Shown: one piece after another, positions 1 through 40,842 of the stretch
Layout of the letters: each line of letters begins with the position of its first letter
Position numbering within the stretch: position 1 is the first letter of the stretch
Virus record (IMG/VR): IMGVR_UViG_3300034155_000007
Location: 1-40,842 of that record
DNA from: a virus
Taxonomy: Duplodnaviria; Caudoviricetes
DNA length: 40,842 nucleotides
Direction: 5' to 3' (one strand)
Made by a program: the position numbers and the translations under genes
Notes under the pieces: generated by a model
What the model was told of the DNA's origin: nothing
The model's input: only the letters and a program-made list of their open reading frames with translations
The model's database searches: none

Positions 1-145
1 GTCGCAGAGTCCCCACCTTCCAAATGTTGGGTACCCCACCCCGTGCCAGCAGGCGCAACGCCATTGACAAACGACTCAGGGTGTGCGCCGACGCGAGGCA
101 CACGACGACGCGGACCGCTCGTTGCCACACCCAGACCCGCTCTCA

Positions 146-238
146 TCAGTGCAACCATCCCGCGACGTGCTGGAAGACGACCGCCTGGCTACCCATGCGA
201 CCGTCCCACCAGCAGACGAAGCGGATGACGAGGTTCAC
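146..238 (-). CDS. Small hypothetical protein (30 aa, MNLVIRFVCWW...)
   Basis: GTG directly after the holin stop; its TGA overlaps an ATG (TGATG) at 146. Confidence 0.35.
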   Translation of the reverse strand: MNLVIRFVCWWDGRMGSQAVVFQHVAGWLH

Positions 239-239
239 C

Positions 240-566
240 CTACGGCGCCGACACACCACGGAGGCTATTGGCCTTGCCCTTGATGTCGTCGTACGTCGCC
301 ATCGACAGGCGTGCGATGCCGTACCAGGCGAGGAACGCGCCGAAGCCCGTCACCGCTGACACCGTGACCGCTGTCGCGGCATAGGCGAACACGACCAGGA
401 CGGCAGACAGGACGAACGCGAAGAGGCGTTCCTTCCCTGCCACGAACGACCCGAGGTTGCCGAGCAACGACACGAGCCCCGTGACCAATGCGGCGGCGGG
501 AGCAACCCCGGCTGCCGTGAGGATGAGCGCCAGCGTCAGCGCATTCGGATCGATTTCGGTTGGCAT
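240..566 (-). CDS. Holin-like membrane protein
   Basis: 108 aa with about 3 hydrophobic segments and a charged C-terminus, GGAG RBS, downstream of the putative endolysin. Confidence 0.65.
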   Translation of the reverse strand: MPTEIDPNALTLALILTAAGVAPAAALVTGLVSLLGNLGSFVAGKERLFAFVLSAVLVVFAYAATAVTVSAVTGFGAFLAWYGIARLSMATYDDIKGKANSLRGVSAP

Positions 567-575
567 GTCGTCTCC

Positions 576-1073
576 CTACTGGCCGTTGTAATAGGCGGTG
601 TACGGGTCGGTGTTCGGGTCCGTCGGGACCCAGTTGCCCTCGGTCGGCTGGCCGTGCTCGTCGAGCCCGACCGGGAGCTCGTCGTAGTACCGCTCGCGCA
701 GCGAGTAGTCCACGGCGGGGTTGTCGCCCACCTGACCGAAGAACCCGAGCAGCGCCAAGATACGAACCGCGTCCGGGGTGGAGCCCGCAAGGACTGCGCC
801 TTGGTCGTAGGTCAGGGTCTCAGGGTGGAGCGGATCGTTGGCCTTGCCCTCGACGCCGGACGCGGCGAGAAGCTGGGCGTAGGCCACGGCCCTGATCGGG
901 CTCAGGTCCAGCTCGTCTTCCTCGACCTCGGGCGCTTCCACGAGCGGGGCGATAGCGCGACTGGTGAACTCCTGCGCCTTGAGCAGATGCCCGAGAGCCA
1001 CGTCGGGCTGCTTCTTGATCGTGTTGCCCGCATAGCGCAAGCGGGTCGCTGCGGCGGCGATGAGGTCTGCCAT
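576..1073 (-). CDS. Hypothetical protein in the lysis region (starts MADLIAAA)
   Basis: GGAGG RBS before the ATG at 1073; natural amino-acid composition. Confidence 0.7.
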   Translation of the reverse strand: MADLIAAAATRLRYAGNTIKKQPDVALGHLLKAQEFTSRAIAPLVEAPEVEEDELDLSPIRAVAYAQLLAASGVEGKANDPLHPETLTYDQGAVLAGSTPDAVRILALLGFFGQVGDNPAVDYSLRERYYDELPVGLDEHGQPTEGNWVPTDPNTDPYTAYYNGQ

Positions 1074-1084
1074 TGCGTTTCCTC

Positions 1085-1789
1085 CTAGAGCGAGCGGGTC
1101 GGGATCAGGGCGTACGGCACCCGGCCGAGCACATTGCGGTAGCTGTCGTAGACCGCCCGGAACTGCGGGTCCGACATGATGTCGTAGGGCGGCTTCTCCG
1201 GGCGGGCCGCCGAGCCGTGGTTGGGCTCCCATGCGAAGCATTCGGGGAGCGGGTTGGGATGGCCGGGCACCTGGTCGGTTCCCAGCAGGACGCCGAAGTG
1301 CGCGTCTCGCGGTGCGGTGAAGCCGACGAGTTGCGTCCGGCCTCCCTTGGCGAGCGGTGAGGCGAAGCCGTTCGGCCTGCCGTCCGCGACACGTCCGCCG
1401 TAGCGGTAGCCCTGCCACTCGGGCCAGTAGGAGTAGCTGTGGCCGAACCCTACCGGGGCCTTGCGCGAGGCCGCGATGACCTGCGAGGCCGACCAGTTGA
1501 ACCGGACCTCGTACGGGATGCGGACGTGCCGGCAGAACGCCTGTACCTCGGTCGGGTAGAGGCCCCGGCGCTGGTTGCGTAGGGTCTGGTTCGGGTAGCC
1601 GACCATCCGCGAGATGGCGTCCTGCGAGTAGTATTTGCCCGTCCAGAGCATCGCCAGGAACTGGAGCACGGCGTGAGTACAGCCCGTCGCACCGTTGGCG
1701 GTGTAAGCGTCGTCGGTCTGGCCGAACTGTTGGTGAGGGCGCGCTTCGCGTAGGTCCATCGCCCGCTGGAGGATGGGCGACCTAGGCAT
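1085..1789 (-). CDS. Putative endolysin, papain/C39-like cysteine peptidase
   Basis: Q..TDD...GCT catalytic Cys region, later H-F-G-V-L-L-G and W-E-P-N, matching the C39-like Cys/His/acidic order; lies upstream of the holin. Confidence 0.55.
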   Translation of the reverse strand: MPRSPILQRAMDLREARPHQQFGQTDDAYTANGATGCTHAVLQFLAMLWTGKYYSQDAISRMVGYPNQTLRNQRRGLYPTEVQAFCRHVRIPYEVRFNWSASQVIAASRKAPVGFGHSYSYWPEWQGYRYGGRVADGRPNGFASPLAKGGRTQLVGFTAPRDAHFGVLLGTDQVPGHPNPLPECFAWEPNHGSAARPEKPPYDIMSDPQFRAVYDSYRNVLGRVPYALIPTRSL

Positions 1790-2009
1790 CCGCCGGCACC
1801 TCGTCGTTGGCGGCGGCTTCCTCGTCCCACGCCTTGCCAGCGATGCGCAGGCACGTCTCGCAGGACTTCCCCGATGGCAGCGTGTCCGAGACGGGATCGA
1901 TGACCAGCCGCCCGCAGAGCGCCTTCCAGGTGTTGAGGCCGCGGGTATGGAAGTCGATGACGTGCCACGAGAGTCCGGGGCGCTTCTGGGCGAACTGGCG
2001 GTCTGTCAT
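1782..2009 (-). CDS. Small putative Zn-binding protein
   Basis: WH...ALCG...CETC motif; ATGA overlap. Confidence 0.6.
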   Translation of the reverse strand: MTDRQFAQKRPGLSWHVIDFHTRGLNTWKALCGRLVIDPVSDTLPSGKSCETCLRIAGKAWDEEAAANDEVPADA

Positions 2010-3166
2010 GCCGTGATCCTCCCGAGCAGCGCGGTATCGAAGGCGTCGTGCGGCAAGGCGCCCGCGTTGGCCTTGGCGTAGCGCGCCGCAGCATCAGCCG
2101 ACATCGCCGGGACCGCCGCCCAACCCGGCACCGCCTGCCCTCCGATGACGGCGCCGTGGGCCGGGCCGTCCACCGGATCGCCGACATTCTGGTTGTACGG
2201 GTTCGTGTCGTTGACCAGCGCCCCGGAGTGCGCCGTCAGGCCGTAGTCGCAGTCCACGCACACCCGGTTGACGACATCGGCGGTGATGTTGACGCGGGTT
2301 ACGCCGCTGGTATTGGAATCGCCCCAGAAGCCGATCTTCGGGCAGCGGTACTCGAGACCCACGAAGGTCGGGCGGATGTGCGAGCCGCGATCGGTCTGGT
2401 AGTCGTTCAGCGAGCCGTAGTTGTGCCCGGACTGCCCGGGACCCCAGAGGCAGTCCTGGTAGGTGTAGTTCCAGCACGAGCGGGTCGAGCTCATGCCCTC
2501 GTCGGCCGCGTCCGAGGTGGACACGTTCACGGCGGCGTAGTCGTGGCAGGACCCGGCGAAGGTGATCCCGTCCGCGGACTGGCCGCCGGACCACTTGGAG
2601 CGCACCCGGACATTGACCAGCGCAAAGTGATGGCAGCCTTCGAACCAGAGCGTGCCGTTGGTCAGGGTGATGTCCGCCCCGCGGCCATCGATCAGGAAGT
2701 TGGCCCGGCCATCGAGGCGGCGCACCTTGCCCCCGAGGTCGATCGACAGCTTGAGCCCCAGCCCGAACCGGATGATCTTCGGAGCCGTGCTGATGGCCGC
2801 GAACGCCGCCAGGAACTCCGCGGTAGAGGTGACCACCGTCAACGCGGGCACGCTGCCCATGCCCTCGGACCACTTGGAGCCGAAGCCATGCACGACCGGG
2901 AGACTGGACGGTGGAGGCGGCTCTACTGGCGGCGGAGGCGGCGGATCAACGGGCGGCGGTGGCGGGTCTACCGGTGGCGGGGAAGGTGGAGGCGGCGGAG
3001 GCGGGTCAACGGGCGGCGGGTCGACCGGCGGCGTGGTGCCGTGCGAGTGCAGCGGGTTGGCGGCGTGCAGCTTGTCGTGGGCGTCGAGGCGGGCCTTGAG
3101 CGCGTTGGCGAATGTGTCGAGCTGCTTGAGGGTTCTAGCCACCTGTCCACTCCCAAACCAGCTCAT
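2006..3166 (-). CDS. Pectate-lyase-like parallel beta-helix protein with N-terminal polyproline linker
   Basis: GFGS..G, NVRVR, DGITF, STSDAADE and NYTYQDC motifs typical of PL1-like beta-helices; (PPVDPPPP)n linker. Confidence 0.7.
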   Translation of the reverse strand: MSWFGSGQVARTLKQLDTFANALKARLDAHDKLHAANPLHSHGTTPPVDPPPVDPPPPPPPSPPPVDPPPPPVDPPPPPPVEPPPPSSLPVVHGFGSKWSEGMGSVPALTVVTSTAEFLAAFAAISTAPKIIRFGLGLKLSIDLGGKVRRLDGRANFLIDGRGADITLTNGTLWFEGCHHFALVNVRVRSKWSGGQSADGITFAGSCHDYAAVNVSTSDAADEGMSSTRSCWNYTYQDCLWGPGQSGHNYGSLNDYQTDRGSHIRPTFVGLEYRCPKIGFWGDSNTSGVTRVNITADVVNRVCVDCDYGLTAHSGALVNDTNPYNQNVGDPVDGPAHGAVIGGQAVPGWAAVPAMSADAAARYAKANAGALPHDAFDTALLGRITA

Positions 3167-3380
3167 ACGGCGCCGTCGCCGTGCGGGCGAGCCGGACCGC
3201 ATCGGCGTGGATCTCGAGAAGCGTGCCCAGCAGCCGCTCCGAGCACTCCCACGGCCGCGCGACGACGTTGCCCAGCAGTTCGATGCAGGCGTTGCAGACG
3301 ACGGTCGGGCCGTCGCCCCTCACGAGGTCGTCATGCCCGTTGCAGCGGGCGCACTTGGACTGCGGCAGGGTTGCGGTCAT
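3135..3380 (-). CDS. ClpX C4-type zinc-finger-like protein
   Basis: CARC...LVRG.GP.VVCNACIEL resembles the ClpX zinc-binding domain pattern; ATGA overlap. Confidence 0.55.
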   Translation of the reverse strand: MTATLPQSKCARCNGHDDLVRGDGPTVVCNACIELLGNVVARPWECSERLLGTLLEIHADAVRLARTATAPYELVWEWTGG

Positions 3381-3685
3381 CGGGTCGGCCGATACAGCCA
3401 GAGCCAGTAGCAGGCCGGCACGATCGCCAGGGCCAGCATCGTCAGGCGAGTGACGAACTTCGTCGTGTCGAAGCTGAGCAGTGGCGGCACGAGGTCGTTG
3501 TTCAGGAAAATCAGCCCGAACACGGTCACGACTAGGAGCACGAAGCTCGCCACGATGGCCCGCTCGCGGAGCACCCGGACGCGCGGCGCCTGCCGGGAGA
3601 GCGTCCAGAGCTTGGCGGTGACGTACACGTTCAACGGAATCCCCACGACAACCGCGAACAGCGCGACGATCGTCGGCGCATTCAT
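3377..3685 (-). CDS. Membrane protein (3 TM)
   Basis: Three hydrophobic stretches; coupled overlaps at both ends. Confidence 0.75.
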   Translation of the reverse strand: MNAPTIVALFAVVVGIPLNVYVTAKLWTLSRQAPRVRVLRERAIVASFVLLVVTVFGLIFLNNDLVPPLLSFDTTKFVTRLTMLALAIVPACYWLWLYRPTR

Positions 3686-3888
3686 CGCCTCCGTCCCTGT
3701 TCGGCTGCGGTGTAGTCGGCGATGACCTGTTCGGCACGCTTGCGGACCGAGATAGACAGCACCCGGATGCGCTCGGTCTGTGCGTCACGGCGCCGCTCTC
3801 GGCTCGGATCGAACCAGGGAAGGAAGCGTTCGATCAAGGCTCGCCACCTACTTCGCATGGCCGGGTGTGCCTGGTACTGGACCGCCAT
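3682..3888 (-). CDS. Hypothetical protein (start uncertain)
   Basis: ORF coupled to the downstream gene. Confidence 0.55.
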   Translation of the reverse strand: MAVQYQAHPAMRSRWRALIERFLPWFDPSRERRRDAQTERIRVLSISVRKRAEQVIADYTAAEQGRRR

Positions 3889-4078
3889 TAGCCGTCACCT
3901 TGGCAAGCTCCGCCAACGAGTCCGCGTTGCGCTCGGCTTGCGTCTCGGCCTTGAGCCGCTGGGCCTGCTCCAGTTTGTAAATCCAGCCCGGCACCAAGTC
4001 GCCGCGGACGATCATCACGAGAACCGCCGACAGGACCGCCAGCGCACCGAACGGCCCGTACAGCTCGGCGGGGATCAT
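3848..4078 (-). CDS. Membrane protein with one TM helix plus coiled coil (lysis-cassette type)
   Basis: N-terminal hydrophobic helix, G.LVP motif, coiled-coil tail. Confidence 0.7.
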   Translation of the reverse strand: MIPAELYGPFGALAVLSAVLVMIVRGDLVPGWIYKLEQAQRLKAETQAERNADSLAELAKVTANGGPVPGTPGHAK

Positions 4079-4207
4079 TCACGAGTCACAATCAGGCAAG
4101 GCGTCGGTGGGCGCTTGCCGTGAGCACGACGGAATAGACGGGGGTCCATCGGGAGACTACGTTAGCACGTCGCGGTGTGGGCGGATAGGGTGATTTCACG
4201 AGTGTCG

Positions 4208-4327
4208 TCACCTCTCGGGCGCCGCGGACGACGGCACCTGCTCGTAGGTCCAGGTGACCGCGAGGGCGATGACCGCCGTCATGACCGCGGCAGCGATGGC
4301 GGCGAGGAGCCAGGTGCTGGTGGTCAC
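4208..4327 (-). CDS. Small single-TM protein (39 aa)
   Basis: MTTSTWLLAAIAAAVMTAVIALAV...; GTGA overlap with the upstream gene. Confidence 0.5.
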   Translation of the reverse strand: MTTSTWLLAAIAAAVMTAVIALAVTWTYEQVPSSAAPER

Positions 4328-4968
4328 GTCGGCTCCGGGGCTCCGACACGGAGGGCGGCATCGTAATCAGCGAGGAATGTATCCCAGCCACAGGTGCATC
4401 GGTGCTGCACTGGACCGTCCCACCGACAACTTACGGTGTGGGACCCATATTCAGCCAGCGCCGCTCGCAGCGCCTCTGCCGCTGGGGCTGGTGAGGGGGT
4501 TGCGGCGAGAGCATAGGCGGCTTCGACGGCGCGTCGCCCCACTCGGAATAGGTCGGCGCGCTGGGGCGCCCAATCACCGGGATACAGGACATCGTTCTCC
4601 AGAGTGGCCCATGCGACAGCGATCCCCGCCGCTCGCAGCGCCTCGCTGTCTGGCATCGCCGGGGCTGGTGAGGGGGTGGCGGCGAGGGCGGCGAGACAGT
4701 CATCCACGGCGGCGTTGTAGGCGGTTCGCGCGTCGAGCCGTGCGTCTCCGGTGATCCCGAACTGCGGCCACGGCTCGCTCTTTCGCAGCGCCTCGACCTT
4801 TGGCATGGCCGGGGTGAGGCGGGCGAGGGCTGCCCGAACTTGCCGCAACTCGGGAACATGGTTATGTGGACCGAGGATGTCGTGTCCGAGGTAGCCGATG
4901 ACCTCATCGAGAACGCGTACTGCGCCTGCGGGGGTCAGGGGTGGCATGGCTGCCTCGTTAGCGGTCAT
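4324..4968 (-). CDS. Mosaic hypothetical protein with repeated EALRAA/ATPSPAPA linkers
   Basis: Internal repeats shared with 13096..13926; coupled overlaps. Confidence 0.75.
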   Translation of the reverse strand: MTANEAAMPPLTPAGAVRVLDEVIGYLGHDILGPHNHVPELRQVRAALARLTPAMPKVEALRKSEPWPQFGITGDARLDARTAYNAAVDDCLAALAATPSPAPAMPDSEALRAAGIAVAWATLENDVLYPGDWAPQRADLFRVGRRAVEAAYALAATPSPAPAAEALRAALAEYGSHTVSCRWDGPVQHRCTCGWDTFLADYDAALRVGAPEPT

Positions 4969-5690
4969 CGGGGTTCCTCCTGTTGCGGACCACCGTCTTC
5001 GATGCGGAGGCGCTGGTCGTCCGGGTGGGGCGGCGGGTCGTCGCCGACAGGCCAGTCCAGCACCTCGATGGCGACGGCAATGCGACCCCTAGACAGCGGC
5101 GCGAGCAGGTCGAACGCCGCCGGCGACAGGTCGATCGCCGCATCCGTCCCACGGCAGGCGCAGTAGCTCACGACCAGTACGTCAGCGAACAGGGCGCCGC
5201 GCCAGACCCGCGCCCACCAGGGAGCATCGCCGAAGCGGAAACCGTGGACAGCGCCGAACCGGGCGTTGCCGCCCCACGACTGGCAGTGCGTCGGGGTCGG
5301 CGCGCACCAGGTGGCGGAGGCTGAATACAGCGCGGTGCCAACGGTAGATACCGGCGTGGACGTGCGGATGGGCTCCGCAACGGGCGTCCCGGAGCCATAC
5401 CCGTCATCGGACGGTTCGGACACCGTGGAAGCCGCCGGCAATGGAAGCGGCGCCTTGGTCCGATCCGTAGTCACCGGAGCGACTTGCTGCCGAGACTGTA
5501 CCGAAGCCTCGACTGACGGACCGGGCCTAGGAGCCGCTTCGAACATGGTACTACCAGCCAACAGCGCCAACACGAGCGCGACGCCAAGGATGAAGTCGCA
5601 GCCGGTGCGTTTTGGCGACGGTTCATGGCGAGGGAGACGCGGCTCGGGGTCGTCGTCGGGATGGAGCTCCAGGTGTTCGTAGGGGGTCAT
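4965..5690 (-). CDS. Membrane-anchored protein with RlpA-like double-psi beta-barrel domain
   Basis: TM helix, P/S/T linker, ATW... and IDLSPAAF..LAPLSRGRI.V signature. Confidence 0.7.
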   Translation of the reverse strand: MTPYEHLELHPDDDPEPRLPRHEPSPKRTGCDFILGVALVLALLAGSTMFEAAPRPGPSVEASVQSRQQVAPVTTDRTKAPLPLPAASTVSEPSDDGYGSGTPVAEPIRTSTPVSTVGTALYSASATWCAPTPTHCQSWGGNARFGAVHGFRFGDAPWWARVWRGALFADVLVVSYCACRGTDAAIDLSPAAFDLLAPLSRGRIAVAIEVLDWPVGDDPPPHPDDQRLRIEDGGPQQEEPR

Positions 5691-6124
5691 CGGTACACCA
5701 AAACCACGGACGGGAACGGGGCGTTGTGGCCCTTCGGCGCGTCGACGCCCTCGAAGCTCAGACGGCCTCGGATGAAGCGAATCTCGCTGGCCGGCATCGC
5801 GTGTTCATGCCACCACTCGGTATCAGTCCGAGCGGGTACGAGCGCCACGATTAGCTCGCAGCGATCGCGCTCCAGACTGATCTTGCGCATCCATTCTTGG
5901 ATGGCGCGACCATATGGCGGATTAACGAACACCCGACCTGACCACTCGCGCCATAGCCCGTTATCGGTCGACCCGAACCACTCAATACCCGGCTTGATCG
6001 GTGCGGAGGCAGCCGGATCGAGCGTAAAATCGAACTCAGCGTCGAGGTCCGCGAACACCCGTCCGGGAGTGCGCCAGGTGGGGTCAGCAGCGATCCGGTG
6101 GACACCGAGATTCATGGTGGTCAT
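5687..6124 (-). CDS. Phage DNA N6-adenine methyltransferase
   Basis: W.TP, FTLDPAA, VFVNPPYG, LVPARTDT.WW, RFIRGRL.F and APFPS motifs. Confidence 0.92.
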   Translation of the reverse strand: MTTMNLGVHRIAADPTWRTPGRVFADLDAEFDFTLDPAASAPIKPGIEWFGSTDNGLWREWSGRVFVNPPYGRAIQEWMRKISLERDRCELIVALVPARTDTEWWHEHAMPASEIRFIRGRLSFEGVDAPKGHNAPFPSVVLVYR

Positions 6125-6414
6125 CGACCGCTCGTGTCGTTCCAGGGAGCCGAGGGGTCCAGCTCCTCAGCGTTCAGGCCGATGTTGCGCATCGGGTCGA
6201 CAAGCTCGTCCCACTCAATAGCCATTGCCTCAAAGTCACGGCGGCTTTCGGCGTCCGACTCCTCCCAATACGCCTGCCCCGCCATCCGCAGGTACTCACC
6301 GGCTCGCAGGACTTCCCCGACGGCCTCAGCCTCGATACCGAGCACGTCGTCAAGGAACCCCAAGCCGTAGATGGAAACAAACTTCCTGCCCGTCGCGGTA
6401 CGTGGCTCCGTCAC
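6121..6414 (-). CDS. Hypothetical protein (MTEPRTATGR...)
   Basis: Coupled ORF; similar to an internal module of 13096..13926. Confidence 0.7.
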   Translation of the reverse strand: MTEPRTATGRKFVSIYGLGFLDDVLGIEAEAVGEVLRAGEYLRMAGQAYWEESDAESRRDFEAMAIEWDELVDPMRNIGLNAEELDPSAPWNDTSGR

Positions 6415-6511
6415 AGCCCGCTCCTCGTCCCCGCAGCCCGCCGGTCCAGCCAGCCCTGCGTTCGGTGGCCCGGGCGGCCGTGGCCCACGGTACGGGCACA
6501 GGTGAGGCAGA

Positions 6512-7303
6512 TCATGCCGATGCCTCCGGCGGTGCGCCTGCGGCTCGCAGTTCTGCGAGGTAGCGTTGCGTGGCCTCGACGCCGCGGCGGGAGTTCCGTT
6601 CGGCTTCCTCGGCTCGTTCAGCGTCGGCGGCGACGCGGGTGTCCAGCATCGGCTCCAGCACCTTCATGGCTCCCCACACGAGCTGCCGCGCCGTCAGCGG
6701 CTTCCCATCTCGGAGGCGGTCCATCGCATCGCAGACGGCTACCAGCCCGTGATCCTCGATGAGCCGGTCGTATTCGGTGAGCTGCTTCTCCCCTGCCACG
6801 CTCCAGGTTCGTCCGGTGCGCTCCTCCAAGGCGGCCACAGCCTCGGGTGTCAGGTTGGGTAAACCCTCGCGCGCGATGGGCTCGTCTCGGCTAATCCTCG
6901 TCTCGTCTCGTCTCGTCTCGTCTAGAGCCCCACGCGCGAGAAGGCGGACGGGTCCCGTTTGCCTCCCGTTTGCCTCCCGTTCGGGGCCCGACTGGGTACC
7001 ATTCGGTCCGCTCTTGTTACCCGTTCGGGCAGCGTCCCGGCGGCGTCCGCGTTCGGCATCCAGTCCGTGAATGCGGAACCTGCCACCAGTCAGGGGGTCC
7101 ACCAACCCGGCCTCGACGAGCATCCTCATGGACGCCTTGGAGACGGTCGGCGGAGGGAACGCCGGAGCCGGCCACGCCATGTCAGCGACGATCAGGAGCA
7201 GGCACCAGCAGCCGAAGTGCCGGGGGTCCTCGCGTATCCCGTCGAACTTGGGATCGTCCATGACGGACCAGTAAACCCGTGAGTAGGGTGCTCGTTCGGA
7301 CAT
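6512..7303 (-). CDS. Phage replication initiator protein
   Basis: YSRVYWS..DDPKF N-terminal winged-helix-like region, low-complexity repeat-rich middle, helical C-domain. This is the usual initiator architecture with an internal origin. Confidence 0.7.
   Translation of the reverse strand: MSERAPYSRVYWSVMDDPKFDGIREDPRHFGCWCLLLIVADMAWPAPAFPPPTVSKASMRMLVEAGLVDPLTGGRFRIHGLDAERGRRRDAARTGNKSGPNGTQSGPEREANGRQTGPVRLLARGALDETRRDETRISRDEPIAREGLPNLTPEAVAALEERTGRTWSVAGEKQLTEYDRLIEDHGLVAVCDAMDRLRDGKPLTARQLVWGAMKVLEPMLDTRVAADAERAEEAERNSRRGVEATQRYLAELRAAGAPPEASA
6881..7030. repeat. Iteron-like repeats, putative replication origin
   Basis: (CTCGT)x5 at 6897-6921 and 11-bp-phased TCCCGTTTGCC / TCCCGTTCGGG repeats from 6953. 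Confidence 0.55.
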
Positions 7304-7305
7304 TT

Positions 7306-7411
7306 GGGAAGCCCTCTATTAGCGCAACAGGGCGGGGCGGAGAGGCTTCCCGGCCGACGCCTGCCGCCCCGTTGCACCTGTCATTGTACGCCTGCCATCG
7401 GCCGCTGTGAA
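7306..7411 (-). promoter_or_regulatory. Promoter and pseudoknotted 5' leader of the replication gene
   Basis: TTCACA (7411-7406), 17 nt, TACAAT (7388-7383); two interleaved inverted repeats in 7306-7377. Confidence 0.6.
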
Positions 7412-7626
7412 CCCTTGGCCCGACATTCGTTGTCCATCGCGTACCGGCTCCGGTGCGGCGTCGTGTGGCCCGGCCGGCGGGCGCATCGTTCGAGGGCCAG
7501 CGGCATGAGCGCGCCACAAGCGACCTGACAGACGTGCGCCCGGCCCCACTGTCCAGGAGCTCGCCAGTGTTTTCCGTTCCACACGACCGGCTCCCGACAC
7601 GAAATACAGACGCCCGGCAGTCTCAT
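7381..7626 (-). CDS. Cys/His-rich hypothetical protein
   Basis: CISC, HVC, CGA, CARRPGH...H motifs; ATGA overlap. Confidence 0.65.
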   Translation of the reverse strand: MRLPGVCISCREPVVWNGKHWRAPGQWGRAHVCQVACGALMPLALERCARRPGHTTPHRSRYAMDNECRAKGSQRPMAGVQ

Positions 7627-7913
7627 CGTCGCCTCCGTCGCAAGCTCTCCTGGTCCAACCCGGGCCGGGTCCGATGACGGTCACGATGCCCCTCTGACCG
7701 GGCGCACGGCCCGGAGGGCAGGACGTGGCCGCACGTCGGAACCACGCGCGCGGCTTGGGTGGCGACCCGTACAGCGTGGGACGGGCCGACATGGAGGGTG
7801 GTCCCGGTGAAGTAGCCGATCGCCGCGCCACCCCACCCCGCGATCCTGGCGCGACAGTCCGGCTGGTTCTCGGTCCAACCGGGTTTGCCGTTGGTCATGG
7901 TGCGGATTCTCAC
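7623..7913 (-). CDS. Cys/His-rich hypothetical protein
   Basis: CGH...CAR..GH...H motif like its neighbour; GTGA overlap. Confidence 0.55.
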   Translation of the reverse strand: MRIRTMTNGKPGWTENQPDCRARIAGWGGAAIGYFTGTTLHVGPSHAVRVATQAARVVPTCGHVLPSGPCARSEGHRDRHRTRPGLDQESLRRRRR

Positions 7914-8137
7914 AGCGCCAACCGTTCCTGCTCGCCCCGGAGTACCGGCCGCTTCTCCCTGATGACGTAGCCCCGGACACCATCGGCCCTGCGGATGCAC
8001 TCCACCTCTATACCGGCGGCGCGGGCGTCAGAGATACGCCCGGTCACGTTGACGATGCCGCAGGCGAGCGTGATCTCCAGGGAGGAGGCGCGCGGGTTAG
8101 TGCGGAGGAACGCGATCAGGCGGGCGGTCTGCGTCAT
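7910..8137 (-). CDS. Helix-turn-helix DNA-binding protein
   Basis: TQTARLIAFL...SSLEI...GRISDARAAG.EV winged-HTH pattern. Confidence 0.7.
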   Translation of the reverse strand: MTQTARLIAFLRTNPRASSLEITLACGIVNVTGRISDARAAGIEVECIRRADGVRGYVIREKRPVLRGEQERLAL

Positions 8138-8268
8138 GTCGTCACCCTCCGCAACTCGCAGCAGACCGAGCAGAAACAGACCCACTGAAAGCCGCGCTGA
8201 CGCTTCGGGTCATCGGTTGTGCGTCGGCGTGCCATCTCGATGATCTCTAAGAGCCGGAGCCAGTTCAT
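8134..8268 (-). CDS. Small hypothetical protein (44 aa)
   Basis: ATGA overlaps at both ends; CFCSVCC motif. Confidence 0.5.
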   Translation of the reverse strand: MNWLRLLEIIEMARRRTTDDPKRQRGFQWVCFCSVCCELRRVTT

Positions 8269-8546
8269 GTCACATTCCGCAGGTACTCGCGCAGCTCGGG
8301 CCGGTGAGAAGTCGCCCAGCCGTTCTCCAGGTGATGCCCGGCGCAGATGCTCACGAGGTGCGCGGCATCGGACGGCGCACGGCGTCCGCCCATTGCGGCG
8401 TGGTCCCGAACATGGTCGAGCGTGATGCGGCCCCGGCAGGCGGCGGGCGAGGCGCCCAGCTTGACGGCGACGCATCCCTGGTCGCGGGTCAGCACCGCCA
8501 GCGCCACGTCCGGGGTCACCACGTCGCGGTAGGGGTAGCGTCTCAT
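8265..8546 (-). CDS. HNH endonuclease-like protein
   Basis: RDQGC...TLDHV...LVSICAGHH. Confidence 0.75.
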   Translation of the reverse strand: MRRYPYRDVVTPDVALAVLTRDQGCVAVKLGASPAACRGRITLDHVRDHAAMGGRRAPSDAAHLVSICAGHHLENGWATSHRPELREYLRNVT

Positions 8547-9379
8547 TCGTCGAACAGCGGAGCGGTCGCCGCCTCATGCTCGCCCACGAGGGCTACGTCG
8601 GATGGCGGCTCGGGCAGCTTCTCCTCGACAGGCGCCGGCAGAATCCACTCCTCCGTCTCGATCAGGTCAACGTGCAACCGATACCACGAGCCTGGCTTGT
8701 CGGGTCGCTTGACGTTGTACAGGATGCCGGCGACCGTGGCGACCTTGCCGACCAGCGTCTCGGGCTTCATGGAAACGGCGAGGTAGGCGGCCTCCCCGAG
8801 CGGCCCTGAGACGATGCACTGCGGGATGTTCTTGTCGCCATCGATCTCCAGGCGGAACCCGAAAACGTGGCCGTCTGGCCCCTGCCGCGCCACGAGCTTG
8901 TAGTCCTCGGCCGAGCCCTTGCGGATGATCCCCCGCCGACGGACGCGGCCAATCATCGCCTCGATGTCGCCGCGCTCGCCGTTCTTGTCGTTGTCAAGGT
9001 CGCCCGACCTGTCGTCCGCCTTGTTGTCGATCTCGTTCTGCGTGGCAATCGAGGCGTCGATGAGGATGCCGAGCGACCCGATGGCCCGGCCCCACGCGCT
9101 TGTCTCGGCGTTCTCTACCTCGGAGCCCTTCGTGTAGGGCGTCCTGCCGGGGAGCTCCATCCACGACCAGCCGACGCCGGGGTGCGGGTCGTCTACCGTG
9201 CGATAGGCCAGGGCCTTGACGACGACCCGGGGCGTGCCGTCCTCCATCCAAATCTCGACCCGATCGGTAACCAGCCGACCGCCGCCGAACAGTTCGTAGA
9301 ACTTGGCGATCCGGTCCTTGACCTGAACGTAGTCCCCAAGCGACTTGGCGACGCGCTCGCCAACGGTGGAGTCAGCCAT
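8543..9379 (-). CDS. Putative single-strand annealing/recombination protein
   Basis: DYVQVKDRI..F and ENAETSAWGRA..LGI motifs typical of phage annealing proteins; beta-rich C-terminal domain. Confidence 0.6.
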   Translation of the reverse strand: MADSTVGERVAKSLGDYVQVKDRIAKFYELFGGGRLVTDRVEIWMEDGTPRVVVKALAYRTVDDPHPGVGWSWMELPGRTPYTKGSEVENAETSAWGRAIGSLGILIDASIATQNEIDNKADDRSGDLDNDKNGERGDIEAMIGRVRRRGIIRKGSAEDYKLVARQGPDGHVFGFRLEIDGDKNIPQCIVSGPLGEAAYLAVSMKPETLVGKVATVAGILYNVKRPDKPGSWYRLHVDLIETEEWILPAPVEEKLPEPPSDVALVGEHEAATAPLFDE

Positions 9380-9620
9380 CGGTATCCCCCTTTAGTGTGC
9401 CGTGCCAGTCCAGAGGTTCGACTACGTTGCCTTGGGCGTCGGAATGCCATGAGGGAGCGGGCGACTCGTGGGCGACCTCCCACTGATCGATGACGTTCAG
9501 TACGTCCTGAACGTGAACCCAACGAGGCAGCACCTTTCGCCCGTCGGTCAGGGCTAGGACTCGGCCGCGCAGTTCTTCGATTGCCAGCGTCGTCCGGTCA
9601 AGTCCGATACCGTTGCTCAC
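9372..9620 (-). CDS. Hypothetical protein
   Basis: Coupled ORF with RBS. Confidence 0.7.
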   Translation of the reverse strand: MSNGIGLDRTTLAIEELRGRVLALTDGRKVLPRWVHVQDVLNVIDQWEVAHESPAPSWHSDAQGNVVEPLDWHGTLKGDTDG

Positions 9621-9874
9621 CCTTCTCCCCCTTCCTTCTCGCGGTCATAACCATCGTTATCGGCAGGGGCGTACGGGTTCCCGCCCGTCCACGTCTTCAC
9701 GGCCCGCCCCATCCAGGCGTGCTCGGCGTACGCCTTGGAGAACGCGATCTTGCAGCCGCCGCAGTCATCGAGTAGCGGGCGCTCATCGTGGTTGCCCTCA
9801 AAGTGGGCGCGCTGCATGTCTTCGTAGTCGTGCTCGGCTTGGATGGTGTTGGCGCGGCGTTCCTCGGGAGTCAT
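9617..9874 (-). CDS. Hypothetical protein (H...H...CGGC)
   Basis: Coupled ORF. Confidence 0.7.
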   Translation of the reverse strand: MTPEERRANTIQAEHDYEDMQRAHFEGNHDERPLLDDCGGCKIAFSKAYAEHAWMGRAVKTWTGGNPYAPADNDGYDREKEGGEG

Positions 9875-10074
9875 CGGTCAGAATCGAGTTCTTCGGCAAG
9901 CTGCGCTAGCCACTCCTCGAATGCGAGAGCCTGCTGATACAGGATCGTCCGAGTCGTGCGCGGCGTACCGAATGCGAGACGGTAGAGCGACTGACGCTCC
10001 TGGATACGCGCGACCGTGCTGCGCAGTCGGTTCAAGCCACGCTGTCTCTCCCTTTCGACGGCGGTGCCGCTCAT
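9871..10074 (-). CDS. Hypothetical helical protein (starts MSGTAVER)
   Basis: ATGA overlaps at both ends. Confidence 0.65.
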   Translation of the reverse strand: MSGTAVERERQRGLNRLRSTVARIQERQSLYRLAFGTPRTTRTILYQQALAFEEWLAQLAEELDSDR

Positions 10075-10358
10075 CGGTCGCCCCAAGCGAACCGGCGCTC
10101 GCTCTCGGTCCAGCCCTTCGCCATCGTCACCGGGTCCGCGCTCTCCGGCATCCGCCAGTCCGGCTCCACCGGATCGGCCAGCCCGAACCGCCGCACCACG
10201 TCCTCGCGGTGGCCTTCTGCGGCGCAATACCAGCGGGTGATCCCGTCACGGTCCGTCATGGAACGGAGGCCCCGTGTGGCCTGGCAGGGGATACGTTCGT
10301 CGCCGTAGCCCGAGACGGAGATGCGGCGGCGGTGGGTACGGGCGTGGCAGGTAATCAT
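10071..10358 (-). CDS. Hypothetical protein
   Basis: ATGA overlaps at both ends; Cys/His pattern. Confidence 0.7.
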   Translation of the reverse strand: MITCHARTHRRRISVSGYGDERIPCQATRGLRSMTDRDGITRWYCAAEGHREDVVRRFGLADPVEPDWRMPESADPVTMAKGWTESERRFAWGDR

Positions 10359-10459
10359 GGCGCGATGATCCGATCAAGAAACGCGATGATCTGCGACATG
10401 TGCCATGCGATGTAGAGGAACGCCAAGAACGTTATCGCCTCGATCCAGAAACCCCTCAT
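10355..10459 (-). CDS. Small hydrophobic protein (34 aa, MRGFWIEAITFLAFLYIAW...)
   Basis: TGATG and ATGA overlaps exactly fill the gap between neighbours. Confidence 0.55.
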   Translation of the reverse strand: MRGFWIEAITFLAFLYIAWHMSQIIAFLDRIIAP

Positions 10460-10653
10460 CACTTCTTCCCCTTCGTTCCCTGATTGACGCGCGCCAAGAT
10501 GCGGAGATGGTGTGTCCGGTAGCGCTCGACTTCCTTCGGTGCAACGTGCCAGTCGCGGCCCAGCTTCTCGGCCCGCAGCTTGCCGGCGTGGATTTGCTGG
10601 CGCAGCGTGTCCGGCGTCAGGCCGAGAGTGGCGGCGGCTTCGTTGAGGGTCAT
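10459..10653 (-). CDS. Excisionase-like (MerR-type) HTH DNA-binding protein
   Basis: MTLNEAAATLGLTPDTLRQQIHAGKLRAEKLGRDWHV; AAGGA RBS. Confidence 0.85.
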   Translation of the reverse strand: MTLNEAAATLGLTPDTLRQQIHAGKLRAEKLGRDWHVAPKEVERYRTHHLRILARVNQGTKGKK

Positions 10654-10665
10654 CTGTCCTTTCGT

Positions 10666-10868
10666 GGGGGGTTCAGCGGAGAGGAGAAGTGGTAAGGCCG
10701 GGCGGGTGGTGAAACCCTGCCATCTTGCACCGGCCCGGTCACCGTCCGGGAACTCGGTGTCGTGCGCTAGTCCTTCTCACACTTGAGGGTCTGCGGGATC
10801 GGCCCGCATCGTCGGCGTGACACCAACGGATTTCGCCCTTTCGCGCCTTTCTCTCCGCTGAGCCCTCC
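10666..10868 (-). ncRNA. Candidate structured RNA in a long 5' leader
   Basis: 18-bp closing helix (10666-10683 with 10851-10868) enclosing at least five hairpins; no plausible ORF. Confidence 0.55.
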
Positions 10869-10890
10869 AGGTACGGTGGTTGATACACAG

Positions 10891-10933
10891 ACTCTACGCT
10901 ACCGTAGCCGCTATGTCAATACCCTAGCGTAGA
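10891..10933 (-). promoter_or_regulatory. Sigma70-type promoter with overlapping inverted repeats
   Basis: TTGACA (10919-10914), 17 nt, TAGAGT (10896-10891); TCTACGCTA (10893-10901) and TAGCGTAGA (10925-10933) inverted repeat. Confidence 0.75.
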
Positions 10934-10960
10934 TTGCCCGGTGCCCGGACGCACCGCTAC

Positions 10961-11191
10961 TCAGGCGTGCCGCCCAACCTGACCCCCACCCGGAAGGGGG
11001 GAACCGGATAGAGCGGTGGGCGGCACGCCTGAACGAAGCGGGCTCACGTACGGGACGCGCGGCGCGTTGGCGTAAACCAGCGCGAGCCGCGGCGTCTTCC
11101 ACGGCGGGCCGATCGGCGTGAAGTCGCGGCCATTGGTGGTGGTGCCCACCTGGTAGCGGCCAGCGGTGACGCGGACCATGCGCTCGCTCAT
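10961..11191 (-). CDS. Hypothetical protein
   Basis: ATGA-coupled ORF. Confidence 0.6.
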   Translation of the reverse strand: MSERMVRVTAGRYQVGTTTNGRDFTPIGPPWKTPRLALVYANAPRVPYVSPLRSGVPPTALSGSPLPGGGQVGRHA

Positions 11192-11448
11192 CGCGGGCGC
11201 CCGCCCGCTTGGAAGTCACAGAGCGGCACGTCCGAGTACCACTTGTGGTACTGGCTGGCGGCCCGTTCCTCGATCGTGTCGTGGCGCACGTTGATGCCCG
11301 CATACCCGCACCGCCGACAGAAACCGGGCGTGCGCCGCTCTCGGGCTTTCCAGTACCCACGCCGCATCTCGGGCGTCATGCCGGCTCCCAGGTCATCCGC
11401 AGGCGCGGCGGGCGTCTCCGTGGCTGTGGTTGGCTCGTGGGCGGTCAC
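11188..11448 (-). CDS. Hypothetical protein (CRRC motif)
   Basis: GTGA and ATGA overlaps. Confidence 0.6.
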   Translation of the reverse strand: MTAHEPTTATETPAAPADDLGAGMTPEMRRGYWKARERRTPGFCRRCGYAGINVRHDTIEERAASQYHKWYSDVPLCDFQAGGRPR

Positions 11449-11972
11449 GGCAGGGGCTCGCGTGGCTCGGAGTCCATGACGGCCTCGTATTGCGCCTTGA
11501 CCCAGCGGGCATCGCCGAGCGCCGTGTGCCGGTCGAAGGCGGCCGGATCGACGCCGATAGCGCGGCTGAGTTCGTCGCTGTCCAACGGTGGGGCGAGTCG
11601 CAGCCGGCCAGCGATCAGCGTCTCGACATCGATCAGGTGGTAGTGCCACGCACCGACGTGGCCGTGCGTCCGCAGGAAGCGATCGAGGAACGCCGCGTCG
11701 AAAGAGGGGACCGCACCAACGATGTGTTTCCCGGCGAGTGTCTCGGCAAGGTAGAGCGCCACCTGCGATGCATTCCAGCCGCTCTGGCCGGACATCCGTT
11801 CGTAGTAGTGGTTCATCCGCAGCGCCGTCGGGTCAGCCGTTTCGAGATGCAGCGGACGAAGCAGCGGGTTGTATTCGGTGCCGTCCTCCTCGATCAGTGC
11901 GATGTCCCACAGTTCGTGACGCTCGTGGTCGAGCCCGGTCGTCTCAGTGTCGAGGAAGACGAGGCCGCTCAC
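11445..11972 (-). CDS. DEDDh 3'-5' exonuclease (DnaQ-like)
   Basis: FLDTETTGLD, SFDAAFL and HTALGDA motifs. Confidence 0.92.
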   Translation of the reverse strand: MSGLVFLDTETTGLDHERHELWDIALIEEDGTEYNPLLRPLHLETADPTALRMNHYYERMSGQSGWNASQVALYLAETLAGKHIVGAVPSFDAAFLDRFLRTHGHVGAWHYHLIDVETLIAGRLRLAPPLDSDELSRAIGVDPAAFDRHTALGDARWVKAQYEAVMDSEPREPLP

Positions 11973-12166
11973 GGCAACCGCCCCTGCGGAAAGACGACCG
12001 CCACCACAAACAGCACCACCACAACGGCCGCCGCGAACCCGCCGACGCGCCGGTCAGGCTGGTGCGCCTGCCGCAGCGGGTTCGCCGGCAGCTCCAGGAG
12101 CGCGGCCCCGAGGACGAGGCAGCCGACGAACAGGGCGATCCCGAGGAGGAGCAGCTCGGGGGTCAT
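11969..12166 (-). CDS. Small 2-TM membrane protein
   Basis: MTPELLLLGIALFVGCLV...; coupled overlaps. Confidence 0.65.
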   Translation of the reverse strand: MTPELLLLGIALFVGCLVLGAALLELPANPLRQAHQPDRRVGGFAAAVVVVLFVVAVVFPQGRLP

Positions 12167-12447
12167 CGGGACGGCTCGCGGAGGCGTTCGTATTCGGCGG
12201 CGACGTCCTTGCCGCAGTTGGCGACGCATGGCTCGTTGGCCCAGAACTTGGTACGGTGCTCAACGATCGCTTTACCCAGCATCTCCACGTCCAGCCCGCG
12301 CGCCAGCGCGATCAGGCGGCGGATCGTGTCGGGATCGCAGGCGCGGTCTAGGGCGAGAATGGCCCCTAGCCGGGGTGCCCCGAGCGGTGCGGTTTGCGCC
12401 TTCTCGGCCAGCGCCTCCAGTGCGTCGAGGTCCAGCGGCTCGGTCAT
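12163..12447 (-). CDS. Hypothetical protein, [16 protein letters not shown] family (Ead/Ea22-like N-terminus)
   Basis: First 16 codons identical to 16005..16202; LDAL..LAEKA...P.TI..LI pattern. Confidence 0.7.
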   Translation of the reverse strand: MTEPLDLDALEALAEKAQTAPLGAPRLGAILALDRACDPDTIRRLIALARGLDVEMLGKAIVEHRTKFWANEPCVANCGKDVAAEYERLREPSR

Positions 12448-12632
12448 CGTGATGCCAAGCCGTTCACAACTGGATCAGGGCGAGCGGCAATCTCGGCGTG
12501 TTTACGCACAGCGGCAGCGAACTTGGCGGCGGCTTCATCTTTCGTGCGGCCGTGAACGGCCCACCCACCACTGATGGGACGGGCTGCCCACCCACCTTTG
12601 ATTTCGTAGAACTCGGGCGTCTCTCCGCTCAT
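12444..12632 (-). CDS. HicB-like small protein
   Basis: GGWAA...GWAVHGRTKDEA...F..AV resembles the HicB partial RNase H fold. Confidence 0.5.
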   Translation of the reverse strand: MSGETPEFYEIKGGWAARPISGGWAVHGRTKDEAAAKFAAAVRKHAEIAARPDPVVNGLASR

Positions 12633-13099
12633 CCCGCTACCTGCCCCTTCCGAAGCTGCCACGCCAGTCGGGCGATCAGCGCCAGACCCAGCATCCCAAT
12701 CCAGAACCCGGCCGGCCCGTTCGGGTTGGTGGGCGTCGTCATGGAGGTCGGCGGCAGGGTCAAGGTCGGCGTGTTCTCAGGTGTCGGCGCGGGCGTAATC
12801 GCAGGCGTCGGGCTCGTGGTCGCGGACGGGGTAGGCGTGGCCGAAGGGGTCGGCGAAGGCGAAGGCGTCGCGCTCGGCGTAGGCGTCGGCGTGCACTGGC
12901 CGGCTTCCTCGCAGGTGAGCGGGCGGGTCGGCGTCGGGCTGACGCTGGGCGTCCACGAAGGCGTGGGCGTCGGGCAGTGCTTGTAGGTCGAGTAGAGCCC
13001 GGGCTGGCAGCCGGTGGCGGACGCCGAGGGTGCCCCGATGAACAGGGCGAGCATGGCGATAGCGGCCAGGACGGAGAGGGCGACGCGGATACGGGTCAT
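12629..13099 (-). CDS. Pro/Thr-rich surface protein, copy 2 (signal peptide, LPPTS, TM, basic tail)
   Basis: Signal peptide ending ASA, PT/PS repeats, LPxT motif followed by hydrophobic helix and RK. Confidence 0.75.
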   Translation of the reverse strand: MTRIRVALSVLAAIAMLALFIGAPSASATGCQPGLYSTYKHCPTPTPSWTPSVSPTPTRPLTCEEAGQCTPTPTPSATPSPSPTPSATPTPSATTSPTPAITPAPTPENTPTLTLPPTSMTTPTNPNGPAGFWIGMLGLALIARLAWQLRKGQVAG

Positions 13100-13926
13100 G
13101 TGGTCTCCTTCGGTGTGGTGGTGGCGGGGACGGGGCTGGGCTCTAGGGCGGCGCGGGCACGGCTCACGAGGTCAACAACAACGGGGTATCCCCAACCGTC
13201 ATGGCCGTCTGCGTTCTTGCTGCTGGTCGGGTTCTGGTTGGCCACGTATTCCACGAACCGCCGCAGCCGCTCCAGCGTGGACGCGTCCACGAAGGCGGAG
13301 CCGTTGGCGAGGATGGCGTCGGCGAGGGCATCACGGAAGCCGGGGTCCGCAAGGATAAGTGGGGCCAACTTCTCGGCCATCCAGGACATGTCGCCGTCGG
13401 TCTTGACGGAGGACAGGGTCCGACCGGCCCCGTAGGTCCGGCCTAGCTCGTGGATGGACAATTCGATGGCTTTCGTCAGCGCCGCTCGCAGCGCCTCGCT
13501 GTCTGGCATGGCCGGGTCGGCTGGGGAGGCAACGAGGGCGGCACGGAGGTAATCAATCCGAACCCCGGGGACACCCTCGCCCGGTGCTATCCCCTGTCCC
13601 TCTGTGATGAGGTGGCCGTTGTCCTCTGCGTGGTGGATTTCCCGCTCCAGCGCCGCTCGCAGCGCATCGCTGTCGGGCATGGCCGGGGTGAGGCGGGCGG
13701 CCTCCTGCTCGATGGCAACAACGTCACGCTCAAGGGCTTCGATCAGAGCATCGTCGTGCTTGCGAGGTATCCAGCGAAGCACAAGCAGTCGCCCGGCCAT
13801 CGTCTGCGGTTCCGGGGTCAGGGGTGGCATGGCTGCCTCGGGCTTGTTAGCCATTCTCGGCTCTCGTCGCTCGCCCTTGGATGCGTCCGGCTCGCGTGCG
13901 CCTCGGGCTTTCCACGGCTCGCTCAT
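13096..13926 (-). CDS. Mosaic hypothetical protein built of repeat-bounded modules
   Basis: Shares exact DNA blocks with 4324..4968 and 13923..14360. Confidence 0.75.
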   Translation of the reverse strand: MSEPWKARGAREPDASKGERREPRMANKPEAAMPPLTPEPQTMAGRLLVLRWIPRKHDDALIEALERDVVAIEQEAARLTPAMPDSDALRAALEREIHHAEDNGHLITEGQGIAPGEGVPGVRIDYLRAALVASPADPAMPDSEALRAALTKAIELSIHELGRTYGAGRTLSSVKTDGDMSWMAEKLAPLILADPGFRDALADAILANGSAFVDASTLERLRRFVEYVANQNPTSSKNADGHDGWGYPVVVDLVSRARAALEPSPVPATTTPKETT

Positions 13927-14360
13927 TCCCGCGCCCCTTCGGCGGGGACGGGGCTAGGCTCTAGGGCGGCGCGGAAAGTGCGCATACGATTGGCCGGAAC
14001 GGTCACGTTGCCGTCCTTGTGTTCAGAAGATGCCCACTCCGCCACAGCATGAGCAGCCGTCCGCAGCCGCTCCAGCTCGCCCGCGTCCATCGCGATGTCT
14101 GCGGCATCGCGAAAGACGGAGCCGTTGGCGAGGATGGCGTCGGCGAGGGACTCCCACGACCCTTCCACTACACGGCGGTCGGCAATACGCAGCCGTTCCG
14201 CCAGCTTGTCGCGTCCGTTGTCGGTGTCCCCCTGGGTGCAGGTCTCTGCGTGGTGCTCGGCGAAGCAAGGGTCGTCAGGCAAAGCGAAGCATTCAAGACA
14301 GTACCGACCCTTCACCACGCTAGGCTGGTACGGATGCGGGATCAGGACGTCTGCGCTCAT
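13923..14360 (-). CDS. Mosaic hypothetical protein
   Basis: GGAGG RBS; LADAILANGS and RAALEPSPVPA blocks shared with its neighbour. Confidence 0.75.
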   Translation of the reverse strand: MSADVLIPHPYQPSVVKGRYCLECFALPDDPCFAEHHAETCTQGDTDNGRDKLAERLRIADRRVVEGSWESLADAILANGSVFRDAADIAMDAGELERLRTAAHAVAEWASSEHKDGNVTVPANRMRTFRAALEPSPVPAEGARE

Positions 14361-14368
14361 CTCAGCTT

Positions 14369-14543
14369 GCCTCCAACTCTGCGGGATTAGCGGCTTAGGT
14401 CAGGGAGCCGAGCCTCGGCGGGGCCGAGTGCTAACGGGCTGGTGGAGCCTGTCTGGCATGATCCCCGCGGAGCCACCGACTCACGTTGACGGGGGATGCC
14501 ACACCCGACTCCTTGATCTAAGCCTCTAATCTCGCCTCCAACT
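14369..14543. other. Structured intergenic element: 30-bp imperfect inverted repeat with flanking 10-bp direct repeats
   Basis: 14381-14410 pairs with 14506-14535; GCCTCCAACT at 14369-14378 and 14534-14543; internal hairpins. Confidence 0.65.
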
Positions 14544-15087
14544 AACCCCACTGTGACGCCATCGCCCGAGCAATGCCCGGCATCGTTCGGCTACGTTCCT
14601 TCCAGCGATCGGGTCCCGGGCTGGCGCGGTGGACGCGAGCAACTCGACCTGGGACGATGTCGGTAGCCTCCAGCTTCGGGAGGCCCTTGAGCCAAAGGCA
14701 CGTCGCCTTGGTCTCGCCGTCCCCGAACCACCACGGCTGGACGATCTGATCGGGCTTCCTGATCCGGGAGCTGATGACGCTGATCGGGTTCTCCAGCGCG
14801 ATCCGCGGAATGGGCGCATCGAGCAGCAGCCGAACGAAGTCCAGCGCCTCAGCCTGTTCGGCCATCCGGCCAGCGAACCAGCGAGCGCCAGAAACGGCGA
14901 GGAAGGTGCAGGGCGGATGCGCCACCATGAGGTCCCAGCCGTCGTCCAGGATGTCGCGGATGTCGCCCTGGTAGTGGTGGCCCGGCGTCTCGGACGGCAG
15001 GAGGTCACAGGACGTTGCATCGTGGCCGCGGAGCGCGAACTGATCCCGAACCCGTCCGCTGAACTCGCAGGCAACCAGCACCCTCAT
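14542..15087 (-). CDS. Phage DNA cytosine-methyltransferase-like protein
   Basis: MRVLVACEFSG, AHPPCT, ALENP, QPWWFG and K.TCLWL motifs. Confidence 0.8.
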   Translation of the reverse strand: MRVLVACEFSGRVRDQFALRGHDATSCDLLPSETPGHHYQGDIRDILDDGWDLMVAHPPCTFLAVSGARWFAGRMAEQAEALDFVRLLLDAPIPRIALENPISVISSRIRKPDQIVQPWWFGDGETKATCLWLKGLPKLEATDIVPGRVARVHRASPGPDRWKERSRTMPGIARAMASQWG

Positions 15088-15233
15088 CCCGGCGTCCCCT
15101 GGCCCCACGTCGCCACCACGATGAACAGCACGACAATGACGAGCACCGGGAACAGGGCCAGCTCGTAGCGCGGGGCGTAGACCTCGACGCGCTCGGGGAC
15201 GTGGACCGGATGCGCCTGGCGAACGCGGCTCAC
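15084..15233 (-). CDS. Small single-TM protein (49 aa)
   Basis: GTGA and ATGA overlaps; hydrophobic C-terminus. Confidence 0.55.
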   Translation of the reverse strand: MSRVRQAHPVHVPERVEVYAPRYELALFPVLVIVVLFIVVATWGQGTPG

Positions 15234-15898
15234 AGCGCCAGCCCCAAGACTTCCTGCGAGCACCGTTGGGCGGCGATCTCGCAGTAGCGCTCCTCGATCT
15301 CGATGCCGATGGCGCGACGACCCATTTCTTTGGCCGCGATGAGGAATGAGCCAGACCCGGTGAAGGGGTCGAGAATCGTCTCGCCGTCCAGCGAGACTCG
15401 GCCCACGAGCCAACGCGATACGTCATCGCCCTTTGGGCAGGGATGCCCGACCACATCGGTTCGCCCGTTGCTCATGAACGTGAGTGGCTGGATCGTCAAG
15501 CCGACTCGTGGGTCACGGCCATACAGGAGGACCGGCTGCCATGTGGCTCGGCCCCACTTCGACATCCCCTGCGTGGCGGGTTGGAGAATCGCAGCGATGT
15601 CGTCGGGCTTGGGGTACTCGTAGCAGTGAGGCGTCCCAGGCGTCACCGCGCCCCGCCCACCACACCTAGCCAGCGCGAGCACAACGGCTGGGACAAAGAC
15701 CCCGCGCACGCCATCGAGATCGTCGATGAACTCCGCGACATAAACGGACTTGGCTCGCGCCTTGTTTATTGTTCCCGAGGACCCGCTCAGGCCGTAGGGC
15801 GGATCGGTCACGACGACATCTGCTGTCAGCGTCGGCAAGACTTCCCGGCAATCCCCGTGGTAGATCGTCACGAGGTCGTCCTGGTAGTACGGCGTCAC
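15230..15898 (-). CDS. DNA N4-C/N6-A methyltransferase (beta class)
   Basis: IYHGDC, VVTDPPYG, HPCPK, ILDPFTGSGS and GIEIEERYC motifs. Confidence 0.92.
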   Translation of the reverse strand: MTPYYQDDLVTIYHGDCREVLPTLTADVVVTDPPYGLSGSSGTINKARAKSVYVAEFIDDLDGVRGVFVPAVVLALARCGGRGAVTPGTPHCYEYPKPDDIAAILQPATQGMSKWGRATWQPVLLYGRDPRVGLTIQPLTFMSNGRTDVVGHPCPKGDDVSRWLVGRVSLDGETILDPFTGSGSFLIAAKEMGRRAIGIEIEERYCEIAAQRCSQEVLGLAL

Positions 15899-16008
15899 AG
15901 CCCGTCCCCCACCCGCCGCCGCTCCGGGAGCAGCGGATCAGGCCCGGCGATCGCGGCCAGTCGCAGGCCGACCACGATGGCGACAGCGAGGGCGAGCAGC
16001 GCGATCAC
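15895..16008 (-). CDS. Small hydrophobic protein (37 aa)
   Basis: GTGA overlaps at both ends; [15 protein letters not shown]. Confidence 0.5.
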   Translation of the reverse strand: MIALLALAVAIVVGLRLAAIAGPDPLLPERRRVGDGL

Positions 16009-16202
16009 GACGCGGACTCCGCGCCATAGGGCGGCGTCTCGGGATACTCAGTCAGCCCACAGATCGTGCAATGCCAACCGGTCTCGTCATCTGCAGCGTC
16101 GACCCAGTAGTGCTCATGGTCGGGCTTCGTCGCCGCATCCGGTCCCGGCGTCACCTTCTCGGCCAGCGCCTCCAGTGCGTCGAGGTCCAGCGGCTCGGTC
16201 AT
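16005..16202 (-). CDS. Hypothetical protein, [16 protein letters not shown] family
   Basis: 51-bp identity with 12399..12449; HEH.W...CTICG C-terminus. Confidence 0.7.
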
Positions 16203-16687
16203 CGGGCCTGCCACTTCCGAAACTGCCACGCGAGTCGGGCGATCAGCGCCAGACCCAGCATCCCCACCCAGAACCCAGCCGGCCCGTTCGGGTTGGCGGG
16301 CACGGTGCCCGTCGACGTGGCCGGAAGGGTCAAGGTCGGCGTGTTCTCAGGCGTCGGCGCGGGCGTGATCGCAGGCGTCGGGGTCGGCGTCGGGGTCGGC
16401 GTTGCGGATGGCGTCGCAGAAGGCGTGGCCGATGGAGTCGCGGACGGGCTGGGCGTCGGCGATGGCGGGCACTGGCCGAGCTGTTCGCAGGTCGGGTACG
16501 GCGTGGGCCGCGGGGTCGGCTGCGGACTCGGTGAAGGTGTCCACGAGGGCGTGGGCGTTGGGCAGTGCTTGTAGGTCGAGTAGAGCCCGGGCTGGCAGCC
16601 GGTGGCGGACGCCGAGGGTGCCCCGATGAACAGGGCGAGCATGGCGATAGCGGCCAGGACGGAGAGGGCGGCGCGGATACGGGTCAT
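16199..16687 (-). CDS. Pro/Thr-rich surface protein, copy 1 (signal peptide, LPATS, TM, basic tail)
   Basis: Near-duplicate of 12629..13099. Confidence 0.75.
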
Positions 16688-16806
16688 GGGTGGGTTCCCC
16701 TCAACTGAATGAGCTGTGCTTGGATGACCGGCCATCGCTGGCCCCACATGGCGGCCTCGAGACGGCGACGGGCGGCGAGCAGGCGGAACGCTACGGCGGG
16801 CTTCAT
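16684..16806 (-). CDS. Small hypothetical protein ([10 protein letters not shown]...)
   Basis: ATGA overlaps at both ends. Confidence 0.5.
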
Positions 16807-16955
16807 GCGGGCTTCCCCCTCTTGGCTACGCTGGCCTGCAAGTCGGCCACGGTCCACGCCACGGGGCGGTCCACGATGGCGGGGCGGCGGTCGTCCAGCG
16901 ACTTCGCCGGGAGCTCGTGGCGGGCGGCGCGCTGGGTCCACGGCGAGGTGGTCAT
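16803..16955 (-). CDS. Small hypothetical protein ([10 protein letters not shown]...)
   Basis: ATGA overlaps at both ends. Confidence 0.5.
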
Positions 16956-17152
16956 GCGAACGCTGCCCGTGACGCCTCAGTGGCGTCTCGCAGCGCCTGT
17001 CGGTACTGCTCAGCTTGGATGACTGTGATGACGGCGGACCGCTCCAGGACGTGAACGGTCTGCCTGGAGAGCCGCATTCGTGCGGCGATGTCCACAACGG
17101 TGACATTGGCTGCCCGTCGTTCAGCCCGCAGATCCAGTCCGGTGGTTGGCAT
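16952..17152 (-). CDS. Cro-like XRE helix-turn-helix regulator
   Basis: LRAERRAANVTVVDIAARMRLSRQTVHVLE; first gene of the leftward early operon. Confidence 0.8.
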   Translation of the reverse strand: MPTTGLDLRAERRAANVTVVDIAARMRLSRQTVHVLERSAVITVIQAEQYRQALRDATEASRAAFA

Positions 17153-17158
17153 GGCTAG

Positions 17159-17275
17159 ACTGTAGGCCCGTGGCCTGACAGTTGTCAAGACGTTAGGTGA
17201 CGCCAGACGTACTAGTGACAGTTGTCAGGTAGTCCTGCTCGTGGCACTTGACAACTGTCACGACATGCGTAACGT
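17159..17275. promoter_or_regulatory. Divergent promoters with three TGACA-N2-TGTCA operators
   Basis: Palindromes at 17176-17187, 17216-17227 and 17249-17260. Minus: TTGACA, 18 nt, TACAGT. Plus: TTGACA, 16 nt, TAACGT. Confidence 0.85.
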
Positions 17276-17282
17276 ATGGCCC

Positions 17283-17576
17283 GTGTACCGGCCATCGAAG
17301 AATTCGCCTCAGACCGCATGGGCGCGCCATCTAGACCAGGTGTTGCGCGACCGTGACTGGGTCGGCGTGCTCGCGGTCCACGATCCGACGCCCGGGATCG
17401 GCTACCTGTGGCTGCGCCTCCCGCTCGCAGTCGCGCTCCTGTGGTGGGGTGCGCGGTCAGACCGGCGGTGGGTCGTCCCGATCGCCGCGATGCTCGGCCT
17501 GCCCGTGCTCCGGATCACGGGGCTCGTGCTGCTGGTCGGCTGCATCCCGTTGGCTAGATCAACCTCTCGCGTCTAG
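17283..17576 (+). pseudogene. Chimera of a repressor-like N-terminus and a membrane glycosyltransferase (GT87-like) C-terminus
   Basis: Sits at the repressor position; about 26 hydrophilic aa switch abruptly at RDW to LRLPLAVALLWWGARSDRRWVVPIAAMLGLPVL. Confidence 0.55.
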
Positions 17577-18688
17577 GCGACCTTGCGCAAGTAATCGACG
17601 TGCAGCTTTGCTTGGCCGTCGTTACCGTTCTCGCTCACGGCCACCCCAATTCGGTCCACGCTGACAGAATCGGACACGGTGACGAGCTTGGTCCAGCCGA
17701 TCCCATCCTCGCTTGCCCAGAAGTCGAGCGTGGTACTGGCCTTCACGACCCGAACGTACAGACGATTTGCCAGATAGCCCGGATTGTTGAGGATCTTCTC
17801 ATTGGCGCCCCAGCTGGTGACACTTGACCAGCGTTGGACCGAGATAACCAACGATCCGCCCTCGTTGGCCTTTCCAACGGCGTAGAAATCTCCATTCGTC
17901 CCGTCCACCAGGACGACGGCGCCCGCGTAACGGACGGCTCCAGCCGAAGTATCCGATCCCTCGATTGAGATCAGGGCCTCATAGGTCCCATCCGCCATTG
18001 CCGCGATTTCCAGAATCCGCCAGTTGTCCGACGACTGGGCAGGGCAACTGAGGGTCAGCCAGCCGGCCTTGGTGAAGGTCGCCGTGGCAGTGCTCTGGTT
18101 GCGCCAGTTCCAACGTGCGTCGAGCCCGTTGGTCGCGCCGGACATGCCGGTCGTGTCGTCGAACTCGTCATCGTAGGTCGCGTTCGGGGAGGCCGGGATA
18201 TCCTCGGCCGCGAAGTTGCCCGACAGCCACCCCTTGGCTGCTGGAAGGCCGCCGCCCCCCGCCTCCGCCCGCCACGCCACGCCGCCCGTGCCGTCCGGCG
18301 AGAGCACCTTCGTCGTGGTCGTATCGGAGGTCGGGAGGTCGGCGATCTCGGGGACGACGAGAGCGGGGACCGATCCCTCCATGAGCAGGCCCAGAGCGAT
18401 CGTCGTCGGACGCTGATCGGCTCCGCCCACAATGCCGATCAGGAGCCACTGCACGCTGGCATCAGTGACCAGCCCGAGCACCGTGTCGCTGACGACCCAC
18501 GCGGGTTCCGTCCCGCCCGTCGTTCCGGTGCTGAACGCCTCGAAGACGAGGTTGCCGTACATCGCATCGACGACCTTGATCCGGTCGCCCGCCGTCTTGC
18601 CGGTGGTCGCTGCCCATGCCACGCCGGGGTCGGCGAGGGGGGTGAGGCCGGCCACACCCAGGGCATTCTCGAATGCTGAGTTACTCAT
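17573..18688 (-). CDS. Tail-associated protein with ConA/lectin-like C-terminal domain
   Basis: GTTGGTEPAW...VTD..VQW N-terminal motif; DDEF, LDARWNW, WASEDGIGW, IGV and VDYLR beta-sandwich motifs. Confidence 0.65.
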   Translation of the reverse strand: MSNSAFENALGVAGLTPLADPGVAWAATTGKTAGDRIKVVDAMYGNLVFEAFSTGTTGGTEPAWVVSDTVLGLVTDASVQWLLIGIVGGADQRPTTIALGLLMEGSVPALVVPEIADLPTSDTTTTKVLSPDGTGGVAWRAEAGGGGLPAAKGWLSGNFAAEDIPASPNATYDDEFDDTTGMSGATNGLDARWNWRNQSTATATFTKAGWLTLSCPAQSSDNWRILEIAAMADGTYEALISIEGSDTSAGAVRYAGAVVLVDGTNGDFYAVGKANEGGSLVISVQRWSSVTSWGANEKILNNPGYLANRLYVRVVKASTTLDFWASEDGIGWTKLVTVSDSVSVDRIGVAVSENGNDGQAKLHVDYLRKVA

Positions 18689-18701
18689 GTCGTCTCCACG
18701 T

Positions 18702-19319
18702 TCATACCATCACCACGGCCTGACTGCGCTTGAACCCTGATGCCGCGTGGGTGATTGTGAGCTTGGGGTCGTAGGTCGTCCCCGGTGTAGCATCGCCCGC
18801 GAAGCTCGCAACGTATTCGGCTCCGCCCGGCTGATTTCCAGCCCGAAGTCGGCTGCTTGCGAGGACGACGCGCGTTTGCCCTGCGCCATTGATGTTCGCC
18901 GGGAAGGCAACGTCGGTGAACGTCTTTGTCGTCTGAAAAGCCCAGCCGCCGCTCGTCGAGATGCTGGCAAGCAACGTCAGTCCGGCCAGACTGGCACCGG
19001 GCACCCAGTCCGCTGTCGTGAGGTCAGTCCCCCAGTCGTAAAGTCTCGCTTCGAGCGTGAAGTCGGTAGCCGACTGGTCCTCGTAGGCGACGAGAACAAG
19101 AACGGCCGCGGAGACTGTATCTGAGCCGATGGCCGACGTATTGAACTGGAGGAACATCTCATAGAGGGGGTACTGGAAGACCTGCGCCTGTCCGGTTCGG
19201 TGCTGATTTCCGGTCGTATTGATTGACATGGTGCCGCCTGCACGGGCGGTCGAGTACGTTGCGTTACTGGACGTCAGCATCCCGTCCGTCACGTCGGAGT
19301 AGACGACAGTCGTGGTCAT
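18702..19319 (-). CDS. Tail-associated beta-sandwich protein (DNRLRE/CBM-like)
   Basis: MFLQFNTSAI..TVSAA.L and PKLTITH motifs. Confidence 0.6.
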   Translation of the reverse strand: MTTTVVYSDVTDGMLTSSNATYSTARAGGTMSINTTGNQHRTGQAQVFQYPLYEMFLQFNTSAIGSDTVSAAVLVLVAYEDQSATDFTLEARLYDWGTDLTTADWVPGASLAGLTLLASISTSGGWAFQTTKTFTDVAFPANINGAGQTRVVLASSRLRAGNQPGGAEYVASFAGDATPGTTYDPKLTITHAASGFKRSQAVVMV

Positions 19320-19717
19320 CAGCCAGCCACCAGATCACGAACGATGGCGAGCAGCGCCGCCGGGAGGTCCTCGCGCAGCCGCCGCGTCCGCACGACGCCT
19401 TCTTCATCTGTCCACGTCCGCACGATGTCACCAGCGGGGTCGTCCACAAGGATCGGCGGGTTGTGGACGCGGATCGGGTTGAGGTCAGGCGGCGTCACGT
19501 TCACGCCCGCGCGCTGGATGCGGACAGAGAACTCGAGCAGGTCGTCTGTGAACTTCGGAGCCGTCGTCAGCGTCACCTTCCAGGCGACGCCCTTGATCGT
19601 GCGCGAGACAGACCGCCCCATTTGGCCGGACAACGCAGCGAAGGCACGGGCCTTGACCCGATGCCGTTCGCGGGCATCAGTGACGGCGCTGATGGAATCC
19701 GTGATCGGGTGAGCCAT
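19319..19717 (-). CDS. Hypothetical tail-region protein (starts MAHPITDS)
   Basis: TGATG overlaps at both ends; NP.RVHNPPILVDDP.G motif. Confidence 0.7.
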   Translation of the reverse strand: MAHPITDSISAVTDARERHRVKARAFAALSGQMGRSVSRTIKGVAWKVTLTTAPKFTDDLLEFSVRIQRAGVNVTPPDLNPIRVHNPPILVDDPAGDIVRTWTDEEGVVRTRRLREDLPAALLAIVRDLVAG

Positions 19718-21945
19718 CAGACCCTCACCACCTTGAGGACGAGGGTGCAGCGTTGGATCGTCGTACACGAGTCCACGTTGATCCGAAGGATGTCCCCGGC
19801 CGTGATGTCGTCGCTCGTCCAGTCCGTGATCGTCGTGTCCGTGGCATTGGTGGCCGTCGTGATCGTCGGTTCCTTGCCAGCTCCGGGCATGGCGTCGGCA
19901 TCGGTCGGCGGGAAGTTGCCCAGGGTATCGCGCCAGATGTCCACGACGATCGAGCCCGACTGGTCTGCCAGCAGCGTCCACGAGCTGATCGTGCAGGCGA
20001 AGTCCACCTGGAGGTCGCCCTTGATCCCGGTCGTGATCGCCGACCCACCACCGTCGATGACGAAGTTGATCGACTCGGTTGGCAGGACCGTCGGGCCAGT
20101 CGGTCCGGTGGGACCTGTTGCGCCTGTCCCGGTCGGCCCGGTTGGTCCAGTCACGGTGGAATCGGCACCCGTAGGTCCAGTTGGGCCAGTCGGCCCGGTT
20201 CCGCCGGTTCCGCCGGTTGGGCCGGTTCCGCCGGTCGCTCCGACGCCGGTTGGGCCAGTAGGACCGGTTGCGCCGACCGTATCCGCCAGCACGGCCCCGC
20301 GGAAGTTGAACAAGTAGCCGCTCGTCGTCGTGTCCGCCACGAGCAACGGCTTGGACACCTGCCCGAGCGTTGTCGGTTCGGTGGCCGTCAGGGCTCCTGC
20401 GGAACTCGGACTGAGGAAGTAGACGGTGCCTGCGGTGAGCCCGGTCAATCCGGTGATCCGGCCACCCAGTGCCAAGGTGAAGTCATCATCGCCCGCGACG
20501 GCCGAGACGACCCCGACTGCCTCCGCATTCGCGGCGCTATCGGCTTGCGCCTCGACGTAGGCCGTGCCATTGAGCCGAACGACATCGCCGACTGCGAAGC
20601 CGTGAGCGACCTGGTTGACAGCGAGGACAGAGCCCGTGGGGCCTGTGCTTCCGGTAGGACCGGGTACCGTGGAATCCGCACCTGTCGGCCCGGTCGCGCC
20701 TACCCCCGTGGGACCCGGGCTTCCGGTGGCCCCCACGCCCGTGGGTCCAGTTGGCCCCGGAACCGTGGAGTCTGCCCCCGTGGGACCCGTGGCGCCAACG
20801 CCCGTGGGGCCTGTCGCGCCGACGCCCGTAGGCCCGGTGGCACCAGCGACACCCGGATCGCCCTGCGCCCCAGTGACGCCGACCCCTGTCGCTCCAGTCG
20901 CGCCCGTAGGCCCCGCAACGGTACTGTCCGCGCCTGTGGGCCCCGTAGGTCCCGCTACGGTTGAGTCCGCGCCTGTAGGTCCGGTGGCACCTACGCCCGT
21001 GGGGCCGGTAGGCCCGGGGACTGTGCTGTCTGCGCCTGTAGGTCCGGTGGCCCCGACGCCCGTCGGCCCGGCATTTCCCGTCGCGCCGGCGGGGCCGGTG
21101 ATTCCTACGCCCGTTGGTCCCGTGGGTCCGGCTACCGTTGAGTCCGCCCCTGTCGGTCCGGTAGGCCCGACGCTTCCCGTCGCTCCCACACCCGTTGCTC
21201 CGGTTGCACCGACGCCCGTTGGGCCGGTGGGTCCCGCGACACCCGGTTCGCCCTGCTCGCCGGTCGCCCCGGTGACGCCTACCCCCGTCGGTCCTGTCGG
21301 CCCGGGGACGGTCGAAGCTGCGCCCGTTGCGCCGGTCGCTCCGACTTCGCCCTGTTCGCCTGTCGCGCCAACTCCCGTGGCCCCCGTTGCTCCAGTGGGT
21401 CCCGGAACGGTCGAGTCCGCGCCTGTCGCTCCGGTCGGGCCGGGGACGGTCGATGCCGCCCCCGTGGGCCCCGTCACGCCTACCCCCGTTGCCCCGGTGG
21501 GACCGGCAACTGTGGAGTCCGCGCCCGTGGCTCCCGTAGCCCCGGTGATCCCGACGCCCGTCGGCCCCGTCACGCCGACCCCGGTTGCGCCCGTAGGTCC
21601 GGCAACGGTGCTATCGGCCCCTGTCGCCCCGACCTGACCTTGCGCTCCCGTAGGTCCGGCAACGCCCACGCCCGTGGGTCCGGTAGGTCCGGGAACCGTA
21701 CTGTCCGCTCCCGTCGCTCCGGTGGGGCCTGTCACGCCGACGCCCGTGGGCCCTTGGATTCCAACGCCCGTTGCCCCCGTCGCGCCCGTGGGGCCGACCG
21801 ACCCCACCGTGAAATCGACCGTTGCCACGCCATCGGCGACCGACACGCCGCCAGGGAAGTCGAACTCGCGCGCGACGCCCTGCGAGACGCCGGCCTCGGC
21901 CACGCCGATCTGCGCGTTTGGAACGGGTCGAACGGTGGCGGTCAT
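19717..21945 (-). CDS. Collagen-like (G-X-T) fibre protein
   Basis: Long GPT/GAT triplet runs interrupted by ADSTV(A/P) and VG, plus two globular domains. Confidence 0.9.
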
Positions 21946-23261
21946 GCGGCACGCTCCTGGGGTGTCAGGGCAAGGTTGCGGGTAACGGCATCGCGGACGG
22001 CTTCGGGCAGATCGGGATCGGCAAGCAGGGCTTCGGACAGCACCCGGAACTCCTCAAGCTGCCCGATGTGCCAGGCGGCGATGCTCCGCTCCAGTGCGAT
22101 CCCCCACGTCCACACGCCGGGCTCGACGAACAGCCCCTCCGGTGGTTGCAGGGAGGGCATAGAATGCTGAGCATGATCGCCCGAGACCCGCATCTCACCT
22201 ACGCCTTCACGGTCGAGGAGGAGCGTGCCATGCTCCTCGCCGCGGAGCGACGTATCCGCGCCGAGGAGTCGGCTATCGTCGGTAACCCGAGTCTCTGCAC
22301 CTACCGCACCGGCCACGGAATGTGCGGGCAACCGCTGGTCTTCGATTGGCACGGTGTCCGACTTGGCAATGACCTCGGAGGCCCGCACCGATTCCGCCAC
22401 GATCCCTCGTTGGTCGATCAGACCCCCTGAGAGGAGCTGGTAGGCGGCGCGGTGGCAGCCGTGGGCGTTCAGCCCCTTGACCGCGTAGTACAGCGGCTCG
22501 AGGCGTAGCGGCCAGCGTTCCCATGCCGCCAGGAGCTCGGCAGCCTGCGCCGGCCAATCGGTGAGCAGCGCGGCGCGATAGGCGGCGTACCACGCTTCCC
22601 CGCTGGTATCCATGAGCGACCGCTTGACGTAGAGATCGCGCGCGCGAGGGTCGCCAAGTTCGCGGTAGGTCTGCGCGAGGTAGAACGTCGAGCGGGCGTC
22701 GAACGGCTGGCGAGCCAACTCCTCCTCGAGCAGCCCAGCGTGCCAGTGCCGCTTGGATGGGGAGGATTGCGTCGGCGGAAAGCTGACCCGGATCGCGTCG
22801 GTCGGCACGCCTCGGTACGGCTTGCCATTGGCGAGCGCCGAATACTCGTGGACGGCCCCGATGCTCTTCCACGGGAGGTCGCCCTTGAGCACCAGCGGCA
22901 GCCGCCACGCCACGGCGGAATCGCGCATCTCGATCAGGGCCGCGTCCCAGTCGGGATCGGGCACGAAACCCTCGTCGATCTCCACGGTCATGTCCGCGTC
23001 TAGGGCGAGGATCCACTGCGAGCGGCCGTGCGCCCACGCGAACACCTCGCTTCGGTTGTGGCCGAAGTTGACGAACGGCAGGTCGAACAGCTTGCCAGGG
23101 ATGCCGGCCAGCACTTCCTTGACGATGGCCTTCGTTCCGTCCGTGGAGCCGGTGTCCGAGATCGTCCAGTAGCCGATGTGCGGCTTGGCTGACTCCAGGC
23201 AGGCGCGCAGGGTCGCCTCGCCGTTCTTGACGATCATGGCTAAACCGTAGGTGGGGGTCAT
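21942..23261 (-). CDS. GT2-family glycosyltransferase with TPR-like C-terminus, carrying an in-frame insertion
   Basis: [33 protein letters not shown] and FYLAQTYR motifs. Confidence 0.88.
22164..22430 (+). CDS. Small hypothetical protein nested antisense in the GT2 gene (start 22164 or 22173)
   Basis: G/C-ending codons on the plus strand; TAGAAT 7 nt before ATG 22173; GGGAGG before ATG 22164; C-x8-C...H..H pattern. Confidence 0.6.
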   Translation: MLSMIARDPHLTYAFTVEEERAMLLAAERRIRAEESAIVGNPSLCTYRTGHGMCGQPLVFDWHGVRLGNDLGGPHRFRHDPSLVDQTP

Positions 23262-23262
23262 G

Positions 23263-23685
23263 TCAGGTGCCATCCTGTAAGGCATACGAGGCATCGCCGA
23301 CCCAGATGGCGATGCTCCCGGACGCCGCACCAGTACCGGCAGTCCATGTCGATCCGCTGTCTGACGAACCGAGCGCCGCGATCACGTAACTGCCTGCTGT
23401 GACGGGCGTCGTTCCCCATAGATCGGGACGTGGGTTGGTAGAGCTGGCGATGCGCGTGAGTCCGTTGGCGAACGGCGCACCGTCCACCCCGATCGCCAGC
23501 AGCCGACCGGAAACCGGCTCATCCCAGAACTGAACGACGGCCATGATCAACGCAGTTCTGTCGAACACGATCGAGAACGATTCGTCCCCGCTGAACACCC
23601 ACTGGCGGAGGTGCATGAACGGCCCGCCCGCGCCCTCCCGTACCCGATGGGTCTCCGAGCGTCCCCGAATCCGGTACAGGGTCAT
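23263..23685 (-). CDS. Hypothetical tail-region protein
   Basis: ATGA-coupled, beta-rich composition. Confidence 0.65.
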   Translation of the reverse strand: MTLYRIRGRSETHRVREGAGGPFMHLRQWVFSGDESFSIVFDRTALIMAVVQFWDEPVSGRLLAIGVDGAPFANGLTRIASSTNPRPDLWGTTPVTAGSYVIAALGSSDSGSTWTAGTGAASGSIAIWVGDASYALQDGT

Positions 23686-25220
23686 GGGATCGGCAGCGCC
23701 ACCGCGCTGACCTCCCAGTTGTAATGAGCCGGCAGGGGATCGGAGGGATGCAGCGTCGTGAACACCCGTCCTGCGGTATCGGTGGTGCCGGTGTCATCGT
23801 CGAGGATCAGCAGGTCGCCCACCACCGTCTGCGCGGTGTCCTCCCACTGGATCGGCGGGTTGACCCAGACCAACGGCACGCCGGCCAGGGCAACTGGACG
23901 CTCGGCCCCGTCGCAGAGCTGGGCCGATACCTCGGAATCGACGCCCGCCATGACGCCCTCGGGGTCGCGCACCTCGACCTTGAAGCGGTAGACGACCGGC
24001 GGCGGGGGTTTGTCGGCGACCTTGGCGAGTTCCTTCGTCAGCCCACCTGCGGGGATGTCACCGAACTGGATGTCCCATTCGATGTCGGCGGGAGCCGCGT
24101 CGTCGAGGGTGATCCAGACATCGGTGCCGCCGGCCACGGTGAGGGTGTCCGTCGAGCCGAGCAGGTGGATGGCGACCGACGCCTTGCCGGTGCCCGACAG
24201 GACCGACTCGAAGGTGAGCGACTTCCACGAGTAGGGCTTGGTGATCGCGGTCCCGCCGATCTTGATTGCCAGACCCGCGGTCCTGCCCGTGACCAGCCGC
24301 CCGCTGATCTTCTGGATCACCGTCGGGTAGGCCGTAAGCGCGTGACTAGCCAGCCGGGAGTGCCGCTCGGACGTGACCAGGATCGTCTCGCCGACCCTGA
24401 ACACGGGCGAGTTCACGAGGTCCCCGCTATACGGCTCCATCCACCCCGGCAGCAGCTTGGCGGAACCCGTTAGCAGCTCGACGAAATCATGGTTCTGCCG
24501 CCACGCCCCGATCTCGGCCCTGTCGTCGTCGGTGATCGAACCGGGAGCGTCGATGTAGGCCGTCCCGGTCTCGGAGTTGCCGTTGCCGGTGGCGAAGCCT
24601 GAACCATCGGGCGTCGGTGTCCCGCCGCGGACGTAGACCGAACCCCGGATATGCGCCCAGTCCCACGAGATCGGCCCGAGCTTGCTCGGCATGACGCTGG
24701 TGATCCAGTCGGGTGCGTCGTTGTCGATCGCGTAGGGTGCCGGCAGAAGCGCCGTCTGGTACTCGTTGGCGAAGTCCACGACGTACAGCACCAGCCCGTC
24801 ACCCGATGGGGGAGGGGCGATCCACCAGCGCGCCGAGCCGGAGATGCGCGGGATCAACTGGTCGGCGTGGGCCTTGAGCGATGTCAGCGCGGTCGAGTTG
24901 TCGACCAGCGGCGTCGCGGGGATCTCGTCCGACAGGAACCCGGTCACCAGATCGAGCACGGGCGAGGCGTCCGGCCAGCATCCGCCGCTGGTGAAGTCCG
25001 CGAACATCTGGGACAGACCCGTGTACTGCCCGCGCGGATCGATGGCGATGTACGTGCCGTCGTCCTGGGTCAGGTAGTTGTCGCCGACCGGGGCCCCGAG
25101 CGGCAGGATCGGCGGCAGGCGGTTGTAGTCCTCGAGGTCGAGTGTGACGATGCAGTCGTCGGCGGTCGCGTCCACCTTGACCCCGATGCACTGGCCCCGG
25201 AACAGGTTGAGGACCGTCAT
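23682..25220 (-). CDS. Minor tail / baseplate hub-like protein (starts MTVLNLFRG)
   Basis: Follows the tape measure via ATGA; LF.G...L.DY, WWI, VYVRGG and FRVGETI pattern; Ig-like C-terminus. Confidence 0.65.
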   Translation of the reverse strand: MTVLNLFRGQCIGVKVDATADDCIVTLDLEDYNRLPPILPLGAPVGDNYLTQDDGTYIAIDPRGQYTGLSQMFADFTSGGCWPDASPVLDLVTGFLSDEIPATPLVDNSTALTSLKAHADQLIPRISGSARWWIAPPPSGDGLVLYVVDFANEYQTALLPAPYAIDNDAPDWITSVMPSKLGPISWDWAHIRGSVYVRGGTPTPDGSGFATGNGNSETGTAYIDAPGSITDDDRAEIGAWRQNHDFVELLTGSAKLLPGWMEPYSGDLVNSPVFRVGETILVTSERHSRLASHALTAYPTVIQKISGRLVTGRTAGLAIKIGGTAITKPYSWKSLTFESVLSGTGKASVAIHLLGSTDTLTVAGGTDVWITLDDAAPADIEWDIQFGDIPAGGLTKELAKVADKPPPPVVYRFKVEVRDPEGVMAGVDSEVSAQLCDGAERPVALAGVPLVWVNPPIQWEDTAQTVVGDLLILDDDTGTTDTAGRVFTTLHPSDPLPAHYNWEVSAVALPIP

Positions 25221-26476
25221 CGGCGGCGGTAGTAGAGGTTCTCGTCGATGTAATCCACCAGCGCGTTGCCGCCGGCCTCGATGCGGATGATGGCCGGCTG
25301 GCCGCCGCCCAGCATGGACGCCGCCGCGCTCAGGGACGGGACGATGGTGCCCCGCTCGGATGGCACGAACACCTCCGGGCGGCGCTCGCCGACAATGAGC
25401 GGCACGCCGGCCGGAGCCGGTCCGCCCACGGCCCGCGTCTGGAACCGTGGCCCGGTCACGGTGGTCGGCCCGCCGCGGAGCTGGTTTACCTTGTCGGTTG
25501 GCGCGGTCAGCATGTCGGTCAGGTCTTGCACCCACTGGATCGCGTCCTGGATCGCGCCGATGATGTCGCCGATCACGTCGAACACGCCGCTGAGGATGTC
25601 GCCGACCGTCCCGAACACGGTGGAGATGATCGGACCCAGCTTGGTTCGGATCGGTTCCGTCGCGTCCCAGAAATCACCGAGGATGTCGATGAGGCCGACG
25701 AACGCATCCGCGACCAACGGCACGACCACCTGCGAAACCTGGTCGATAATCGCGCCGACCTTCTCCATCGACTCCTGGACCTTGGTATTCGACACGGCCA
25801 GCCGGCCCTCGTTCGTCTGAGCCCACGCCTCGGCTGATCCGGCCACGTTGCGCTGGATGGCGTCCAGCAGGCCCGCAGCGTCCGTCAGGCCGGCCGTGTC
25901 GATGCCGAGCGACTTGAGCGCCTTGCCGTTGCCCTGGGCGGCCTTGGTCACGATGTCGCTGGCTTCGGCCAGGCTGATGTTCTTCGCCCGCGCCAAGTCC
26001 TGCGCGATGCTGTTCAGCCGCATGGCCTCGGTCTGGTCGTGGGTGATGCCGACCAACTGGCCGAGTGATTCGCGGACCTCATCGTCGCTGAACGCGAGCC
26101 GGCCCTGCGCCGTGGCGTACTCCTCCACGGCCGCGGTGCTGCCATCCCAAGCCGGGACGTTGTTCTCCAGCGCGAGCGCTAGTTGCGTGGCGGATACCTG
26201 ATCCTGGAGGAACGCCTCGTGCGCCTCGTCGAGCTTGCCGATCGCGCCCGAGATGGCGCTGTCCAGAATGCCGAAGGCGGCACCCGCCAGCTTCACTCCG
26301 GCCCCGGCGATGATCCCGCCCTTGAAGATGTCCATGCCCTTGATCCGCGCCCGGATGCCACCCGACATCGCCGTACCGGCGGCCTCGCCCGCCTTCGTGC
26401 CCTGCACCTTGGCGGCCGCAACGAGGTCGTTTCCCTTGAGCTCCAGGGACATCCAGACATCGCCGATGTTCGCCAT
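25217..26476 (-). CDS. Tape measure protein (short)
   Basis: Ala/Gly-rich helical repeats; C-terminal RA.GGP...IVGE.RPEVFVP...G.I.P motif. Confidence 0.88.
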   Translation of the reverse strand: MANIGDVWMSLELKGNDLVAAAKVQGTKAGEAAGTAMSGGIRARIKGMDIFKGGIIAGAGVKLAGAAFGILDSAISGAIGKLDEAHEAFLQDQVSATQLALALENNVPAWDGSTAAVEEYATAQGRLAFSDDEVRESLGQLVGITHDQTEAMRLNSIAQDLARAKNISLAEASDIVTKAAQGNGKALKSLGIDTAGLTDAAGLLDAIQRNVAGSAEAWAQTNEGRLAVSNTKVQESMEKVGAIIDQVSQVVVPLVADAFVGLIDILGDFWDATEPIRTKLGPIISTVFGTVGDILSGVFDVIGDIIGAIQDAIQWVQDLTDMLTAPTDKVNQLRGGPTTVTGPRFQTRAVGGPAPAGVPLIVGERRPEVFVPSERGTIVPSLSAAASMLGGGQPAIIRIEAGGNALVDYIDENLYYRRR

Positions 26477-26941
26477 TCAGCCCTTGCCCTTCTTCGCTTG
26501 AGCCGACCAGAGCGAACGCGGTTGCAGGTTGCGTGGGCGGGGAACGCCCTTGAGGAACTCGGGGTGGGTCAGGAGGAGGCCGCTCATCGCCGTCTCAAGC
26601 GCCTTTCCGGTGAGGCCCACCTGGCGCTTCGATGCCTTGGCGCGATGGCGCTGCCACTCACGGTTGGCCTTCTTGCTGTTGGCGATGACGTAGCCCGTCC
26701 GGACGGCCTCGACAGCCTCGAGGAACCTCGTCTCGGCGGCTCGGGCCAGCCGGGCCTCGGCAGCGTGTAGGTAGGCGTAGAAGAGTTCATGGCTCAAGGT
26801 CGCCTGGATGTACGGCGCCGACCACCCGTACTCGGATGCGAACCATTCGTAGCCGCGGATGCGACCGTCGAGGGCGTCAGCTTCATCCGCCCCGGCCTTC
26901 TCTGCCCGGTTAGCGCACTCAGGGCACTTACCGCTAAAGGG
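26477..26941 (-). CDS. Tail assembly chaperone, frameshift extension (gpGT-like)
   Basis: The -1 frame is open from slippery C CCT TTA (26941-26935) through YEWFASEYGWS to the stop at 26477. Confidence 0.75.
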   Translation of the reverse strand, partial: PFSGKCPECANRAEKAGADEADALDGRIRGYEWFASEYGWSAPYIQATLSHELFYAYLHAAEARLARAAETRFLEAVEAVRTGYVIANSKKANREWQRHRAKASKRQVGLTGKALETAMSGLLLTHPEFLKGVPRPRNLQPRSLWSAQAKKGKG

Positions 26942-27309
26942 TCGCCGCCAACCGCCCTAACCTCCCTGATCGCCATGATGATGTCCTGCTGCGTGGCGAT
27001 CTCGCGGATCTCGTCCAGTGGCGGCAGAACCTTGTCGCGGTCGTAGGCGATTAGGGCTTCGAGCATCTGGTCGCGGTTCGACCGGAACGCGCTCGACAGT
27101 GCGCGGATGACGCCCGGGCCTTGTACGGGGACGGCCTCGAACGACGCCTGCATGGAGGCGTCCATCGCGTCCTGCCAACGGTCGTGGGGTCCCATCGGGA
27201 GGACCGCCATGACGAATGGCCGCCCTCCCAACGTGAACCGGATGACGCCCGCCAGGACATCATCGACCGACCGCTCGGCTGGCGGAAGCTGCTCGATGTC
27301 GGCGACCAT
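26794..27309 (-). CDS. Tail assembly chaperone (gpG-like)
   Basis: Between the tail tube and tape measure genes; contains the slippery site. Confidence 0.8.
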   Translation of the reverse strand: MVADIEQLPPAERSVDDVLAGVIRFTLGGRPFVMAVLPMGPHDRWQDAMDASMQASFEAVPVQGPGVIRALSSAFRSNRDQMLEALIAYDRDKVLPPLDEIREIATQQDIIMAIREVRAVGGDPLAVSALSALTGQRRPGRMKLTPSTVASAATNGSHPSTGGRRRTSRRP

Positions 27310-27822
27310 CTACGAACCGAGGGCGGAGATTCGGAAGCCGTGGGGCGAGGTCGTCAGGTCGGCCGGGTCCCATCGGGAATGGAGCTCCAGCCGGGGCTTC
27401 ATGGTCCCGTCGTCCTGCGCCGATGCCTCGATGGAACCGAGGTTGATGGCGTTCTCACAGAAGAACCCGAACTCGTTGACGAACCCCGGCACGACGAGCT
27501 CCCAGTCCACGTATGCCCCCGGCGCCATGCGTACGGCACCGTCGAACCTGATCTCGTCGCCGGTCAGGGCGGATCCCGGCCACAAGGCGGCCAGCGTGGT
27601 CGCACTGATCTCGGGCAACGAACTCTCGAGGACTCCCTCCTCGTCCTGCACGTAGTCGGTGCCCATCAAGCCACCAGGGACACCGTTCAGCGGTGGTGTG
27701 AAATAGGTCCGCTCGATGCGGAACACGTTGGCATCCTCGGACGCCCCGAGGTCGGCCGTTGCCCGGAGCAGGTTGCCTGCTCCCACTACGAGGTTGCTCG
27801 GCGTGCTAGCCGTCACTCCCAT
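27310..27822 (-). CDS. Major tail tube protein
   Basis: Position; TP.NLVVGAG...LGA N-terminus; AGGAG RBS. Confidence 0.75.
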   Translation of the reverse strand: MGVTASTPSNLVVGAGNLLRATADLGASEDANVFRIERTYFTPPLNGVPGGLMGTDYVQDEEGVLESSLPEISATTLAALWPGSALTGDEIRFDGAVRMAPGAYVDWELVVPGFVNEFGFFCENAINLGSIEASAQDDGTMKPRLELHSRWDPADLTTSPHGFRISALGS

Positions 27823-27834
27823 GTCGTTCTCCTG

Positions 27835-28215
27835 CTACAGATAGACCCGGCGATTTGCGCGGGACCCGGTGTACCAACCCAACAGATCCGATTTGCGCCG
27901 CAGCGCAAGCCGGCCCGTGGGCAATCCGCGGAGTGTGTCGAACGAGATGTCCCGAACCGCCGCCATCTCACAGTCGAGGCAGCGTTCGATGAGCAGCTCG
28001 CGGGTGCCGTAGAAGCCGTTGAGCCACCCGACGAGACGGTGGTTGCCCTCGCCACAATCCGGCCGGTAGCCCGCGAACCGGAGCGGCGTCAGAACCTTGG
28101 CGTTGCGGAGCACCCGCAGAAGCACGCTCATCGAGGGAGGAAGGATCGAGCGGACGGGGTGATACATGGCCCGCTGGCCCTCGATCACCACGACCTTGGC
28201 TTCTGTCTGTTCCAT
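27835..28215 (-). CDS. Hypothetical protein
   Basis: GAGGAG RBS; C...H...CLDC motif. Confidence 0.65.
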   Translation of the reverse strand: MEQTEAKVVVIEGQRAMYHPVRSILPPSMSVLLRVLRNAKVLTPLRFAGYRPDCGEGNHRLVGWLNGFYGTRELLIERCLDCEMAAVRDISFDTLRGLPTGRLALRRKSDLLGWYTGSRANRRVYL

Positions 28216-28254
28216 CTTCTCCTCGGTCGAGTCCAGCCATTGACCGGACCCGCC

Positions 28255-28698
28255 TTACGCCGCTACGACCTGGGTCGTTGCGAGTAGTTCGATCAATCCG
28301 TCTTCGTAGGGCTGCCCGGTATCGGGGTCGAGCGCGGCCCCGTTGTCTTCGATGACGCGGCTGTTCCAGATGCCGATGCCCGACCCGTTGAGCCGGGGGT
28401 TGAGGTTGTGGGCGGCATCAGAGACGACGCCGTAGAACGCGGTCGCGTCCTGGGGAGTGAGGCCGTAGACGCGGAAGCCGAACATGACGGTCTGCACGGC
28501 ATTGCGGGCGAGCCGCCGGCCACCTTGGCGGAACAGCACGACGAAGCGGTGCTTGTACCGCTTCTTCCCGGTCGCCGCGTCGATGACCCATTCCGCGTCA
28601 CCGGGTCCCGGTTCGTCGGCCCGGATGCGCGTCGAGATCGCCGCCACGGCCGCGTCGTCGCGGATGCTGGTCAGCAGGAAGCCGGTCGGGTCAACCAC
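28255..28698 (-). CDS. Tail terminator/completion protein
   Basis: Position; DPDTGQP motif near the C-terminus. Confidence 0.65.
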   Translation of the reverse strand: MVDPTGFLLTSIRDDAAVAAISTRIRADEPGPGDAEWVIDAATGKKRYKHRFVVLFRQGGRRLARNAVQTVMFGFRVYGLTPQDATAFYGVVSDAAHNLNPRLNGSGIGIWNSRVIEDNGAALDPDTGQPYEDGLIELLATTQVVAA

Positions 28699-29128
28699 GG
28701 AGCCGCGCCAGTCGAGGTCGGCAGAACTCCTGCATCAGCCCACCCGCCATCGGCACGATCTGGTCGCGCGCCCGGGCAAGGAACGGATTGGCCCGGTTGT
28801 GGATCGAGCCGTTGTGGACGAACCGGCCAGGGAAGCCATAGCCGACGATCGCAGCGATGCCGGGACGCGGGAGCTTGGCCGCCCGCGGCTTCTGGATTTG
28901 CCGAGGCCCGGTCGAGCCCTCGGGAATCGTTGTCGAGTCTGCGACCTTCTTCCCATCGACGAACGCGATGACCCCGCCGGCATTCACCAGTCCCGCCCCG
29001 AACGGCGTCAGGTCCGGCGGGTCCGCAACATCGAGGATGTGCTGCCCGATCTCGAACACCCCGTCTGCCAGGATGAGCCGGACCTTGTCGACGACCGAAC
29101 GGTTGATCACGACGCGCTTCGTATACAT
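28691..29128 (-). CDS. HK97 gp10-like neck protein
   Basis: FVHNGS...ANPFL..A motif; position. Confidence 0.65.
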   Translation of the reverse strand: MYTKRVVINRSVVDKVRLILADGVFEIGQHILDVADPPDLTPFGAGLVNAGGVIAFVDGKKVADSTTIPEGSTGPRQIQKPRAAKLPRPGIAAIVGYGFPGRFVHNGSIHNRANPFLARARDQIVPMAGGLMQEFCRPRLARLRG

Positions 29129-29319
29129 CAGTCGGACTCTTCGGGTTCGGTCGGCGGTTCGGTGTACGGAATGAGCGAGATCGTCGCCATGAAGCCGTCG
29201 GGGACCTCGAAGCGCACGACACGACTGGTCGGACGGTCAGGAGCCTCGGCCTCGGGCTCGAGGGGCGTGTGGCGGAACTCGGTCGTGGCACCGTTCGTCC
29301 CGCGGCGGATCAGGGTCAC
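29128..29319 (-). CDS. Hypothetical protein
   Basis: Coupled overlaps at both ends. Confidence 0.55.
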   Translation of the reverse strand: MTLIRRGTNGATTEFRHTPLEPEAEAPDRPTSRVVRFEVPDGFMATISLIPYTEPPTEPEESD

Positions 29320-29696
29320 GACCCCTCCTCGTCTTCGGGCAGGGAGCTGTCAGCGGTAAACCGTTTGGCATCGACCTCGAGATGCGGGACGCTGCCGAAC
29401 TCGTAGCGCCGGATGCCGACGATCTCGTACGACTCACGGCCACCCGTGACCAGCCGGTCGATGCGGTCCCGCTCTGACAAAGCCACGGGCGCCATGAAGA
29501 TGACGTGATCCGCCGTCACGACACCGGCCTGCGACAGCAACTCCGCCTCACGGATACGGCGCGGCTGGACGAGCCCCGCGACAGCGGCAGCCATCGCGTA
29601 ATCGACGGCGGGCTGGCCGCGGTCGTCGATGTCGCCCTCATCGAACGTCGGGTGCCAGATTTCGAGGGAGTGGGTCAACAGCCCTGCGAAGCTCAC
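29316..29696 (-). CDS. Head-closure (stopper) protein
   Basis: DDRGQP, DRI...YEIVG and HLEV motifs; GTGA start. Confidence 0.75.
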   Translation of the reverse strand: MSFAGLLTHSLEIWHPTFDEGDIDDRGQPAVDYAMAAAVAGLVQPRRIREAELLSQAGVVTADHVIFMAPVALSERDRIDRLVTGGRESYEIVGIRRYEFGSVPHLEVDAKRFTADSSLPEDEEGS

Positions 29697-30586
29697 CAGA
29701 CCGCCTCCACGACGGCCCCAGCGCGGCTGGAGCTCGGGACACGGACTGGGATCGAGCCAGCCGTGGGCGGCTCCCGGAGACTGCGCACCAACGCGCGCCG
29801 CGAGGAGTAGGCGGACGCCGCTCCATCGCCCAGGTCGTAGCTGTAGTCGCCGATACTCTCGGACTTGAAGCCGGGCGTCACGCCGCCGGCAGCGATCGTC
29901 AGACGGATGAGATCGATCAGGACGGATCTGACTTCGGCATCGTCGGTCGGGGTGTAGGTGACGGTTACCGGACCGATGAACGAGCCGGCGCCGAGGTTCT
30001 TGGCGACACGCCAGCCGTCGTGGGTCAGGATGACATCGGTGATCGCGGCGTCGTTGTCGGTGACCTCGACGACATCGGTTGGGCGCCGGAGCCGGACCTC
30101 GTACTGCACGCGGCGGTAGCCCGCCAGCGGGAACGTCTCGGTCCGCTCTCCGATGAGCTGGCCGATCCGCCGGGCCAACCACGCTTCCTCCCGACCGATG
30201 ATGTCGCCGAGCTGTTCGTCGGTCAGCGTCGTCGAAACGAGCGCCCGAACGTCGTCGACGGGCGTGACGTGCGGAGTGACCGAACCCTCCTCGACCACCT
30301 CGACCGAATCGGATCCGCCGTAGGCGAGCCCATCAACATCGCCAGTTGCCGCCCAGTCCGCGTCATAGCGGCCGAGATCCGTCCCGGCCGGAACGCTCCA
30401 TGCGTACGTATAGGTGCCGAGGCTCACCCGGACGACGGGCGGGAGCGCGACGGGGAACCCGGTCAGCACGTCGCCGTCGGGATCGGCGATGGTCAGGGTC
30501 ACGTCGGCGCAGTCGACCAGGGTATCCGCCGCATTGCGGAAGATGCCGGTCCAGGTGTACGAGGTTCCGCGGGCGACCTGGGTCAC
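29693..30586 (-). CDS. Head-tail adaptor with an extra N-terminal Ig-like domain
   Basis: C-terminal KSESIGDYSY adaptor motif; N-terminal LTI.DPDG...G.Y.Y.W.VP....GRY...W beta-sandwich. Confidence 0.75.
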   Translation of the reverse strand: MTQVARGTSYTWTGIFRNAADTLVDCADVTLTIADPDGDVLTGFPVALPPVVRVSLGTYTYAWSVPAGTDLGRYDADWAATGDVDGLAYGGSDSVEVVEEGSVTPHVTPVDDVRALVSTTLTDEQLGDIIGREEAWLARRIGQLIGERTETFPLAGYRRVQYEVRLRRPTDVVEVTDNDAAITDVILTHDGWRVAKNLGAGSFIGPVTVTYTPTDDAEVRSVLIDLIRLTIAAGGVTPGFKSESIGDYSYDLGDGAASAYSSRRALVRSLREPPTAGSIPVRVPSSSRAGAVVEAVW

Positions 30587-30609
30587 GCCTCAGCCTCCAT
30601 GATGAAGGG

Positions 30610-30641
30610 GCGAGGAGGTCGCAACATGCCGACCTCCTCGC
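30610..30641 (-). terminator. Hairpin downstream of the capsid gene
   Basis: 12-bp perfect stem GCGAGGAGGTCG/CGACCTCCTCGC with 8-nt loop; no U-tract. Confidence 0.55.
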
Positions 30642-30651
30642 TGACTTCTGC

Positions 30652-31599
30652 CTACGAAGCGGCCGGCGTAAGCACCGCGAACGGGTAGGCGCTGGCCCCG
30701 CCGTCCTTGGTTGCCGTCTCCGCCGTCTGGAAGCCGACACGCATCTTGAACCGGAGGCCCAGGAGGTCGTGCTCGGCGAGGGAGACCAGCGTGCCACCGA
30801 TCGTGACCGCAGCCTGGTCGAGGAACTTGTACGTGATGTCCTGGCGAATGCCGAGGATCGCGTACCGCGGATCGCCCACGACCAGCGTGGCCTCGGCTGT
30901 GTCCCACGCCCCGTTGGTCACGTAGTTCACGTTGATGCCGAAGAGGCCAGGCACCCGGACACCCGACTCACTGAGCGGGAAGTCCCAGATCGGGGAGTTG
31001 TTGTCGTCGCGCAGGCCGCGCACGCGCGTCTGCAAGGTCCGGCGAGCGTAGATCGCCGTGGGATCGTAGCCGTCGGCGAGGACCAGGCCGATCGCCTGGT
31101 TGATGTCCTCGGCCAGGTCGATCGTGGACGTTCCTTCGGCGTACGTGTTGCCGGCCGCGATGGCGTCAGGAACGATGCCGTCCGGCCACGAGGTCGGAGC
31201 GTTGGTGCCGAAGAACACGGCCGCGTCGAGCGTCTGCCCGACCGCTTCGGCGATGCGGGGCTTGATCTCGTCCCACAGGTCGAAGTCGTTGGAGGCGTCG
31301 TCGATGACGTTCTCCGGGATCACGACGATCCCGCCGATCTCCTCGGCCTCGAGGACGCGATCCGTCCAGACCTGGGCGGTGGTCGGCTTCAACGAGGTCG
31401 CATCGTCGGCATCCTCGCCGGCCACGAAGGACGCGGTTGGGAGGGTGGCGATGACCGGGTAGCGGACCTGCTTGGTGCCCATGTCGACCTTGCGGAAGGT
31501 CCGCAGGGCCGCGCTGAACTCCGGCACCGCCTGCCAGATTTCACGGGCGTTCTGACGATTGATGAGTGCGAGGGCGTCGGCCCTCGAGATGTCGGCCAT
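30652..31599 (-). CDS. Major capsid protein (HK97 fold)
   Basis: A.FV.GE, LEAEEIG.IV.IPE..IDD, LDAAVFFG and GIRQDI motifs. Confidence 0.93.
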   Translation of the reverse strand: MADISRADALALINRQNAREIWQAVPEFSAALRTFRKVDMGTKQVRYPVIATLPTASFVAGEDADDATSLKPTTAQVWTDRVLEAEEIGGIVVIPENVIDDASNDFDLWDEIKPRIAEAVGQTLDAAVFFGTNAPTSWPDGIVPDAIAAGNTYAEGTSTIDLAEDINQAIGLVLADGYDPTAIYARRTLQTRVRGLRDDNNSPIWDFPLSESGVRVPGLFGINVNYVTNGAWDTAEATLVVGDPRYAILGIRQDITYKFLDQAAVTIGGTLVSLAEHDLLGLRFKMRVGFQTAETATKDGGASAYPFAVLTPAAS

Positions 31600-31675
31600 G
31601 AGTCTCTCCCGCGAGTAGGGAGGAACCGGCTCCGGCCCTAACTCGCATTCAGGCCGGTCGGGATCTTAGACAGTG

Positions 31676-32245
31676 CTAACCGCCGCGGGCAGCCCGCAGC
31701 AGTTCGTTCATTCCTGGGGTGTTGGGGGGCGTCCGTCCACGAGGTCCGCCACCGAAGTCCGGGGCACCGGCCGGCTTGCCGAGGTACGGCTCGCGGGCGA
31801 GCAGCTCGTTCAGGAGCTTCTCGACGTTGCGAGGCGTGCCGTCGTCCTTGAACTCCAGGGCCGCGTGATCGAGCGCGCGGTAGGCGAGTTCGGGACTGCG
31901 GAAGCCGAGGCGAGCGGCGGTATCGAGGACGGCCATGCGAACGGTGTTCTCCGTGGCGGAGGCGATGAGATCGGCCTTCTCCCGTTCGAGTTCGGCGATC
32001 CGCTCGGTAGCCTTTTGGGCTTCGGTCTTGTCCGCGTCCTGGTAAGCCTTGAGCTCCAGGATGAGCTTCTTCTCGCGCCTCTCGGCAGCTTCGCGCTGCT
32101 CACGTTCGCTCTTGAGAGCCGCTAGACCGGGTTCGCCAAGCTTGTCCGCGTCTGCCGTCGCGGCAGCGGGGAGGGGAGCTTCGGGTTCTGTTGGCATCGC
32201 GCCCGGAGTGGCAGGCGTCGCGCCTGCATCCGTTTCGTCAGTCAT
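31676..32245 (-). CDS. Capsid scaffolding protein
   Basis: LGEPG.AALKSER coiled coil, acidic N-terminus, MNELLRAARG C-terminus; directly upstream of the capsid gene. Confidence 0.85.
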   Translation of the reverse strand: MTDETDAGATPATPGAMPTEPEAPLPAAATADADKLGEPGLAALKSEREQREAAERREKKLILELKAYQDADKTEAQKATERIAELEREKADLIASATENTVRMAVLDTAARLGFRSPELAYRALDHAALEFKDDGTPRNVEKLLNELLAREPYLGKPAGAPDFGGGPRGRTPPNTPGMNELLRAARGG

Positions 32246-32328
32246 CGTGGTCCTATCTGCCTCCTCTGTCAATAGCGTGAATGGATGATGTTCCGACGCA
32301 TCAATAGGCCGTACCGACCCCGCTGCTT

Positions 32329-32436
32329 CTACTCAGGATCACGATCCCGCATGAGGTGGAGGAATAGCCAAACGCAACCGACGGCGACCGTCGCCGGCCC
32401 AAAGATGAGGAAGACCGCAGAAACGATGACATCCAT
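32329..32436 (-). CDS. Small single-TM protein (35 aa)
   Basis: MDVIVSAVFLIFGPATVAVGCVWLF; ATG 2 nt after the upstream stop. Confidence 0.5.
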   Translation of the reverse strand: MDVIVSAVFLIFGPATVAVGCVWLFLHLMRDRDPE

Positions 32437-32438
32437 GC

Positions 32439-34412
32439 TCAATACCCAACCCCGACTCGTTCCTGCCCGACGTGCTCGACCCACGGTGGGCCGGCTTTCG
32501 CTCCCCACAGCCCGACCTTGGCCCGCCGGTCCCGGAACAGCCGCCGGCTGAAATGGTGCTCGGAGTTCGGCACCGCCGGCCACTGGCGCTGCAAGACTTC
32601 GACCAGCGCCCGGCGCACGAGGTGGGGTTGCAACGAGTAGAACTGGCGGTGCTCAACCCACGTCGAGCCGTTGGTGCCGTGCTCGGTGAACAGCGCCGGG
32701 TCAAAGCGTTCGATCATCCCGCCCGCCGCGACCTCTGAGGGAAACCACGCCTGCCGCTTGAGCACCATCTGCTTGATGTCGTCGTCGGCGTCCATGACGC
32801 GGACCATCGCGGGCACGTCGATCGGCCGTTGGTACACCAGGTCATCCTCGGACCAGATCAGCCACTCGGCCTCAATCTTGGCAGCGGCAGCAAGGGCAAA
32901 CCGCACAGCTCCCGCGTGACCGAGCCGGCGGTGGCCGAGCACCGTCCAGCCGGGGAACTGCGACTGGAGCCACGTCACATAGGCCGGGTCCCCGGAGTCG
33001 TCGCAGATGATCCGCTCACTGAACGGGCCGGCCATCTCCTCGAGCGATGGGATGGTTTGGGCGATGCACTCCCGCCGGCCGTCGGTGATGACCACGGCGC
33101 CCACTTCCGGGGGTCTGGGCGGCTTGCCGTCGCGTTCGTCGAGGAGCGCCTGCACCTGCGCCTTGCGGGTGGCCCGTTCGTACCGGTGGCCGAGCGCGAT
33201 GTTCGCCAGGTACTGCGGATTGTCGGTCGAGCGGTCCGGCGTCTTCTCGTGCCACAGGTGATGCACCTGCCCCGCGAACTCGTGATAGCCGCCGAACGCG
33301 CGGCAGGCCATCTCGAAGGCGGTGTCCTCCCAGCCCCACCCGCGGAAGCGTTCGTCGTACCCGCCCACGGCATCGAACAGCCGGCGCGATACGATGTTGA
33401 CCCCGCCGTGCGCCACCCCCGAGCGGAGCACCGCGACTCTGCCCGACATGGGTACGGTGCCGGTCCGCATGATCGCGTCGGCGCTCTGTTCGTCGGTCAT
33501 CACGTAGCGGTTGTATGGTCGGACGAACTGCCCGGAGCGGGCGGCCAGCGTGACCGCCTTGCGGACCTGATCGTGGTCGAACATGACGGTATCGGCGTCC
33601 ACGAACACCGCCACCTCCCAGTCGCCCGCCTTCCGCGCCGCGGCGTTCCTAGCAGCAGCGGCGTTGAACGGTCCGTCCGGAGACTCGCCCTCGAAGATCG
33701 GATAGCCGAGCGCCGACCAGTGCTTGCGGACGAACGCCCACGCCGCGTCACGCCTCCCGCCATCGGAGCGGTAGGGGACCAGGATCGCGGCCTTGACCGG
33801 ATACAGGTAGTTGGTCGAGGCCCAGAAGTGCTCCGAGTAGCTGACCTCTCCACCCGGAACGGGGCGCCCCTTGGCATCGGTCGCGTAGAACGTCCGCGGC
33901 GGCAGGATCAGCGGCTTGCAGCATTGCCGGTGGGCCAGCACGGCAGCGGTCAGGCCGGTCCCGCCCGAGGTATCCCACGGCTCATCGAGCGATGGCATCT
34001 CGGACACGAGCCGGGCGTAGGTCTCGAGGATCGGGTGCCCCTTCTCCGCGCCGATGGTGCCGTTGGCGATCCTGCCCGGGAGTGAGGGAGTCGGCTCGTA
34101 GCCCGCGAAGAACCCGGCTGCCATGAACGGGGCGCCGTCGAACGAGCGGAGCGGCTTGGAATCCACGTCCACGTAGACCCCGCCCTCGGCTCGCAGGATC
34201 TCCACCCGGGCGATGTCCGAAGCACCGTGCCAGCAGCCCTTGGCAAGCTGTTCGTCGAAGTGCTTGCGGTTGACCATCGTGAGCTTGGCGAGGTCGGCTT
34301 CGCGCCACAGCTTGACCGTCCACGTCTGATGGGCTGTGCGCCACGCCTCGATCCAGTCGGTCGGGACCGGACGCGGGCCGAGCCAAATGTGGTGGAGAAC
34401 GGTGGGGATCAC
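32439..34412 (-). CDS. Three-domain glycosyltransferase (GT32/OCH1-like + GT2/GT7C-like + GT2-like)
   Basis: IP..LHHIWLG...SD..R..IL...GGVYVDVD; VPYR...ARN...VDAD...GGYDERFRGWGWED; ITDGR...DDSGD...EDD. Confidence 0.88.
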   Translation of the reverse strand: MIPTVLHHIWLGPRPVPTDWIEAWRTAHQTWTVKLWREADLAKLTMVNRKHFDEQLAKGCWHGASDIARVEILRAEGGVYVDVDSKPLRSFDGAPFMAAGFFAGYEPTPSLPGRIANGTIGAEKGHPILETYARLVSEMPSLDEPWDTSGGTGLTAAVLAHRQCCKPLILPPRTFYATDAKGRPVPGGEVSYSEHFWASTNYLYPVKAAILVPYRSDGGRRDAAWAFVRKHWSALGYPIFEGESPDGPFNAAAARNAAARKAGDWEVAVFVDADTVMFDHDQVRKAVTLAARSGQFVRPYNRYVMTDEQSADAIMRTGTVPMSGRVAVLRSGVAHGGVNIVSRRLFDAVGGYDERFRGWGWEDTAFEMACRAFGGYHEFAGQVHHLWHEKTPDRSTDNPQYLANIALGHRYERATRKAQVQALLDERDGKPPRPPEVGAVVITDGRRECIAQTIPSLEEMAGPFSERIICDDSGDPAYVTWLQSQFPGWTVLGHRRLGHAGAVRFALAAAAKIEAEWLIWSEDDLVYQRPIDVPAMVRVMDADDDIKQMVLKRQAWFPSEVAAGGMIERFDPALFTEHGTNGSTWVEHRQFYSLQPHLVRRALVEVLQRQWPAVPNSEHHFSRRLFRDRRAKVGLWGAKAGPPWVEHVGQERVGVGY

Positions 34413-34429
34413 GGGTGTACACTTCCGGC

Positions 34430-34678
34430 ATGAAAGTCGTCAAACGACGCGTCGTCGACTACGACTGGGGCGACAACCAGACCTACCGATTCCATGTGTG
34501 GTTCGCTGCCGAGTTCAAAGAACCGCCAGAAGAGGTCCACGATCCCGGGCTTGGCGGACCATTGGGCGGTTACCTGGTGGATCAGTTCATGACTAGGGAC
34601 GAGGCCGACGCCTTCGCCGCCGGCAGACCGTCGATAGTCATCACCGAAAATCCGCATTGGCGGGCGCGTCGCAACTAG
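34430..34678 (+). CDS. Small hypothetical protein, antisense within the late operon
   Basis: G/C-ending codons, natural composition, TACACT 6 nt before the ATG. Confidence 0.6.
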   Translation: MKVVKRRVVDYDWGDNQTYRFHVWFAAEFKEPPEEVHDPGLGGPLGGYLVDQFMTRDEADAFAAGRPSIVITENPHWRARRN

Positions 34679-34680
34679 CG

Positions 34681-35637
34681 TCACGCTGCGATGGCCCGGA
34701 CGCTCTCGCCCGCGTCCATGCGGAGGATCACGTCGCGCAGCTCGCCTGCGGTGTACTGCGGGGCGAGGTCGCTCCGGTACTCGAAGCCCTCCGGCAGCAG
34801 CCCGACCGGCTTGCCCGACAGCGGCCCGAGCACGAAGTCATGTTCCCGCGACACGGCGTGCGGCGCCTCGTGAGCGTTCAGCAGTTGCTCGTGCCGTTTC
34901 TCGCCGGCCCGGAACCCGACTTCGACGGTGGGATGGCCGGGCGCGATAGCTTCGGCCATGACCGCCATCGAGGAGGCGCGGGACTTCGGGATCAGGACCG
35001 AGCCCGATGGCAACTGAAGTCCGGCCACGATCAGGTCCACCGCGTCGTCGAGGGTGATCCAGAAGCGGGTCATGCCGGGGTCGGTCAGGGTCAGCGGCTT
35101 GCCGGCGGCCACCTGCACCCGGAGCGCGGGAATGACCGAGCCCGTCGAGGCGATGACGTTGCCGTACCGAACGAGGGTGAAGGCGCAGCCGGTTGCCGCC
35201 TGGAACAGCCGCTCCATCAGCGCCTTGCTCTGACCGTAGGCGTTGATCGGCGCGCACGCCTTATCGGTCGAGATGCCGATGATCCGCGGAACGCCGACCC
35301 GCATGGCTTCGCGGACCACGTTCATCGAGCCGACGACGTTGGCTTGGACGCACGCCATCGTCTCGCGCTCCGCCTCGGGCACCCGCTTGTAGGCCGCGGC
35401 ATGGACAACGACATCGACCCCGCGCATGGCGGCCTCGAGGGAGTCGGAGTCGCGCACGTCGCCGAGCACGTAGCGGGCATCGGGGAAGCGGTCGCGCATG
35501 ACCGACTGCTTCACCTCGTCGCGGGAGTAGACGACGAACCGGGCATCCCAGCGTTCGGCGGTGGCGCGGGCAAGGATGGCCCCGCCCAGCGACCCGGAGC
35601 CACCCGTGACGAGGACCGTGCCGATCATCCCATTCAC
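34681..35637 (-). CDS. UDP-GlcNAc 4,6-dehydratase-like SDR (PseB/FlaA1/CapD family)
   Basis: TGGSGSLG, SRDE.KQ, HAAAYK.VP, STDKA..P.N.YG.SK, RYGNV..S.GSVIP and MTRFW motifs. Confidence 0.92.
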   Translation of the reverse strand: MNGMIGTVLVTGGSGSLGGAILARATAERWDARFVVYSRDEVKQSVMRDRFPDARYVLGDVRDSDSLEAAMRGVDVVVHAAAYKRVPEAERETMACVQANVVGSMNVVREAMRVGVPRIIGISTDKACAPINAYGQSKALMERLFQAATGCAFTLVRYGNVIASTGSVIPALRVQVAAGKPLTLTDPGMTRFWITLDDAVDLIVAGLQLPSGSVLIPKSRASSMAVMAEAIAPGHPTVEVGFRAGEKRHEQLLNAHEAPHAVSREHDFVLGPLSGKPVGLLPEGFEYRSDLAPQYTAGELRDVILRMDAGESVRAIAA

Positions 35638-36248
35638 CGATACAGGTACGTGAACCGATCCGGCCACGACATCTCCAGCTCGTAGCCGGGCAGCAGCGTC
35701 GCCGCCTCGACGCCGAACGACCAGTCTTCGATCAGGACCAGCGGGTGGCAGCGGGCGATCGTCTCAGCAGCCCCGCGGATCACGGCGGCCTCGTGGTTCT
35801 CCACGTCGATCTTGAGCAGAGTGACGTTCCGCAAGTCCAACGTGTCGAGGGTGATCGCGCCGACCTCGACCTCGCCGTCTTCCGAGACGAGGCAGGCGCC
35901 CATGTTGCCGGGGTTCGGCTGCATCCGAAGGGTCCGCGGTATATCCGAGAGCGCGACCTGGTAGGTGCGCACGGACGGGCAGCCGCCGACGTTGGCCCGG
36001 AGCAGCGCGTAGTTGGCCGGCATCGGCTCGAAGGCGTGGATGCGGTCGTGCTCCAGGAACCGCGCGAAGTACGCGGTGTGGTTGCCGACGTTGGCCCCGG
36101 CGTCCACGATGACCCGCTGGGACGGATGGCGGGCTGCGAGGTAGTCGAGGATTTCGGCTTCGTAGAAGTCGCCCGACAGCCGGACGCCATCGGACACGCC
36201 CTCGCCCTCGGGGTGCAGCGTGAGCGGGACGCCGCGGAGTTCGATCAC
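35634..36248 (-). CDS. FkbM-family methyltransferase
   Basis: VDAGANVG, AFEP, TLD and LKIDVE.HE..V..GA motifs. Confidence 0.92.
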   Translation of the reverse strand: MIELRGVPLTLHPEGEGVSDGVRLSGDFYEAEILDYLAARHPSQRVIVDAGANVGNHTAYFARFLEHDRIHAFEPMPANYALLRANVGGCPSVRTYQVALSDIPRTLRMQPNPGNMGACLVSEDGEVEVGAITLDTLDLRNVTLLKIDVENHEAAVIRGAAETIARCHPLVLIEDWSFGVEAATLLPGYELEMSWPDRFTYLYR

Positions 36249-37135
36249 GCCGCCACCGCCACGTCGGCCAGCCAGTCGGTGATCGCCGCGGCGGCGCGGG
36301 ACCCGGCCCCGTAGCGATAGGCGTAGGCGATCAACAGGGCGCGTTCGCGGTCACGCTTGGCGCCCATGCCATCCGCGAGAGCCGACGCGACGCCCGACAC
36401 GAGATCGGCGGGGGAGCCGACGTTGAGCCCGACGCCCGCCGCGGTCCAGAAGCGCAGTCCCAGTTCGACGTTGCGGCGCATCGCCGGCCCGTTCAGCACG
36501 ACGACCGGCCTGCCCGTGGACGCGAACTCGTAGAGGGTCGAGCTGTTGTCGCAGACGTACAGCGCCGCCCGCTCGCAGACCTCGCGGAAGTCGGCGACGA
36601 ACGGGATCCCGAGCCGGGCGTACATCCGTTCAGCCTTGCGGGCGATCCGGGGGTGGGCGTGGCCGATGACCTCGAACCGCTTGGCGAGCTCCGGGAGGGC
36701 GGGATGGTAATAGACCATCGTGGACTGCATCTCGGGCGCCAGGCTGGAGCCCCAGTGGAACGACGTACAAACGACCGAGCCACCGCTGCCACGCGGCAGG
36801 GTATCGAGCACCGGGTCCCCCACGACCTCGACACGGGCGTTGGGATAGGCACGGCTGTCCATGCCAGCGGCAGTTTCGTTGGGCGACAGGAAGAGCCCCA
36901 CGGCATCGCGGTTCTTGCCGCCGGGATAGGCCGGGTGGCCGTTGCCGTAGCTCTGCCCGATGCCGTGCTCGAGGTAGGCGATCCGCCGGTAGCCCAGAGC
37001 ACGAGCCTTGAGCAAGTCCTGGTAGCCGGCGACCAGCACCGCGTCCAATGTCCGGTGCGTCCGCTCGCCGCGCTCGGGGAGGGCGTCCCAGACCGGATCG
37101 AGGTGAGCAGCGTACTGGGGCGTCGAGACAATCAT
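36245..37135 (-). CDS. GT-B fold protein, CDP-glycerol glycerophosphotransferase (TagF)-like
   Basis: EHG, VVGDP.LD, HP and YVCDNSSTLYEFASTGRPVV motifs. Confidence 0.65.
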   Translation of the reverse strand: MIVSTPQYAAHLDPVWDALPERGERTHRTLDAVLVAGYQDLLKARALGYRRIAYLEHGIGQSYGNGHPAYPGGKNRDAVGLFLSPNETAAGMDSRAYPNARVEVVGDPVLDTLPRGSGGSVVCTSFHWGSSLAPEMQSTMVYYHPALPELAKRFEVIGHAHPRIARKAERMYARLGIPFVADFREVCERAALYVCDNSSTLYEFASTGRPVVVLNGPAMRRNVELGLRFWTAAGVGLNVGSPADLVSGVASALADGMGAKRDRERALLIAYAYRYGAGSRAAAAITDWLADVAVAA

Positions 37136-37151
37136 GTCGATCAAGAGACGG

Positions 37152-38603
37152 CTACTCTGAGTCGAGGCTTGTCATCTGCGGACCTGTCGGTGCCGGGGTT
37201 ACCACCGGAACCGGCTGAACGGCGAGACGGGTATCGCGCATCCGAGCGATCTGCTCGGGTGAGTAGCCGAGCATCTCCTGGGCCATCTCGACATCGATGA
37301 CCCCGCCCGAGAGCTGCTTGATGATCGAATCGGTGCGGACGGCCTCGTTGCGCGTCTCCGGGTCGCGCCAGATCGTCTCGGCCGTTCGGATGCTGGCCCG
37401 TGGGTCGTTCATCGCCTTGAGGGCGACCCGCATCGTCTCCTCCCAGCCGTCGCCGAGATGGATCGAAGCGTTGCCGACCTTGGAGACGAGCCCGGCTTCG
37501 GACGACTTGAGGCTTTCCCCGGACGGAGGAACGGACTGCGGCTGGCCCAAGAGGTAGTGGTACGGCATCCCGGAGATCGACGAGATGTGCCCGACCTCGG
37601 TGGCGATGGCCGTCATGTACGGCTCGAGCGAACCTGGGGCGAACTGGCCGAACGAGACGGCCGGCGGGTTCGGATCGTTGGGGTCGGGCGGCGGGACGCG
37701 CCACAGGTTCGCCATGCCAGCTTGGAAGGGTTCCTTTTCAGCTCCGGTATCGGGGTCAGTCTCGGCGTCGAGGTTCAGGACCCACCGCTGGGGATAGGCG
37801 ACATACAGCGCCGCGACGATGGCGCTCGCCTTGTAGAAGTCGATCGCGTTCTGGTTCGGGATGACCGGATCGAGTTCGGACTGCCCGAACTTGCGGAGCC
37901 GCGGGCGGTAGGGAAGGGCGACCAGCGGCACCACGCCGAGCCGATTGACCAGCGGCCACTCCTCGCCCGGGAGATCGTATCGAGAGAACTTCGCCTGGGC
38001 CAGCCATGCCGAGTCGATGACCGTCGTGACCGACTGGTCGGAACGGAACGTGAACACGTAATCGGGCAGGTAGAGGTACGCGACGACGTAGCCTTCGTCG
38101 TCGATCCACCGCTTGAGGCCGGCGAGGCGCTGACCCTTCGGCCCGGTCTCGACGATCGTGTCGCACGGGTCCTCGATGGTAATGGTCGGTGTGCCCTCGT
38201 TCGCCGGTTCGACGAGCGTATAGACGATGCCCTTGATGAGCGCCTCGGTGTGGGCGATCTGCGAGCCGGCGTCGAGGTCGTTGGCCTGCCAGATGTTCCA
38301 CAGGTCAGCGTCACCCTTCGGGTCGGTGAACCGGAAGCCCTGGACCTCGAAGCGTTCGCGGGTCCGGTCGACGACCAGCGACATGAAATTGGAACTGAAC
38401 TCCTCCGAGCCGAACCGCTCCCCGAAACGGTCGCGCAGCTTGTTCGACCAGAGGGCCAACGGCTGGTCGCCGTCGTAGTACCGCTCGTGCTTGCGGAAGC
38501 CCCAGAGCCGGTCGTCAAGCTTGGCGAGTAGCCGCTTGAGCCACCACTCGGGGGTGCCGGGCTCCATGCCTGGAAGGTACGTGAGTTCGCTGTAGTCAAT
38601 CAT
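37152..38603 (-). CDS. Portal protein (SPP1 gp6-like)
   Basis: YYDGDQPL, NF..LVVD, IWQANDLD, YPQRW and PSGESLK.E..L motifs. Confidence 0.93.
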   Translation of the reverse strand: MIDYSELTYLPGMEPGTPEWWLKRLLAKLDDRLWGFRKHERYYDGDQPLALWSNKLRDRFGERFGSEEFSSNFMSLVVDRTRERFEVQGFRFTDPKGDADLWNIWQANDLDAGSQIAHTEALIKGIVYTLVEPANEGTPTITIEDPCDTIVETGPKGQRLAGLKRWIDDEGYVVAYLYLPDYVFTFRSDQSVTTVIDSAWLAQAKFSRYDLPGEEWPLVNRLGVVPLVALPYRPRLRKFGQSELDPVIPNQNAIDFYKASAIVAALYVAYPQRWVLNLDAETDPDTGAEKEPFQAGMANLWRVPPPDPNDPNPPAVSFGQFAPGSLEPYMTAIATEVGHISSISGMPYHYLLGQPQSVPPSGESLKSSEAGLVSKVGNASIHLGDGWEETMRVALKAMNDPRASIRTAETIWRDPETRNEAVRTDSIIKQLSGGVIDVEMAQEMLGYSPEQIARMRDTRLAVQPVPVVTPAPTGPQMTSLDSE

Positions 38604-40054
38604 CCGTAGCCCACCCCGACTCGTGGCTTGCGTTCAAAGACTGGCGTGGACGCCAACCAGACGGCCCGGATCGCGGCCAGCGCCGCGGTGATCGGGCGCT
38701 CATCGTTGGCCCGGACCGCCTGGAAGCTGCCTGATTCGTCGTGCTCCTTGCGGGCGGTCCAGGTCAGGTCCGTCCCGACCGCGTGACAGTCGCGCCATGA
38801 GAGTTGGCCGGATTCCACCGCGGTCACGAACCGGGCCGAAGCATTGGCGTACTTCTGGCCGGCAATGGCCTCGGACTTGGGGAACCACTTGGCGAGCACG
38901 CTGTCGGTCAGCGGATCGAACCCGACGACGGCGACGTGGTGCTCCCGGGCCGCGGCCTGCAGATCGCGGCCGAGCTTGTCGGTATCGATGGGGTCGCCCC
39001 GAACATCGAACAGCATCCGAAGGCCAGGTGTCCCGTCCGGCCGTTGCCACGTCAATGCCGCGCTGGCCCGGGTCCCCGATGGGTCGAGACTGATCCCCAT
39101 GTATGCACGGGCGGGGGTTTCCTCGACGAGCGTCTCGCACTGCTGCCACGCCTCGAAAGCGACGAGCACCTGGCGCATCGTCTTGACCCAGCGGCAGAGG
39201 TGCTCGGTCTCGAAGATCGACAGCGTGCCGGCCAGCTTGTTCGACAGGTATTCCGACTCGACGTTGGCGAGAACCGAGCCCATGCCCTCGGGCTCGTTGC
39301 CCATCGCGGGATTGGCCTCGGCCCAGCCCACGACATCATCGGACGACCGGGCAGGATCGGCGCTCCATTCGAGGTAGGCGAGGCCGGGGTCCTGCGCTGC
39401 CCGATCCCGCAAGGCGTTGAGGACGATGCTGTCCTCCTCGCCAGCATTGGACAGGTAGACGATCTGCGGATCCGCCGAGGCGGTGGTCGTCGGCTTGGCT
39501 GCGGCGATGAAGTCCCAGGTATCCATCTCGCGGAGCTCGTCGATGATGACGAGATCGCGTGATGGCCCACGGGCACCACCGCGAGTCGGGGCGACGATGC
39601 TGTAGACGCCGCCGTTGGCGAGTCGAATCTCCTCCTGGCCGTTGGCGAACCGCGGTCGAGTCGGCCGGCCGTTGCGCTCCGGGAAGAGCGTCTGGTCGGC
39701 CGCCATGACATCGGCAACGCGGTAGAAGATTTCCCGCGGCAGCGAGCGATCCTGGGCCGTGTGCATGATCCGCTTGCCAGCTCGCAACCGCTTGACGATG
39801 AGCGGCACGAGCAACTCGGACTTCCCGTTCTGGCGGGCCACGACGACCGCTACCTCGCGGAACAGGTGCCGACCATCGGGACCGACCGCCTCGAGATAGC
39901 GGCCGGCGACCTCCTGCCATGGCATCAGGCTGATCCCCAACGCCACGGCCGTCTCGCGGTACCCAGCCATGTCCGACTTCGCTGGCGTCGGCGGGGCGAT
40001 ACGGGGCTTGGCCCGGCCCTTCGGGGATGACGCGACGCGCATCGCCAACGTCAC
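38600..40054 (-). CDS. terL: Terminase large subunit
   Basis: LMPWQ, Walker A ARQNGKS, Walker B LVIIDE, YLEWSA and ANP motifs. Confidence 0.93.
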   Translation of the reverse strand: MTLAMRVASSPKGRAKPRIAPPTPAKSDMAGYRETAVALGISLMPWQEVAGRYLEAVGPDGRHLFREVAVVVARQNGKSELLVPLIVKRLRAGKRIMHTAQDRSLPREIFYRVADVMAADQTLFPERNGRPTRPRFANGQEEIRLANGGVYSIVAPTRGGARGPSRDLVIIDELREMDTWDFIAAAKPTTTASADPQIVYLSNAGEEDSIVLNALRDRAAQDPGLAYLEWSADPARSSDDVVGWAEANPAMGNEPEGMGSVLANVESEYLSNKLAGTLSIFETEHLCRWVKTMRQVLVAFEAWQQCETLVEETPARAYMGISLDPSGTRASAALTWQRPDGTPGLRMLFDVRGDPIDTDKLGRDLQAAAREHHVAVVGFDPLTDSVLAKWFPKSEAIAGQKYANASARFVTAVESGQLSWRDCHAVGTDLTWTARKEHDESGSFQAVRANDERPITAALAAIRAVWLASTPVFERKPRVGVGYG

Positions 40055-40539
40055 GCCGCCACCCGGGCGCCCTTGCGCATGTTGCAAATCCGATGGGCCA
40101 ACTGCGTGTTTCTGTCCGTATGTGATCCGCCGCGCGCCAACGGGATGATGTGGTCGATGGTGGGACCCATCAGATGACGCCGGTCTAGCGTCAGGTCAAC
40201 AGGATCGGAACAGATACCGCAGCGTCCGTCTGACCGAGCGATGATCTTGGCCCGGCTGACGTTATCGACATGGGCGGCCCCAACTGCTCGGGCGCGAACG
40301 CGCGCTTGGTGAGCATGGAACTTCTTGGCGCACTCGGAGGCACAGAACTTCCGGCCCGGGGTCCCCGCGTAACTAGCACCGCAATCCAGACAGGAGCGAC
40401 CGGACTGCGGCAGCCGTGAGTAGCCCTTCCCCTGAGCCCTCCGCGCTCGGCCCTTGCAAAGCCCGCTGCAATAGAGAACCCCCGAACGCGGGCCGAACTG
40501 CCGCAGGTGAAACGGGTTGCGGCAGAAGTCGCAGATCAC
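40051..40539 (-). CDS. HNH endonuclease with N-terminal Cys repeats
   Basis: CGIC...TIDHIIPLARGG.H...N.QLAHRICN..KG. Confidence 0.9.
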   Translation of the reverse strand: MICDFCRNPFHLRQFGPRSGVLYCSGLCKGRARRAQGKGYSRLPQSGRSCLDCGASYAGTPGRKFCASECAKKFHAHQARVRARAVGAAHVDNVSRAKIIARSDGRCGICSDPVDLTLDRRHLMGPTIDHIIPLARGGSHTDRNTQLAHRICNMRKGARVAA

Positions 40540-40842
40540 TACGAGTAGTCCTTAGTTACAACGGCTCCGGTAGGAATGGTGGCCGTCTCACGTTCCAACC
40601 TGGCTGCGACGCCGCGGGCGCTGTTGTGGAACCGACAGGCAGCCCGGAGATTGCTTAGGCCAAAGAACAGGGCGTCCGGCATGCCCGGGTAGACCGAGAT
40701 GATGTGGTCGGCCATCGTGGCCCGTGCGGGGCAATCCGGGACGACTCGGCAGACGTGCATATCCCGATCGAGAACCCGCTTGCTGGTCCGACGCCAGAGC
40801 TGCGAGCCATAGCGCCGCTCACGGGGGAGAGAGATTAGCGAG
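40539..40842 (-). CDS. HNH endonuclease (5' part runs off the window end)
   Basis: The frame is open to the edge: RRYGSQLWRRTSKRVLDRD..C...ADHI...NLRAAC.FHN. Confidence 0.8.
   Translation of the reverse strand, partial: SLISLPRERRYGSQLWRRTSKRVLDRDMHVCRVVPDCPARATMADHIISVYPGMPDALFFGLSNLRAACRFHNSARGVAARLERETATIPTGAVVTKDYS

Follow-up and report, generated by a model that had tools for sequence, protein, structure and literature searches.

A putative small gene inserted in frame and antisense within a phage glycosyltransferase gene

Introduction

Fully nested genes are usually ascribed to overprinting or to selfish nucleases. The locus described here raises the question of whether an apparently ordinary small gene could have been taken up complete by an enzyme gene, in the opposite orientation and with both reading frames left open. 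The window that we analyzed is a whole virus record of 40,842 nt (IMGVR_UViG_3300034155_000007; Duplodnaviria, Caudoviricetes), whose minus strand carries the terminase, portal, scaffold, capsid and tail genes. The runs holding this phage record best are peat metagenomes, and the nearest GenBank matches of its portal are in actinobacterial phages, at 35-38% identity. One glycosyltransferase (GT) of the late operon, labeled P0001 below, contains a stretch in which a sequence-only reading had seen a complete antisense gene. The protein of that inner plus-strand ORF is labeled P0002, and the features of the locus are collected in Table 1.

Table 1. Coordinates of the features discussed in the text (positions in the window).
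Feature	Position	Strand	Remarks
Host gene, GT2 glycosyltransferase with TPR-like helical C-terminal part	21942-23261	-	439 aa; PF00535 E 5e-7; SunS/ThuS-like fold
Collagen-like (Gly-X-Thr) gene, downstream of GT	19717-21945	-	Start ATG overlaps GT stop as ATGA, 21942-21945
In-frame insert, ~267 nt (~89 codons)	22164-22430		Ends placed only to ~22158-22168 and ~22424-22434
Inner ORF	22173-22430	+	85 aa from likely leaderless ATG 22173; 88 aa from ATG 22164; 66 aa from ATG 22230; TGA 22428-22430
Conserved Cys/His module (C45, H51, C54, H63, H75, H79), Pro-stop end	22296-22430	+	25 invariant columns in 4 sequences
-10 box TAGAAT	22160-22165	+	7 nt ahead of ATG 22173; no -35 hexamer
Strong Shine-Dalgarno-like site before ATG 22230	22215-22223	+	Top 1.3% of 479 plus-strand ATGs
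AGGGAGG before ATG 22164	22150-22156	+	Top 2.1% of 479; upstream of -10 box, outside best-fitting insert
Second backward ORF	34430-34678	+	82 aa; TACACT (from 34418) 6 nt ahead of ATG 34430; start chosen by gene callers
Stop-free in-register bridge ORF	34409-34684	-	91 aa; 4-nt overlaps with epimerase stop and next GT start

Results

The host enzyme and its surroundings

In the model of the GT, built from a 120-sequence alignment, pLDDT reaches 90 or more at 329 of 439 residues, and its top Foldseek matches are the peptide glycosyltransferases SunS (7msn, E 1e-14) and ThuS; against the SunS equivalog it fails, with 15 bits vs a cut-off of 350. A GT-A fold with an invariant DXD motif (D88-A89-D90) is followed by helical repeats, the arrangement of a GT2 enzyme with TPR repeats, and all 17 family-invariant residues are present (17/17). 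The order of the GT and the collagen-like gene is the same in the insert-free relatives L009 and L043, and from neighborhood and fold we infer that the collagen-like protein could be the GT substrate. A sugar-modification cluster (32439-37144), consisting of an epimerase, a methyltransferase and a two-domain galactosyltransferase, lies between portal and scaffold; together with the tail-region GT, it suggests a glycosylated virion. In a separate observation, one metagenome contig carries four tandem copies of the window GT's family (L116:3995-8212).

An in-frame insert in a variable loop of the GT

Our search for GT homologs returned 407 proteins at E <= 0.001, and the best 120 of 407 were used, giving 119 homologs of 323-388 aa. 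The insertion of about 90 aa that had been postulated where relatives have a short linker was borne out by their alignment: the spacing from Y274 to F378 is 103 residues in the window GT vs 13-22 in 117 of the 119 homologs (14 in 82 of them), while the motifs AAYQLL and PPEGLF of the window GT stand 95 residues apart. In the nearest homolog, P0003 (86% identical, 350 aa), the loop has 13 residues, and the two homologs with longer loops have 36 (P0004) and 51 residues (P0029). This insert was found in 0/119 of these homologs from the best 120 of 407, with no patchy homing-type spread over alleles, and loop-covering GT loci from related contigs likewise do not have it; it is known from one phage type and one allele. 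Within the genome it is single-copy, and its ends carry no terminal inverted repeats, no end-to-end palindrome of note and no clear target duplication. An element of the MITE or Rickettsia palindromic element (RPE) type, being multi-copy or end-to-end repeated, was rejected on these grounds.

The insert is real and not an assembly artefact. A 510-nt contig from the separate run X4, not marked as a candidate source of the window DNA, covers 21982-22491, including both junctions, with 0 differences and 0 gaps, although X4 comes from the same habitat and year as the window's runs and possibly from one campaign; a contig of run X6 crosses the left junction. A joint that skips the insert was found in none of 4 low-depth runs, in which contigs reveal presence and never absence. 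To place the junctions, we took in-frame excisions of 258-276 nt, 300 in all, and scored each on a profile built from the 117 short-loop homologs. All of the top 13 are 267 nt long, and the top 11 have their ends in the ranges 22158-22168 and 22424-22434. The span that runs precisely from ATG to TGA, 22164-22430, belongs to the best excisions, yet it does not stand out, so the claim that the insert matches the plus-strand ORF exactly holds as one of several good placements and not as a unique one. The DNA of the nearest insert-free relative (L037, with 99% identity to P0003) stops at residue 253, ahead of the loop, so the junctions are placed to these ranges.

In the helical C-terminal part of the enzyme, the insert site falls between helices and is distant in sequence from the DXD motif, and residues 303-369 of the model fall below pLDDT 50. 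As an alignment without depth gives such values, disorder can only be inferred; the insert is predicted to be a low-confidence loop outside the confident SunS-like fold. A tree of the 43 best rows joins P0001 and P0004 as sisters (96/70), and the long-loop state needs at least 2 changes on it (at least 2 origins). The P0004 and P0029 inserts are unrelated to that of the window (p 0.45 and 0.17), and a common origin of the P0001, P0004 and P0029 inserts was unsupported (p 0.17-0.79), six frames also having been compared. The GT loop is therefore predicted to be insertion-permissive, with a length that varies across the family. At three different sites of the GT family, P0004, P0054 and P0074 carry in-frame Cys or Cys/His inserts of 21-22 residues, which possibly reflect the same habit of capturing small modules.

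If the insert were spliced out as a group I/II intron or mini-intein, the mature GT would be free of the loop. The insert is in frame, and the RNA of the minus strand has a slightly more stable fold than its shuffled versions (z -2.4), both of which splicing would accommodate; Rfam at E <= 5, however, returned only two weak unrelated matches and no intron family, residues 277-372 contain no Cys, Asn, HN, HQ or TxxH and have no Pfam match, and the site is a variable loop with no conserved motif. We consider splicing extremely unlikely.

Homologs were found for the plus frame and not for the minus frame

Which of the two frames is the gene cannot be read from openness. The inner ORF lies codon-on-codon opposite the GT frame, and in 479 windows of 267 nt from the phage's own genes this in-register antisense frame is stop-free in 56% (the other registers in 15% and 10%), so that a stop-free minus frame is no proof of dual selection. 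Codon usage leans to the plus frame. The inner ORF was described as having G/C-ending codons over 85-88 aa, and it does (69/88 over 22164-22430), ending at the predicted TGA. A/T-ending codons in the minus frame are enriched in the insert, with 28/89 vs 31/276 in the GT proper (Fisher p 2e-5). CAI over the insert is 0.71 for the plus and 0.61 for the minus frame, where 249 gene windows average 0.71 and the 99th percentile of their antisense is 0.70. The codon log-likelihoods of 0.30 vs 0.24 differ by a small gap; over the conserved module neither frame leads, and the minus frame equals or beats 24% of gene windows. A further 14 plus-strand ORFs clear a similar CAI filter, most of them probably as shadows. 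The case for a plus-strand gene, as judged from sequence, is one that rests on homologs and not on codon scores.

The full HMMER search with P0002, over 1.84 billion representatives, gave 7 matches at E <= 0.001, and three of them match its Cys/His module clearly: P0122 (71 aa, 63% identity, E 3e-16), P0123 (102 aa, 57%, E 2e-9) and P0124 (71 aa, 55%, E 1e-7), all three predicted proteins from Logan assemblies only. P0002 and these three all terminate in Pro, and their N-termini differ. P0124 has a 7-residue in-frame indel inside the Cys/His module, and the fact that it keeps the frame favors conservation at the protein level. The module is likely to be metal-binding, as judged from its conserved Cys and His residues. 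Conservation of the segment in the minus frame, which had been named as the outcome that would overturn the plus-strand gene, was not observed: the insert is missing from the 119 homologs, and searches of GenBank phages and NCBIfam returned nothing for the minus-frame peptide. The proposal of dual-strand coding, with two selected products, was unsupported: the minus-frame peptide looks like passive filler. The open minus frame is not beyond chance; the plus-frame homologs and the rarity of the -10 box are.

Several candidate relatives of P0002 were dropped. P0125-P0128 (E 6e-5 to 6e-4) are long repeat-protein noise, P0131 and P0132 matched only the N-terminal half of P0123, and an in-genome match to the ORF 9372-9620 (E 0.025) was judged to be chance, as were the single-motif matches L035 and L036 in a GTDB scan (2/116). 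No match was returned by a word-based search with P0002, and none to the inner protein was found in GenBank phages. Locus scans of viral contigs gave no true relative (three short weak matches to residues 13-31; 0/80), a JGI metagenome scan 0/596, and 5 related virus records 0/5. DNA-pattern scans of viral contigs returned at least 179 loci, and among the matches listed none has the whole module. ESM Atlas gave none, with matches only at 0.83 in a second search. PDB sequences gave only a weak unrelated match (E 0.068). P0002 belongs to no Pfam, PHROGs, NCBIfam or PADLOC family and has no nuclease motif, and its AlphaFold model is poor (mean pLDDT 52). The inner protein is also absent from a 15-billion protein collection, and gene callers give the outer gene only.

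The shared ends of these proteins could be read as the mark of a tiny mobile element, namely a Cys/His module whose 3' end is fixed and which can insert itself into unrelated genes of phages either way, like ShiLan but with no known nuclease. The four relatives stop at the same Pro with differing N-termini, and in P0123 the module comes after a 47-residue stretch that shares 89% identity with P0131, itself module-free. Moreover, the insert ends lie ~6 nt or less from the start signals and stop of the ORF, as described for ShiLan (PMC11855218). Yet there are only 4 members in 1.84 billion representatives, no second copy in the genome and none in the 5 related records (0/5), and we found neither terminal repeats, nor a clear target duplication, nor a nuclease motif or family match; ordinary shuffling of phage modules yields a like pattern. 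We regard a mobile module as improbable. Comparison of P0123 with P0131/P0132 shows a small membrane protein whose C-terminal part, past residue 47, is replaced by the module.

Start signals and the fate of the plus-strand transcript

The TAGAAT hexamer reported ahead of the inner ORF is present and rare. When both strands of the genome were searched for sites with >=5/6 consensus positions and with TA and the final T kept, it was 1 of 3 sites, and 22173 alone among 941 ATGs has such a box 5-8 nt upstream. A TANNNT motif ~12 nt ahead of the start is described as a mark of leaderless genes (PMC3160421). The same -10-to-start spacing is seen in an HTH cro-like gene (ATG 17152) and the gene facing it (GTG 17283), there together with TTGACA. 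The other two near-consensus boxes are at 7388 (-), 85 nt upstream of a replication-initiator-like gene, and at 6025 (+). As to the region of the HTH gene, 16952-17576 is immunity-like, with facing promoters (TTGACA at 17188 on the minus and 17249 on the plus strand), each then followed by a leaderless-type start; the plus ORF from GTG 17283 has a repressor-like start that runs into a hydrophobic stretch, with no family match, and may be broken or fused.

An alternative ribosome-binding site had also been proposed, and here the result was mixed. Two Shine-Dalgarno-like sites are above background; AGGGAGG, however, precedes the -10 box, falls beyond the limits of the best-fitting insert and is probably host-derived, and of the two only the site of ATG 22230 would sit on a transcript from TAGAAT. 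An 11-mer that overlaps that site (22219-22229) recurs ahead of the ATG of the collagen-like gene, on the minus strand. Between 22218 and 22268, two mutually exclusive hairpins share 22233-22238, one of which would hide the Shine-Dalgarno site of ATG 22230 and the other expose it, and this pair may be only a reflection of GAG/CTC codon symmetry.

The view of the insert as a self-contained expression cassette was overstated. No -35 hexamer was found for the inner ORF, AGGGAGG is not part of the best-fitting insert, and a scan of 21800-22800 found 0 intrinsic terminators (the scan being blind to Rho-dependent and U-poor ones). TAGAAT itself is inside the junction-uncertainty zone and may therefore have arrived with the insert or formed at the joint. 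On the antisense strand of the 3' part of 21 well-scoring insert-free GT loci, such a box was found in 0/21.

A strong -10 box aimed into the late operon could also serve a selected antisense regulator, the plus transcript being kept mainly to damp the late operon (the GT and upstream tail genes) through RNA pairing or polymerase collision. The absence of a terminator-like site on the plus strand until 25965 and the competing hairpins around ATG 22230 also count for this reading. The conservation, however, is in the protein frame, the plus-strand RNA fold is unremarkable (z -1.5), and the box is missing from all 21 insert-free loci. A regulatory RNA as the selected product is very improbable in our judgment.

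A second backward ORF in the same operon

Between the epimerase and a 657-aa GT of the same late operon lies a second backward ORF that has a -10-like box at a similar distance from its ATG and is covered on the operon strand by a stop-free bridge ORF (Table 1). No homolog of the ORF 34430-34678 was found. Taken together, the two cases suggest that backward cargo lasts in the late operon where the operon strand stays translated. In the early region, 12163-13099 and ~16005-16690 are near-duplicate blocks, each with a Pro/Thr-rich secreted-type gene and then another gene.

Is the enzyme, or the inner gene, decaying?

The ORF 21942-23261 has zero internal stops, and as the sequence-only reading held, the insert has added no stop or frameshift to the 439-aa ORF: the C-terminus and the ATGA coupling to the collagen-like gene are intact in sequence. 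Upstream of the loop, dN/dS vs L037 is 0.19 over 251 codons (residues 3-253, both branches). After the insert, identity to P0003 is 69% vs 84-90% upstream (rank 22 of 120 from the bottom), and the near-invariant F390 is changed. This drift may represent relaxed or compensatory change, or recombination, and raises the possibility that the enzyme may be decaying.

With a decaying or dispensable GT, the insert could be a dead passenger, an unexpressed gene fragment in a permissive loop with a -10 box that is a leftover or an accident of the junction. The insert has been seen once only, in about half of such cases the minus frame would be open by chance, and neither a -35 nor a terminator accompanies the insert; the position of TAGAAT within the zone of junction uncertainty and the drift of the GT C-terminus would also fit. 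Against this, the ORF runs whole from its start signals to the Pro-stop common to the three homologs with 25/25 invariant columns kept, has the sole box of its quality at leaderless distance among the 941 ATGs, and is matched in geometry by the second cassette. A dead passenger is thus unlikely, although it deserves to be taken seriously.

Discussion

A nested antisense ORF of insertional origin is, from the sequence comparisons above, real and well supported in the one allele known. The reading that we favor, with moderate confidence, is that a backward promoter-plus-gene cassette (a moron) was captured in a tolerated loop of the GT, which reads through it as filler while the inner gene is expressed leaderless. 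A promoter-plus-gene piece would have recombined illegitimately, backwards and codon on codon, into the tolerant loop, and the GT would translate through ~89 filler residues while keeping its coupling to the collagen-like gene. We infer that the insert survived because it is a multiple of three and landed in the often stop-free antisense register, so that the C-terminal helices and the coupling were kept. A sigma-70-type host polymerase would make a leaderless plus-strand mRNA from ~22173, and this would give the 85-aa protein, or 66 aa via the internal Shine-Dalgarno site, which would probably be small and metal-binding through its Cys and His residues. Plus-strand transcription would by itself yield antisense RNA, and any influence of that RNA on late transcription would come as a by-product.

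A broader reading, which we put forward tentatively and consider rather doubtful, is that this is a natural gene-in-gene made by insertion with non-nuclease cargo, in which the GT and the antisense Cys/His protein are both made and kept; that backward cassettes persist only where the operon strand stays translated, by a bridge ORF (34409-34684) or an enzyme loop (22164-22430); and that the Cys/His module is perhaps a small mobile unit found in either orientation. The second cassette makes the translation-through rule testable within one genome. Since gene callers report the outer gene only, nested genes of this kind would be missed, and where phage protein alignments contain long shadow-like insertions, the opposite strand is worth screening. 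A search of the open-access literature, mostly at the level of titles and abstracts and without most subscription journals, turned up no natural case in which a gene other than a nuclease had become nested antisense, through insertion, in the gene of a phage enzyme.

Morons are found between genes, usually together with a terminator. Like them, the window insert is an extra small gene that is missing from the syntenic relatives L009/L043, has a promoter-like signal and is opposite to the late operon; unlike them, it lies inside a coding sequence, with no intrinsic terminator found. RPEs, ~150-bp palindromic and multi-copy elements (PMC10969869), likewise add a peptide to a host enzyme by in-frame insertion, whereas the window insert occurs once, carries no palindrome from end to end and shows its conservation in the antisense frame. 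Some inteins carry a LAGLIDADG or VSR-like endonuclease ORF on the antisense strand (bioRxiv 10.1101/2025.01.02.630785) and so share the separate opposite-strand gene inside a translated phage ORF. Their filler leaves with the intein on splicing and their cargo is a homing endonuclease, while the window insert has no splicing domain.

A closer parallel is the ShiLan domain, an in-frame stop-free insert in actinophage DNA methylases with a hidden HNH ORF in frame 3, predicted to loop out (PMC11855218; PMC9957025). In both cases a stop-free in-frame insert in a phage enzyme gene is nearly filled by a complete ORF of another frame, lacks intein or intron support and, by prediction, loops out from the enzyme. 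ShiLan has 202 aa, its frame-3 ORF codes for an HNH endonuclease, and it sits among conserved residues in several phage clusters; the window insert, in contrast, has 89 codons, is antisense, has its own -10 box and no recognizable nuclease, and occupies a variable loop in one phage type. The other parallel is engineered: overlapping alternate-frame insertion (OAFI) uses recoded, same-strand genes (bioRxiv 10.1101/2024.11.07.622342), and like the present case it places the inner gene in a flexible loop of the outer gene, in another frame, with both frames open. The window case differs in being natural and antisense. It would work like ShiLan or OAFI, failing the nuclease, homing and splicing features, and, as an apparently ordinary small gene seemingly taken up complete by the gene of an enzyme, it would be a natural form of the OAFI design.
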